DNA of 64,000 nt, taken from NCBI GenBank assembly GCA_022614965.1, contig JAKEHO010000067.1:2489-66488 (forward strand). The letters run 5' to 3'. This stretch comes from Gammaproteobacteria bacterium (GTDB taxonomy: Bacteria; Pseudomonadota; Gammaproteobacteria; JAKEHO01). The notes below the pieces were generated by a model, which saw only the letters and a program-made list of their open reading frames with translations, did not search any database and was not told where the DNA came from. The translations under genes were made by a program, and so were the position numbers. Positions 1 to 64,000 of the stretch are shown one piece after another (within the stretch, counting starts at the first letter, position 1; each line of letters starts with the position of its first letter).

Positions 1-1
1 A

Positions 2-232
2 TGTTTTGTCGGGTACATGGTGATTTGGAATGTGACACCGTCCTTACACACACCGCTGATGAGCGTCACCAACGCCATCAGTAGCATTATCGTCATCGGC
101 GCACTCATACAGGTGTCGGCACCCGTATTGCTCATTACGGCACTTGCAGGAATCGCAATACTCATCACCAGTATCAACATCACCGGCGGATTCGCTGTCA
201 CCCAGCGTATGCTGCAGATGTTCAGGAAATAG
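2..232 (+). CDS. pntA: NAD(P) transhydrogenase subunit alpha, C-terminal membrane part (5'-truncated by window edge)
   Basis: [21 protein letters not shown] and [16 protein letters not shown] motifs; directly upstream of pntB. Confidence 0.93.
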
Positions 233-244
233 GAGATAGGTGTC

Positions 245-1642
245 GTGTCAGCAGGATTAGTCACCGTATCCTATATCGGCGCCACTATCCTTTTTGTCCT
301 GGCGTTGGGTGGCTTAAGTCACCAGGAGACGTCGCGACGCGGAAATCTCTACGGCATCATCGGCATGACGATCGCCGTGCTGGCCACCGTCTTAAGCGCT
401 GCGGTGACCAGCTACTCGATACTGATCATCGCCATGCTCATCGGCGGGACAATTGGTTTCAGGCTCGCCATGAAGGTCCAGATGACCCAGATGCCCGAGC
501 TCGTGGCGATATTGCACAGCCTAGTCGGACTTGCTGCAGTACTGGTCGGCTTCGCCAACTTCATGGACCCGGCCGCCATCTTCGTCGGTGTCGAGAAAAC
601 GATCCATGAAATTGAACTATACCTTGGCGTCTTGATTGGCGCCGTGACTTTTTCCGGTTCGGTCATCGCCTTTGGCAAGTTGAGCGCCAAGATCAGCGGC
701 AAGCCGCTGATCCTGCCCGCCCGCCACTGGCTAAACCTGGCACTCCTAATTCTTGCCATCTGGTTAGGGAAGCTTTTCCTGGATGCTACGGAACATGGCG
801 AAGGGCTGATTCCTTTAATCCTCATGACGATCATTGCGCTCGCGTTTGGCGTTCACATGGTCATGGCCATCGGTGGCGCGGATATGCCGGTGGTGATCTC
901 CATGTTAAACAGCTACTCGGGATGGGCCGCGGCAGCCACTGGATTCATGCTTTCGAATGATCTCTTGATCGTAACAGGCGCGCTGGTGGGCAGTAGCGGT
1001 GCGATCCTGAGCTACATCATGTGCCGGGCCATGAACCGGAGCTTCCTTGCCGTCATCGCCGGCGGTTTCGGAACGGGAACGGGCACACATGTCACCGCTC
1101 CCGGTGCAGCCGGGGAGGTCATTGCAATCGATGCGGAAGAAGCGGCGAATCTGCTCGATGCGGCCAAAAACGTGATGATCGTACCTGGATACGGAATGGC
1201 GGTCGCACAGGCGCAACATGCGGTTTATGAGATAACGAAACTGCTCCGCGATAAAGGCGCTAACGTGCGGTTTGGCATACACCCTGTTGCAGGACGCATG
1301 CCTGGCCACATGAATGTTTTGTTGGCGGAAGCCAAAGTACCCTACGACATCGTCTTTGAAATGGACGAGGTTAACGAGGACTTTCCAGACACCGACGTTT
1401 CAATCGTGGTGGGCGCAAATGACATCGTAAATCCCTCTGCGCAGGAGGATCCCAACAGTCCGATTGCGGGCATGCCGGTCCTTGAGGTTTGGAAAGGCAA
1501 ATCGACGATTGTCCTTAAACGGAGTATGGCCTCGGGTTATGCGGGCATCGATAATCCGTTATTTTTCAAAGAAAATACCCGGATGCTTTTCGGTGATGCG
1601 AAGAATAGCCTGGAGGCAGTTCTAAGAGTCCTTGCTACATAA
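245..1642 (+). CDS. pntB: NAD(P) transhydrogenase subunit beta
   Basis: [41 protein letters not shown] and [18 protein letters not shown] motifs; AGGAG RBS before GTG. Confidence 0.97.
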
Positions 1643-1667
1643 GAGCTGATAAAGCCCTGTTCCGAAC

Positions 1668-2939
1668 TCATTCGATCAGGGCTACGCCACCAAGATAGCT
1701 GCGTAGCACTTCAGGGACATGGATCCGTCCTTCGCTGTCCTGGAAAGTTTCCATTATCGCAATCAGCGTACGACCAACCGCGAGACCTGATCCATTAAGG
1801 GTATGCAATAACTCGGGCTTGCCAGTCTTAGGATCTCGCCAGCGTGCTTTCATGCGGCGCGCCTGGAATGCCTCAAAGTTGCTGCATGAGGAAATCTCCC
1901 GGTATCTCCCTTGTCCAGCCATCCAGACTTCGAGATCATAGGTCTTCGCAGCGGCAAATCCCAAATCGCCAGCACAAAGCGCCACCATGCGATAGTGCAG
2001 CCCGAGTCTCTGCAAAATAACCTCGGCATTTACTGTGAGTTCTTCCAAGGCCTGATAGGACGTATCGGGTCTCACGAGCTGCACAAGCTCTACTTTTTCA
2101 AACTGGTGCTGGCGAATCATGCCGCGCGTGTCCTTGCCGTAAGAACCCGCCTCGCTGCGAAAACAGGGGGTGTGGCAGACGTACTTACAAGGGAGCTCAT
2201 CAGCGGGAATGATTTGATCCTGTGCGAGATTGGTGACCGGCACCTCAGCCGTTGGGATCAAATAGAACCCTTGTTGGGGCACCGCAAACAGATCCTCCGC
2301 AAACCTCGGCAGCTGACCCGTGCCCATCATGCTACGTTCGTTCACAATGAACGGAACATAAACCTCAGTGTAGCCATGTTCGGATGTGTGCACGTCCAGC
2401 ATAAACTGGATGAGGGCACGTTGAAGATGTGCCAACGGCCCGGTGAGTACCACAAACCGTGAACTCGCGATGCGAGTCGCTGATTCAAAATCCATCATTC
2501 CAAGCGCATCGCCGAGATCGACGTGATCTTTGGGCGCAAAATTAAAACTCCGCGGCTCACCCCAGCGCCTAATTTCTTTGTTATCGTTAGTTGTTTCACC
2601 ATCCGGCACGGTCTGATGGGGAATATTTGGAATACCGAGCAAGAGATCATCCAATTCCGCCTGGATCTTTTCTAGCCCTGATCCGCATTCGCGCATTCGC
2701 TCGCCGAGATCGGCCACTTCCGCAACCAAAAATTCGATATCGTGGCCCTTTACCTTGGCCTCGCCGATAGCCTTTGAGCGGGCATTGCGTTGGTGTTGCA
2801 ACTCCTGAGTCTCAATCTGAAGCCGCTTACGCTCCCCCTCCAAACGGTTGAACTGTGCCGTATCCAACACGAGTCCGCGCCGCGAGATTGCCCTCGCGAC
2901 ATCGTCCAGGTGGGTGCGGAGCAGGTGCGGGTCGAGCAT
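1668..2939 (-). CDS. serS: serine--tRNA ligase
   Basis: [42 protein letters not shown] and [12 protein letters not shown] motifs. Confidence 0.97.
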
Positions 2940-3144
2940 GGGCTATGAACGAAAAGACCAGCCATTCTGCCAGAGTGGCCAGCGGGAAAGATCGGGCAGC
3001 TCGCCAGGATGCAACATGGTGCTAGGCTGTATGCAAAAGAAAGGGATCACGCCATTAAGTGTATTTTTAGCTTGCTAGTCTTCATCTTAAATGGCTTGCT
3101 GAACAGGGAAATATTTTCCTCGGGTAAAAATATCGAGCGGTCAC

Positions 3145-4515
3145 TCACTTCGCCTTCAGTGCACTCTCATCCAGTTCACGCAACTTAGCGAGTTTCTCGG
3201 CAATCTTGATCTCAAGTCCTCTGTCAGTCGGGACATAGTATCTTCTGCCCTTCAATTCCTCTGGCAGATAGGTTTCTGCCGCCGCGTACGCGTGCGGCTC
3301 ATCGTGCGCATACCGGTAGTTCTTGCCGTAATCCAACGCTTCCATCAATTTCGTTGGTGCATTGCGGAGCGCCAGTGGTACATCGAGCGAGCCCTGCTGT
3401 TTGGCGTCCTCCATCGAGGCAGCAAACGCCTTATACACCGCACTACTCTTCGGGGCGCATGCCAAATAAACGATGGCCTGAGCGATCGCAAGCTCACCTT
3501 CCGGACTTCCAAGACGTTCATAGGTTTCCCACGCATCCAGTGCGATCCGGAGCGCCCTTGGATCCGCGTTCCCGATGTCCTCACACGCAACACGAACCAT
3601 CCGGCGAGCAACATAGAGGGGATCCGCGCCACCGTCCAACATCCGAGAAAACCAATACAGTGCTGCGTCCGGCGACGAGCCTCGCACCGATTTATGGAGG
3701 GCGGATATTTGTTCATAAAAGACATCGCCCCGCTTGTCAAAGCGACGCAGGCTCCCGCCCGCAACCACCTCCTGTACTAGCTGGGCGTCAATAACACCCT
3801 CGGTGGCCAAATCCGCTGCAACCTCCAGCAGATTCAGCGCACACCGGGCATCGCCATCTGCAATCTGTGCCAGGCGATCACGAAGTTCATCGTCTATCTT
3901 AAGCTCCGCGATACCGAGACCGTTCTCGCGATCGGCGAGTGCCCTGTCAACGATCTTGCGTATCTGCTCTGGCGTCAGCGATTTGAGGACATAGATTCGA
4001 ACACGAGATAACAATGCATTATTCAATTCGAACGACGGATTTTCCACTGATGCCCCAATAAAGATCAGCGTTCCATCTTCTACAAATGGTAAAAACGCAT
4101 CCTGCTGCGCCTTGTTAAAGCGATGGGCTTCGTCAACAAAGAGAACAGTGTCTTTGCCATGTTTCTCACGGTAGCGAATGGCGCTCTCAATCGCTGCGCG
4201 GATGTCCTTCACGCCGCTTTGTACTGCGGAGATCGCCAAGAACTGTGCGTCGCAGGTATTCGCCATAATGCGTGCAAGTGTGGTCTTGCCACTGCCTGGT
4301 GGGCCCCATAAAACCATCGAATGGAGGCGCCCTGCATCGATGACTCGCTGCAAAGGCTTCCCCGGGGCAAGCAGGTGGTCTTGACCTACAAATTCGGCGA
4401 TCTGTTGAGGGCGCATGCGATCAGCAAGTGGGCGATTATTAGCTTGATTGGACGTCGACATCGTTTCGTTCGATCGATGTGATTCGAACTGCAATTCGCG
4501 GATTATCCGCTCCAT
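3145..4515 (-). CDS. rarA: replication-associated recombination protein A (AAA+ ATPase); start at 4515 or 4461
   Basis: PLADRMRP, Walker A GPPGSGKT, DEAHRFNKAQQD, ISALHKSVRGS; ftsK-lolA-rarA-serS synteny. Confidence 0.95.
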   Translation of the reverse strand: MERIIRELQFESHRSNETMSTSNQANNRPLADRMRPQQIAEFVGQDHLLAPGKPLQRVIDAGRLHSMVLWGPPGSGKTTLARIMANTCDAQFLAISAVQSGVKDIRAAIESAIRYREKHGKDTVLFVDEAHRFNKAQQDAFLPFVEDGTLIFIGASVENPSFELNNALLSRVRIYVLKSLTPEQIRKIVDRALADRENGLGIAELKIDDELRDRLAQIADGDARCALNLLEVAADLATEGVIDAQLVQEVVAGGSLRRFDKRGDVFYEQISALHKSVRGSSPDAALYWFSRMLDGGADPLYVARRMVRVACEDIGNADPRALRIALDAWETYERLGSPEGELAIAQAIVYLACAPKSSAVYKAFAASMEDAKQQGSLDVPLALRNAPTKLMEALDYGKNYRYAHDEPHAYAAAETYLPEELKGRRYYVPTDRGLEIKIAEKLAKLRELDESALKAK

Positions 4516-4528
4516 GCAGGTAGTGTAA

Positions 4529-5173
4529 CTATTGGCTCCCAGTACTATCGATGAGATCAACACCCGGTGGAGGCTCAAACTTGAATAACTCCGGGTTTAG
4601 GGTGATATTGCGCTCCGCTTTGTTAAAACGAATGTAAGTTGATTGACCGAAGTTATCCAACAACTCCATCTCCTTCAGTGTGGATTGATCAAATCCAAGT
4701 CGGACGGTCGTAAACTGGTTTTCCTGATCCTTCGGCAGCAATTCTACCCACGCAATACCATCACGCGTACCCAAATCGGTTACAGTGAACTCCTCGTCAA
4801 TCGCATTATTGCTTCCGAGCAACACGGCAGGGGTACTACCTAAGGCAGCGTTCATCGACTTCACTGTCACTTGCGCAAGATCTTTGTCATAGAACCAAAC
4901 CTTCTGGCCGTCAGCTACGATTGATTGCTCATAAAGGGTTTGGTAATCCCAGCGGAATTTATTGGGGCGTTGGATAAAGACCTTGCCCTCTGACGTTTCA
5001 ATATGCTTTCCGGTCTCATCCGTAAGTGTCTGTTCGAATCCCGCCTGCATGGTGACGAGCTCGTCCACAAATTCCCGCAGCCGTGCTTTCCCCTCCTCGG
5101 CATACGCAGTAGTTGGCACTACCGCCAGGAGCCCGGTCAACACGAGATGGGCACTGACTCGATGTGTCTTCAA
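4529..5173 (-). CDS. lolA: outer-membrane lipoprotein carrier LolA
   Basis: Signal peptide, RPNKFRWDY, IVADGQKVWFYDKDLAQVT, FKFEPPPGVD; synteny. Confidence 0.93.
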   Translation of the reverse strand: MKTHRVSAHLVLTGLLAVVPTTAYAEEGKARLREFVDELVTMQAGFEQTLTDETGKHIETSEGKVFIQRPNKFRWDYQTLYEQSIVADGQKVWFYDKDLAQVTVKSMNAALGSTPAVLLGSNNAIDEEFTVTDLGTRDGIAWVELLPKDQENQFTTVRLGFDQSTLKEMELLDNFGQSTYIRFNKAERNITLNPELFKFEPPPGVDLIDSTGSQ

Positions 5174-5196
5174 TGGAAATGTCGCTCAGGGGTTGG

Positions 5197-7491
5197 TTAA
5201 TCCTCGGGAGGCGGCGGGGCAATCACCTCGCGGGCACCATTCGATTGCAGCGGACCCACAATACCACTTCGCTCCATGGCCTCAATCATACGCGCGGCAC
5301 GATTGTAGCCTACCTTCAAACGCCGTTGCACGGCTGAAATGGACGCACGCCGCGTCTCCGTAACAATGCGAACCGCCTCATCGTAGAGGTTGTCCAGATC
5401 ATCGTCAGCGCTCGCAAACGCTGACGTCATATCCGCACCGCCTTGCCTCGGAGGGCGCAGGATCTCCGCCATATATTCCGGTTTACCATGTGCTTTGAGT
5501 TCCCTCACCACCTTGTGGACTTCATGATCGGCGACAAACGCCCCATGGACACGCATGGGAACCCCTGTTCCGGGCGCCAGGTAGAGCATGTCACCGTGCC
5601 CAAGTAGGGTTTCAGCACCCATCTGATCGAGTATGGTCCGCGAGTCGACGCGAGCGGAAACCTGGAACGCGATGCGGACAGGTATATTCGCCTTGATGAG
5701 CCCGGTGATGACATCGACGGACGGGCGTTGTGTCGCCAAAATCAGATGGATCCCTGATGCGCGTGCCTTTTGTGCCAACCTCGCAACTAATTCTTCCACC
5801 TTTTTTCCCACGGTCATCATCATGTCCGCAAGTTCATCTACGATAACCACGACATAGGGCAGGGTTTGCAAGGCCGGCACCACATCCTCTGCATTTTCCG
5901 GTACGTAAAGTGGATCACGGATCGACTCTCCTTGTGCAGCCGCTTGCTTGATTTTTCGGTTGTACCCTGCAATGTTGCGCACGCCAAGCGCCGCCATAAG
6001 CCTGTACCGGCGATCCATCTCCACTACACCCCAGCGAAGGGCGTTGGCGGCCTCCTTCACATCTGTCACGACAGGAGTAAGCAAATGCGGTATCCCTTCA
6101 TAGACCGAGAGTTCCAGCATCTTGGGGTCGATCATGATTAGGCGTATTTCAGCTACAGTGGCTTTGTACAGCATGCTCAGAATCATGGCATTCAGGGCGA
6201 CCGACTTCCCCGACCCGGTTGTGCCTGCCACTAGCAAATGAGGCATTTTGGCGAGATCGACGACCACCGGGCTGCCCCCGATATCTTTACCCAAAGCTAA
6301 GGTAAGACCTGACTGACTGGATTCATACTCATAAGAATTCAGGATCTCCCTTAAGGTAACCAGCTCACGCTGCTCGTTCGGGATCTCCAAACCGACCACA
6401 GATTTACCAGGGATTACATCGACCACTCGAACACTGATGGTGGACAGCGACCGTGCAAGATCCTTTGAAAGACTGCTGATCTGGCTTCCCTTGACACCCG
6501 GCGCAGGTTGGAGTTCAAAGCGGGTGATCACAGGGCCTGGATGTACTGCAACAACTTCTACCTCGACACCAAAATCATGAAGCTTTAGCTCAACCTGTCG
6601 CGACATCGCTTCCAACGACTCTTTGGAATAGCCACCCGTCGATGCTGTCGGGCTATCCAATAAACTGATAGGCGGAAGGACAGTATCCTGCGGCGGCTCG
6701 AACAATGGCACTTGCCGCTCTTTTTCGGCGCGTGTCCCCGTTTCAATACTCCCTACAGCAGGGCCGATACTCGGGGGTGATCGCCTTTGCGCCCTTTCTC
6801 TTTCTTGTTTGATAAGTGATTCACGGTCACGACGGGCCCGCAATCCACGTAGATAGTCATACACTTGATCTTTTCCACGGCTAAGTTGTGACAGAAACCA
6901 AAGTGTGTAGCGGCCAGTGGTATCCATCAACCATAACCAGGAGAAACCCGTAACCACCGTAATGCCGGTGAGAAATAGAGCCAGCATAAACAGCGTAGCC
7001 CCGAGCCAGCCGAATACATAAACGAGGGCCTCCCCCGCGACTTCCCCTAGGACGCCCCCCGAGCCATGGGGCAAATCGACGGCACCTTTGAAATGCAACC
7101 ATGCCAATCCACAACTGCTGGCGAGTGCCAGTACTAACCCGACGCCGCGTGTCGCAAACTGAAAATGGCTAAATGGGCCTTCAGTCCTCTTCCGTTGAAC
7201 AAATAACCAGCCCGCATAGGCGACCATAATAGGAACGAGATAGGCCAAATAACCAAAAAGGTAATAAAGAACATCCGCGATCCACGCACCCACTACGCCA
7301 CCCTTATTCACAACTGGGGTTTCCATTCCCGTGTGTGACCATCCTGGGTCCCCCGGGTGATGACTCGCGAGTGCAATGAGCAGAAAAACAGCCAAGGCGA
7401 GAAGGACAATGAGCGCGCCTTCCCTGGATCCGTGCATGAGCTGGCTGGTGACCCCACCCGATCTAAAATCCTTGCGAGTTGCTTGGACCAA
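5197..7491 (-). CDS. ftsK: DNA translocase FtsK
   Basis: N-terminal TM helices, [26 protein letters not shown], gamma domain [13 protein letters not shown]. Confidence 0.97.
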
Positions 7492-7748
7492 ATAATTAAT
7501 CCTCTTTAGTCGAAACGTCCTCTATCAGGCTGTTTACTAAAAGTTAATACTACCACTTAAATAGCAGAAATGCAGGCGTAGCCGCAGCACCCATGCCACC
7601 CGGAACCTCGGCGGTTGGGCAACATCGAGAGATGGACCAGGCTCCATAGCGCCGTGCTGGCCCGACTTGCGCGTGGAATGGCCGACAAAGCTCCCACCCG
7701 TTTAAGGTGGTGGCGGTTATAGGGTCTTGAATTCTCAAACCATATTAG

Positions 7749-8825
<1,077 letters not shown>

Positions 8826-8851
8826 ACAGTCGATCATCGTCCAAAGGCGTC

Positions 8852-9850
8852 ATGAAAGCGATTGTGATGCAATCCACCGGCGGCCCTGAGGTCCTCGCCT
8901 TGCACGACCTGGCAATGCCGGAAATACAAAAGCCCAGCGATCTGTTGGTGCATCTCAAGGCGGCCGGCGTAAATCCCGTCGATACGAAACTCCGTCGCAA
9001 CGGTACTTTCTATCCCGATCATCAACCGACCATTCTGGGGTGCGATGGTGCGGGAGTTATCGAGGCGGTTGGTACGGAAGTGACCCGATTCAAGTTAGGG
9101 GATGAAATCTATTTCTGTGTTGGAGGGATGGGAGGGCCCAGAGGTAACTATGCAGAGTACACGGTCATTGACGAACGCTTTGCCGCACTCAAGCCGACCA
9201 CATTGGACATGGTGCATGCCGCCGCGGCGCCGCTCGTACTGATTACTGCCTGGGAATCACTGCACGATCGTGGTTGCCTGCAGAATGGCCACAGGGTCTT
9301 GATCCATGCAGGGGCAGGTGGGGTAGGCCATGTTGCGATCCAGCTTGCCAAGCTCGCTGGTGCCAAGGTCTGCACGACAGTGGGCTCGAGCAGAAAGGCG
9401 CAGTTCGTCAAGCAACTGCAAGCAGACGAACCCATCTTATACAAACAAAGAAACTTCCTTGAGGCGGTGCAGGAATGGACCGACGATCAGGGTGTTGATC
9501 TGGCCATGGATAACGTGGGCGGTCCGACCTTTCATGCGACATTTCCCGCGGTCAAGCATTACGGCGACCTGGTGACACTGCTACAACCCGCGTCCGACGT
9601 GGATTGGCGCGTGGCGCGGCAACGAAATCTCCGGATCAGCTTTGAGTTGATGCTAACGCCCGTGCTGCAAGGGCTCATTGAAGCGCAAAAACGCCAAGCG
9701 TGGATCCTCGAACAGTGCGCACGATTGTTTGATAGCGGTAAATTACATGTCCACGTTGAACAGACTCTGCCCTTGGCGGAAGCTGCGAAGGCGCATAAAC
9801 AACTAGAGGCGGGCTCAACGTTAGGCAAGATCGTGTTGGTGGTTGATTAA
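8852..9850 (+). CDS. MDR-superfamily NADPH:quinone oxidoreductase-like protein
   Basis: AAGVNPVD, GCDGAG, IHAGAGGVG and GKIVL motifs; the Zn-ADH GHE motif is not seen. Confidence 0.85.
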   Translation: MKAIVMQSTGGPEVLALHDLAMPEIQKPSDLLVHLKAAGVNPVDTKLRRNGTFYPDHQPTILGCDGAGVIEAVGTEVTRFKLGDEIYFCVGGMGGPRGNYAEYTVIDERFAALKPTTLDMVHAAAAPLVLITAWESLHDRGCLQNGHRVLIHAGAGGVGHVAIQLAKLAGAKVCTTVGSSRKAQFVKQLQADEPILYKQRNFLEAVQEWTDDQGVDLAMDNVGGPTFHATFPAVKHYGDLVTLLQPASDVDWRVARQRNLRISFELMLTPVLQGLIEAQKRQAWILEQCARLFDSGKLHVHVEQTLPLAEAAKAHKQLEAGSTLGKIVLVVD

Positions 9851-9888
9851 CGGGGACGTAAGCCTACCCCCTCTTCCCTCGTGACGCG

Positions 9889-10740
9889 GTGAAACAGGGT
9901 CTCCAATTCACATTATTGATAAGGCGGATGGTGATCTCGCTGGTCTTTGCAGTCATTGGTGCGTGGGTATTCCTAGCGCTCATCCTTTACTTCTTTCAAC
10001 CTTACTTTATCTATTTTCCGCATCGCCAGCTCACCGCTACACCCGAACAGGCAGGTTTGGAGTTTGAGCCTGTAGAGTTTAGAACGAGTGATGACGTGCG
10101 TTTAGATGGTTGGTATGTCCGAGCAAAAGAACCCCGCGCCGTAGTACTTTTCTTCCACGGTAATGCAGGAAATATCTCCCATCGCATCGAGCATCTTGCG
10201 ATTTTCAACCATCTCAAGCTTGCAACCTTTATCTTTGATTACCGAGGTTACGGGTTGAGCGAGGGCTCGCCTTCGGAGAAAGGGACCTACCGGGACGCAG
10301 AAGCAGCCTGGCGCTACTTGACGCAGGAGCGAGCTATCCCGCAACAGCACATCATTGTCTTTGGCGAATCACTAGGCGCTGCCATCGCAACGTGGCTAGC
10401 GACGGAACATCGACCTGGAGCTTTGATCCTCGAATCTGCATTTACGTCCATCGCTGATTTGGCAAGGCGCTACTACCCCTATCTGCCTGCGCCCCTTTTG
10501 ACGCGAGTACGGTATCCAACGCTTTCGCGGATCCCTCAGGTGTCTTGTCCGCTGTTGATCATCCATAGCACAGGTGACGAGATCGTGCCTTATCAGCACG
10601 CAGAACGCCTATTGGCAGCTGCCCATGAACCCAAGTTTTTGCTTAAACTCCACGGAAGCCACAACGAGGGGTTTCTGATCAGTGGAAAAGATTATGTCGC
10701 GGGCCTAGATCAGTTTCTTTCCCAATATTTCGCAAACTGA
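9889..10740 (+). CDS. membrane-anchored alpha/beta hydrolase (ABHD13/Bem46-like)
   Basis: N-terminal TM, FHGNAGN, DYRGYG, GESLG nucleophile elbow, D(EIVP) and H(N) triad residues. Confidence 0.88.
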   Translation: MKQGLQFTLLIRRMVISLVFAVIGAWVFLALILYFFQPYFIYFPHRQLTATPEQAGLEFEPVEFRTSDDVRLDGWYVRAKEPRAVVLFFHGNAGNISHRIEHLAIFNHLKLATFIFDYRGYGLSEGSPSEKGTYRDAEAAWRYLTQERAIPQQHIIVFGESLGAAIATWLATEHRPGALILESAFTSIADLARRYYPYLPAPLLTRVRYPTLSRIPQVSCPLLIIHSTGDEIVPYQHAERLLAAAHEPKFLLKLHGSHNEGFLISGKDYVAGLDQFLSQYFAN

Positions 10741-10940
10741 TGCCCGAACAACCTGTGTACGGGGCCGTTTGATTGCTTAAGCACAGGGTAGGGGAAAGTT
10801 ACATTCGTTTCCGCACACGGCACTTGGCACTGTTTGACCAGAACAATTACACCGTGTCACAGTATGTCGACGCAGAGGATACAGAACCCCAGCTGAGAAC
10901 CAAAACGTAACTAGCATGCTGCAGCCAGGAGCGGAGCAGA

Positions 10941-11669
10941 ATGCGTATCCAGTATGTTTCCGACATCCATCTCGAATTCGGACCATTTGAACTGCCAAAA
11001 ACAGACGCCGATGTGGTTGTTGCCGCCGGGGACATCGGTGCAGGAACCAACGGGCTATCATGGCTTGGATTTACCGATTGTCCTGTTATCTATGTTGCTG
11101 GAAACCACGAATACTATGGAGGAGATCTGGTATATACGTTGTCGCGGTTGCGCTCGGAAGCCCTGCACACGCACGTCAGTTTCCTGGAAAACGATTCCGT
11201 TGTCATCGGCAACGTGCGGTTTCTCGGTACAACCTTGTGGACGGATTTCGGCGGCGCCAACGCTGAGATGATGGAGTTCGCGGCACTTTCCATGAATGAC
11301 TACTACTGCATTCGTTGTGATGACAAGCCGCTGACAGCCGAACACACTCTGAGGCTCAACGAAGAGGCCAGACAGTGGCTTGAGGAGACACTCAACGAAC
11401 CCTTCTCCGGTAAGACAGTCGTCGTAACACATCATGCCCCAAGCTACCAAAGCTGGCATGGTGCCCCTGACTCTCCGATAAAAGACTCCTACTGCAGCGA
11501 CTTCGTTGATTTGGTAGGACGTTACCCGATAGATCTATGGATCCACGGACACATTCATTGCGTATCGGACTATACATGCAATGGCGTCCGGATCGTCTGC
11601 AATCCTCGAGGCTACACGGGATATCAGATAGTCGAACATTTTGACGCGGCGAGGACCATTGATATCTAG
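10941..11669 (+). CDS. calcineurin-like metallophosphoesterase
   Basis: SDIH, AGD, GNHE, THHAP, HGHIH and NPRGY motifs; GGAG RBS. Confidence 0.88.
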   Translation: MRIQYVSDIHLEFGPFELPKTDADVVVAAGDIGAGTNGLSWLGFTDCPVIYVAGNHEYYGGDLVYTLSRLRSEALHTHVSFLENDSVVIGNVRFLGTTLWTDFGGANAEMMEFAALSMNDYYCIRCDDKPLTAEHTLRLNEEARQWLEETLNEPFSGKTVVVTHHAPSYQSWHGAPDSPIKDSYCSDFVDLVGRYPIDLWIHGHIHCVSDYTCNGVRIVCNPRGYTGYQIVEHFDAARTIDI

Positions 11670-11967
11670 CGAGCTGGTAGAGCTACGCGTCACGAATGGC
11701 CTTTTGCGAGGGGCGTGATGACAAGGCGATCCGCGCCCATTCCTCCCCAGTGAATATCCTCCTTTCGAGCTTGGATCGAACGTGCCGGCAATCGCCTGCT
11801 GGACTCTACCACCCTATGGGCGTCGCTCGGTCCGGGCGGAGGACCGGCGTACAACCCGGCCCAACACCAAACTGGCGGCAGGGTGTCTTGCGTAAATGCG
11901 GCCTATCACGCAGGATCTGGGGTCTTTTATGCTAAGCTCTTAGGTTATCCGTCACACTACACAAGCT

Positions 11968-12306
11968 ATGCCCAAGAAGCCAATCTACAGGGTCATCTTT
12001 CACAACCAAGGCAAGATCTACGAGGTCTACGCAAGATATGCGCGGCAGGGAGACCTGTTCGGCTTCGTCGAAATCGAACAGCTGGTTTTCGGCGACAAGG
12101 CATCCGTGGTGGTTGATCCCTCGGAAGAGAACTTGAAGTCGGAGTTCAAGGGTGTCACGCGGACCTATATCCCCATGCACTCGGTGATACGCATTGATGA
12201 GGTCGAAAAAGAACGCGCCGGTAAGATCACCCAGGTAACCGAAGACGGTAAAATCGTCGCCCCCTTCCCCATCTACACGAAAAATAGCGAATTGAGCAAG
12301 AAATAG
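11968..12306 (+). CDS. DUF1820-family protein
   Basis: [17 protein letters not shown]...[29 protein letters not shown] pattern recalled for this family. Confidence 0.8.
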
Positions 12307-12437
12307 CCGTCTCCCATCAAGGGGCACGGCCCCCTCGATCTGCCCTATCACAGAGGCCTCTTCGGGCCAACCGACCCTCACTATGTCTGCAACAAAGATC
12401 ATCCAGAATGGTTGTCGGTCTCAGCGGATCCTGTTCA

Positions 12438-12466
12438 TTGACACTCACTACGAAATGTGCGATACC
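12438..12466 (+). promoter_or_regulatory. possible sigma70 promoter of the PQQ dehydrogenase gene
   Basis: Perfect TTGACA, 17-nt spacer ending in TGn, weak -10 GATACC. Confidence 0.3.
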
Positions 12467-12539
12467 CATAACCCAGGGGGCGCTGCGGCATCGCCTTCAT
12501 TTCAAATCTACTTTAAGAAGAATCACTAGGAGGTTCAAT

Positions 12540-14243
12540 ATGAGCGCTTTTCCTCTAAAATTTCATGCTATAAGGAGTGGTTTGAGCGCCTTGGCCGGCG
12601 CCTTATTGGTTTCTCTGGCATCCGTCGGGCCGGCCCTAGCCGACATGGACGCCGTCACTCAGGACATGTTGACCGGATCATGGGAGGATGCCAATAACTG
12701 GCTCCACACCAACGGAGCCTACTGGCAGAAGCGTTACGCCCCGGCGAACCAGATCAACACAAGCAACGTGAACCGGCTGCGTCCCGCCTTCACCTTCCAG
12801 ACCGAAGTCATTGAATCCATGGAGACCTCACCAATCGTCGTGAATGGCCGGATGTTTTTGACCACCTCGTTCAATCACGTCTATGCGATTGATGCGGCGA
12901 CGGGTGAAGAGATCTGGCACTACAAGCACAAGATGGGGCCGGTGACGACTTACTGCTGTGGCCCTAACAATCGTGGCGTCGCGATCTTGGGGAAGATGCT
13001 CTACATGGGCACCCTGGATGCCAAACTGGTGGCGCTCGATGCGGATACCGGCAAGTTGATGTGGGAGACGCAGATCGCCGAGCCGGAACTCGGCTACAGC
13101 GAGACCATGGCGCCCACCGTCATTAACAACAGGGTGCTGATTGGCACAAATGGTGGCGAATATGGTGTCCGCGGATTCGTGAAGGCCTATAACGCCGCCG
13201 ACGGTAAGCTCGTCTGGACCTTCCATACGATTCCCGAAAAGGGGCATGAGGGCGTGTGGGCAACCCATGATGCCACGGGTCGCAACATGCTCCGCGACAT
13301 CGCCAAGGAAAAGGCTGACCTGAAGAACGCTGGCGACTTCTGGAAGCGACTTGGCGGCGGTGTCTGGCAGAATCCTGCGATTGATCGTGAGCTGAATACG
13401 GTCTACTTCGTGGTGGGTAATCCCTCACCGGACCTGGACGGCTCCATACGGCCCGGCGATAATCTGTACACCAATTCCTTGGTGGCGGTCGACCTAGACA
13501 CCGGCAAGTACAAGTGCCACTTCCAGTACATCGCCCACGACGTGTGGGACCTGGACGCAGTCAGCCCGGTCATCCTGACCGATGTTAAGGACAAGAACGG
13601 CAAAACGGTGCCGGGTGCCCTACACGGTGGCAAGACCGGCCATATCTATGTGCATGACCGTCGCAATTGCAGCCTGATCCGTTTCTCCGAGGCCATGGTG
13701 CCGCAGGAGAACATGTGGGTGCTGCCGACTAAAGAAGGCAAGCGGATGCTACCCGGTGCAAACGGCGGCGTAGAGTGGTCACCCATGGCGGTCAATCCTG
13801 ACCTCGGCTTGGCCTACGCCGTCAATTTGCACCAGCCGATGACCTATCATGTGGAGAGCACGCCCTACCCCGGTGGCAAGCTCTGGCTGGGCGGCGCGTT
13901 TAAGGTCATCCCAACTGAAGCGCAGTGGGGCAACATCACTGCGGTTAACTACAACAGCGGCAAGATCGCTTGGCAGGTCAAGACCGAACAGCCCATGATG
14001 GGTGGAGCTCTGGCAACGGCCGGTGGCTTGGTGTTCGCCGGCGAAGGCAACGGATGGTTCAGAGCCTATAATGCCGAGAATGGTACGAAGCTGTGGCAAT
14101 ACCAGGCGGGTGCCGGTGTCAATGCGCCCGCCGTCTCCTACACAGTGAACGGCAAGCAATACATTGCTGTTGCCGCCGGTGGCAATGTGCAGTTGAACTT
14201 CAAGCGCGGTAACAGCGTCGTCGCGTTTTCGCTGGTCGAATAA
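12540..14243 (+). CDS. periplasmic type-I PQQ-dependent alcohol dehydrogenase, putative lanthanide-binding clade
   Basis: AGGAGG RBS, signal peptide ending ALA, METSP, vicinal CC (YCCGPNNRG), [22 protein letters not shown]; no C-terminal heme domain. Confidence 0.92.
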
Positions 14244-14266
14244 TAAGCCCAAGACGCTATCACTTT

Positions 14267-14296
14267 AACGGCCGCCCCATCGGGCGGCCGTTTTTT
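14267..14296 (+). terminator. rho-independent terminator after the PQQ dehydrogenase gene
   Basis: AACGGCCGCCC-catc-GGGCGGCCGTT followed by TTTT. Confidence 0.85.
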
Positions 14297-14384
14297 GTGC
14301 GGTGCCGTATCTGATAGAGTGAACTCTTGCTAGAGACCGTAGGTCCGAGTCTCTGCAACCGTGATCTTCGTTAAGGGAGATAAA

Positions 14385-14966
14385 ATGTCGATGAAATTTT
14401 TGGGAGGTCTTTGCCTTGTTGCCTGTACGCTAGCTGGTGGACCGCTATTGGCGGATGAGTATGCGAGTATCAGGGACAAACTTCAGATCTGCTTCACCTG
14501 TCATGGTGAGGACGGCGCGTTGCCGCCAGAGGGCAAATACCCAATCCTCGCTGGACAACACTTCTACTATCTCTACAGTCAGCTTAAGGACTTCAATGCA
14601 GAGCGACGCCAAAACCCCGAGATGAGCCCTATGGCCGCCAACCTGACCAACGAGGAAATGCAAGCGTTAGCCAAGTTCTTCTCTGAGCAGTCCTGGCCGA
14701 GCACCGGGTTTGTATCCGACCCTGCTAAGGCAGAAAAAGCGGAGCTCAGCGCGATGTCCGGTGAATGCGTGCAATGCCATCTCGGCGGCTACGAAGGAGC
14801 CAGCGGTGTTCCACGACTCGCTGGTCAGCAGAGCGAATACCTGAAGCAAACCATGTTGGATCTTAAGACGAGGGCACGGGCTAATGCGCCCGACAAATCT
14901 TCCTTGATGAACGTCCTATCGGACGAGGACATCGACTATCTTGCCAACTATCTCGGCGGCCTATAG
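14385..14966 (+). CDS. periplasmic diheme cytochrome c4-like protein
   Basis: Signal peptide; two CxxCH motifs (CFTCH, CVQCH), each followed by P.LAGQ and a distal Met. Confidence 0.9.
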   Translation: MSMKFLGGLCLVACTLAGGPLLADEYASIRDKLQICFTCHGEDGALPPEGKYPILAGQHFYYLYSQLKDFNAERRQNPEMSPMAANLTNEEMQALAKFFSEQSWPSTGFVSDPAKAEKAELSAMSGECVQCHLGGYEGASGVPRLAGQQSEYLKQTMLDLKTRARANAPDKSSLMNVLSDEDIDYLANYLGGL

Positions 14967-14994
14967 TCAATACGCCAGTATGACTGGATACGAG

Positions 14995-15768
14995 TCATGG
15001 TGGCAGTTCAGCCTTTGACGGCGTGCCAGCGTTCTCGAACAAGTGAACGGCTCCAGAGTATCCGGCCTCTTTCGCATGGTCTAAAGCCGTTTTACCGTCC
15101 CTGTCCTTTATGGATGTCTTGGCGCCGGCGGCCAAGAGTGCCTGAACAGTCTCGGTGTATCCCCCGTCTGCTGCCATTATCATGGCGGTCATGCCCCGGT
15201 TATCCTGAAGGTTCGGATCAGCGCCGGCCTCCAGCAAATAACTCACGGTTTCAGGGTGCCCATAGCCTGCCGCCCACATCAGGATGGTGAGGTCATTGCC
15301 GTAGCGCGCGTTCACATTAACATCCTTCTCAAGCAGCAGCTTGACAATTTCAAGATCCCCGTCGCCCGCCGCATAGACGATCGCGGTCTTGCCTGCGTTA
15401 TCCACATAATCCACCCGAGCACCCGCATCAAGCAACAACCGTACGATGTCGATATGACTTCCGTAAACGGCCTCGGCCAAAGGCGAAATATTCTTCAGGT
15501 TCGGCCGGTTGACCTCCGCTCCATATTGGATCAAAAGCGCAACCGTTTCCGTGTGCCCTTCTCGTGCGGCATAGAGTAAAGGAGTGTTTCCGAACCGATT
15601 CCGTACGTTGACGCTAGCACCTTCGTCCAAGAGTGCTTTGACTGTATCCGTACTCCCCTCCTTCGCCGCATCCAAAAGGAGAAAATCCTGTTCGCGATCG
15701 GCTCGAACTGAGGAGACAGCTAAAACCGCAGCCATCAGACAGGCATAACGCACGGATCTGTGCAGCAT
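14995..15768 (-). CDS. exported ankyrin-repeat protein
   Basis: Signal peptide ending VRA; about 6-7 repeats of G.T(P/A)L..AA..G....V..LL..GA.VN. Confidence 0.9.
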   Translation of the reverse strand: MLHRSVRYACLMAAVLAVSSVRADREQDFLLLDAAKEGSTDTVKALLDEGASVNVRNRFGNTPLLYAAREGHTETVALLIQYGAEVNRPNLKNISPLAEAVYGSHIDIVRLLLDAGARVDYVDNAGKTAIVYAAGDGDLEIVKLLLEKDVNVNARYGNDLTILMWAAGYGHPETVSYLLEAGADPNLQDNRGMTAMIMAADGGYTETVQALLAAGAKTSIKDRDGKTALDHAKEAGYSGAVHLFENAGTPSKAELPP

Positions 15769-15855
15769 CTCATTAGCCCTTCTCTTATTGGCATTAGCAT
15801 ACGCGCGCCGAAATAATGATTGCGGATCCCGGAAAGTCGAACTGTTTTTCTTCTT

Positions 15856-16881
15856 TTAGCGGTCCGTCGAGTACGTTAACAAGGTTTCTACGTGGGCGGC
15901 AACACTGCTGGCCAAGCCATCCAAATTGTAACCGCCTTCGAGAACCGAAACTAGACGGCCACGACAATGCCTGCCAGCAATATCCATTGCCCGCTGTGTG
16001 ATTGCCACATAGCCATCGTCTGTGACATCAAAACAACCCAGCAAGTCGTCCTTTCTGCTGTCGAAGCCGGCCGAGATGAGCACCAGATCCGGTTCGAATA
16101 CATCGGCCGCCGGTAGGAGGCGCTGATCAAACGCCGAGACGATATCCGCGTCTGTCGCCCCGCAGTCGAGGTGCACATTGATATTGTAACCGTAGCCCGG
16201 GCCGGCACCTTTGCGGCGTGGATCACCGGTGCCCGGATAGGCATGATAATCGTGGGTGGAGAAGTACAAGACGGTCGGATCATCATAAAAAACCGCTTCC
16301 GTTGCATTTCCATGATGATAATCCCAGTCTATGATCAACACCTTATTGATGCCATGCACCGCCTGTGCATACCGGGCCGCGACCGCGACCGTATTATAAA
16401 AACAAAATCCCTCTTCCTTGCCGGTATTTGCCGCATGATGGCCAGGGGGGCGTACGGCACAGAACGCGTTACGTAGGCGACCCTCACAAACCTCTGTGAC
16501 AGCAGCCAACGCTCCCGCGACTGCATGCATTGCAACGATATGTGTTTTACCGTAGCGGGCGCGAATGGATGCGATGTGAGCCTCATCATGTACCCTCAAT
16601 AAGTGGGAATGCACGTTATCAAGCGGTCGAACTTTGACAACGTCATTGACCAGCCCCGTGTCTTCCATTTTGTCTCTAATTGCGGCCAATCGCATGGGCG
16701 ATTCGGGATGCCCAGGCGATAACCAATGTTCCATGTAGAGCGTTTCGAACACATACCCTGTCCCTGCACCGATCCGCTTCACGGCCAGCATTGCGTCGGC
16801 GGAGGATGCGAGCCGCCAGAAAGTCAGTATGCTCCCCGCCAATATGCCTGAGAGGCAGCTCACAAAGGCTCTTCGTTTCAC
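15856..16881 (-). CDS. histone deacetylase-family Zn amidohydrolase with twin-arginine leader
   Basis: MKRRAFV leader; HPESP, RPPGHHA, GFCFYN, DWDYHHGN, YPGTG, SAGFD and LEGGY motifs. Confidence 0.9.
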   Translation of the reverse strand: MKRRAFVSCLSGILAGSILTFWRLASSADAMLAVKRIGAGTGYVFETLYMEHWLSPGHPESPMRLAAIRDKMEDTGLVNDVVKVRPLDNVHSHLLRVHDEAHIASIRARYGKTHIVAMHAVAGALAAVTEVCEGRLRNAFCAVRPPGHHAANTGKEEGFCFYNTVAVAARYAQAVHGINKVLIIDWDYHHGNATEAVFYDDPTVLYFSTHDYHAYPGTGDPRRKGAGPGYGYNINVHLDCGATDADIVSAFDQRLLPAADVFEPDLVLISAGFDSRKDDLLGCFDVTDDGYVAITQRAMDIAGRHCRGRLVSVLEGGYNLDGLASSVAAHVETLLTYSTDR

Positions 16882-17040
16882 ACCCTAGTGCCTAGTTTCT
16901 TGTCCCGTGATTGGGGCCCACCATACGAAGCCGCACCAAGATTATTAGTCTTCTTAGCCTATTAGAGGAACTACTTTATGATAACATTCAATGGTGATTC
17001 GCGATTTGTTGCATGTATTGTGCCGATGTAGCCAGCCGCA

Positions 17041-17550
17041 ATGAAGTCTAGCGTGTTTGCATGTCTACTTGTAGCCTATCCGCTATCTGCCCTTGCGCAA
17101 TGGACTGTCATGAACGATATCGATGCCAACACCAACGAAAAAACCAAGGTTGCGTATACCAATAACGCTGCAGGCTATAGCCTTGAGATCTACGAGGACA
17201 AGAACGGTGTTATTCGCTCACGCTTTACCCTCAATGGCGGATTCAGTGTGCTCGCGCAGAACAGCTGTCCAACGATTCAAGTCGACAAACACAAACCGAT
17301 AAACCTCTCGATCGATGATGGACTGTGCGTCCTCGATAAAAAAAGTGCCGAACATGTCCTCGGTTACGTTGAAAATAACCGGGTTATATCAAGGCCCTTG
17401 TACTACTTAATGAATGGTCGATCGATCGTCTATCGATTTAATCTGGAAAATGGCGGATATGGACAGACCGAGTTTTCCTTGAATGGCTCCAAATACGCAC
17501 TGGTAAGTACCCTAGGAATCGAGATCGAGGTAGTACCCAGCGACCAGTGA
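17041..17550 (+). CDS. exported hypothetical protein
   Basis: Clean 169-aa ORF with signal peptide ending ALA and one Cys pair in the mature part; family not recognised. Confidence 0.7.
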   Translation: MKSSVFACLLVAYPLSALAQWTVMNDIDANTNEKTKVAYTNNAAGYSLEIYEDKNGVIRSRFTLNGGFSVLAQNSCPTIQVDKHKPINLSIDDGLCVLDKKSAEHVLGYVENNRVISRPLYYLMNGRSIVYRFNLENGGYGQTEFSLNGSKYALVSTLGIEIEVVPSDQ

Positions 17551-17875
17551 TCAACCTGTCAGCGACCCAGCTCGCCCTAGCGCCTTGCATGACAATGTCT
17601 GGACAGAGGCGAGCGACTGGTACAAAAGCAACGTTGGCCCGACTCCACACGCGCCCTAGCTGAGAGACTACGATCAGAGTTAACCGGGCGTAGTGCGCAA
17701 CCTCCTCCCAGTGCCCGATACACCGAGCACACTCGCCCCATCCAGTTACAGACTTCCCAGAAAATCAATATGCCGCGCAGCGGCAATGCCCGATAATGGA
17801 TTTAAAAGGGACATCCCAGCAAAATAAGCTACCACAGGATCATTCGTACACCGGCACTTGCACACCTCTTTTACG

Positions 17876-19015
17876 ATGCAAATTCGCTGCATTCAAAGCC
17901 TGCAGGATGTCCCCGCCGCCAACTGGAATCGGCTAACTGACGGATCCAACCCTTTTCTAAAGCATGAGTTCCTCATTGCACTGGAGCAGCATCACTGCCT
18001 CGAAGAAAACGGCTGGCAGCCCTATTATCTGGTTACGGAGAAAGAAGGCCGGCTGGATGGGGCCATGCCGTTGTATTTAAAGTGGAATTCCTATGGTGAA
18101 TTCGTATTCGATTGGGCATGGGCCGAGGCGTATAAGCGTGCGGGTGGTGCATATTACCCCAAACTGGTGGCCTCTATACCATTCACGCCGGTTACGGGAC
18201 CACGGCTGTTGGTGTGTCGATACGATGATCGGCAAGCGCAACCCATGGATGCGCTCATTGATGGAGCCCCTTCGCTGGCTCGCCAGCTTGACGTCTCGTC
18301 TCTTCATTTTCACTTTACCACTACAGAAGACACCGACCGGCTGGAACAACACGGATTGATGCGCCGTCTAGGCTATCAATATCACTGGTCAAACCACTTT
18401 TATTGGGACTTCCAGGATTTTCTAGACTGTCTAACGTCTAAAAAACGCAAACAGATCAAACGGGAGCGCCGAGCGATACAAGAGGCCGGTATTGCCATCG
18501 AACTTTTAAATGACAGCAACACTAATAAAGCACACTGGGAATCATTTTATGATTTCTATTGCTCAACATTTCTGCGCAAGTGGAGTAAACCGCGATTGAC
18601 TCTCGACTTTTTCAAGTCGATAGGAAACACCCTGGGGGATCAGACATTACTGCTGTTAGCGCGTCATCGTTCCCGATAGGTGGCAGGGGCCCTATTCCTG
18701 CGTGGAGGAGATACGCTGTTTGGGCGTTATTGGGGTTGCAGCGAGCAATTCGCGAATCTGCATTTTGAGATGTGCTACTATCAAGCCATTGATTATTGCA
18801 TAGCCAATCAACTGCAACGCTTCGAGTCCGGCGCCCAGGGAGAGCACAAGATTAGCCGGGGGTTTTCACCGAAGCGAACCTGGTCAGCCCATTGGATAAA
18901 AGATGCCAGCTTCCACAAAGCGGTCCACGATTTTCTTATACGTGAACGCCAGGTTGTCGACCGATATATCGGTTTATTGACTCAACACGCCCCTTATAAA
19001 CGGATGTCACCGTGA
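17876..19015 (+). pseudogene. DUF482 / FemAB-like GNAT protein interrupted by an in-frame TAG at 18677-18679
   Basis: SYGEFVFDWAWA, YYPKL...PFTPVTGPR, GRYWG, LHFE.CYYQ and GAQGEHK all lie in one frame across a single stop. Confidence 0.85.
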
Positions 19016-19138
19016 TGCTCAACATAGAGATCAGGCCACTGTGTTATAGAGGCTGAGCGAGACAAGCCCAATCATTGGCCGATTGCCACATACCAGACTA
19101 CCGGCCCAGCGGTGATCAGGACCGAGGCCTCTTAAGTC

Positions 19139-19849
19139 ATGCGCAACAAGCTATATTGGATATCAGATCAATTGCTCGCCGATGATTTCCCAGATGTGGC
19201 AAAAGCATTGGCTGAGCCTGATGGCCTACTAGCGATAGGGGGGGATCTTGACACTGAGCGCTTGCTCGATGCATACCGAACAGGGATCTTTCCTTGGTAC
19301 AGCGAAGGTCAACCCATACTTTGGTGGTCGCCAGATCCACGTTCGGTACTGTTCCCTCAAAACTTAAAAGTTTCACGCAGTTTGCGCAAATTCTTGCGAA
19401 TGAGGCAGTTTCACGTAACATCTGATCAGGCATTTCGCGATGTCTTGTTGGCATGTGCCGAAGCAAGAGATCATCGATCCGGAACATGGATTACCTCCGA
19501 TATGATAGAAGCTTATTATCAACTGCATGTCCAAAAGTACGCCCACTCGATTGAGTGCTGGCATGATGGTAAATTAGTTGGTGGACTCTACGGCATAGCA
19601 TTAGGTCGCGTGTTCTTTGGCGAATCAATGTTCAGTAACATGACCAATGCATCTAAGGTTGGGCTTGTATACCTGGTTAGAAAATTGCTGGAATGGGATT
19701 TTAAACTCATCGATTGCCAGGTACACTCCAAACACCTAGAGAGACTTGGGGCGGTAACGATACCACGGCAGCAATTTGTACAAATGTTGGATCAGTGGTG
19801 CGACCCCATTGATCAGAGTTTCGCCTGGCATACGATTGCCGACAGCTAA
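19139..19849 (+). CDS. aat: leucyl/phenylalanyl-tRNA--protein transferase
   Basis: GLLAIGGDL, GIFPW, WWSPDPR, GGLYG and FFGESMFS motifs. Confidence 0.96.
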   Translation: MRNKLYWISDQLLADDFPDVAKALAEPDGLLAIGGDLDTERLLDAYRTGIFPWYSEGQPILWWSPDPRSVLFPQNLKVSRSLRKFLRMRQFHVTSDQAFRDVLLACAEARDHRSGTWITSDMIEAYYQLHVQKYAHSIECWHDGKLVGGLYGIALGRVFFGESMFSNMTNASKVGLVYLVRKLLEWDFKLIDCQVHSKHLERLGAVTIPRQQFVQMLDQWCDPIDQSFAWHTIADS

Positions 19850-20577
19850 TGAATCAAGCCACCTACTCTGCAAAGCTAAACTTTTATGCCACGCCGCCAC
19901 ATGAGTGCAGCTATCTACCTAACAGGGAATCAGTGACCCTGTTTGCAGATCCCCGATTCCCGAAATCAAATCTACTCTACGCCACGCTGGCCAACCACGG
20001 ATTTCGACGCAGCGGCGAACACCTCTACCGGCCGACCTGCCCCACGTGTAACGCCTGTGTACCTATTCGGTTGCCGGTCGCCGAATTTCGACCGCGACGC
20101 AGACAGCGGCGAACGTGGCGCCGAAATACAGACCTCACTGTTACCCCAGTCGCGCCGCAATATAAAGATGAGCATTTTCGTCTTTACCAAGACTACATCG
20201 CTGCACGTCACAAGGGCGGTGGAATGGATAATTCCAGTCCTCAAAGCTACATGGATTTCTTGACCTCAACTTGGGCGGATACGGTTTTCTACGAACTGCG
20301 CCATGAACGCCGGTTGCTCGGAGTGTCCGTCATTGATCGCATGCCGAAGGCTCTATCTGCAGTCTATACCTTCTTCGATCCCGACTGTCAGGACCGCAGC
20401 CTTGGGCGATTTTCAGTTCTCTATGCCATCAGAGAAGCCACCCGACTTGGACTATCCTGGCTATATCTGGGTTATTGGATAGGGGAATGTGAGAAGATGC
20501 GATACAAAGATGAGTATCAACCCCTTGAGTACTATCGTAATGGCCGGTGGCTACGCCAGGTGGACACCAAGCAATAG
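19849..20577 (+). CDS. bpt: ATE1-like aminoacyl-tRNA--protein transferase (Bpt, Asp/Glu leucyltransferase)
   Basis: H.CSYL, GFRRSG, C..C..C, SAVYTFFDPD, YLGYWI; 1-nt overlap with aat. Confidence 0.9.
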   Translation: MNQATYSAKLNFYATPPHECSYLPNRESVTLFADPRFPKSNLLYATLANHGFRRSGEHLYRPTCPTCNACVPIRLPVAEFRPRRRQRRTWRRNTDLTVTPVAPQYKDEHFRLYQDYIAARHKGGGMDNSSPQSYMDFLTSTWADTVFYELRHERRLLGVSVIDRMPKALSAVYTFFDPDCQDRSLGRFSVLYAIREATRLGLSWLYLGYWIGECEKMRYKDEYQPLEYYRNGRWLRQVDTKQ

Positions 20578-20653
20578 CATTATGCGAGAGATGCCACTTT
20601 AGGGCACAATTTAATTTTTAACAAGAATCTACCAGGGAGTTACGTAATACTGC

Positions 20654-20872
20654 ATGCCCAAAGAAGATCACATTGAAATGGAAGGCACCGTTATCGAGAC
20701 GCTGCCCAACACGATGTTCAGGGTAGAATTGGATAATGGTCACGTGATCACCGCCCACATCTCAGGGAAAATGCGTAAGAACTATATACGCATCCTAACC
20801 GGCGACAAAGTGACCGTCGAGCTGACGCCCTACGATTTGACGAAAGGCCGGATCACCTACCGCGCGCGCTAA
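20654..20872 (+). CDS. infA: translation initiation factor IF-1
   Basis: [32 protein letters not shown]. Confidence 0.98.
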
Positions 20873-20948
20873 TGACGCTGAACACACACCAACCGGTTGT
20901 AGCGCGGACCTAAAATTTATATAAGCATAACGCACAGCGCATCGCTTT

Positions 20949-21437
20949 TTAATTTGCGTTCGCTGCGGAGTTGATCTGCAAGCGAATCGCGTCGAGTAAG
21001 CCTAGCGACGCCGCATTAATCAACTCCAACACCTTTTCAAAGCCATTTACTCCGCTGCCATACGGATCGGGGATGTCCAAGGGCCCCGCTTCGCTGGCAT
21101 ATGTCATAAAAAGCTTGAGTTTATCTACGTGACTCGGTGGGCAGGCGGACAGCAGATCATGATGGTTTTGCCTGTCCATCGCCACAATATAATCGAATCG
21201 CAAAAAGTCCGATTTGTTAATCCTGCGAGCCCGCAGATGACTAATATCAATGCCCTGTCTTAGGGTCGCTATTTGCGCACGGGGATCCGGTGGCTGCCCA
21301 AGCTGATAGGCGTGGGTGCCTGCCGAGTCGATATCGACAATATCTTGCAAATTCGCATCGCGAATAACTTTTGAAAACACGCCTTGCGCAATCGGCGATC
21401 GGCAAATATTACCCATACAAACAAATAGCACTTTCAT
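20949..21437 (-). CDS. low-molecular-weight protein-tyrosine phosphatase
   Basis: VCMGNICRSP P-loop, DSAGT, IPDPY. Confidence 0.93.
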   Translation of the reverse strand: MKVLFVCMGNICRSPIAQGVFSKVIRDANLQDIVDIDSAGTHAYQLGQPPDPRAQIATLRQGIDISHLRARRINKSDFLRFDYIVAMDRQNHHDLLSACPPSHVDKLKLFMTYASEAGPLDIPDPYGSGVNGFEKVLELINAASLGLLDAIRLQINSAANAN

Positions 21438-21476
21438 AACGCTCGTTGCACCGTACCTAGGAACGGCTTGATGACG

Positions 21477-22256
21477 TTACTTAAAGAGCGCATTTGTTTG
21501 AAATAGATTTTGTACCTTTTGCAAATCCTCTGCGGTTTCGACATGATGCCCAGGTTGCTCACTTGCTTCCTCCACATAAATTCGCCCGCCATGGAACAGC
21601 ATCCGGAGTTGTTCCAAAGACTCGGTTCGCTCAAGGATACATGGAGCCAATGTAGAGAACCGCTTAAGATAACCGGCGCGATATGCATAGATTCCAATGT
21701 GACGATAAAAAGTTGTGTCCAAGGGTAGCCCGAGCGATCGCGCATTGGCATCAAAGTCCGTACGTGCCCACGGGATGGGTGCCCTGCTGAAATACAAGGC
21801 ATAACCATGATTGTCGAGGACTACCTTCACCGTATTCGGATCGAACAACACCGCTTTGTCTTCGATGCGAGCACATAAGGTCGCACTTTGCGCATCAGGA
21901 TGCGCCTCCAGTGCGCCTGCAACCTGATCTATCAGCTGTGGGGACATCTGCGGCTCATCCCCCTGGAGATTTACAATAATCGTGTCGTCGCACTCAGCGC
22001 AACTTAGCACAACCTCGGCAATCCGTTCAGTGCCCGTTTCGTGCGCGGGGGAGGTCATGTGCACAACGGCACCGAAGGCCTCTGCAACCTCGCGGATCCG
22101 CCAGTCATCCGTCGCAATGCTTATCTCTTCCGCACCTGAGGCGAGCGCTCGCTCGTACACATGCTGGATCAGAGGCTTCCCCGCTATTTCACGCAATGGC
22201 TTGCCTGGAAGACGTGAGGAGGCATAGCGCGCCGGAATAATGACTTTAAAACCCAA
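21477..22256 (-). CDS. kdsB: 3-deoxy-manno-octulosonate cytidylyltransferase
   Basis: IIPARYASSRLPGKPL, VNLQGDEP, ALYFSRAPIP, ESLEQLR. Confidence 0.96.
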   Translation of the reverse strand: MGFKVIIPARYASSRLPGKPLREIAGKPLIQHVYERALASGAEEISIATDDWRIREVAEAFGAVVHMTSPAHETGTERIAEVVLSCAECDDTIIVNLQGDEPQMSPQLIDQVAGALEAHPDAQSATLCARIEDKAVLFDPNTVKVVLDNHGYALYFSRAPIPWARTDFDANARSLGLPLDTTFYRHIGIYAYRAGYLKRFSTLAPCILERTESLEQLRMLFHGGRIYVEEASEQPGHHVETAEDLQKVQNLFQTNALFK

Positions 22257-22352
22257 TCATAGCTCCCTAGCTGTCAGGGACTCGCTGATCCGTATGCTCA
22301 TCTACGATCCCCCTGCTTACGCCCTTGGCAAGTCAAACCGGTGGGGCATCGA

Positions 22353-23345
22353 TTATCCATTTTTAACCCGCTTCAGCAAGGATAATAACCGGTATCCAAA
22401 AACGTCCGGTAGCTTAGCCTCGATCGCCATGTACCAATGTTCTGGGCCAGCAAACCGTTTACATTTCACGGCATCCTTCTCTGTCATGACTACCGGAAGC
22501 CCATCGTCAAAGCATATATCGTCCTTCGCGTATACGTGGTGGTCGGGAAAGACATGTTTAATGAGCCGTAGACCTTTACTGCGCAGCATTGAAAAAAATC
22601 TCGCCGGGTGACCGATTGCGGCAATTGCATGCACGCTCTGTGCTCGAAAACTATCAATGGGGCGCTCTATCCTGTCATCCTTGATGGATCGAAACGGCTG
22701 GGCCACATATTGCATAGCAAATTCGCCCCGATCCGCTAACCCGTTCGTCACCAGCAGGTCAACCGACTTCAGCCTGGTGAGTGGCTCCCGCAATGGGCCG
22801 GCAGGTAAACACCGCCGATTACCGTGGCGACGGATCCCGTCTATGACCGCGATCTCAATGTCCCGGCCTAGTGTGAGATGCTGGAGGCCATCGTCACTTA
22901 CAATGATGTTGCTTCCGGAATATTTGATGAGGGCCTCTGCCGCGGCATAACGATCCGGCCCGACCGCCACGGGACACCGGGTCTGGCGCGCCAGTACAAG
23001 GGCCTCATCACCTACTACCGCGGGATCACTATCGGGCCTGACTTGCTGCGGCCAGTGCCTGGCCGCCCCACCGTAACCCCGGGCTACAATACCAGGCTTA
23101 TAATTATGTTCTTTAAGAAAATTTGCTATCCATATGACCAAAGGGGTTTTTCCTGTTCCTCCTACTGTGATATTTCCGACCACGACAACTGGCACCGGCA
23201 GTGGGTGCGTCGTCATGAGCCCCATCACATAGGCTTGGCGTCTGAGCGCCACCCCGAGGCGATATATCCAGGCAAGCGGCGCTAAGGCCAAACCGAGCGG
23301 ATGCTTGCCATACCAGATCTCTTCGAGGCGTTCTGCCAAGGACAC
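22353..23345 (-). CDS. lpxK: tetraacyldisaccharide 4'-kinase
   Basis: VGNITVGGTGKTP, GDE, DDGLQH, LPAGPLRE, MTEKDAVK; GTG at 23345 is the likely start. Confidence 0.95.
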   Translation of the reverse strand: MSLAERLEEIWYGKHPLGLALAPLAWIYRLGVALRRQAYVMGLMTTHPLPVPVVVVGNITVGGTGKTPLVIWIANFLKEHNYKPGIVARGYGGAARHWPQQVRPDSDPAVVGDEALVLARQTRCPVAVGPDRYAAAEALIKYSGSNIIVSDDGLQHLTLGRDIEIAVIDGIRRHGNRRCLPAGPLREPLTRLKSVDLLVTNGLADRGEFAMQYVAQPFRSIKDDRIERPIDSFRAQSVHAIAAIGHPARFFSMLRSKGLRLIKHVFPDHHVYAKDDICFDDGLPVVMTEKDAVKCKRFAGPEHWYMAIEAKLPDVFGYRLLSLLKRVKNG

Positions 23346-23428
23346 CGCAGCGTGAAACCTAAACCTCTGCGGGCCAATTGATGTCCCACCCTCTACCAAG
23401 GGTACACACGGGCAGGGGCATATTCCGA

Positions 23429-23857
23429 CTAGCGAGATTCATCGGGCTCGACTATCTGGGTCATAAAGCTCAGCCGTCTCAGACCAAGCTGTCTGGCTGC
23501 ATCCATCACCCTGATTACCGTCTGATGTGGTGTTTGGGCATCGGCACTGATAATCACAGGGGCATCCACCAGATCACCAAGTGCGGCATATATCGCCTCT
23601 TTGATTGTCGATAATTGTGCATTCAACAAAAGCTCGTCATTGACGTAAATATGCGATTCAGCATCAACATTTACATTGATGGCATCTGGTTTTGCCTCGC
23701 GCAATTCCTTGCTCGCTTCAGGCAAGGTGATATTAATCTCGGACTTCCTTGAGAACGTAGTCGTCATCACGAAAAAAATGAGTAGCACGAGCAATATATC
23801 AATCAAGTTAATTATATTAATTTCAACATCATCTTTTCGTCGTGATTGGAATTTCAT
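23429..23857 (-). CDS. exbD: ExbD/TolR-family biopolymer transport protein
   Basis: INIINLIDILLVLLIFF TM with conserved Asp; ADAQTPHQ.V..VMD. Confidence 0.9.
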   Translation of the reverse strand: MKFQSRRKDDVEINIINLIDILLVLLIFFVMTTTFSRKSEINITLPEASKELREAKPDAINVNVDAESHIYVNDELLLNAQLSTIKEAIYAALGDLVDAPVIISADAQTPHQTVIRVMDAARQLGLRRLSFMTQIVEPDESR

Positions 23858-23877
23858 TTCAGTAAAGGACCCTGCTG

Positions 23878-24501
23878 TTAATTTGACATATCTTGTTCGC
23901 GCTGACCTTGGATGATCTCCACTAATTTAATTGCTTCCTGCTCCATGGTAATAACCAGTTCATCGACGCGGCTATGGAAATAACGATGGAAAAACATCGC
24001 CGGGATGGCGATGGAAAGACCTGCTACTGTCGCGATAAGGGCCTTTGCGATACCACCGGCCATAAAATTGGGATCGCCGACGCCATGTACGGTGATGGCC
24101 GAGAAAATGTCAATTATGCCGAGGACAGTGCCCAAAAGACCAAGCAGCGGTGATATGACAGCGATGGTCCCAAGTATGTCCAGGAAACGCTCCAAATCAT
24201 GAGTGACATGCCGGCCAACCTCTTCAATACTTTCCTTCATCACTTCCCGCTCATGCTCGCGGTTGACGAGTCCTGCAGCGAGTATGCGCCCCAGTGGCGA
24301 GGACCTGCGCAGCTCGTGGATGCGCTTTGCATCCAGATGGCCAACTTTCTCCCACTGCCAAATCTGTGCTACCAGATTTTCTGGCACGATATGCCTTTCC
24401 CGCAATGTCCAAAAACGTTCAGCAACAATTGCGAGCGCGAGTACAGAGCACAACATGAGTGGCCACATCAGCCAACCGCCCGCCTGCATGATTTCTAACA
24501 C
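23878..24501 (-). CDS. exbB: MotA/TolQ/ExbB proton-channel protein
   Basis: GGWLMWPL, SPLLGLLGTVLG, GGIAKALIATVAGL. Confidence 0.9.
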   Translation of the reverse strand: MLEIMQAGGWLMWPLMLCSVLALAIVAERFWTLRERHIVPENLVAQIWQWEKVGHLDAKRIHELRRSSPLGRILAAGLVNREHEREVMKESIEEVGRHVTHDLERFLDILGTIAVISPLLGLLGTVLGIIDIFSAITVHGVGDPNFMAGGIAKALIATVAGLSIAIPAMFFHRYFHSRVDELVITMEQEAIKLVEIIQGQREQDMSN

Positions 24502-24646
24502 GTCACGCCCGCCTTCTGATGGGCCCCTAATTTGTCGGGCCAAATGTACCAAACCCTTACCAAGGCGAGAAGAAGACCCCGTGAGTATCGCGCCCGGCGT
24601 GGCGTTCGTAATCGCGTTTTCGGTGCCATCAATTCACTCCCTGGGC

Positions 24647-26935
24647 TTAATAACGCGTGTGCCAGAAACGGCGCTCTGCCTCGCGATAGGTCTCGGGGAT
24701 CGAGACGCGCTCGTTGAGCTTGAAACGAATGGCGCCGTCGCGCGCTGTATCCAACATGCGTACGTCTCTCTGTCGGTAGCGCTCAATTATATCCGCTTTT
24801 GGGAAACGGAATCGATTGCGGTAACCGACCGGAAATAGCACATAATCCGGGCTGACCGTATCGATAAACTGCGGGCTAGAAGAGGTCTTACTGCCATGGT
24901 GTGGCGCGATTAAGATATTCGTTTCCGCGATTTCAGGATGGGATTTTAGGAGCCGTCGCTCGGCACGCGCTTGGATATCCCCACTCAAGAGCACTGTCCC
25001 GCCCGAAGTCGATATCTTCAGCACACAAGAGCGGTTATTGGCGGATCGCTGGCTCCGATCAGGCGGATGGATGATCGCGAAGTCCACCCCATTCCAGCGC
25101 CAAGACTGGCCATCCACACAATAGGTGATATGTTTATGCTTTAAGCGATTCGGAACACTCGTTAATATGAGTCCAACGGGGATCTGTTCTAGCAGGCTTT
25201 TCGCGCCACCAATATGGTCATTGTCGCCGTGGCTCACCACAAGTATGTCAAGCTCGTTGATACCATAATAACGAAGATAAGGAACAACGACAGCGCTGCC
25301 AGCATTAAATCGCGCGCTGAACCGCGCTCCGGTGTCGTACACCAACACGTGATCGCGCGTGCGTGCGACAGCCGCAAGGCCCTGCCCTACGTCCAGCAGC
25401 GTAAACCACAGTTCGCCCTCCGCTGGTCGACCTCGCCCGGAAAAGATCAAAGGCAATAACCAGACAAGACCGACCCAGCGCGCGGGGACACCCTTTGGCA
25501 AGAGCAAGATCGCAACACCCATTACACTTGCAGATAACGCCCAAGGCAGTGGCGCTGACTGATGCCACGTGGCGAAATCCACCTTTGAAAGCCAGTGAAG
25601 GTACGGCCAGAGCCAGCCAAGTGTGTACCCGGACGATATCAGTAGGGCCGTACCGAGCGCATTAAAGGGAACTATCGTCAGCGTACCAACAAGCACAATT
25701 GGCACGACAATGAAACTGACCCAAGGCACGGCGACGAGATTCGCCAGCATACCCATCAGCGGATACTGCTGAAACCAGACGATTAATAGCGGTAATAGGC
25801 CGACAGCGACGAGCCACTGCACCCGCCCCCAGCGCCACCAAATACCCTGAGCATGCGTCCGGCCACTCATGCCATAGATGATCACCGCAACAGCCACAAA
25901 TGAAAGCCAGAAGCCAACCGACAGCACGGCAAACGGGTCGATGATCAGAACCGCCAAGAGTGCCAGAATCAACAGGTCAAGCGGTGCGACCCGACGATGC
26001 GCAAGCACCCCTGCCATCACCACAGCCACCATGACCAATGAACGTTGCGTCGGGATGGAGAGGCCCGCCAAGGCGGAATATACCAATGCAGCCAAAAGTC
26101 CTGCGATTGCACCAAAACGGGGCGCTGCCATGTATTGGACTGTGACGCCGAACAGGGACCACAGCCAACTCGCAAGGAAAAACACGAGACCAGCAACGAG
26201 TCCCACATGTAAGCCCGAGATCGAGATGAGGTGACTGGTGCCGGTACGATTAAGCACCTGCCACTGCGACGGCAAGATCTCGTCTTGTACCCCGATCGCC
26301 AGTGCCCCGATCATGCTCGTCTCGGGCGCATCGCCCATGGCGGCCTTGATCGCTTGCCAGAGTCGATGGCGGACACGTTCCAGCGAGACCGCAGGCGGTG
26401 TGTTGAGACGCTGGTTCGCGGGGTTGTTGACGACATACCCTGTCGCGCGAATGTTCTCTCGAAAGAGCCAACCCTCGTAGTCGAAGCCACCGGGATTCAT
26501 GAAGCCGTAGGGCCTCTTCATGCGGACAGCCAGTTGCCAATGTTCTCCCGGACTGAGCAGAGCTGATCTGTCGTCCCAGTTCAATCGCACCCGCCCTGGC
26601 GGCGTCCAACTCTGCCCATCGAAGGCAAGGCCTTCAACGTCGAATTCAAAACGCACAGCACCGCCTCTTTGCACAGGCAGCGAGGCCACGGTCCCTGTAA
26701 CCACCACGGTCTGGCCTTCAATTGCCTTCAAAAGCGCAGAGGACAGGATCAAATCAGCCCGAAAGAGTGCCCATAAAAAGCCGCAAAGGAAAAAGGCGGA
26801 CAGTCTGAGCCTTGGTGTAAAGAGGACGAGACCCACGCCTACCGGCATTAAGTAGATAAGGTGGCTATCTGGCAGGGATGTCAGGTGAATACAGGCCAGA
26901 ATGCCCAGAAGAAACGCGAGCGTGCCTAGGCGCAT
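24647..26935 (-). CDS. comEC: DNA-uptake competence protein ComEC/Rec2
   Basis: NPGGFDYE, HLISISGLH, LDVGQG, SHGDNDH and PHHGS metallo-beta-lactamase motifs. Confidence 0.95.
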   Translation of the reverse strand: MRLGTLAFLLGILACIHLTSLPDSHLIYLMPVGVGLVLFTPRLRLSAFFLCGFLWALFRADLILSSALLKAIEGQTVVVTGTVASLPVQRGGAVRFEFDVEGLAFDGQSWTPPGRVRLNWDDRSALLSPGEHWQLAVRMKRPYGFMNPGGFDYEGWLFRENIRATGYVVNNPANQRLNTPPAVSLERVRHRLWQAIKAAMGDAPETSMIGALAIGVQDEILPSQWQVLNRTGTSHLISISGLHVGLVAGLVFFLASWLWSLFGVTVQYMAAPRFGAIAGLLAALVYSALAGLSIPTQRSLVMVAVVMAGVLAHRRVAPLDLLILALLAVLIIDPFAVLSVGFWLSFVAVAVIIYGMSGRTHAQGIWWRWGRVQWLVAVGLLPLLIVWFQQYPLMGMLANLVAVPWVSFIVVPIVLVGTLTIVPFNALGTALLISSGYTLGWLWPYLHWLSKVDFATWHQSAPLPWALSASVMGVAILLLPKGVPARWVGLVWLLPLIFSGRGRPAEGELWFTLLDVGQGLAAVARTRDHVLVYDTGARFSARFNAGSAVVVPYLRYYGINELDILVVSHGDNDHIGGAKSLLEQIPVGLILTSVPNRLKHKHITYCVDGQSWRWNGVDFAIIHPPDRSQRSANNRSCVLKISTSGGTVLLSGDIQARAERRLLKSHPEIAETNILIAPHHGSKTSSSPQFIDTVSPDYVLFPVGYRNRFRFPKADIIERYRQRDVRMLDTARDGAIRFKLNERVSIPETYREAERRFWHTRY

Positions 26936-27040
26936 TGGTTCATTTTACATGCCGAGGGAGCGCACGGAATTTTGCATCAAGCAAGAGGCGAACCGGATGA
27001 CTGACTAAGATTGCCGATGGGTTGGCCCGAATGTGGCTCT

Positions 27041-27060
27041 ATACTGCATGATACTGCATG
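27041..27060. repeat. perfect 10-bp tandem duplication ATACTGCATG x2
   Basis: Read directly in the comEC-DUF2062 intergenic region. Confidence 0.8.
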
Positions 27061-27450
27061 AGAGGATCAGGATTGAAATCACTATCAGGATGCTTCTTAT
27101 GCCTTGCACGGGATGCTCTATGTTGAGGAATGCATGATTGCGCTGAGCGTGCCTTCCCCTGAATCGAGCGCATTGATACCTGGAATACGCAAGTCCTCCC
27201 AGTTGGTTTGTTAGCGTGTCACGCAAGCGTCTGCCAGCCGTTTATCATACTAGCTTCTTGCTTGTAATACTTTTCTGCATAATTCATTAACAAATTGCTT
27301 TCAAATGTAGTCTCTAACGGCAGATCCCATGGGCCCTGGGACAAAGGAGTGGACGGACCTCTATCTTCCTCCCCATCTTGCTCTAGCGGCAAAATTCCAC
27401 GGCCTTCGGTTATAATAGCCGGCCTTTTGTGGGCGCCGATACCGCCAGAG

Positions 27451-27975
27451 ATGAGCATTAAAGAAATCGTAAAGCGCTACCTGCCAGAAAGACACACGCT
27501 ACGAAACCATCAACAACTTCGGATATTTGGCGAACGCCTTCACGATCCCAACCTCTGGCACTTCACTCGCCGATCTGCAGCGGGAGGCATTGCCGCGGGG
27601 CTTTTTGTCTCATTCGTCCCTGTCCCATTCCAGATGATACTGGCAGCCGCGGTGGCACTCGTTCTCCGCGTCAACCTGCCTCTGGCCGTCGTCTTCACGT
27701 GGGTCACCAATCCTATAACCGTACCGCCCTTGTTCTACCTCGCATACCGAACCGGTAGCGCGATGGTGAATATACCGACGCGTAACGTCGAATATCACTT
27801 CTCGCTTGATTGGTTTCTCAACACCTTGGCGGATATTTGGGAACCGTTTCTTTTGGGGTGCCTCGTCTTAGGGACCTTAAGTGCCGTAGGCGGCTATTGG
27901 GCCACGCGGTTCTTATGGCGTCTTTTTGTCACTCGCAACTGGGCGAGTCGACGTAAATCCATGAAAAAAAGCTAG
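27451..27975 (+). CDS. DUF2062-family membrane protein
   Basis: LHDPNLWHFTRRS, PVPFQM, WVTNPIT; usual position between comEC and lolD. Confidence 0.88.
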   Translation: MSIKEIVKRYLPERHTLRNHQQLRIFGERLHDPNLWHFTRRSAAGGIAAGLFVSFVPVPFQMILAAAVALVLRVNLPLAVVFTWVTNPITVPPLFYLAYRTGSAMVNIPTRNVEYHFSLDWFLNTLADIWEPFLLGCLVLGTLSAVGGYWATRFLWRLFVTRNWASRRKSMKKS

Positions 27976-27976
27976 G

Positions 27977-28660
27977 TTACGTCGACTCGAGATGTCCATC
28001 GGTCAATTGGAGCACGCGGTCCATGCGCGCTGCAAGGCGCATATTATGGGTGACTACGACAAGACTTGATCGATAGAGATTGTTGAGTTCCAGCATCAGG
28101 TCGAAGACCCGATCTGCGGTGTGCTCATCCAAGTTTCCCGTCGGCTCATCCGCCAATATGCACTGAGGCGTCGTCACTATGGCGCGGGCAATCGCAGCTC
28201 GCTGCCGCTCGCCTCCGGACAACTCCCCCGGCTTATGATGCAGGCGATCGCCGAGCCCGACTCTATCCAGTACCTGAGACGCCGCTTGTTTAGCCGTTCG
28301 GGGCTCACTGCCAGCGATCAATAGCGGCATGCACACGTTTTCCAACGCCGAAAATTCAGGCAACAAATGGTGAAACTGGTAAAGAAAACCCAACGCTCGA
28401 TTTCGAAGCTTGCCGCGCGCAACCTCATTCAACGAGGTCATGAGACTGCCATCAACCCTGACTTCTCCCCTCGTCGGCACGTCAAGGCCCCCGAGAAGAT
28501 GAAGGAGAGTACTCTTGCCAGATCCAGAGGCGCCAACGATGGCCACACGATCGCCAGCGGTAACAGTCAGGTCGACGCCGCGTAGCACATTAACGATGAT
28601 GCGTCCTTGAACAAAGGACTTGTGCAGATCTTGACAGGATACCACCGGCGGTTCATTCAT
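27977..28660 (-). CDS. lolD: lipoprotein-releasing ABC transporter ATPase
   Basis: [35 protein letters not shown]; overlaps the permease stop. Confidence 0.95.
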
Positions 28661-29900
28661 AGCGCAAGGCTTCGGCCGGCTGAGTACGTGCTGCCCGCCA
28701 TGCAGGATAGATCGTCGCAAGCAAACTCAGCAAGAAAGCCACGATACTGATTCGGATCACGTCGATCCAATGCATGTCCGATGGTACCTCGCTGATGTAA
28801 TAAACGTCTGGCGATAGAAACTTCACGTTGAATAAATGCTCAATATTAGGCACGATGGTCTCCACATTGTTCGCCAACCACACACCGGCCAAAACGCCGA
28901 GAATCGTCCCAACAAGGCCGATTATGGCGCCCTGAACGATGAAGATCCCCATGATGCTTCGAGGCGTAGCACCGAGTGTCATTAAAACGGCGATGTCTGC
29001 CTGTTTGTCCGTCACGACCATGACCAAGGTTGACACGATATTAAACGCTGCAACTGCAACGATAAGCGCCAAGATGATGAACATCACTGTTTTTTCAGTT
29101 TGTAGTGCGCGAAAAAAGTTGGCATGTTGCTGCGTCCAGTCAATTACCCAAAAGTTTCCCGGGAGTTTAGCCACAGCATCTCGAACGATCGCGGGCGCAG
29201 AATAGATATCATCGGTCATGACAAGAAGTCCTGTCACGCCATGTTCGACGCGAAATAGCCGCGCTGCATCATCGATATGTATCAACGCAAGCGAACTGTC
29301 GTACTCGTGCATACCGATCTCAAAGATTCCAACGACTGTAAATCGCCGCAGGCGTGGCAGGATACCCGCTGGTGTAACGGTGGCTTCTGGTGCTACGACA
29401 GTAACCTTGTCGCCGACCTTCACATCCAAGGCATCGGCCAAGCTGCGGCCGAGAATGATTCCATACTCACCCGGTTTCAACGCCGAAAGTTTCCCTGACA
29501 TCATCCGGTCCGCCACGATGGAAACATTGGGTTCGTCACTGGGTGATATACCTCTAACCACAACCCCGTTTACGCGTTGCCCGTGAACGAGCATCGCCTC
29601 GCCCCGGATGAATGGTGCAACGCCATGCACTCTTGGCTGCGCCAGAATCCCTTCCGCAACCTGGGGCCAATTTTGCAGTGCCCTACCCTGCTCAACCACC
29701 ATCGCGTGCGACGCCATACCGAGGATGCGCTCCCGTAGCTCCTTTTCGAAGCCGTTCATAACCGACAGGACAGTAATCAGCGCCAGGACGCCGAGAGCTA
29801 CTCCCAGCATGGAGATCAAGGAAATAAAAGAGATGAAATGATTACGGCGTTTTGCGCGCGTATAACGGAGCCCAATAAATATTTCAAAGGGTTTAAACAT
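28653..29900 (-). CDS. lolE: lipoprotein-releasing ABC transporter permease (LolC/LolE type, single copy here)
   Basis: [31 protein letters not shown]...PAEALRYE. Confidence 0.92.
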
Positions 29901-30070
29901 TCCGCGGCATTATATCCTAAATACGACGTTTGCCTGTGCAGATCGTTGAATCTGTCAAATCCCAGTGAGATACAGTTAAAAAAGTGAAACAGTCCCACGC
30001 CGAGGGGTAGAAATCAGGGTACAAATGAGATAATGGGAACACACTGACTCGAGCAAGCAGAGATCTAAGT

Positions 30071-30742
30071 TTGAAACTTCTCGCCATCGATACATCGACT
30101 GATGCATGCTCCGCTGCACTTTACATTGACGGCGATATCAAGGAACTATGGGAGCTTGCCCCTCGTCGCCACGCAGAGCTGATCCTGTCAATGATCGATC
30201 GTCTGTGCCAGGATGCGGGGGTGGGTGTTAGAAGCCTGGACGGCCTTGCGTTTGGAAGGGGGCCGGGCGCCTTTACCGGCTTGCGTATCGGCGCGGGTGT
30301 CATTCAAGGGATCGCCTTCGGTACCAACTTGCCGGTGGTGCCGGTCTCATCACTCGCCGCCCTCGCTCAGGGGGCGATGCGCGAGGCGAACCGAGAAAAT
30401 GTACTCTCGGCACTTGATGCCCGCCTTGGCGAGGTCTATTGGGGCGCGTACGCATGCCGCGGGAATGGCATCATGCGAGGCGTCCTCGCCGAATGCGCGT
30501 GCCTACCCAGCGAGGTCCCCCTACCAGGGCACGGACGCTGGTTCGGTGTCGGCAACGGCTGGCAAGTCTATGGCGAGCCCCTGCGGTTGCGCGTTGGCGC
30601 GTTGATCTCGGGGGTTGACCCTGGGCGCACCCCACGGGCACATGACGTCGCCTTGTTAGGCGTCGATGCCCTTTCGCGTGGCGAGGGCGTGAGTGCGGAA
30701 GAGGCCTTGCCCGTCTATCTACGGGATCAGGTTGTTCGATAA
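30071..30742 (+). CDS. tsaB: tRNA t6A biosynthesis protein TsaB
   Basis: LLAIDTST, GRGPGAFTGLRIG, LDARLGEVY, P.YLR; TTG start. Confidence 0.94.
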   Translation: MKLLAIDTSTDACSAALYIDGDIKELWELAPRRHAELILSMIDRLCQDAGVGVRSLDGLAFGRGPGAFTGLRIGAGVIQGIAFGTNLPVVPVSSLAALAQGAMREANRENVLSALDARLGEVYWGAYACRGNGIMRGVLAECACLPSEVPLPGHGRWFGVGNGWQVYGEPLRLRVGALISGVDPGRTPRAHDVALLGVDALSRGEGVSAEEALPVYLRDQVVR

Positions 30743-30786
30743 TTCCTGCTGCCCAGCCCGCTATTAAATCAATACATAAAATAAAT

Positions 30787-30832
30787 CATGGAACTTATTG
30801 ATCAACATGGATGAATATCAAAAACTTCCATG
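30787..30832. repeat. AT-rich 16-bp imperfect inverted repeat between convergent tsaB and cpdA
   Basis: CATGGAACTTATTGAT-N14-ATCAAAAACTTCCATG, 14/16 complementary. Confidence 0.65.
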
Positions 30833-30855
30833 GGCATAGGGCGATCCCTGCACTC

Positions 30856-31677
30856 TTAGGCCCTAGGCGTTGACCCCCCTGCGGAGGCGCCCTCCGGGCC
30901 GAGGCGCAGGATACCGGTCTCAATCGTGCCGTCCTTCTTCAGTACCAGCCAGCGGTATCCTGCCGGGGCAGTATCCGCCCTATACTCGTCCGAGCGAGGC
31001 CTAAACTGAACACAGGTCGAGGGCGATCCAAAGAGATGGACACCGTTGCGCTCTGCGGCAAATTCCTGGTGAATATGGCCCCAGACCACGGCCTTCACCT
31101 GTGCATGGCGGTCGAGAACGGCAAAAAACTCATCGGGGTTATCGAGCGCTATCGCGTCCATCCAGCGACTGCCAATCATGACCGGCGGGTGGTGCAGGCA
31201 GATCAGAGCATAGAGATCTGGCTCTGCCCACAAGGCCTTATCCAGACGCTGCAGCTCGCTAGCCGGCAGATGGCCGCCGTCAGCGTTTCGAAGCACCGTG
31301 TTGAGAAAGACAAACTGCCATCGACCGCGGCGAGCACTGCCTGTGAGGTGAACCCCGGGGGATGGCAGGGCCTCGCCCATTACAGTGGGATCGTCGTGAT
31401 TACCAGGAATACAATAGACAGGTACCGCCAGCCCATTAAAGAGGCTTCGAAGTCGGGTATACGCGCCTACCAGCGGTTCATGGGCCAAATCGCCAGTGGC
31501 GAGGACAAGATCGGGAGGCCAATGGTTCTCACAAGCGAGGTCGATCACGCGCTGCAGTGACACTTCTGTATCGACGCCATCAAAGGTTCTCGAGGGCTCT
31601 GCAAACAGGTGAGTGTCCGTCAATTGAACGATCTTGATGGCGTCAGCCGCATACTGCGCGAATGCGGAATCCTTCAT
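30856..31677 (-). CDS. cpdA: 3',5'-cyclic-AMP phosphodiesterase
   Basis: TDTH, TGDL, PGNHD, HHPP, GHIHQ and PSTCVQF motifs. Confidence 0.9.
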   Translation of the reverse strand: MKDSAFAQYAADAIKIVQLTDTHLFAEPSRTFDGVDTEVSLQRVIDLACENHWPPDLVLATGDLAHEPLVGAYTRLRSLFNGLAVPVYCIPGNHDDPTVMGEALPSPGVHLTGSARRGRWQFVFLNTVLRNADGGHLPASELQRLDKALWAEPDLYALICLHHPPVMIGSRWMDAIALDNPDEFFAVLDRHAQVKAVVWGHIHQEFAAERNGVHLFGSPSTCVQFRPRSDEYRADTAPAGYRWLVLKKDGTIETGILRLGPEGASAGGSTPRA

Positions 31678-31807
31678 ACGATCGCAAGACCTGCTGGCAA
31701 CGTCTGAGGGTCATCTCTTTCCATTACAAGCACGCTTATCTAAGCTGACATGATCCCAAAGAAAATACATGCTAATAGATTATGCTAATCAAGGCGAAAA
31801 TCTCACC

Positions 31808-32470
31808 ATGGCAAGAAAGAGCATCACATTAACCGACACCCTTCATGAGTACCTTATCTCTGTGTCGCTGCGCGAGTCTGACGTTCTTAAGAAGCTGCGT
31901 CAGGAAACCGCTAAATATCCCATGGCGGAGATGCAGATTGCCCCAGAACAAGGGCAATTTATGAGCATCTTGATACAAATCATGGGCGCGACCAAGGCGC
32001 TCGAGGTTGGCGTATTTACCGGTTATAGCTCAATTTGCATCGCCCTTGCGCTGCCTGCAGAGGGCCGGCTCATCGCTTGCGATATTAACGAGGAATGGAC
32101 TGCAGTGGCACAGCGATATTGGCGGCAGGCCGGCGTCGCCGAGAAGATTGAACTGGTTTTGGCTCCGGGGCTGAACACGATGGACAGACTACTGGAGAGC
32201 GGTGAAGGATCCACCTTTGACTTCATTTTTATCGACGCCGAAAAAGCAAACTACCTCGGCTATTACGAGCGATCGTTAAAGCTGCTTCGCAGAGGCGGCC
32301 TTTTGCTGGTGGACAACGTGCTATGGTCAGGAAGGGTTGCCGATCCAAGCGAGCAGGACCTCGACACAGTGGCGATTCGTATCTTCAACGAACAACTTCA
32401 TCAGGATGACCGCATCGCGATTTCCATGTTGCCCGTAGCAGACGGCCTTACCCTGGCAGTGAAGCGGTGA
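31808..32470 (+). CDS. caffeoyl-CoA-type (COMT-like) SAM-dependent O-methyltransferase
   Basis: MQIAPEQGQF, LEVGVFTGYS, FDFIFIDA.K, VDNVLWSG. Confidence 0.9.
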   Translation: MARKSITLTDTLHEYLISVSLRESDVLKKLRQETAKYPMAEMQIAPEQGQFMSILIQIMGATKALEVGVFTGYSSICIALALPAEGRLIACDINEEWTAVAQRYWRQAGVAEKIELVLAPGLNTMDRLLESGEGSTFDFIFIDAEKANYLGYYERSLKLLRRGGLLLVDNVLWSGRVADPSEQDLDTVAIRIFNEQLHQDDRIAISMLPVADGLTLAVKR

Positions 32471-32621
32471 TGATTCCTTTGTAACGCCAGTACGAGAAGC
32501 CTTGACAGAACAATGATAAGCGTACAGGGCTGATGGGGCACCCGACGCTTTTTGGTAGAATTGAATCCATCAAGCACCATCACATTTTATTTCAACCGTA
32601 TGACGCTCCGCGGTGATACAG

Positions 32622-34007
32622 ATGCCTAAACGCAGCAAGGTGGTTGAATTGCTGAATGCTCAAAGTCCGATTGATATCATCGCGGCTAAGGGGTGGGTCC
32701 GTACGCGACGGGACTCGAAAGACTTTTCCTTTATCGAACTCAATGACGGGTCATGCCTGACCAACATTCAAGTTATAGCAGACAGCATACTTACGAACTA
32801 CGACGCGATTAAAACCATCACGACAGGGTCGGCAATCTCCGTGGAAGGTAAGCTCGTTCGATCCCCTGGAAGCGGGCAACAGTGGGAGATCCAAGCGACA
32901 AACATCGACGTGATCGGGCACGCACCCGATTCGTATCCGTTACAGAAAAAGCGCCATTCAGATGAATTTCTGCGCACCATTGCTCATCTACGGCCACGTA
33001 CGAATAAATACGGCGCCCTGTTTCGAATTCGCTCGCAATTATCCTATGCCATTCATCGATTCTTTCAAGAAAGAGGGTTTTGGTATATCCATACCCCAAT
33101 CGTTACAGGTGCAGATTGTGAAGGCGCAGGCGAGATGTTCAGCGTCACCACACTGGATCTGAGCAACGTGCCCAAGAAAGACAGCCACGTCGACTACGCT
33201 CATGATTTCTTTGGCAAGGAGGCCAAGCTAACGGTATCGGGACAGCTCTCCGCCGAGATGCTGGCCCTTGCGCTAGGTGAGGTCTATACATTCGGGCCCA
33301 CATTCCGGGCAGAAAATTCGAATACGAGTCGTCACATCTCGGAGTTTTGGATGGTTGAACCGGAAATGGCGTTTTACGAGCTGAATGACGATATGGATAT
33401 TGCTGAGGAATTCGTGCGCTACCTGGCAACGTATGCGATCGAGGAATGCAGTGAAGATTTGGCGTTGTTTGCACGCTTCGTCGACAAGACCCTCATGAAT
33501 ACCCTAGAAAACATTGCGTCGAATGAATTTATCCGCCTTCCCTATACCGAGGCCATTGGCATTTTGGAAAATTCGGGTGGATCCTTCGAATTTGACGTCG
33601 CTTGGGGTAAAGACCTGCAGTCGGAACATGAACGCTATCTGACAGAATGTCATTTTAGGCGGCCCGTGATCGTCTATGACTATCCCAAGGATATCAAGGC
33701 CTTTTATATGAGGCTAAATGACGACGGAAAAACTGTAACAGCGATGGACGTGCTGGTCCCACGGGTTGGGGAAATCGTCGGCGGCAGCCAACGCGAAGAG
33801 CGCTACGATGTGCTTAAGGCGCGTATTGAGGAAATGGGATTGTCGGAGCAGGATTACTGGTGGTATCTCGATTCGCGGCGCTTTGGCAGCGCCCCGCACA
33901 GCGGCTTTGGTTTGGGTTTTGAACGCTTTCTCATGTTGATTACAGGCATCACCAATATCCGCGATGTGATCCCGTTCCCCCGCACACCCAAACACCTGGA
34001 GTTCTAG
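32622..34007 (+). CDS. asnS: asparagine--tRNA ligase
   Basis: GWVRTRR, LTVSGQL, FGPTFRAENSNTSRH, DLQSEHERYL, GGSQREER, IRDVIPFPR. Confidence 0.96.
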   Translation: MPKRSKVVELLNAQSPIDIIAAKGWVRTRRDSKDFSFIELNDGSCLTNIQVIADSILTNYDAIKTITTGSAISVEGKLVRSPGSGQQWEIQATNIDVIGHAPDSYPLQKKRHSDEFLRTIAHLRPRTNKYGALFRIRSQLSYAIHRFFQERGFWYIHTPIVTGADCEGAGEMFSVTTLDLSNVPKKDSHVDYAHDFFGKEAKLTVSGQLSAEMLALALGEVYTFGPTFRAENSNTSRHISEFWMVEPEMAFYELNDDMDIAEEFVRYLATYAIEECSEDLALFARFVDKTLMNTLENIASNEFIRLPYTEAIGILENSGGSFEFDVAWGKDLQSEHERYLTECHFRRPVIVYDYPKDIKAFYMRLNDDGKTVTAMDVLVPRVGEIVGGSQREERYDVLKARIEEMGLSEQDYWWYLDSRRFGSAPHSGFGLGFERFLMLITGITNIRDVIPFPRTPKHLEF

Positions 34008-34300
34008 AAATCTAATTATTGCCCAATGGGGCTTTACGTTCGCGCTCGGCTTCGCGCTTATTGAAAAGTTGAATGGGCGATACTCTGTGGTACAGAAAAG
34101 AATTGAATTGCCAGTAAGCTGCGAAGCGCGAATCGGTGATACCTGATTGTGCTTTCCATGATGCCTGCGCAACGGCGCTCGTTCTCACTTTGCCTGAAAT
34201 AAATCGCTTACTGGAGAAAGGAATGACTGCGCCAGAAGTCCAAGGACCGCGGATACCTACGCGTCACCAGAGGGCGACTCATGTATAGTAACTGAAAAAC

Positions 34301-37300
34301 TCATAACCCACCAAGTTCTGCCGCAATGTTTTTGCTCGGCGCGAACCCACGACGCAACGTGTTCTCCGTAACGGTGTGTGGCGTGACAAACTGCAGAAGA
34401 TAATCCGGGCCCCCGGCCTTACCACCTGTACCACTGAGTTTAAAGCCGCCAAAGGGCTGCCGACCGACGAGCGCGCCGGTAATCTGTCGGTTGATATAGA
34501 GGTTTCCCACTTGAAATTCCTTATAGGCCTTTGCAATGTTGGCTGGGCTGCGCGAGTAGACTCCCCCAGTCAACGCATAGCGCGTGGAGTTGGCGATCTC
34601 TAGTGCCTTATCAAAATCCTCGGCATGCATTACAGCGAGAACAGGTCCGAAGATCTCTTCCTGAGCAAGCGGAGAATCGACAGGCACATGACTGAAGATC
34701 GTCGGACCGATGAAAAATCCCGGACCTTTATCCGAGCAATCTATCTCTAGCGCAATATCTGTGGTCTCGCGCCCCAAAGCAATGGCTTGGCGAATTCGCT
34801 CGAAGGCGACTGCCCCAATGACAGGGCCCACACCCACTTCTGGGTCCTCTGGCACTCCGATCTTTAGGCTACGCGTTGCCTCAACCAAGCGATGCAGAAA
34901 GAGATCATAGTGGCGACCAACCACAATGACCCTGGACGCTGCACTGCACTTTTGGCCCTGGTACCCAAATGCCGAGTGCACGGTCCCTAGGACTGCATCG
35001 TCAAGATCCGCATCACTGTCCACGATAATTGCATTCTTCCCGCCCATTTCCGCAATGACACGTTTAATGTGATCCTGTCCATGCGAAATCTCAGATGCCA
35101 ATCTCATGATCCGGGTGCCTACCTCCATTGACCCAGTAAATGCGATGAACTGAACACGCGGATTTTTCACCAGATACTCTCCAAGGCCGCTACCTGTTCC
35201 CGGAACGAATTGCACCACCCCACTGGGCAGTTCGACCTCGCGCAACAGTTCCATAAACTTGGCGGCGATGACCGGCGTCTGCGAAGAAGGCTTTAATATT
35301 ACAGTGTTACCGGTGACGATGGCGCCGGAAAGCATGCCGGTCAGGATCGCAAGCGGAAAATTCCAGGGTGGGATGATTAACCCAACGCCGCGCGGGCGAT
35401 AGATCAAGGCATTGGTTTCACCCGGAACTGCTTTTGCACCGATTACGCCGAGCCGCATCGCTTCACGACCATAGTACTCAAGAAAATCGATGGCCTCGGT
35501 TACATTGGCGTCTGCCTCACCCCACGTTTTGCCAGCCTCGAAGATCTCCCATGCAGCGAACTCATCACGGCGCTCTCTAAGCAGCTGAGCTGTACTAAAC
35601 AAATAGTCTGCCCTCGCTTCCATCGATAATGCGGCCCAGTCGTTAAATGCCTCCGTGGCCCCCACAATCGCACGGTCTGCATGTGGCGGCTCCGCTGCAG
35701 CAACGCGCCCCACAATATCGTTCGGGTTCGCGGGATTAATGGAAACCGTGTATTCCTTGGTATCAACGGATTGTCCGTTGATAATGAGTGGATAGCTCGA
35801 ACCCAAGTTGCTCCTCACCTCGTCGATTGCGTGTTGAAAATGTTCCCTCTCGGACGGATCGGTAAATCGGTGTACGGATTCATTGATAAACTCTGTTACC
35901 TTCGGTCTTCCTGTTTCATCACGCTTGTCGGTGTATTTGATTGCCGGGGTTGTGGCTGATGGCTCCGGATGAAATGCAGACTCTTCGCTGAGGGCCGCAG
36001 ACTGAAATTGCGCATGGGGAGGTGCGAGCAATTGTGCTGGAGGGAGATCCTTTAAGAGACTCATACGCTGAAAGGACTGACTGGAGGAATTCTCTAACAG
36101 TCTTCGCACCAGATACGCCATGCCGGGAATAAGCTCTCCATAGGGCAGATACACTCGCAGCCGATAGCCCATCGCCGGTATAACATCCTCCAGCGACTTT
36201 GCCATACCATAAAGCATCTGAAACTCAAATTGCTCCGGTGATAATCCGTATTCACCTGCCAGGATCATGGCCAAGGCGAGGCTTCTCACGTTGTGCGTTG
36301 CGATCGCCGCCTCGATATATGGGTAATTTTCGAAAAGCCTCTGCACGCAGCGCTCATAGCAGGCATCTGTACGCCACTTTTCGGGCCATGTTGGCAGAGG
36401 CCAACCGCTTTGGCGGGCCACAACCGTCTCATAGTCCCAATAGGCGCCGCGAACCAATCTTACGGTAACGGGTGTCTTGCGTGTCTTGGCCCAATCAATT
36501 AACTCACTCAGATCGCGTTCCGTATCCAGAAGGTAGGTCTGCAACGCAATTCCAGCACCGGGCCACTCACGCAGTTCCGGCTCCATTAAGAGCTGACGGA
36601 AACATGCCAGAGTCACGTTCTTGAGATCGTATTGTTCCATGTCCAAAAAGACGAATGCTCCGTTGCGTTGGGCTGCCAGAAGGATAGGTCGCAACCGAGA
36701 TGATATCCCCTTGATAGTGGAATCCGGATCAAGGCGATTAATTTGCGAATAAAGAGAAGAAACCTTTAACGACACGTTCAATCGCGGAACCTGCCGCCCG
36801 CCGGCCCTGTCAAGCAAAGGATTTGGTGCCCATTCTTCTAATTGCCGCGGCGCACAGTGTAAAAGTTGCTGATAGTGTGTTTTGTATAGCTCACCCTCCT
36901 CTTCGCTAACGGTAGCTTCTCCCAACAGATCCAGGCTAAAACCGATTCCTCTCAAACGAAGTTCTTTGGCTACAGCAAGGGCTTCATCTGCATTGGCACC
37001 TCCCATAAAGCGGCGCGCAAGTTTTTCAATTGCGCTACGTACCGCCTTTGCGACCAGCTTGTCACTCGGCCTAGTCCGAATATGACGCAACCCCAGCCTT
37101 ACAAGGCCCGTTAAAGGCACTTCATCATCACTAAAATATTCCTGTAAATGACGAACGAGATCGGCATCATCATCGAGCGTCGGTAGTACATCAACAAAAC
37201 GCAATGCCTGCACACGAAACTTTTCATTCTCCATGATTCGTTGCATGAACCGGTCCAGCCAACGATGTTCAGACTTTGCCGCCTTAGCGTTTTTCCGCGC

Positions 37301-37375
37301 CTGCGCGAGCAGTCGCCGTCCAAGTTCGCCAACGCGCTTGTCGATTTCCGGATCAATGCTCAGGAGCGTTGCCAT
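34301..37375 (-). CDS. putA: bifunctional proline dehydrogenase / glutamate-5-semialdehyde dehydrogenase without N-terminal DNA-binding domain
   Basis: DLLGE, DME, RLVRGAYWD, ATHN, EFQMLYGM, YLVRRLLEN; ALDH motifs PWNFP, EMGGKN, GQKCSA, EEIFGP. Confidence 0.95.
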   Translation of the reverse strand: MATLLSIDPEIDKRVGELGRRLLAQARKNAKAAKSEHRWLDRFMQRIMENEKFRVQALRFVDVLPTLDDDADLVRHLQEYFSDDEVPLTGLVRLGLRHIRTRPSDKLVAKAVRSAIEKLARRFMGGANADEALAVAKELRLRGIGFSLDLLGEATVSEEEGELYKTHYQQLLHCAPRQLEEWAPNPLLDRAGGRQVPRLNVSLKVSSLYSQINRLDPDSTIKGISSRLRPILLAAQRNGAFVFLDMEQYDLKNVTLACFRQLLMEPELREWPGAGIALQTYLLDTERDLSELIDWAKTRKTPVTVRLVRGAYWDYETVVARQSGWPLPTWPEKWRTDACYERCVQRLFENYPYIEAAIATHNVRSLALAMILAGEYGLSPEQFEFQMLYGMAKSLEDVIPAMGYRLRVYLPYGELIPGMAYLVRRLLENSSSQSFQRMSLLKDLPPAQLLAPPHAQFQSAALSEESAFHPEPSATTPAIKYTDKRDETGRPKVTEFINESVHRFTDPSEREHFQHAIDEVRSNLGSSYPLIINGQSVDTKEYTVSINPANPNDIVGRVAAAEPPHADRAIVGATEAFNDWAALSMEARADYLFSTAQLLRERRDEFAAWEIFEAGKTWGEADANVTEAIDFLEYYGREAMRLGVIGAKAVPGETNALIYRPRGVGLIIPPWNFPLAILTGMLSGAIVTGNTVILKPSSQTPVIAAKFMELLREVELPSGVVQFVPGTGSGLGEYLVKNPRVQFIAFTGSMEVGTRIMRLASEISHGQDHIKRVIAEMGGKNAIIVDSDADLDDAVLGTVHSAFGYQGQKCSAASRVIVVGRHYDLFLHRLVEATRSLKIGVPEDPEVGVGPVIGAVAFERIRQAIALGRETTDIALEIDCSDKGPGFFIGPTIFSHVPVDSPLAQEEIFGPVLAVMHAEDFDKALEIANSTRYALTGGVYSRSPANIAKAYKEFQVGNLYINRQITGALVGRQPFGGFKLSGTGGKAGGPDYLLQFVTPHTVTENTLRRGFAPSKNIAAELGGL

Positions 37376-37441
37376 AACACAGTGACTAACCGTAGGAGAG
37401 TACCTAGTAAATCTTAGTACATGGGTAACAAAGATAGGCAA

Positions 37442-37463
37442 AGGAGTGCACATACTCACTCCT
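37442..37463 (-). terminator. hairpin between yoaA and putA (weak terminator or RBS-sequestering stem)
   Basis: AGGAGTG-N8-CACTCCT; on the minus strand it is followed by TT and it contains AGGAG plus an in-frame upstream putA ATG (37453). Confidence 0.4.
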
Positions 37464-37503
37464 GTCGGGTTGATTCGCTGGTAAGTAATCTAGTCCCAAT
37501 TCA

Positions 37504-39441
37504 TTAAACCTTGGCTCTGAGTTTGCCGCTTTCATTCTCTGAGAAAAAGCTCCGAACGTCTGAGAGACTGCGCGTGTATGGCATTGGAGGGATCCCTTCA
37601 AGAAACGCCCGTCCATATTTCCTTGTAAAGAGACGGGGATCGCACAACACCAGCACGCCACGATCGTGTACATCTCGAATGAGTCGGCCTGCCCCCTGTT
37701 TCAAGGCGATCACCGCCTGGGGCAACTGATACTCCAAAAAGGGATCGCGACCCTCAGCTTGCATTTTACTTATCCGCGCCTGTAAGACAGGATCGTCGGG
37801 GGAGGCAAATGGCAACTTATCGATGATAACGCAGGAAAGCGTCTTGCCTCTGACGTCAACGCCTTCCCAAAAACTACTAGTGCCGAGTAAGATACTGTTA
37901 CTTTGCTCGCGGAAGCGGCGAAGCAACTCAGAGCGGGGTGCCTCACCCTGCACAATAAGCGGAAACTCGATCCGTCCCTCAAGCAACACCCGGCCCTCAC
38001 TCAACGCACGGTGACTTGTAAACAGCAAAAACGCCCGGCCACGACTCGCCTCAAGCACCGGTAATGCCGCGCTGATCACAGCCTCCGTATAGCCCGGAGC
38101 CCCGGGATCTGGCATAACTGCTGGGATATATAGCAAGGCCTGAGTTCGATAATCGTAGGGGCTATCCCAGCGCCGTTTCTCAGCGTCTATGAGGCCCAGT
38201 TGGTTGGCGAAGTACCTGAAGTCACTACCCACCGCGAGCGTAGCCGAGGTGAAGATCCAGGCGCACTGATAGGCACTAAGATAGGACCGAAAGGATTCGG
38301 AGATATCCATCGGCGTTTGATGCAAACGAAAACCGCGGCCCCGCGTCTCATACCACTGAACATCATCACCCTCGTGCGCGTTTGCGAAGACGGCAAGACG
38401 CGCCAAAAGCAGCGCGCACCGCCGGAAACAGCTGTCGAGGGATTTGCCCCGCTCGGCGAGCGGCTTCAGGTCGACCTGCAAACGCACAAGCGATCCTACA
38501 ACCATTGCCAACGCCTCCCTGACAGCACGTTCCAGAACCGCCTGCTGCCAGGGTGCTCGCTGACTTTCCTCACCAAGAGCAAGACGTAAGTCGCCCACCG
38601 CCCTTTCCACGGCGTTACATGTCGCGATGAACGTCGGGACATCACCGGCCTCCTGCCAGAATGCGGCGGTGGTGTCCTGCAGCAAGTCAGTCAGTTGGCG
38701 ACTGGAGAGGGAGATCCCAAAAAACCCAGATGCCACTTCAGGTAGCTGGTGTGCTTCATCAAATATCACTGCGTCCGCACCCGGCAGAACTTCGCCAAAC
38801 CCTTCCTCACGCAGAGCCATGTCTGCGAGAAACAGATGATGGTTCACTACCAGGATATTTGCCTCATTCGCCTCGCGTCGAGCTCTGACGACATAACAGT
38901 CATTGAATAACGGGCATTCTTGGCCAAGGCAATTATCAGCCGTGGATGTTACGTAAGGCCAGACGGGCGCACCTTCAGAGATACTCGCGAGCTCTGTGAG
39001 ATCGCCCGTTTGGCTGCGCCCCACCCATTCTTTAATACGGCGCAGGTCGATGTTCACATCGTCAGGCAGGAAACCTGCACGTGCCTCCGCCTGGCCGAGG
39101 CGGTGCAGGCAGAGATAATTTGAGCGTCCCTTAAGCAAGGCCGCGCGTAAGGACAGCGCCAAGGCCTTGCGGACGACTGGCAGGTCGCGATGAAACAGTT
39201 GATCCTGAAGATGCTTCGTCCCAGTGGAGACGATGATTTTCTTGCCAGACATGAGCGCTGGAACAAGATAAGCAAAGGTCTTCCCCGTACCTGAGCCGGC
39301 CTCACAGATAAGCGTCCCGCGCTGATTCAGAGTTCGGGCGATGGCCTCTGCCATCTCCTTCTGCTGGCTGCGCGCAGAAAATCCCTCGACGAGTTGCATT
39401 AAGGGGCCGCGCGCGGACAGAATTTGAGAAGGGGTTAGCAT
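37504..39441 (-). CDS. yoaA: YoaA/DinG-family Fe-S DNA helicase
   Basis: EAGSGTGKT, KGRSNYLC, C.G..CP....C, FDEAH, SATL, FWEGVD, KQGAGRLIR. Confidence 0.92.
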   Translation of the reverse strand: MLTPSQILSARGPLMQLVEGFSARSQQKEMAEAIARTLNQRGTLICEAGSGTGKTFAYLVPALMSGKKIIVSTGTKHLQDQLFHRDLPVVRKALALSLRAALLKGRSNYLCLHRLGQAEARAGFLPDDVNIDLRRIKEWVGRSQTGDLTELASISEGAPVWPYVTSTADNCLGQECPLFNDCYVVRARREANEANILVVNHHLFLADMALREEGFGEVLPGADAVIFDEAHQLPEVASGFFGISLSSRQLTDLLQDTTAAFWQEAGDVPTFIATCNAVERAVGDLRLALGEESQRAPWQQAVLERAVREALAMVVGSLVRLQVDLKPLAERGKSLDSCFRRCALLLARLAVFANAHEGDDVQWYETRGRGFRLHQTPMDISESFRSYLSAYQCAWIFTSATLAVGSDFRYFANQLGLIDAEKRRWDSPYDYRTQALLYIPAVMPDPGAPGYTEAVISAALPVLEASRGRAFLLFTSHRALSEGRVLLEGRIEFPLIVQGEAPRSELLRRFREQSNSILLGTSSFWEGVDVRGKTLSCVIIDKLPFASPDDPVLQARISKMQAEGRDPFLEYQLPQAVIALKQGAGRLIRDVHDRGVLVLCDPRLFTRKYGRAFLEGIPPMPYTRSLSDVRSFFSENESGKLRAKV

Positions 39442-39686
39442 GTACAGCCCGTTGAGGGAAAAGCGGCGATCAAGGATCGCCATGCTATTGTAATCGGTTT
39501 TGCCGCCAATTTACCGATATCAAGCAATCTTAAGCCACAACCGCTGTGTTCGTGGATCATGCCGGGCGCACCGACGATCTCAAGAGACGGGCTATACCAA
39601 GTGCCTGGTTAGCGTTTCCCAAGAAATTCAAATATCTTTGATTAACAATTAGGCGAGGGCACCAGAGGTTATTAGGAATAGACGTT

Positions 39687-40777
39687 ATGAGGTTAATGGC
39701 CAAGCTGCGTGCCCTAGGGATCAACATGTTGGTCCTCTGCGCAAGCATGGCCTTTACACTCCTTGTGCTCGAGGTGCTCGAGGGGTTGGTCCGCATATTG
39801 CGGCTTGACGCCGCTTCCAAGGATCCTATCAACAGCTTCTGTGAATACAATGAATATCTCGGCTGGAAGCTCATCCCAAACACGCGCACGATCTTCAAGG
39901 GAAAACACCACTTTGAGGTAGACGAAACCAGCCAACAAGGTCTGCGCGATTGCTATTACCCCGCAGCGCGCGAACCTGGGCGCCACCGGATCCTGGTCCT
40001 TGGAGATCCGTTCGCCTGGTATTGGGGCGTCGCGCAGAATGAGTGCTTCACAGAGAGCATTGAGCGGCGGCTTGCGGACACCGACGTCATCAACACAAGT
40101 GTGCCAGGCTATTCAACTCAACGGCCCAAGAGCTGCTCTATTACGAACGGGAAGGAGTCCAGTTCAAACCGGATTTGGTATTGCTGCTCTTCATCGGGAA
40201 TGACCCTTGGGAAAATCTAGGTTGGCAAAATCAGCGCCCCCTGTTCGCGCTGCAGCGCGGCGAGCTGGTTTTGACAAACCATCCCGTAGCGCGTTGGCAA
40301 AGCCACTTGAAGGGGTGGTTGGTTAAATACTCGAAGCTGTACGCGCAGGTGGCTTATGCCTGGCAAGCCGGCCCACATCGTCTGCGCCGAGCGTGGCGTC
40401 AGGGCGCAGCAAAAAGGCAAGAGACAAAAGTCGATGTCACGTTGTCCGGCTCATGGGAGGCCGACATGTGGACCCTCACCGCGGCGGTTTTGGGACGCCT
40501 TCGAGAACTTGTCAGACGAGACGGGGCACAGTTCGTTATCGCGCTGATGGATACAGATGTGCCCACCAAGCGGGCGCTGATCGACCATTGTAAATCACAC
40601 CATATTCCCTGCATCGATATCGCTGCTGATCTGGAAAAGTCGGGATCCTCAAATACAGCGATCCGTTTACCCGATGATCCTCACCTCTCGCAAGCCGGAC
40701 AAGCCATCGTCGCTGAAGCCACCTTGAATTTTCTGCAGAACAGCATGGGATGGCCGGTACTTAAGGCGGAGAAATAG
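39687..40777 (+). pseudogene. frameshifted membrane-anchored SGNH/GDSL-hydrolase-like gene
   Basis: TCAAC duplicated at 40113-40122; removing one copy joins the two ORFs (GYSTAQELLYYEREG..KPDLVLLLFIGND...DPHL); block-I reads GDP instead of GDS. Confidence 0.82.
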
Positions 40778-40921
40778 TGACATCCGCCATAGCGAGTGCA
40801 AAGACAGAACCCCCCAAAATAAGAAGACCGGTAATTGCAGACGAGAATCTTTTTTCATGGATTTTGCGGTCAGCGTTGGACCAAGATGGGTCGTCTTTAA
40901 CCACGACAGCAACGCCTTGAG

Positions 40922-41917
40922 TCAGGCTTGCGCCACCGGGAACGTCAGTACATCGGCAATATCACTGACACCGGCTTGTAGCATAAGCATCCGGTCGAAG
41001 CCCAAAGCGACACCGGCGCAGGGAGGAAGACCGCTTTCAAGTGCCGATAAGAAGCGCTGATCCCGGGGCGCCATGTCTGCACCACGTTGGCGTCGCGTCT
41101 CCTCGGCTTGGCTGAACCGCCGCCTGTGCTCAATGGGGTCGGTGAGCTCAGCGGAACCATTCGCGATTTCAATCCCACGCATAAACAGTTCGAAGCGCTC
41201 GGATACTACCGGTTCACGCGGCGAAATATTGGCGAGTGTGGCCTGACTCGCTGGATATTCGTAGATGAACGTCGCACAATCCCCGCCTAGCTTTGGCGCA
41301 ACGTGATGGGCAAGTATGAAGTCGAGGAACACATCCCTTTGTTCCTGAACGGCGCTCTTAATCTCGAACCCACAGGCAGAAGCATAGTTTCGCAACTCGA
41401 CAAGCGATGCGCGGTAGGGGTCGACGCCCGCGTAGCGTTTAAAGGCCTGCGCATAGGTGAGACGTTCCGATGGCGGGGTATCTGCGAGATGCCTTATCAG
41501 CGCCTCAACCTCGTCCATGAGTTCCAGGTAACCGATCTTTGGACGGTACCACTCCAATAAAGTGAATTCAGGATTGTGTAAGCGCCCTTCTTCGCCATCC
41601 CTGAAAACCTTGGTGATTTGATAGATTGGACCAGCGCCCGCGGCAAGCAATCGTTTCATTGCGTATTCAGGGGATGTATGCAGATACAGCGAAATGCCAA
41701 CCCCATAGTCCGGGGGCGTATAGTGCGTCCGGAGACTATCGACGTTCGGATCACTCGACGCCGCATGACTGAGAATGGGCGTTTCGACCTCCATCACCCC
41801 GCGTGCTTTAAAAAAAGCGCGTACCTTTGCGAGCATCTCGGCGCGCAGCGCTAATATTTCCAGTGACATCCGTGGACGCCATTCCCATGCGAGCCCTTTT
41901 TCTATTTGCGCGCTCAA
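40922..41917 (-). CDS. epmA: EF-P lysine beta-lysylase EpmA
   Basis: EVETP, YLHTSPEYAMKRLLA, FRDGEEGRLHNPEFTLLEWY, GVALGFDR; adjacent to efp. Confidence 0.95.
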   Translation of the reverse strand: MSAQIEKGLAWEWRPRMSLEILALRAEMLAKVRAFFKARGVMEVETPILSHAASSDPNVDSLRTHYTPPDYGVGISLYLHTSPEYAMKRLLAAGAGPIYQITKVFRDGEEGRLHNPEFTLLEWYRPKIGYLELMDEVEALIRHLADTPPSERLTYAQAFKRYAGVDPYRASLVELRNYASACGFEIKSAVQEQRDVFLDFILAHHVAPKLGGDCATFIYEYPASQATLANISPREPVVSERFELFMRGIEIANGSAELTDPIEHRRRFSQAEETRRQRGADMAPRDQRFLSALESGLPPCAGVALGFDRMLMLQAGVSDIADVLTFPVAQA

Positions 41918-42002
41918 AATATTGCTGAAGATACAACGCGATTAACGCGGATGACAGCGTATGAACGTGGCATTATCCGTATTTTCATAACGGCAGTGCG
42001 TG

Positions 42003-42578
42003 TCATACCGAGTCTTTTGCGCGAGCGACGTACTCCCCCGTACGCGAATCGATCTTGATCACATCACCTACCTGAACAAAGAACGGGACCTTTACGACTG
42101 CACCGGTTTCTAGAGTCGCAGGCTTGCTGCCACCGCTCGATGTGTCGCCCCGAACACCGGGATCCGTAGCGCTGACGGCCAATGTCACAAACGTAGGAGG
42201 TGATACCGACAGCAGCCGGCCATTCCAAAGCGTCACCATGCACATCTCCTGACCTTTTAGCCATTTTGCTGCCTCACCGACGGCATTGCGATCCCCTGAA
42301 TGCTGGTCATAGGATGCTGAGTCCATGAAATGCCACATTTCGCCATCGTTATACAGATACTGCATTTCCACATCGACGACATCAGCTCCTTTCACAGCTT
42401 CCCCTGATCTGAAAGTCTTCTCCATAATACGACCCGTTTTCAAATTCCGCAGCTTGACCCTATTGAAAGCCTGCCCTTTCCCCGGTTTTACGAATTCGTT
42501 CTCCAAGATAGTACATGGATCGCCATCGATGATTAGTTTCAGCCCACTCTTGAATTCATTAGTGCTGTATGTCGTCAT
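42003..42578 (-). CDS. efp: elongation factor P (Lys34 PGKG type)
   Basis: [25 protein letters not shown]. Confidence 0.97.
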
Positions 42579-42619
42579 ATTATATTCTTTCCCTAGTGTC
42601 CCAAGCGACAAAGGTTTTT

Positions 42620-43642
42620 ATGATAACGCGAATACAAGCCCCTATGCAGTCTGGCAAATGGCAAGCGGAACTGCGACAGGCAATTTCAGACCCAAAGGAA
42701 CTGTTGACAATCCTAGGTCTTTCCCCGCAGCAGCTCCGTCTATCAGATAGAACTAGACGAGAATTTCCATTAAGAGTGCCACGCAGCTATGTGGCCCGTA
42801 TGCGTAAGGGGGATCCCAAAGATCCCTTGTTACGCCAGGTATTGCCCATTATGAGTGAGGAGGTCGAGGCTGCGAAATTTGTTCAGGACCCTGTTGCAGA
42901 ACTGTCTGCCCAGCCGGTTCCCGGCGTCTTGCACAAATACTATGGACGGGCATTGCTCGTGACTACCGGCGCATGTGCTATTCACTGTCGTTACTGTTTT
43001 CGCCGCCATTTTCCCTACGCAACGTCGAACGCAGCGGCCGGCAAGTGGCACCTAGCGCTCAAATATCTTCGAAATGACCGGTCGATCAAAGAGGTCATCT
43101 TGAGCGGCGGCGACCCTTTATCTCTGTCCGATACACGCCTTGCAGATCTCGTGACCCAGATCGCCAAGATCGATCATATCACGCGGCTTAGAATTCACAC
43201 CCGACTACCCATCGTGCTGCCTGAACGAGTCGATAGATCCTTACTTCAATGGCTGTGCGCGACACGCCTTAAACCCATCGTCGTCCTGCATGCAAACCAT
43301 GCCAATGAGTTAAACGAGGCAGTAACAAAGGCAATTACACAGTTTCGAAAGCGCGGTGTCACCTTGCTAAATCAGACTGTATTGTTGCGCGAAGTCAACG
43401 ACAGTGTCGAGGCATTGGTGGATCTCAGCGAATCCTTATTTGATATTGGCGTATTGCCCTATTACCTCCACCTACTTGACCCGGTACGAGGGGCGGCACA
43501 TTTCGACGTGGAACATGCTACGGCGCTTTTTCTAATTGATGGTGTGCGCGAACGCCTCCCTGGATACCTCGTACCACGACTCGTGCGCGAGTGTCCAGGT
43601 GAGCGCTACAAGATACCCGCCGAACTTTTGGGCACCGCTTAA
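42620..43642 (+). CDS. epmB: EF-P beta-lysylation lysine 2,3-aminomutase EpmB
   Basis: [37 protein letters not shown]; divergent from efp. Confidence 0.95.
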
Positions 43643-44526
43643 GCTGGCGTGCGACTGAGCGCCTCAATCCGTTCTTCAATAGGCGGATGTGTCATGAATA
43701 GCCTTGAGAGCCCCCGACGGAACTGGCCGGAGACGCCAAAGGCCGCCATCTGGTCCGGTAGTGCCGCCTGACCCATCGGGGAGCGTAGCCGCTCCAAGGC
43801 GTGAATCATCTTATCCCTGCCCGCCAGCCGAGCGCCGCCTGCATCAGCACGGAACTCTCTGTAGCGGCTGAACCACAGAACGATCATGCTTGCCAGTATG
43901 CCAAGCACAATCTGCGCCACGATCGTGGTTATCCAGTACCCAGGCCCGTGACCTCGTTGAGTCTTAAAGATAGCCCGGTCCACGACGTGCCCAATGACAT
44001 ACGACAGGAATACAACAAATGTATTTACGACACCCTGAATCAGCGCGAGCGTTACCATGTCGCCATTGGCGACGTGAGTGACCTCGTGGCCGACCACGGC
44101 TTCCACTTCGTCACGCGTCATACTGGCCAAGAGCCCGGTACTGATCGCGACCAGCGCATGATTTCGGTCCATCCCGGTTGCAAATGCATTGAGGTGGGAC
44201 GCATCATAGATAGCAACGTCAGGCATGCCAATGCCAGCATCACGCGCCTGCCTCGCCACCGTATCCACAAGCCACGCCTCTGTTGCGCTGGCAGGTCGCT
44301 GAATCACGCGCGCGCCGGTCATGCGCATCGCCATCCACTTCGATAGCGCCAACGAGATGAATGAGCCCATCATGCCAATAACCGCCGCCATCACGAGCAT
44401 GGCATTGAGGTTCAAGTTTACGCCCTGCTCATCAAGAACTCCCTGTATTCCGAAGATCTTCATGACGATGCCAAGTACGACGACGATCGCCACATTGGTG
44501 GCAAGAAAGAGTACGATACGTAACAT
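43639..44526 (-). CDS. htpX: membrane Zn metalloprotease HtpX
   Basis: [33 protein letters not shown]; AGGAG RBS. Confidence 0.96.
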
Positions 44527-44698
44527 AGTTATGCTCCTACCGATGTGATCGGTCCATGGAACCATTCTGAAGAACAAATGTATTTGGACATCGCCCTTGT
44601 TTAGCCGAGGTGCGGATAAGACATCCCACTTTTGTATCTAGCAAGACACGCTGCGCTGCCTAGCACTCCCGGTTTTAGGATGAGCGAACTTCCTCCTG

Positions 44699-46948
44699 TC
44701 AATCCGCTGCGCTCTCCATCAATACCACATGTCGAAAGCCACGTGGTAGTACCCTGCCACGCTGGGCGCGCTCGCCCACATAATGCTCGAGATCCAAGTT
44801 CTTCAATGTCAAATGGCGTTGGCCGGAGTAGAGGATCAACGCCCCACCCGCAGGCACAACGGTTACAGCCGCTACGGTCTCTTCACTCCCCGCCAGCCTC
44901 GCTGGCGGGATCTGGATAATCTTTAACCCTTTGCCTTTGGACAGCCTAGGCAACTCACTGATCGGAAAGATCAACAACCTCCCCCGAGTTGTGACCGCCG
45001 CGACACGATCGCTCTCAAAATCTGTCAGGGGGGCGGGTTGAAGCACCTTGGCTGAGCCCGGCACGCTCAATACGGCCTTCCCCGCCTTATTCTTTGCGTA
45101 AAGCGATTCAAGGCTCGCGACAAAACCGTAACCGGCATCGGTTGCCAGCAGCAAGAGGGCCTCGGGCTGGCCGAGCATCACGCCATCAAATGTCACCCCC
45201 TCCGGCGGCGCCAGTCGGCCCGATAACGGCTCCCCTAGCCCGCGAGCGGAAGGTAGCGAGTAAGCTGGCAACGAGTAACACCTCCCAGACGAATCGACGA
45301 ATACAGCCAGTTGATTGCTCCGCCCGTGTGCGACTGCCTTGAATTGATCGCCTGCCCGATAGCTTAATGTACGCGGTTCAATGTCATAGCCCTTGGCGGC
45401 TCTAATCCATCCCTTGTCCGATAAAATAACCGTGATCGGCTCGGTCGGAATCAAGGCAGTCTCATCCAGGATCTGTGCCTGCGCCCGTTCGACGATAGGC
45501 GAGCGACGTTCGTCACCAAATCGTTCCCCATCATCCTGGATTTGCTGAACGATTACTTTTTTCAAACGCTGCTTCGATATCAAAGTCTTGTGGAGCTCCT
45601 GTCTCTCCTTCGAGAGTTCTTCCTGCTCCTTACGTATTCTCATCTCTTCGAGCTTTGCAAGATGGCGAAGCTTGAGTTCCAAGATTGCCTCAGCTTGCTC
45701 ATCGTCGAGTTTAAAGCGGGTCATTAACATTGGCTTTGGATCGTCTTCTTTGCGGATTATCACGATCACCTTATTTACGTTGACATAGACATGCAGGAAC
45801 CCATCGAGGATATGCAGGCGCTTAGTCACCTGGTCCAGACGGTTATGCAGCCGACGTCGCGTGGTTTCAACCCGGAAATCCAGCCACTCCGAAAGGATAT
45901 TTTTCAAATTCTTCACCTGGGGCCGCCCGTTCATTCCGATCATGTTCAGGTTCACCCGATAACTACGTTCTAAATCTGTAGTAGCAAAGAGATGAGCCAT
46001 CAGCATTTCAACGTCCACCCTGTTCGAACGAGGGACCAGTACCAACCGCGTGGGATTTTCGTGATCCGATTCATCACGCAGATCTTCCAGCATGGGCAGT
46101 TTCTTAGCATTCATTTGGCTGGCGATCTGTTCTAGGATCTTTACGCCTGAACTCTGGTAGGGCAGCGCATTAATAATAATGTTGCCTTCTTCGCGCTCGT
46201 AGCGTGCCCGGATTCGAATAGAACCCATGCCAGTCTCGTACATCTTAACCATCTCAGCGCGGGGTGTAATGATCTCCGCATCGGTTGGAAAGTCAGGGCC
46301 CTTAATATGTTCACAAAGCTGTCTGACACTGGTCCTCGGATCTTCCAGCACACGTATACAGGCACTCGCGACTTCTCTCACATTATGTGGTGGAATATCA
46401 GTGGCCATGCCGACTGCAATGCCCGTGCTGCCGTTAAGAAGGACGTGAGGCAAGCGCGCAGGCAGGATCTTGGGTTCATTAAGCGTCCCGTCAAAGTTAG
46501 GCATCCAGTCGACGGTACCGAGATTGATCTCCTCCAATAACAGCTCTGCAAACTCTGTCAACTTGGCCTCGGTATAACGCATCGCAGCAAATGACTTCGG
46601 ATCGTCCATGGAGCCCCAGTTCCCCTGCCCATCGATAAGGGAATACCGGTACGAAAACGGCTGTGCCATCAGGACCATTGCTTCATAGCAGGCGGAATCG
46701 CCATGCGGATGATATTTGCCGATGACATCACCCACTGTACGCGCTGATTTCTTATACTTCGCGCTCGCCTTCAGTGCCAGTTCCGACATCGCATAAACGA
46801 TCCGCCGCTGCACAGGTTTGAGTCCATCCCCAATGTGAGGGAGCGCCCGATCGAGGATGACGTACATGGAATAATCCAGATACGCCCGCTCAGCAAACTG
46901 ATGCACTGCTTGTTGCTCAATATGCTCGGAAATCGTCTCATTGCTCAT
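44699..46948 (-). CDS. parC: DNA topoisomerase IV subunit A
   Basis: [36 protein letters not shown]. Confidence 0.96.
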
Positions 46949-47025
46949 ATCAATTAACACTTATTTACCGGATAGGCTTGAAGGCCCGCTCTCCCTACCG
47001 CCATGTGTGGGCTAGACTTAGCACA

Positions 47026-48942
<1,917 letters not shown>

Positions 48943-49164
48943 TTAACAAATGACCACGCAACTAATGAGTGTGTACGAACTCAGCAACACGGCACAATCG
49001 TGTTGAGCGATGTCGGGTTACATGCAAACGAGTGACTAATAGATCAATGATCGGACTGAACAAAGATATATATATACAACCAAGTGGTTTCTATCTCAGC
49101 CGGTGAAAAAAAGCAAGCCAAGAAACTAATGACGCAGTACATGGATTTCGTTATGCACCGACCT

Positions 49165-49505
49165 TTAGTCGAGGTCTTGAAGAAGTGATACGCGAATATC
49201 TTCTGCAATGAAATCTACCTGGTAGCAATAGTTCTAATGATCGATCCCCATGCTGACATGGACCCTTGCCTTCAAGGCAGCCCCCATAGTGCGCGTTAAT
49301 TCAATGCGGAGAAAGTGCACGGACGACGTTTTGCTTTCGTCCGATCTATGCAGTCTTCGTCTGCAATTGCGAAAACAGGTTCAAAATCACCAACCATTAC
49401 CCATACGCGATCTTCAATTCCAGCCAGCTTGGCGAGCGTAGCTTTTCGTTCTTCGACATTTTTATATGCCAGCATCAGAGGCGCCTTCCAGTTGCTGCCA
49501 CCGGG
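49165..49505 (-). pseudogene. DUF3501-family gene remnant (C-terminal half, frameshifted, with internal TAG)
   Basis: Hand translation: GSNWKAPLMLAYKNVEERKATLAKLAGIEDRVW...AIADED, then frameshift, KTSSVHFLRIEL...GIDH*NY...SLLQDLD*. Confidence 0.8.
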
Positions 49506-49908
49506 TAGAATTCAGGATCTTGGCACGGGCTCGCGTCCCGCCGTTTTTATACTTCACGGCCTTGGCTCGCAGCATGAGGTGGGGAAAATCAACATTCCAC
49601 GGATTTGGCGGCACATAGTGGCACTTGGTCATAAAACACAGATCACACAGATAACAGTGATCGACGACCTGCCAATAATCTTCCTTGGCCACACCGTCAA
49701 TTTCCATGGTCTCCGATCGATCAAAAAGCGTTGGAAAGGCGTTGCAGAGGCTCACGCAACGCCGGCAGCCATGACAGATATCGAACACCCGATCCAATTC
49801 CTTTACCAGGGATCCCTCGTTATAGAAATCGGGATCTTGCCAGTTGATTGGATGACGTGTCGGAGCTTCTAGGCTCCCTTCGCGATGTCCGTTTGGAAGT
49901 TTAGACAT
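49506..49908 (-). pseudogene. truncated rubrerythrin-associated Fe-S oxidoreductase (GlpC-like)
   Basis: EGSLEAPTRHP, CHGCRRCVSLC, CYLCDLCFMTKC, VDFPHLMLRAKA; ends abruptly at the DUF3501 remnant. Confidence 0.85.
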
Positions 49909-49967
49909 GGTGCCTCACCTTACATTGGCCTCCCTTTCTGAGAACTGAGATTTTGACGCACAAAACG

Positions 49968-49997
49968 ATGAAGCCGGGCACACGATCCCGGCTTCAT
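49968..49997 (-). terminator. stem-loop after the rubrerythrin remnant
   Basis: ATGAAGCCGGG-N8-CCCGGCTTCAT perfect 11-bp stem, followed by CGTTTT on the minus strand. Confidence 0.7.
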
Positions 49998-50033
49998 ATG
50001 CATCAGCCTATTCCGTAACTGCGCGCTATGCCA

Positions 50034-50218
50034 TTATTCCAACGCGTCCAGGGCCTTCTTAAAACTGTTGGCGTGAGAGCGCTCAGCCTTGGCAAGTGTC
50101 TCAAACCCCTCGGCTATATCCGCGTTCTGGGCAAAATACAGAGAGCGGCGCTTCGCCTGCGATTCGCCAGCAAATGCCGCTCTCAAATTCTCCTCCGTCC
50201 GCTGCCTTTTAGTGTCAT
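50034..50218 (-). pseudogene. rubrerythrin pseudogene (frameshift plus internal deletion)
   Basis: GAGG-ATG gives MTLKGS, then a frameshift to TEENLRAAFAGESQA..., fused directly to FETLAKAERSHANSFKKALDAL. Confidence 0.85.
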
Positions 50219-50277
50219 GGAACCTCGTCGCCTTGTTGTCAGGTGGCTCGGCCCGCATGCGCGAACCCGGTGGTAGT

Positions 50278-50292
50278 CTAGACTCATTCTAA
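50278..50292 (-). promoter_or_regulatory. PerR/Irr/Fur-family 7-1-7 box candidate upstream of rubrerythrin
   Basis: TTAGAAT-G-AGTCTAG versus the ideal palindrome TTAGAAT-N-ATTCTAA; lies downstream of TGGTATAAA. Confidence 0.45.
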
Positions 50293-50445
50293 TACAGAGA
50301 AAAATTTATACCACAGCCTCTACCCCCTCAACAGCAACACTCCGTAGGATCGCCGACAGGATCCCATTCCCATCGGGGAGCGGTTCTCCATTGACCGGTT
50401 CTTACGGGGGCGTTAACGTAGACCTGAATCCAATGAGGACAGGCT

Positions 50446-50694
50446 GTGCCTAAGGAGAAACGCAGTAGCTTTCACTTCGAGCGCGCCCTCGGGGAGCTGG
50501 AGAAACTGGTGGAAAAGATGGAGGGAGGGGACTTGACCCTGGAAGAATCTCTTAAATGCTTTGAGCGGGGCATCGAGCTGACAAAGGCCTGTCAAAAAGC
50601 ACTGGCTGATGCCGAGCAAAAGGTACAGATCCTGCTGGAGAAGGACGGCAAGGCAGAGCTGCAACCCTTCAACCCGGACGACGACATCGCTTAG
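50446..50694 (+). CDS. xseB: exodeoxyribonuclease VII small subunit
   Basis: FE.AL.ELE.LV..ME.G.L.LEESL..FERG..L...CQ..L..AEQKV. Confidence 0.95.
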   Translation: MPKEKRSSFHFERALGELEKLVEKMEGGDLTLEESLKCFERGIELTKACQKALADAEQKVQILLEKDGKAELQPFNPDDDIA

Positions 50695-50699
50695 TTCCC

Positions 50700-51590
50700 A
50701 TGGCGCTTGCTGAACTTATGCAGGAATATAAATTCTGCGTAGAGACGGCGCTCGAGTACTGGCTTCCGCCGATCACCATACAGCCTACCCATCTGCACAG
50801 GGCCATGCGTTATGCGGTCCTTGGGGATGGAAAACGGATCAGGCCTATGCTTGTCTATATCACCGGCCAATCGCTTGGCGTGGAGACGGCGGCCTTGAAC
50901 GGGCCAGCATGCGCAGTCGAATTCATACACGCCTATTCTCTGATTCATGACGATTTGCCTGCCATGGATAACGATGATTTGCGCCGTGGGAGACCCACCT
51001 GCCATAAGGCCTTTGATGAGGCAACCGCTATCCTTGCGGGCGATGCGCTGCAGGCGCTTGCCTTCCACGTTTTGTCCCACGATCATCACATCACTGTCGA
51101 TGCACAACAGCGGCTCGCAATGATCGACGCCTTGGCGCAGGCGAGTGGGTCTCGCGGCATGGCCGGCGGGCAGGCGATTGATCTTGCCGCAGTGGGGCGC
51201 GACTTAAACATTGCTGAGCTCGAAAACATGCATATCCATAAGACCGGTGCGTTGATCCACGCAAGTGTGAAGCTTGGGGCGCTATCACTGCCCAGGGTTA
51301 GCAAAGATTGGTTAGACCACCTTGAGCACTATGCCAATTGTATCGGCCTTGCATTTCAAATACATGATGACATCCTCGATGTCGAAGGTGATACGGCCAC
51401 CCTCGGGAAACCACAAGGTTCTGACATTGCGCAAAATAAGCCGACGTATCCAAATCTGCTTGGCCTAAACGGCGCCAAACAAGCAGCGAGGGATTTACAT
51501 GAGCAAGCGCTAAATAGCCTTAATGCCCTAGGAAAGAGAGCTGATCCATTGCGATGGATTGCGGATTACATCGTGGAGCGAGATAAATAA
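50700..51590 (+). CDS. ispA: farnesyl diphosphate synthase
   Basis: GKRIRP, HAYSLIHDDLPAMDNDDLRRG, KTG, FQIHDDILD. Confidence 0.95.
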   Translation: MALAELMQEYKFCVETALEYWLPPITIQPTHLHRAMRYAVLGDGKRIRPMLVYITGQSLGVETAALNGPACAVEFIHAYSLIHDDLPAMDNDDLRRGRPTCHKAFDEATAILAGDALQALAFHVLSHDHHITVDAQQRLAMIDALAQASGSRGMAGGQAIDLAAVGRDLNIAELENMHIHKTGALIHASVKLGALSLPRVSKDWLDHLEHYANCIGLAFQIHDDILDVEGDTATLGKPQGSDIAQNKPTYPNLLGLNGAKQAARDLHEQALNSLNALGKRADPLRWIADYIVERDK

Positions 51591-51776
51591 TCTGTCTGGC
51601 AACCCAATAGCTATTTATTCTGGAAAGCGGCTCCCGGAACGTTCATCCACTGTGGCAGACGTTCATGGAACCGAGTAAAATGCGACCGAGCTGGAACCGA
51701 TGCAGATCGTCTTCTTGGTAATTGAGCAAGGCCCAATGGCACGAAAGGGACGTTAGTCCTTGAGGAACTTCAGATC

Positions 51777-52604
51777 ATGAATCGGCCAATCCCTTTGATA
51801 TCGCCGATCGCTGACCTGCAGAGCAGGACCGATACGCGGCAAATTCCCATCGACAAGGTCGGTATCAAGGATATCCGTCACCCAATCGTCATTGCGGATA
51901 GAGCAGGTCGCGAGCAACACACCGTCGCGACATTCAACATGTATGTGAATTTGCCGCACAGCTTCAAGGGGACGCACATGTCCCGCTTTGTCGAAATCCT
52001 TAATAACAATGAATACGAAATCACCGTCAAATCGTTCAAGCAAATGATCAGGGAAATGTCTCAGCTTCTAAAGGCTGAATCCGGACATATTGAGATGTCC
52101 TTCCCCTATTTTGTCACGAAATCTGCGCCGGTATCCGGAGTCAAGAGTCTGTTGGACTACGAAGTCACATTCATAGGGCAGACTGTGAACAACGAACCAA
52201 CTGTCCTCGTTAAAGTCGTAGTTCCGATAACCACATTATGTCCCTGCTCTAAGGAGATTTCCGAATATGGCGCACATAACCAGCGATCACACGTAACAGT
52301 CTGTGTGCGCACTCGCGACTTCATTTGGATTGAGGAACTAATTGATATGGTCGAAAAGGTCGCATCCTGCGAGCTTTATGGCCTGTTAAAACGTCCAGAC
52401 GAAAAATACGTCACCGAACGCGCCTATGATAATCCAAAGTTCGTAGAAGATATCGTTCGCGATGTAGCAATACAATTGAATGCCGATGATCGTATCGGCG
52501 CGTACTCCGTGGAGTCTGAGAATTTCGAGTCTATCCACAACCACTCGGCATACGCGATGCTGGTACGGGATAAAGACGCGGACAAGACCGAAGACCCGCT
52601 ATAG
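51777..52604 (+). CDS. folE2: GTP cyclohydrolase IB
   Basis: [36 protein letters not shown]. Confidence 0.95.
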
Positions 52605-53714
52605 AAATAGCGTCAAAACGCCCGTATAACCATATAGGCGATTATTCGATATCTCCCCATTGGCATAGAAACCGACCAACGGAATATTGCCCAGCGCTTC
52701 CTGAACCGTTTTCAATTCACGTGAATCCGGACCAAACTGGGCTCTGCCACGCCCGATACACGAATAGTAAACCCCACCTTTTGGTATCCCTTTGTCAGGC
52801 CTAATTTCTTCCAGCATTCTTAGCAAATCTTGATAGGCAGTGTCCGCATCGCGCCGGCAAAACATGATGTCACTGCCAGGCACAGCGCTTGCCCCAATGG
52901 CTAGGAGCTTGTTTGGCACATCGACACCTACAATATGCCTAACGAGATAATCACCTGTATCGGCACCCGCAACAGGTAAACCTACGAAAATGTAGCCACC
53001 GATCGTCTCAAGCTCATGTGAGAGAACCTCGCCAATATCGTCCTTGAAGACCTCAAGGGCGGGTTGCCCATCCAGACTAATTAAAATATTTCCGTCACAG
53101 GCAGTAATTGTATGTCGCTTGCCAATTGGCGAGCAGCCCTGAGTCAGCCTCGTCGAGACTACTACATCCGGCGAAAACAAGACGCCGGATATCCCTCCGC
53201 TGGTGAGGATATCGGCAATCTGAGGAAACTCGCCGCGCGAACTGGTAAGCCCGCCCACCAGAAATCCGCTTTCCATTGCCTGCGCCAGCTGAACCACCAA
53301 GTCTGGCACGTGGCCATTGCGTGGGTCGCCGTGCACGATCCCGAAAGGCGTCGGCACTGCGCTGCCCTCTGGTGGATGAAATAGTTCGAGGCGTGCAACA
53401 TTAGCGTTAGGTGTGCCGAAGATTCGAAACGCATCTTCCGGAAATGCCGATAGCATGATCGCCATAGCTGGACAATCGTAATACTCGCATCCCGTGGCAC
53501 AGATCCCCATACCCACAGTGCCAACCCAGTGCTGAATACCACACTGATTTTTGAGATAAACAAGAATCTCGCTGAGATGGGGGGCTAACCAATCTGTAAC
53601 GTATAAAAAGCCGAGATTTGCCGTTGAAGCTGAGCGGCCCGTCTGTGACAGGCAAGCCTTTGCCGCTTCCTGCCAGCTACCGGCGCTCGCATGCCCGAAA
53701 CGGAAGGCTTCCAC
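52599..53714 (-). CDS. FIST N+C domain protein
   Basis: [44 protein letters not shown]. Confidence 0.85.
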
Positions 53715-53942
53715 CCTTAATTCTCCGCCCGCGCGACAGGGATGTTATCGGGACTCACAAAACTTACTTAGCTCGCATTCCATCATCGCAAAAGTAAAGA
53801 CTGATTACGAGGCCGCGTTCGTTACTTGCTGCCTAGGCAAGGGCCTAAGGGCACCCTATCTTAGAGACGCAGCTCGTCGGGTCTTTGACCCCCTTGCGCC
53901 GTCGGATTAGTATCAAGCATCTATTAACCGGCTTTTTCGCCA

Positions 53943-54548
53943 GTGCGAACTACCGTGAACGGAGTGCCCAACCCAACCCCCAAAGCGGGCGATGCACTGA
54001 TCGTCGTGGATCTCCAGAACGACTTCCTCCCAGGCGGTGCTCTTGAGGTTCCAGGAGGTGATCAAGTTGTACCAATCATGAACCGCTACATTACGCGTTT
54101 CCGAGACGAGGGGCTCCCGATCTTCATAACACGCGACTGGCACCCAGCGAATCACTGCTCCTTTGCGTTTCGGGGCGGGCCGTGGCCTCCCCACTGTGTG
54201 GTGGAAACTCCGGGAGCGCAGTTTGCACAAGCATTGATCATTCCAAAGAATGTCACGATCGTATCCAAGGCAACCCAACCAGATAAGGAAGCTTATTCTG
54301 ATTTCCAAGATACTAATCTGGATCTAGAACTGCGTTCGCGAGATATCGCCCGTCTTTTCGTCGGTGGTCTAGCCACCGATTACTGTGTTCTCTACACGGT
54401 CAGGGACGCCATCAAGCATGGATACGACGTGGTGCTTCTAGAGGACGCCATTCGCGCTGTAAACGTAAACCCCGATGATGGAGAGAAGGCGGAAAAAGAG
54501 ATGCGAGAGTTGGGCGCTCGGCCGATCCGATACGAGATGATGGCCTGA
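53943..54548 (+). CDS. pncA: nicotinamidase/pyrazinamidase
   Basis: VDLQNDF.PGG.L, DWHP..H, WPPHCV, GLATDYCV. Confidence 0.93.
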   Translation: MRTTVNGVPNPTPKAGDALIVVDLQNDFLPGGALEVPGGDQVVPIMNRYITRFRDEGLPIFITRDWHPANHCSFAFRGGPWPPHCVVETPGAQFAQALIIPKNVTIVSKATQPDKEAYSDFQDTNLDLELRSRDIARLFVGGLATDYCVLYTVRDAIKHGYDVVLLEDAIRAVNVNPDDGEKAEKEMRELGARPIRYEMMA

Positions 54549-55888
54549 TGCACCTTTGCAATAGCCCCCTGCTAACGGATCTTTATCAACTGACCATGCT
54601 GCAGGGCTATTTCGACCAGGGCATGACGGATCAAGCTGTGTTCGAGTTCTTTGTTCGCAAGCTACCTCCAAAACGCAATTTCCTGATCGCAGCGGGTCTT
54701 GAGCAGGCTCTTGAATTTCTCGAAGGCTTTGCATTCACTACCGATGAACTTGACTGGCTAGCAGATTGCGGTCACCACTTTAGCGAAGACTTCTTGGATT
54801 TCTTGGGAGACTTGCGGTTCACTGGTGACGTTCATGCCATGCCAGAGGGGACTATTTTCTTTCCAGATGAGCCCATCCTCCGCATCACGGCACCCATACC
54901 TGAGGCGCAGATCGTGGAATCGCGCATTATCAACTTACTTCAATTCCAGACACTCATCGCGTCGAAGGCAATTCGTTCCGTGCTCGCAGCGCCTAACAAA
55001 TTCCTAGTGGATTTCGGCCTGCGGCGCTCCCATGGTGCAGAAGCTGGATTATTGGCTGCGCGTGCCTGCTACATGGTAGGCTTTTCCGGCACAGCTACCG
55101 TGCTTGCGGACAAGGTGTTCGGTATTCCCACTTATGGCACCATGGCGCATTCATTCGTGATGGCCCACGAAGACGAGGCCATTGCCTTTCAACACTTCGC
55201 AAAAAGCCAGCCCGATAATGTCACTCTGCTCATCGACACCTACGATGAGTCAGCTGCCATCGACAAGATCATTCGGCTGGCTCCGTCCCTGAAGCGGAGC
55301 GGGATTTACATCAACGCCGTACGGATCGACAGTGGCGATCTCGGTAAAACCGCCATCATGGTTCGTGAAATGCTCGATAAAGGGGGCCTTGGCGATACCC
55401 AGATCTTTGCTAGCGGCGATCTCGATGAGACAGCACTCGAGCGATTGCTTCGTGAGCGAGCCCCTATCGATGGCTTTGGGGTTGGTACACGAATGAGCAC
55501 TTCTGAGGACGCTCCCTCTCTCAACTGTGCCTACAAATTGCAGGAATACGCAGGACGGGCGCGGCGCAAACGTTCAGCTGGCAAACAAACATGGCCCGGA
55601 CGCAAACAAGTTTACCGCCTTTACAACGGGGCCGGCACCGTGGACCACGACGTCCTCGCACTCGAGGACGAACGACAGGACGGAGAGGCCTTAATCCAGT
55701 GCGTCATGCAGGGCGGTCAGCGAGTGTCATCCTCAGCCACGCTCACAGAAATCAGAGAGCGCGTCATGACCTCCGTGTGCCGCCTACCTTCGCAATTCCG
55801 ACAGATTGATGAGAGCGTAGCCTTCAAGGTCCAAATCTCTCAACGCCTCCAAGAGCTAACCCACGCATTGGATCAAGAGCTGCATTGA
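54548..55888 (+). CDS. pncB: nicotinate phosphoribosyltransferase
   Basis: LLTDLYQLTM, DFGLRR, GTMAHSF, LIDTYD, RIDSGD, GFGVGT; TGATG coupling to pncA. Confidence 0.95.
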   Translation: MHLCNSPLLTDLYQLTMLQGYFDQGMTDQAVFEFFVRKLPPKRNFLIAAGLEQALEFLEGFAFTTDELDWLADCGHHFSEDFLDFLGDLRFTGDVHAMPEGTIFFPDEPILRITAPIPEAQIVESRIINLLQFQTLIASKAIRSVLAAPNKFLVDFGLRRSHGAEAGLLAARACYMVGFSGTATVLADKVFGIPTYGTMAHSFVMAHEDEAIAFQHFAKSQPDNVTLLIDTYDESAAIDKIIRLAPSLKRSGIYINAVRIDSGDLGKTAIMVREMLDKGGLGDTQIFASGDLDETALERLLRERAPIDGFGVGTRMSTSEDAPSLNCAYKLQEYAGRARRKRSAGKQTWPGRKQVYRLYNGAGTVDHDVLALEDERQDGEALIQCVMQGGQRVSSSATLTEIRERVMTSVCRLPSQFRQIDESVAFKVQISQRLQELTHALDQELH

Positions 55889-56364
55889 GGGTAGATGCGC
55901 GAGGGCATTCTGTTACCGCCGCCCCAGAGGCCGCCTGTACAGAAAAGGCTGCATGCCGCTTTTTCTTAGGCTTGTTGTCGCTTCCATCGATGGGGGTCCC
56001 AACGAGCTCCACACGCGAGGTCAGACTAATTGCACCAGACAGCTTCCAGGCGAAGCCAATGTGTCGCGCTTCGACGCTTAGGATTGGTATGGAAGACCCG
56101 TATTGCGTCCCCGACCGGCGCCATTCCCGGGGATCGGTTACCGAGTTCGGCATGGCTTGATGGCCATGGAGATGTCGTTTCACTGGAGGGAAGCCAACCA
56201 TCATCATTCAATATTAATGTAATCAGTTTAAAGAGTCCCTCAGAGCAGTCGCATAGTTTAGCCCTTGTGGCGCGGCCGTACCCAGTGGATCGGCGCGCCT
56301 TCGAACCCTTTTTGGCTCCGACGGCGTTTAAATCAACAAGCCCATGTAACGCCAAGGAGCGACT

Positions 56365-57723
56365 ATGCACACGCGATCTTTTCTTTTAGTCCCCCTCATC
56401 ACCGTGATCCTCACAGGCGCAGCTGCCGCCAAAGTGGATCTTGTCACGCTGCCTGAACGGGACCGGGTTCAATTGACGATTTACAACTCCGCCGACCTTA
56501 CACTCGTTCGCGAGGAACGAACCCTGACTTTAAAAAAGGGCATCAATCGCCTCGAGTTCGGCTGGGAAGGCACGCTCATTGATCCCACATCCGTTCAACT
56601 GAGAGCACCGAAGCATTCGGATCACGTGCGTTTACTTGAGGTTGCATTTCCCCCAAAGATAAAAGGAGCCGCTGTCTGGACCGTTGAGTCCGATGTCAAC
56701 GGCCCGGTCCCCGTTGAGATCTCATTCTTCACATCCGGCATCTCCTGGCGCGCGTTCTATATGGGCACATTGTCGGGCGATGAACAGACGATGCGGCTTC
56801 AGGGTTATGTGCGCGTAGAAAACCGAAGTGGCGAAGATTACGAGAACGCAGAAACCCGTGTGATCGTCGGCAAGATCCATCTGCTCGATGAGATCGCTGA
56901 GCTTGCCCGGCGAGAAACACCTTATGGTACGCCTGGATATCCGGAACCGCGCGGGCAAGGATTACTGATTACTGCCTCCGATGAACTTAAACAGAAAGCC
57001 TACAGCCAGATGGCCGCTGCCGAAGAGGCCGCTGATTACGCTGCGGCGACGAAATCAATTGTCAAGGAAGGGATGTCCGAGTATTTCCTTTATTCCATTG
57101 AGGGAACGGAATCCATACCGAACGGCTGGGGAAAGCGGTTACCATCGTTCGAGGTTGCTGCCGTGCCGGTAGAAAATCTCTTTCGATTTGAAGAAGAGCG
57201 TTATGGTTCCCTCGCCCACCGTCTTATCTATTTCCAGAACGATGAAGAGCATGAACTAGGCAAAGAACCACTGCCGGATGGAAAGATGAAAATCTTTCGC
57301 GACTTAGGGCAAGACTCTCACCTGAGCTATGTCGGCGAGGTCTACAACAAATACATCCCCATGCAACAAGATCTGGAACTCGACCTGGGCAACGCGACAG
57401 ATGTAAAAGTCGAGCCCATCCTCATGGCAGAACATACTGAGAATTATACCTTCAGTAATAAAGGAGACATTACCGGGTTTGATCGAATCCAGCTTTGGGA
57501 AATCGAACTCCAGAACAACCGGAACATCCCGATTCGAACAGAGGTATGGCGGAATCTATCCCATGCTCACTGGAAGATCGACAACAATGCAAGTAACAAA
57601 GGAACTTATGAGAAAGTCGATGTGGATTCCGCGAAATACGTACTTGATGTCGAACCCAATTCGGCGGTGCGCCTCAAGTACACCCTGACATTATACGAGG
57701 GCGACTGTCAATATCAGCGATAA
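56365..57723 (+). CDS. exported DUF4139-like protein (paralog 1)
   Basis: AAGGAG RBS, signal peptide, LTIYN..LVREER.L.L..G.N, GISW.A.Y, V.N.SGEDY, EPLPDG. Confidence 0.72.
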   Translation: MHTRSFLLVPLITVILTGAAAAKVDLVTLPERDRVQLTIYNSADLTLVREERTLTLKKGINRLEFGWEGTLIDPTSVQLRAPKHSDHVRLLEVAFPPKIKGAAVWTVESDVNGPVPVEISFFTSGISWRAFYMGTLSGDEQTMRLQGYVRVENRSGEDYENAETRVIVGKIHLLDEIAELARRETPYGTPGYPEPRGQGLLITASDELKQKAYSQMAAAEEAADYAAATKSIVKEGMSEYFLYSIEGTESIPNGWGKRLPSFEVAAVPVENLFRFEEERYGSLAHRLIYFQNDEEHELGKEPLPDGKMKIFRDLGQDSHLSYVGEVYNKYIPMQQDLELDLGNATDVKVEPILMAEHTENYTFSNKGDITGFDRIQLWEIELQNNRNIPIRTEVWRNLSHAHWKIDNNASNKGTYEKVDVDSAKYVLDVEPNSAVRLKYTLTLYEGDCQYQR

Positions 57724-57733
57724 GGAGAGATCG

Positions 57734-58870
57734 ATGAAACACTTAACGAGTTCGTTGGCCATAACAATCGTTGCAATACTACTCCAATCAGGCCCGGCGT
57801 ACGCCCGAATCAAGCTCGTGGCGCTTCCCGAACGCGAAAATACAGTGGTCCGACTTGACCACCCAACAGTAACCCTTGTAGAGGAAGAGCGCGTATTGAC
57901 ACTGCAAGAAGGGGTTAATCAGGTCGACTTCTCCTGGAACGGGGTGCATGTCGATCCCGACTCCATCCGGCTCGCTGTCCTAGATCATCCGGACGATGTG
58001 AAGCTCATCAATGTCAACTACCCACCCAATGCACAGGCCCTAGTCTGGGATATTCACAGCCGTAGTGCTCAGCAAGAACGCGTGCGTATTAGTTACCTGC
58101 TCGCAAATATTGACCGAGTCGTCTCCTATGAGATGGTGACGGATAAAGATGAAACACAGCTTAACCTCGATTCGTACCTTGTCTTACGCAACTTTTCCGG
58201 GGAAGCCCTGACTCATGTAAATTTTCGTCTCGACTATGGCGAAGCATTCGAAAAATCTATTGCGGACGGGGAAACCAAACGAATGCTTTTCCTTGAAGCA
58301 CCGGGACTTAATATCAAGAAACGCTTGACGTTTGATGCCGCTACCCAGCCCTGGGATCCTTCGAAACTTGACACCAACGTTGGAATTCCCGTGCATTATG
58401 AGATCGCCAACACCCCGGAAAACAGGCTCGGCAAGCATGCCTTATGGGGAGGCAAGGTCCGGCTTTTCCAGAAAGATACCCTTGGCAGCACAATATTCCT
58501 CGGCGAGGATAACGCGACATATACTCCGATAGGCCAGGACATGAAACTTTACATTGGCGATAGCCGCGATCTCGTAGTCACCCAGCGAAAGCTTCAAGAG
58601 AAACAGACGAACGTCAGGCGTAATCATAGGGATCACGTGATACTCTACGACAGTCTCGAAATCATGCAGGTAGAAGTTGCAAACTTTAAGGACAGAGATT
58701 CCACCATCACCGTTCTTGAGCCTATGCCAGGAGAATGGGAGATGATCAAGACGTCTCATCCATATGAACGTAAGAGTGCCAATAAGGTGGAATTTACAAT
58801 TGAGATCCCCGCAAAGGACAAAGTGACCCTGATCTATCACTACGTTCGCCAAAACGTCAGGCCGGTATGA
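57734..58870 (+). CDS. exported DUF4139-like protein (paralog 2)
   Basis: AAGGAG RBS, signal peptide ending AYA, N-terminus alignable by eye to paralog 1, GKVRLFQKD...FLGED. Confidence 0.72.
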   Translation: MKHLTSSLAITIVAILLQSGPAYARIKLVALPERENTVVRLDHPTVTLVEEERVLTLQEGVNQVDFSWNGVHVDPDSIRLAVLDHPDDVKLINVNYPPNAQALVWDIHSRSAQQERVRISYLLANIDRVVSYEMVTDKDETQLNLDSYLVLRNFSGEALTHVNFRLDYGEAFEKSIADGETKRMLFLEAPGLNIKKRLTFDAATQPWDPSKLDTNVGIPVHYEIANTPENRLGKHALWGGKVRLFQKDTLGSTIFLGEDNATYTPIGQDMKLYIGDSRDLVVTQRKLQEKQTNVRRNHRDHVILYDSLEIMQVEVANFKDRDSTITVLEPMPGEWEMIKTSHPYERKSANKVEFTIEIPAKDKVTLIYHYVRQNVRPV

Positions 58871-58878
58871 CGAACCCA

Positions 58879-58910
58879 GCCTGCCTGCCTACCGAGAGGT
58901 AAGCACAGGC
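58879..58910. terminator. GNRA-capped hairpin between convergent genes
   Basis: GCCTG-cc-TGCCTACC-GAGA-GGTAAGCA-CAGGC. Confidence 0.45.
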
Positions 58911-58995
58911 CGAAACCACTCAAGACATCTAAGTGGCAAGCTAAATGTTAGTCAGATGGCTGCAGCTCGCGACGTTTATTTGACGAGTAGTGGAA

Positions 58996-60399
58996 CTAGC
59001 CGCCTCTCTCCGCCCGATAATCACGCACAAAGCGGTCGATGATTGTCAAAATATCCCCGTTGAGCTGTTTGAGATCAGTCTCGCGAGCGTAGTTATTTAA
59101 TGCGTCGGTCCAGATCGCGGTGGAGCCGCGGGCGTTTTGGGTAACATTGACCGTTACCAAATACGAATAGACGCCTGTCGTAGTGTTGTAGTTCGCATGC
59201 AGCTTGATATCCATCAGAACAGCCATAGGCAAACCACTGGCTTTTTCATTGCTCTGCACAGTCAGCCCAGCGTCCTGCAAACGCTCAGTGATTTCATTCT
59301 TTAGACGCGTCTCATCGACACCGTACCGCCGATAGTTGTTACCGATCCCCGACATCTGGATAATGACCGTATCAGCGGATCCTAGGGTTACGAAAGCGAG
59401 TTTACCCTGCACCGGCTGCGTCGGCGCACTTTGCACTTCCCGTGATGCCGGATCGGCGGAGTGTAGCCGTCGTACCCCCTCCACGTGAGTATCTTTATTA
59501 GCTAATTGAACGGATTCTGATCGCAAAACGGCTTGCGTGGATCGCAACCGCTGAGGCAACTGTGCCTGCGTCGCAAACCGATCAAACTCTGGCCCCATCA
59601 AACCTTCGAGCCGCTCGATCCGTTCTCGCGGCGGCGGGTGGGTCTTGAACATGAGTGCAAATTCATTGTCCTGCGGATTGATGCCATTGAGCGTGACGAG
59701 AACGCCCACAAGACCATAGGGCACGTAGCCACCCCGCGTTGCGATCACCACGCCCATGCGATCCGCTTGAAACTCATCCTCCTTGTCCAAACCCCGGGCA
59801 TAGAGCTCCATACCGACGCCAATAAAAGGATCCAGGTTATATCCCGTTTGATCTGCGGCGATCCCCACCGCATCCGAAACAATTCCCGCCTGAGCGTTCT
59901 TCTTGATAGCTGCAATATGGTGCCGCTTGATCACGTGCGAGATCTCATGGGAGAGCACGCCGGCCAGCTCACCTTCGTCCCGTAACCGCAAAAATAATCC
60001 CTTCGTGATGAACACATAGCCACCCGGAACGGCGAATGCGTTCACATCGTCAGTCTCAAGTACACCAAAGCGCCAGGGTAACTCTGGACGCTCGGTCTGA
60101 AGGGCAAGCCACATCCCTACGTCATTGACGTAGTCCTGGACTGGCTGATTATCTACAAGCGGCGCAGCCCCAAGCAGCGTGGAAGCCAGGCCAGAACCAA
60201 TCGCCAATTCCTCCTGCTCGTCGATGGTGGTAAATGCGTACTGGCTCTTGCTCACGATCCCAGCCACCTTGTTGAGATCGAGGGTCGGGCCTCCTCCGGA
60301 TGCACAGCTGGCAATCATGAAACCGCATAGCGATGCCACAATTCCTACATAAACATGATCTCGCGTGCGCCCCTTTTCGAAAAATAAATGCATATTCAA
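58996..60399 (-). CDS. M48-family Zn metalloprotease lipoprotein with extra C-terminal domain
   Basis: Lipobox IASC, NAFAVPGG, HEISH, EFQAD, THPP, followed by about 170 additional residues. Confidence 0.85.
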   Translation of the reverse strand: MNMHLFFEKGRTRDHVYVGIVASLCGFMIASCASGGGPTLDLNKVAGIVSKSQYAFTTIDEQEELAIGSGLASTLLGAAPLVDNQPVQDYVNDVGMWLALQTERPELPWRFGVLETDDVNAFAVPGGYVFITKGLFLRLRDEGELAGVLSHEISHVIKRHHIAAIKKNAQAGIVSDAVGIAADQTGYNLDPFIGVGMELYARGLDKEDEFQADRMGVVIATRGGYVPYGLVGVLVTLNGINPQDNEFALMFKTHPPPRERIERLEGLMGPEFDRFATQAQLPQRLRSTQAVLRSESVQLANKDTHVEGVRRLHSADPASREVQSAPTQPVQGKLAFVTLGSADTVIIQMSGIGNNYRRYGVDETRLKNEITERLQDAGLTVQSNEKASGLPMAVLMDIKLHANYNTTTGVYSYLVTVNVTQNARGSTAIWTDALNNYARETDLKQLNGDILTIIDRFVRDYRAERGG

Positions 60400-60402
60400 G
60401 TG

Positions 60403-60975
60403 CTAGTGCTCGTCAGATTGCCGATCAGACGGCTCCAGATAATCCAACTTAGTCGCCTTCAGATCTGCGGTCTGAGCCAACCGGCTGGCCCGCTGTATGC
60501 TGCTTTTGTACTTGTCAAGCTTCGCATACTCTTCGGGGGCGGGCTTTGCCGCCGCAAGGTCAGCCTCATCCATCCCACGGATCCCAATAGTGGACGTCAC
60601 CTGCGGGCCATGTGGGCCGGGCTCACCGAACAGCATCCCTAGAAATCTGCTGAGGCCCGTCCCACCACCCTGTGGGGTCCGAGTGCCTTGCCCGCTCTGA
60701 CGCACATCATAAGTGCTGACCCAACCTTCATCTCCTCCGCCGTCAAGCACTCGAACGTGTAACCAAGCCGCCTTGCGCTCAAGGATTTCGACTTGGGTAT
60801 CCTTAGGGACTTGTGCGACGCTGGACGCATCCAAGTCGGGCGCCGTCTTGAGTTCGAGATCAAACAGGGTGACGCCGACCTCCCCGGCAGCAGACAGCGC
60901 CATGTTCACAAGGAAAGCCGCAGCGACGAGTAAGCGGATAAACCGACCCATGCGCGATTCAATGCAAAGGTTCAT
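60403..60975 (-). CDS. exported SH3-domain protein
   Basis: Signal peptide; LKTAPD....V..V.....V.ILER...W..V......GWV SH3_3-like pattern; C-terminal TSTIGIRG; ATGA overlap with mazG. Confidence 0.8.
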   Translation of the reverse strand: MNLCIESRMGRFIRLLVAAAFLVNMALSAAGEVGVTLFDLELKTAPDLDASSVAQVPKDTQVEILERKAAWLHVRVLDGGGDEGWVSTYDVRQSGQGTRTPQGGGTGLSRFLGMLFGEPGPHGPQVTSTIGIRGMDEADLAAAKPAPEEYAKLDKYKSSIQRASRLAQTADLKATKLDYLEPSDRQSDEH

Positions 60976-61802
60976 GCCCCTCCTTCACCATTGTAGCTCG
61001 CTGCGGAATCGGTGCCTAGTTGCTTGGCCTCTTCCCATAAGGCGTCCATTTCCTCGAGGCTCGCCCCTTGAATACGCTTACCGCGCTCTTCTAGAGCGCG
61101 CTCTATAAACCGGAATCGATGTTCAAATTTCGTGTTTGCCCGCCGCAAAGCGGTTTCCGGATCCACCTTTGCGTGTCGGGCAAGATTCACACAGGCAAAC
61201 AGGAGATCCCCCATCTCACCCATGACGCGATCCGGATCTGTGCCAAAACGGAACTCATGCCGCAACTCGTCAAGCTCCTCTTCAATCTTGGCAAGTACCG
61301 GTTTAACGTCGGACCAGTCAAAACCGACACGCGCCGCGCGCTGCTGCAGCTTCTTGGCCCTGGTCAATGCGGGAAATGCCTTGCCAACCCCGTCGAGCGT
61401 GCTGGCACCGCCATTTTGCGCCGCCCCCGCCTGACGCTCTCGCTCCTTATGGGCTTCCCATGCTGCAGCGTGGCGATCCGCGTCCTGGATGGGGGCATCT
61501 CGAAACACATGCGGATGGCGCGTGATGAGCTTATCCATGATACCTTCCACGACATCGTAAAATTCAAAATAGCCGGACTCTTGGGCCATTTGCGAGTGAA
61601 AGACGACCTGGAATAGTAGATCGCCTAGTTCATTTCGCAGATCCACCATTTCCCCACGTTCGACGGCATCAGCCACCTCATAGGCTTCCTCCAACGTATA
61701 TGGCACGATGGTCGCAAATGATTGTTGGCAATCCCAAGGACACCCCCGATCCGGGTCTCTGAGCCTTGCCATGATGTCGAGAAGTCTGCGAATACTTTCC
61801 AT
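60972..61802 (-). CDS. mazG: nucleoside triphosphate pyrophosphohydrolase MazG (two-domain)
   Basis: LRDP..GCPWD, EEAYEV, ELGDLLFQ, RHPHVF, GFDW, E.GDLLF, KF..RF. Confidence 0.95.
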   Translation of the reverse strand: MESIRRLLDIMARLRDPDRGCPWDCQQSFATIVPYTLEEAYEVADAVERGEMVDLRNELGDLLFQVVFHSQMAQESGYFEFYDVVEGIMDKLITRHPHVFRDAPIQDADRHAAAWEAHKERERQAGAAQNGGASTLDGVGKAFPALTRAKKLQQRAARVGFDWSDVKPVLAKIEEELDELRHEFRFGTDPDRVMGEMGDLLFACVNLARHAKVDPETALRRANTKFEHRFRFIERALEERGKRIQGASLEEMDALWEEAKQLGTDSAASYNGEGGA

Positions 61803-61972
61803 ACCGTACTCCAACATTAGCTATCTGCCGCCCGCGCTTTTGGCGTTAATGACTTGATTTTGTGCGCATTATCGCATACAACATGCATGGCTCGAAGGAG
61901 GTTTTGCGGGCGCGAGCCAAGAAAAAACTCGATTGAGTGTTCACTTTATGCCTAAATGAAGACAGTAAAAAA

Positions 61973-62545
61973 ATGCCACCGCTAATCTTACGTCTCGACT
62001 TAGCCGGCGCACCCGTCACGTGGATACCGTGGCAGGACGCAGTATGCCTTTATTGCAGGGATATGGTGGCCTGGACGGCGGGCGCCAGCGCGTTCACGTT
62101 TCGCGGTGGAATCTCGCGAATAACAGGGAGGCGTTCTTCCGTGACCGTGAATTCAATCATCGCCGTTAGGCGATCCTCCGTCCACAAACACGTAAAACGT
62201 ACCGTACCGCCGCTAACAAACCGCGAACTATTTTTGCGGGATGGCCACCTGTGCATGTATTGCGGTGGGGAGTTTCGAGAGGATCACCTAACGCGTGACC
62301 ATTTGATACCGATGTCACGTGGCGGCAAAGATCGATGGTCCAATGTCGTTACTACCTGCAGATCGTGCAATACCCGCAAGGGTAACCGCACGTCAGAAGA
62401 AGCGGGCATGAGCCTCGTCGCCGTGCCCTACGTTCCGAACTGGGCCGAGTATCTTGCGCTGTCAAACCGTCGCATCCTTGCAGATCAAATGGAGTTTCTA
62501 AAATCTCAGTTCACTGGAAGACGCAGGCTGTTCAATCTTCAGTAA
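61973..62545 (+). CDS. HNH endonuclease
   Basis: LFLRD...CMYCG...LTRDHLIP.S.GG...W.NVVT.C..CN..KG. Confidence 0.9.
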   Translation: MPPLILRLDLAGAPVTWIPWQDAVCLYCRDMVAWTAGASAFTFRGGISRITGRRSSVTVNSIIAVRRSSVHKHVKRTVPPLTNRELFLRDGHLCMYCGGEFREDHLTRDHLIPMSRGGKDRWSNVVTTCRSCNTRKGNRTSEEAGMSLVAVPYVPNWAEYLALSNRRILADQMEFLKSQFTGRRRLFNLQ

Positions 62546-62650
62546 CCCCTTTGGTCGGCTCAGCATTGAGTGTCCTTCGCGTAGAGCCACTACCCCCGCC
62601 GCAGCCTAATCCAGAAAGCCAATTCAGACACAGGTAATGGCGTTTTGACC

Positions 62651-63850
62651 ATGGATCGCCATTCGACATTCGGCCCAAGCGAACGCATGCAGGCGGTGCA
62701 AACGCCTATCATTCCAGTAGTGGGAGATCTCATTCGCCAACATCCGGGAACTATTTCACTAGGCCAAGGCGTCGCCTATTACGGTCCACCGAAGCCCGCC
62801 ATCGACCGAGTCCGTGATTTCCTGAGTTCAGCCCAGCACCACGAGTACGGTCCTACCTACGGTATTAAACCACTGGTCGACTTGATTAAAACCAAGCTTG
62901 AACGCGAAAACGGTATTACTGACGATGACGCATACCGAATTGTAGTTACGGCCGGGGCAAACATGGGCTTTCTCAATGCCCTGTTTGCGATAACCGATCC
63001 GGGAGACGAAATTATTGTGCCGTTGCCCTACTATTTTAACCAGGAGATGGCAATTGGCATGGTGAACTGCAAAGCAGTGTTGATTCCCACTGACGACAAC
63101 TACCAACCATCTCTGGAGCGTATTCGCGCAGCGATTACCGAGCGCACCCGTGCCGTCGTTTCAATCTCACCAAACAACCCGACGGGTGCCGTGTATCCGG
63201 AAGCTGTCCTTAGAGAGATCAACACTATTTGCCGTGAACAAGGAATCTATCATATCAGCGACGAGGCATATGAGAATTTTACCTATAACGGCGTAAAACA
63301 CTTTTCACCAGGAACCATCTCTGGTGCTGCGTCACATACCATTTCATTATTTTCACTTTCCAAGGCCTATGGGTTTGCAGGTTGGCGAATTGGATACATG
63401 GTGATACCTGAACAACTGTATATGTCGGTATTGAAAGTGCAAGATACGAATCTCATATGCCCTCCGGTTGTATCACAGTACGCGGCCGTTGGGGCATTAG
63501 AGGCAGGCTCTGAATACTGCCGCGAAAAATTAAAAACGATTGCGGAAGTACGCGGGATCATATTGAATGAGCTTGAGCCAGTGCGTCCATTCTGTAAAAT
63601 TCCCCCGCCGGACGGCGCGTTTTACCTGCTTATGAAGGTTCAGACAGAAATGAATGCGATGCGCGTCGTTGAACAGCTGATTAAGGAATATGGCGTTGCG
63701 GTGATACCAGGGGATACCTTCGGCATGCAGCAAGGATGTTACTTACGTGTTGCATTTGGTGCCCTGAATAAGGACACAGCGAGCCAAGGTATAAGGCGGC
63801 TTGTACGTGGGCTTAATGCGATCGTAGAAAAAAGGTCACAACGAAGTTGA
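62651..63850 (+). CDS. class I/II PLP-dependent aminotransferase
   Basis: SPNNPTG, SDEAY, SLSKAYGFAGWRIG, GAFY. Confidence 0.92.
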   Translation: MDRHSTFGPSERMQAVQTPIIPVVGDLIRQHPGTISLGQGVAYYGPPKPAIDRVRDFLSSAQHHEYGPTYGIKPLVDLIKTKLERENGITDDDAYRIVVTAGANMGFLNALFAITDPGDEIIVPLPYYFNQEMAIGMVNCKAVLIPTDDNYQPSLERIRAAITERTRAVVSISPNNPTGAVYPEAVLREINTICREQGIYHISDEAYENFTYNGVKHFSPGTISGAASHTISLFSLSKAYGFAGWRIGYMVIPEQLYMSVLKVQDTNLICPPVVSQYAAVGALEAGSEYCREKLKTIAEVRGIILNELEPVRPFCKIPPPDGAFYLLMKVQTEMNAMRVVEQLIKEYGVAVIPGDTFGMQQGCYLRVAFGALNKDTASQGIRRLVRGLNAIVEKRSQRS

Positions 63851-63875
63851 CGAATGCACGACCAGGAGATGCGAG

Positions 63876-64000
63876 ATGAAATCATGGGTTAGCATTATGG
63901 TTGCACTTTGGACGACAGCGATCGACTGTCACGCGATGGATTCCGACGGCAATTATGCCGTCTGGGGAGCTGGCAGAAGATCGTGTTACAACTACAACCA
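63876..64000 (+). CDS. exported hypothetical protein, 3'-truncated by window edge
   Basis: AGGAG RBS; MKSWVSIMVALWTTAIDCHAMDSDGNYAVWGAGRRSCYNYN stays open to the edge. Confidence 0.6.
   Translation, partial: MKSWVSIMVALWTTAIDCHAMDSDGNYAVWGAGRRSCYNYN

Follow-up and report, generated by a model that had tools for sequence, protein, structure and literature searches.

A conserved gene trio of PQQ dehydrogenase, dihaem cytochrome c4 and exported ankyrin protein forms a probable periplasmic cassette

Results

We find that the genes for a PQQ dehydrogenase, a dihaem cytochrome c4 and an ankyrin-repeat protein are a conserved three-gene unit across proteobacteria, and we have little doubt that this unit is functional. 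In the window, the whole 64,000-nt stretch of gammaproteobacterial DNA that was analysed, the trio is probably an inserted cassette whose products work together in the periplasm: the enzyme, predicted to use PQQ and a lanthanide, would reduce the c4, and the ankyrin protein would act on the cytochrome. The adjacent deacetylase gene, which a sequence-only reading had made the first step of a four-gene catabolic route, is very likely a bystander that was already resident at the site where the cassette inserted.

Gene organization of the locus

Four intact open reading frames, for the PQQ dehydrogenase, c4, the ankyrin protein and an HDAC-family deacetylase, are confirmed at 12540–16881 (Table 1), in the two convergent pairs described earlier; the co-directional dehydrogenase and c4 genes face those for the ankyrin protein and the deacetylase, with the c4 and ankyrin stop codons 28 bp apart. 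All four products had been taken as exported, and each N-terminus does show a hydrophobic core after a basic start (11-residue Kyte-Doolittle maximum of 2.1–2.4) and an A-x-A-type cleavage site visible by eye, these leaders being pattern readings rather than SignalP or TatP predictions. The G+C content of the region, 0.54–0.59 versus 0.54 for the genome, is close to the genome average, and composition therefore marks no island. A terminator scan returned 5 sites overall where 4.5 are expected, and only the strong hairpin 5' of c4 is reported here. The sister species G001 has a similar hairpin 3' of its dehydrogenase gene, which is followed by an integrase gene, with c4 on another contig; given the strong hairpin and this integrase, co-transcription of dehydrogenase and c4 is no more than possible.

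Table 1. Features of the cassette and its immediate neighbours (positions in the window)
Feature	Position	Strand	Basis
DUF1820 gene, left flank of insertion site	11968..12306	+	PF08850
Ribosome-binding site AGGAGG, PQQ dehydrogenase gene	12528..12533	+	sequence, 6 nt 5' of ATG 12540
Cassette gene 1, type I PQQ dehydrogenase	12540..14243	+	567 aa, PF01011 1.8e-85, Sec-type leader
Intrinsic-terminator-like hairpin, dehydrogenase/c4 gap	14267..14292	+	11 pairs, 9 G-C, T tail
Cassette gene 2, dihaem cytochrome c4	14385..14966	+	193 aa, PF00034, two CxxCH, Sec-type leader
Cassette gene 3, ankyrin-repeat protein with export leader	14995..15768	-	257 aa, PF12796/PF00023
Neighbour outside cassette, HDAC-family Zn amidohydrolase	15856..16881	-	341 aa, GTG start, PF00850 2.5e-81
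Neighbour orf17041, export leader	17041..17550	+	169 aa, without Pfam match

The deacetylase belongs to the chromosomal backbone

The sequence-only reading placed an insert between trxB and a DUF482-aat-ate-infA block, but most genes of that supposed insert prove to be backbone: quinone oxidoreductase, hydrolase, DUF1820, deacetylase and orf17041 genes recur in many other marine contigs, and the chromosomal order is DUF1820, deacetylase, orf17041, aat, ate. The protein of orf17041, which matches no family profile, is encoded by a conserved divergent partner of the deacetylase gene (33 of 80 deacetylase loci). The true insert is limited to the cassette trio, 3,550 bp long and flanked by DUF1820 and the deacetylase; in 19 of the 25 loci that show both flanks these adjoin directly, 22–429 bp apart, so that the cassette occupies an otherwise empty site.

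The deacetylase is a classical Zn deacylase of the HDAC family with its catalytic residues intact, namely the His pair H149/H150, the Asp-His-Asp zinc site D187/H189/D275 and the catalytic Y318, as placed by alignment to HDAC6 and by motif positions. Its N-terminus, MKRRAFV, has a twin arginine, and our own pattern finds a twin-arginine leader in 73 of 78 members of the subfamily. These features and the leaders on both enzymes would suit a route in which, in at least this marine gammaproteobacterial lineage, the exported deacetylase cleaves an N-acyl compound and the amino alcohol set free is then oxidised by the dehydrogenase; an invariant acidic residue near the dehydrogenase active site, E412, could suit a cationic substrate. 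The four-gene block is present in G000, G001 and the metagenome contigs L142 and L143, and the deacetylase–ankyrin junction also in L151 and L152, and in two of these contigs, L143 and L152, the deacetylase stop overlaps the start of the ankyrin gene; a complete lack of co-occurrence, named earlier as fatal to such a route, is thus not strictly what we find. A close deacetylase is encoded in 5 of 6 Gammaproteobacteria that have the dehydrogenase clade versus 10 of about 395 others, an overlap that may partly reflect non-independent kinship and habitat; in three genomes (G015, G283 and G313) the deacetylase gene is unlinked.

Against these points, the deacetylase is found in none of 84 dehydrogenase loci examined and in none of the 80 closest relatives (best 80 of 585), and a search of 50 of those genomes in full yields no orthologue, the best matches reaching 42–46% identity and at most 220 bits where backbone orthologues score at least 360. 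Conversely, only 2 of 80 deacetylase loci have the dehydrogenase and 78 are without it; one genome without the deacetylase (L068/G041) still has the cassette at this very site, and in five other loci the site carries unrelated cargo. The recurring block is consistent with a single chromosomal site passed on by descent. A deacetylase-first route, largely unsupported by these counts, is very improbable. What survives of the earlier proposal in the gene-neighbourhood comparison is the association of the other three genes, with the deacetylase outside the conserved unit.

The three genes are conserved together

Among the best 80 of 585 dehydrogenase relatives, which are not a random sample, c4 lies directly 3' of the dehydrogenase in 77, which are all the loci long enough to show it. 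The ankyrin gene occurs in 73 (70 of the 71 loci that leave 1.5 kb or more for it), and in 69 its position is the same convergent one. The trio is co-directional in Caballeronia and Paraburkholderia and divergent in Ideonella and G015, and we conclude that the pairing with c4 and the linked ankyrin accessory, both suggested by the sequence-only reading, extend well beyond the window. Genes for pqq functions, ped-type ABC components or XoxJ-like proteins occur in 42 of these 80 loci.

That the ankyrin gene might be a hitch-hiking passenger of the dehydrogenase–c4 pair, with no role of its own, is suggested by its mostly opposite strand, by the commonness of ankyrin repeats and by the lack of a match in G337, a genome discussed below. 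The gene is nevertheless retained in three arrangements and when unlinked, often lying elsewhere in the genome when missing from the locus (e.g., G313, G793 and G452), and its product, of about 6–7 repeats by repeat register, has six non-generic residues (K127, Y132, L160, W165, G168 and R191) that are unchanged in every one of 59 aligned relatives. A profile of this family finds only two strong matches in 341 genomes from Tistlia's class, both beside the dehydrogenase. A passenger role is very improbable. Five of the six top-scoring genomes for the same profile, among 400 Gammaproteobacteria searched, carry the dehydrogenase clade.

The dehydrogenase has a lanthanide-type metal site

The dehydrogenase is a type I quinoprotein alcohol dehydrogenase, an eight-bladed PQQ propeller with vicinal cysteines (Cys139-Cys140), a PQQ-stacking W276 and a catalytic D337, and with neither CxxCH nor a fused haem or membrane domain. 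Its model (pLDDT 82.7) finds PedH as the best fold match (TM 0.81, 32% identity), and alignment to PedH (6ZCV) assigns the metal ligands to E207/N294/D337/D339, a lanthanide-type D-x-D arrangement that the earlier annotation had passed over. These motifs, including D-x-D (HDVWDLD in the window), are present in 82 of 82 relatives, and K365 and E412 are invariant in the clade. From this residue pattern we consider it likely that the enzyme uses a lanthanide rather than calcium, and its substrate is probably a multi-carbon or polar alcohol or aldehyde rather than methanol.

In a motif comparison E. coli Gcd, a Mg/Ca enzyme, likewise shows D-x-D, as would suit a calcium-using or metal-promiscuous alcohol/aldehyde dehydrogenase equivalent to PedE/ExaF, the cassette then being an ordinary, redundant alcohol-oxidation unit. 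The nearest solved relatives (PedH and type II alcohol dehydrogenases), the retained vicinal disulfide and the overlap among PQQ enzyme specificities described in the available text of PMC11996626 point the same way. Such an enzyme is unlikely in view of the universal D-x-D, whose extra Asp is needed for lanthanide function in XoxF and ExaF according to 10.1101/2020.02.25.964783, of a clade with 82% conservation per column whose identity to solved enzymes or to those outside it, other plasmid-borne PQQ enzymes included, does not exceed about 37%, and of an unusual active site with Ala, Lys and Glu at the positions of PedH F412, R350 and N417.

The clade forms its own branch in a quick tree (SH-aLRT 96). 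Its window member scores 465.8 bits against TIGR03075 (methanol/ethanol family), under the cut-off of 480.05, and one relative scores 471; some plasmid relatives carry that family name in their annotation. Assignment to the acido-empty quinoproteins (TIGR04528) is rejected at 323 bits where 650 are required, the host pqqC being above its cut-off, as is membership of the PedH/ExaF (type 2b), XoxF, MxaF and type II quinohaemoprotein clades, at 26–32% identity to solved members, and of PQQ-ADH type 6a, for which the best match is 34.6% on the plasmid encoding both Adh4 and Adh6 of M. aquaticum 22A. The clade may already have a type number among Keltjens PQQ-ADH types 1, 3, 5, 7, 8 and 9, whose reference accessions are in supplement S3 of PMC8561711; the type 9 reference hosts (Bradyrhizobium, Paraburkholderia) overlap the range of the clade, which is a lead only. 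One Bradyrhizobium-type cluster of the clade alone has 1,693 members, and the clade is present in 6 of 400 Gammaproteobacteria genomes. The host encodes pqqB, pqqC and pqqE, and also a separate XoxF-type module (C3/C80) with pseudoazurin, a D-x-D enzyme and a XoxJ-like gene.

Cytochrome c4 and the ankyrin protein

The cassette cytochrome is a c4 by its size of about 190 aa, its pair of class I haem domains and its export leader; the best solved match to the family profile is Pseudomonas c4 (6Q2U, 7e-33), FccA is also among the solved matches, and 78 of 79 family ORFs contain two CxxCH motifs. Haem 1 is bound by C36/C39/H40 and M80, its Met ligand being invariant. The His/Met pattern is not repeated at haem 2 (C128/C131/H132), where the canonical Met position is K171 here and Lys in 28 of 61 family members (Met in 30, Leu in 2, Val in 1). 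Lys171 or the nearby Met175 are candidate haem 2 ligands.

Quinoproteins bind PQQ and a metal, oxidise CH-OH groups and transfer electrons to a dedicated class I cytochrome. Gene content, linkage, the empty site and the motifs are what we observe directly for the cassette, and its chemistry would be of this already known kind: the predicted lanthanide-PQQ dehydrogenase would oxidise a hydroxyl compound in the periplasm and pass electrons to c4, which is very probably its direct acceptor, and c4 would deliver them to an assumed terminal oxidase. The ankyrin protein may bind the cytochrome as a scaffold or maturation factor.

The ankyrin gene tracks with c4, both being absent from a sister clade: three of its enzymes, whose active-site motifs are unchanged, are paired with sulfocyanin in place of a c4 and an ankyrin of the cassette families; two P. 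sprentiae dehydrogenase copies likewise have neither within 5 kb. We therefore lean, with some reserve, towards an ankyrin protein that acts on c4 or on the c4–enzyme pair rather than on the enzyme alone. In a possible though weaker alternative, the partner of the ankyrin protein is the dehydrogenase and c4 plays no part: the ankyrin protein would load PQQ or the metal, or activate the enzyme, in place of XoxJ/MxaJ. A XoxJ-like gene is present in just 9 of 80 loci (best 80 of 585), beside a second, different PQQ enzyme, and in pairwise identity the ankyrin follows the enzyme more closely (rho 0.66) than it follows c4 (0.54), in a correlation uncorrected for shared ancestry. G337, which has a divergent dehydrogenase that has lost E412, has an unlinked c4-family gene and no ankyrin match at 1e-30, so that c4 can occur without the ankyrin. 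The sulfocyanin-paired enzymes, however, manage without an ankyrin, and leader-bearing ankyrins recur beside dihaem cytochromes where there is no PQQ enzyme: the next-best such ankyrins adjoin dihaem cytochromes in 7 genomes, 4 of which have the order NapC-ankyrin-FccA-FccB (three flavoproteins confirmed by Pfam). These Fcc-linked ankyrins lack the signature motifs of the cassette family and may be analogues rather than relatives.

Discussion

To our knowledge, few clades of PQQ alcohol dehydrogenases have an established lanthanide biochemistry, and for most of the predicted ones neither substrate nor partner is known. The clade described here shows strong conservation, is common in both soil and marine settings, and is directly testable since cultured strains (Tistlia, Alloyangia, Ideonella and Paraburkholderia) carry it; its cassette points to c4 as the likely electron acceptor and to the ankyrin as a likely accessory protein. 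Natural comparisons are on offer, Met versus Lys at haem 2 and c4 with ankyrin versus sulfocyanin, and the cassette would help with an old question, the role of exported ankyrins beside dihaem cytochromes. A bolder and less likely reading is that such ankyrins are a dedicated part of periplasmic dehydrogenase/dihaem-cytochrome systems, here and in flavocytochrome c operons, binding and maturing or positioning c4 types, and that the widespread lanthanide enzyme acts on substrates of a new class, such as polyols, sugar-like compounds or amino alcohols, with a low-potential His/Lys haem as acceptor.

The cassette shares features with several known systems. Like XoxF-XoxG-XoxJ, it joins a D-x-D enzyme to a dedicated cytochrome and a periplasmic accessory, but the enzyme is 27–30% identical and on a separate branch, and the accessory is an ankyrin, with no XoxJ. 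E. coli Gcd, the membrane-bound, quinone-linked PQQ glucose dehydrogenase, has xKTG and xEW at the K365 and E412 positions as well as D-x-D, but lacks the vicinal disulfide and is far more distant (156 bits). The neighbour cytochrome of PedH/ExaF is a monohaem c550, unlike the dihaem c4. These lanthanide-dependent type I ethanol dehydrogenases (PQQ-ADH type 2b; 6ZCV, 6ZCW) share the eight-bladed propeller, vicinal disulfide and leader, their metal site is in register (PedH E199/N281/D323/D325), and ped-type ABC genes are often near the cassette, whose enzyme is 32% identical by structural alignment and which differs in its added ankyrin gene and in c4 as the neighbour. For six-bladed lanthanide PQQ proteins encoded beside a Sec-leader dihaem c4, a complex has been modelled and the quinoprotein–c4 interaction is called previously unreported in the available text of 10.64898/2026.07.10.737718, where the word 'ankyrin' is absent; the cassette enzyme is eight-bladed. 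The neighbouring deacetylase resembles the bacterial classical Zn deacylases HdaH, ApaH and AcuC (PMC11532494) in its catalytic residues and in the motifs RPP and GGY, and its subfamily differs in the twin-arginine leader; 'Tat', 'signal peptide' and 'periplasm' are absent as whole words from the main text of that source, as available. The flavocytochrome c locus of Chromatium vinosum has an ankyrin homologue (Dolata et al. 1993, by its title in the references of PMC5573963), and its gene order is that found here in four genomes. The Fcc system differs in its flavoprotein sulfide dehydrogenase, its NapC-type cytochrome and its ankyrins without the cassette-family signature, but it, too, brings together a periplasmic dehydrogenase, a dihaem c4-like cytochrome and an ankyrin gene.

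A three-gene cassette beside a backbone deacetylase

The sequence-only reading had proposed a four-gene periplasmic route in which an exported HDAC-family deacetylase frees an alcohol, a PQQ dehydrogenase oxidizes it, cytochrome c4 takes the electrons and an ankyrin protein acts as scaffold or maturation factor. Its description of four adjacent genes with export leaders holds up: the ORFs are intact, and each encoded protein carries a putative leader, basic then hydrophobic, at the N-terminus, with a twin arginine in that of the deacetylase. What we find at this position is a three-gene cassette of dehydrogenase, c4 and ankyrin genes, at an empty site next to the deacetylase of a DUF1820–deacetylase–orf17041–aat–ate backbone.

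Positions of the four genes in the window
Product	Coordinates	Strand	Length and state
PQQ dehydrogenase	12540-14243	+	567 aa, intact ORF
Dihaem cytochrome (c4)	14385-14966	+	193 aa, intact ORF
Ankyrin protein	14995-15768	-	257 aa, intact ORF
HDAC-family protein (deacetylase)	15856-16881	-	341 aa, intact ORF

A dehydrogenase scan with one genome per species gives at least 585 relatives, of which the best 80 (70–78% identity) were analyzed; by their labels these are mostly Alpha- and Gammaproteobacteria, with single Burkholderiaceae, Acidobacteriota and Gemmataceae. c4 lies directly 3′ of the dehydrogenase in 77 of these 80 loci, and in the other three the sequence stops ≤114 bp past the enzyme. 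Ankyrin genes occur in 73 of the 80 loci; where ≥1.5 kb of sequence is available, the count is 70 of 71. In 69 loci the gene takes the same convergent position. No deacetylase match occurs in these 80 loci or in four more from related genomes, and among the best 80 of at least 553 deacetylase relatives from a metagenome scan, the ankyrin gene appears in four loci and the dehydrogenase in two; the proposal that deacetylase and dehydrogenase share a module is thus largely not sustained. Plasmids carry the trio too: Caballeronia and Paraburkholderia caribensis have all three genes in one direction, Alloyangia has the convergent form and Ideonella the divergent one. Its retention through three arrangements favors function over shared ancestry of one locus. 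Two P. sprentiae dehydrogenase copies have neither c4 nor ankyrin nearby.

Further neighbors of the dehydrogenase in the same 80 loci include a TIGR03866 propeller (38), a ped-type ABC binding protein (28) and permease (19), and pqqB, pqqC and pqqE (18 each), with at least one propeller, ped-type ABC, pqq or XoxJ-like gene in 42. In 15 of the 80 (L093 3397-3819 and 14 other loci), the ped-type ABC genes are accompanied by a gene for an exported 140-aa protein that matches no Pfam or NCBIfam family. In a group from soil Gammaproteobacteria (L073-L100, e.g., L089 5798-7919), the dehydrogenase is preceded on its own strand by a porin gene in 14 loci and by a gene for a SHOCT-tailed exported protein in 16, which hints at a substrate that would require a dedicated outer-membrane channel.

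The deacetylase keeps different company: orf17041 (33), aat (26), DUF1820 (25), ate (23) and infA (23) are its neighbors in its best 80 loci, and 73 of 78 anchorable proteins show the twin-arginine pattern. DUF1820 and the deacetylase are <450 bp apart in 19 of the 25 loci showing both (16 clusters at 90% identity) and <120 bp apart in 15. The corresponding gap in the window is 3,550 bp and contains exactly the trio; the trio also fills it in locus L142, and five other contigs (L155, L169, L174, L179, L201) carry unrelated cargo there, such that the junction behaves as an insertion hotspot. In trees, the dehydrogenases at this site (window, L142, and L068 of genome G041) are not mutual closest relatives, so more than one filling of the site is possible. 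In L068 the backbone and cassette are as in the window, with the deacetylase absent at the locus and genome-wide.

A lineage-specific link between deacetylase and dehydrogenase would fit several loci. The sister species (G001) keeps the order c4–ankyrin–deacetylase–orf17041, L142 and L143 hold the complete four-gene block, and L151 and L152 share its deacetylase–ankyrin junction. At this junction the deacetylase stop and ankyrin start overlap in two loci (L143, L152) and are 26 bp apart, stop first, in L142, making co-transcription possible there. Co-occurrence is seen in the block of G001, L142 and L143 and is lacking in the 84 dehydrogenase loci described above. When 50 of the 80 dehydrogenase genomes were searched whole, a deacetylase match at 1e-60 was found in eight, all at 42–46% identity and ≤220 bits, as compared to 52–77% and at least 360 bits for close deacetylase relatives. 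In the host's class, among ~400 gammaproteobacterial genomes, the close deacetylase is found in 15, the dehydrogenase clade in six and both in five; two of these five are the host and its sister species, and the genes are unlinked in the other three. We regard such a link as very improbable, and treat the trio as the unit.

Dehydrogenase and c4 are separated by one strong, T-tailed hairpin. In the sister species (G001:C23, L032 11367-12620), a tyrosine-integrase-like gene directly follows the dehydrogenase's hairpin and c4 begins another contig, which suggests that a mobile element inserted between dehydrogenase and c4. A horizontal island inferred from composition was rejected on the G+C of the region. 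Downstream, the DUF482 (PF04339) gene (17858-19015) is divided into two in-frame ORFs by one stop near 18679, and is a single 385-aa ORF in the sister species, which suggests a sequencing error or a pseudogene in the window.

The deacetylase itself belongs to a twin-arginine, HDAC-type deacylase subfamily that many marine contigs carry at aat/ate/infA (window 15856-17550; L141-L220). Divergent from it is orf17041, a predicted exported protein of no Pfam family that falls in unnamed ESM Atlas clusters, with weaker IalB/VasI leads. The main text of a deacylase survey (PMC11532494) contains no whole-word "Tat", "signal peptide" or "periplasm". This subfamily and orf17041 may merit their own study.

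A distinct clade of PQQ dehydrogenases with a lanthanide signature

The predicted structure of the dehydrogenase (pLDDT 82.7) best matches PedH at 32% identity, and alignment places E207, N294, D337 and D339 at PedH E199, N281, D323 and D325, metal ligands as listed in PMC11845868. The D-x-D motif, which PMC11996626 treats as the accepted sign that an enzyme binds lanthanides, is present in 82 of 82 relatives; XoxF1 and ExaF need the extra Asp to function with lanthanides (10.1101/2020.02.25.964783). The vicinal cysteines are retained. Relative to PedH, the clade has invariant Ala407 for Phe412 (altered in PedH structure 6ZCV), Lys365 for Arg350 and Glu412 for Asn417, and E. coli Gcd shares its Lys365 and Glu412 (xKTG, xEW). 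From these substitutions we infer that the pocket is more open and polar and that the substrate exceeds methanol in size; methanol would be covered by the XoxF of the host.

The clade is tight (mean column identity 82% over 61 sequences) and also isolated: 14 of 326 plasmid records match at 66–72%, and the next at ≤37%. Assignments to XoxF, MxaF, PedE/PedH, type II and type 6a were all rejected, and the clade may be one of the uncharacterized numbered PQQ-ADH types. The quick and FastTree trees serve solely as evidence of the clade's distinctness; genome G039 entered a tree as a single outgroup, and none of the conclusions depends on it.

The host assembly (2.3 Mb, 87% complete) encodes pqqB/C/E, ped-type ABC and propeller genes, a TonB-dependent receptor homologue and a XoxF-type enzyme with D-x-D, the gene for which is divided between two contigs (C3, C80). 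Downstream of it, pseudoazurin, in place of the XoxG cytochrome, is followed by a XoxJ-like gene (L037 7084-8262, L038 1-9805), and beyond that, by eye, by ORFs resembling formate dehydrogenase and formyltransferase-complex subunits. The host is likely a lanthanide methylotroph, as judged from gene content. A 4.9-kb contig of 58.6% G+C (G000:C102, L036) carries a different PQQ enzyme with a high score to the acido-empty family; it is possibly foreign to the assembly and, being short and of that G+C, was rejected as evidence on the host.

Cytochrome c4 and the ankyrin protein

The c4 profile best matches Pseudomonas c4, and the flavocytochrome c haem subunit is also matched. Met80 of haem 1 is invariant; at the Met position of haem 2, 61 aligned proteins have Met (30), Lys (28, including Lys171 in the window) or Leu or Val (3), and Met175 may be an alternative ligand in some members. 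By general haem chemistry a His/Lys haem would be expected to have a lower potential, and haem 2 could then be the entry haem.

Two signature motifs mark the ankyrin family (55 and 54 of 59 aligned members), as do invariant K127, Y132, L160, W165, G168 and R191, at repeat positions that we take, from the known ankyrin fold, to line the concave binding face. The highest-scoring of 400 genomes against the ankyrin profile are G283, G000, G001, G313, G151 and G015, five of which have the dehydrogenase clade. Where the gene is missing at the locus, it is elsewhere in the genome in G313, G793 and G452, weakly so in G794, and was not found elsewhere in G795 or G337. Of 341 genomes sampled in the Tistlia genome's class, seven have the dehydrogenase at 1e-200. 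The trio is complete in two; another two are truncated where the contig stops and gave no ankyrin match; the remaining three make up a sister clade (L300 5126-7642, L301 5546-8019, L302 5298-7788; 53–57% identity, identical active-site motifs) in which a sulfocyanin gene (PF06525) lies downstream and c4 and ankyrin of these families are absent. The next-best leader-bearing ankyrins adjoin dihaem cytochromes in seven gammaproteobacterial genomes, four with the order NapC–ankyrin–FccA–FccB (L287 6756-10413, L290, L291, L292) and the others beside other dihaem cytochromes (L288, L289, L293); unlike the cassette family, they lack the signature motifs. The title of a 1993 paper by Dolata et al. reportedly names such a flavocytochrome c–ankyrin arrangement. 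On balance, these gene contexts suggest that the ankyrin is tied more to the cytochrome than to the enzyme, with a counter-example in G337, which has an unlinked c4-family gene without ankyrin.

When longer proteins were searched for fusions with the ankyrin profile, the best 120 of 7,236 hits were all generic long ankyrin proteins, and ESM Atlas placed the protein in generic clusters. The Legionella effector and MzaA names were rejected (28–112 bits against cut-offs of 450–1400), as was mirror-tree correlation as proof of co-evolution, which has no control for shared ancestry.

Proposed mechanism and relation to known systems

By established chemistry, the dehydrogenase would be exported, loaded with PQQ and metal, and oxidize a CH-OH group, passing electrons singly to a cytochrome. 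The metal is probably a lanthanide and c4 is the candidate acceptor, from which electrons would presumably flow on to a terminal oxidase. The ankyrin protein may act as a c4 scaffold or maturation factor.

Searches of the open literature turned up no description of the trio. PMC9088363 lists ankyrin, c4 and PQQ dehydrogenase products in a variable island region, each in 2% of 53 islands, but does not discuss them. A July 2026 preprint (10.64898/2026.07.10.737718) places c4 next to six-bladed lanthanide PQQ proteins and calls a quinoprotein–c4 interaction previously unreported; the clade in the window is eight-bladed, and is a separate case. The cassette is a variant of the quinoprotein–cytochrome c kind, with an unstudied accessory protein.
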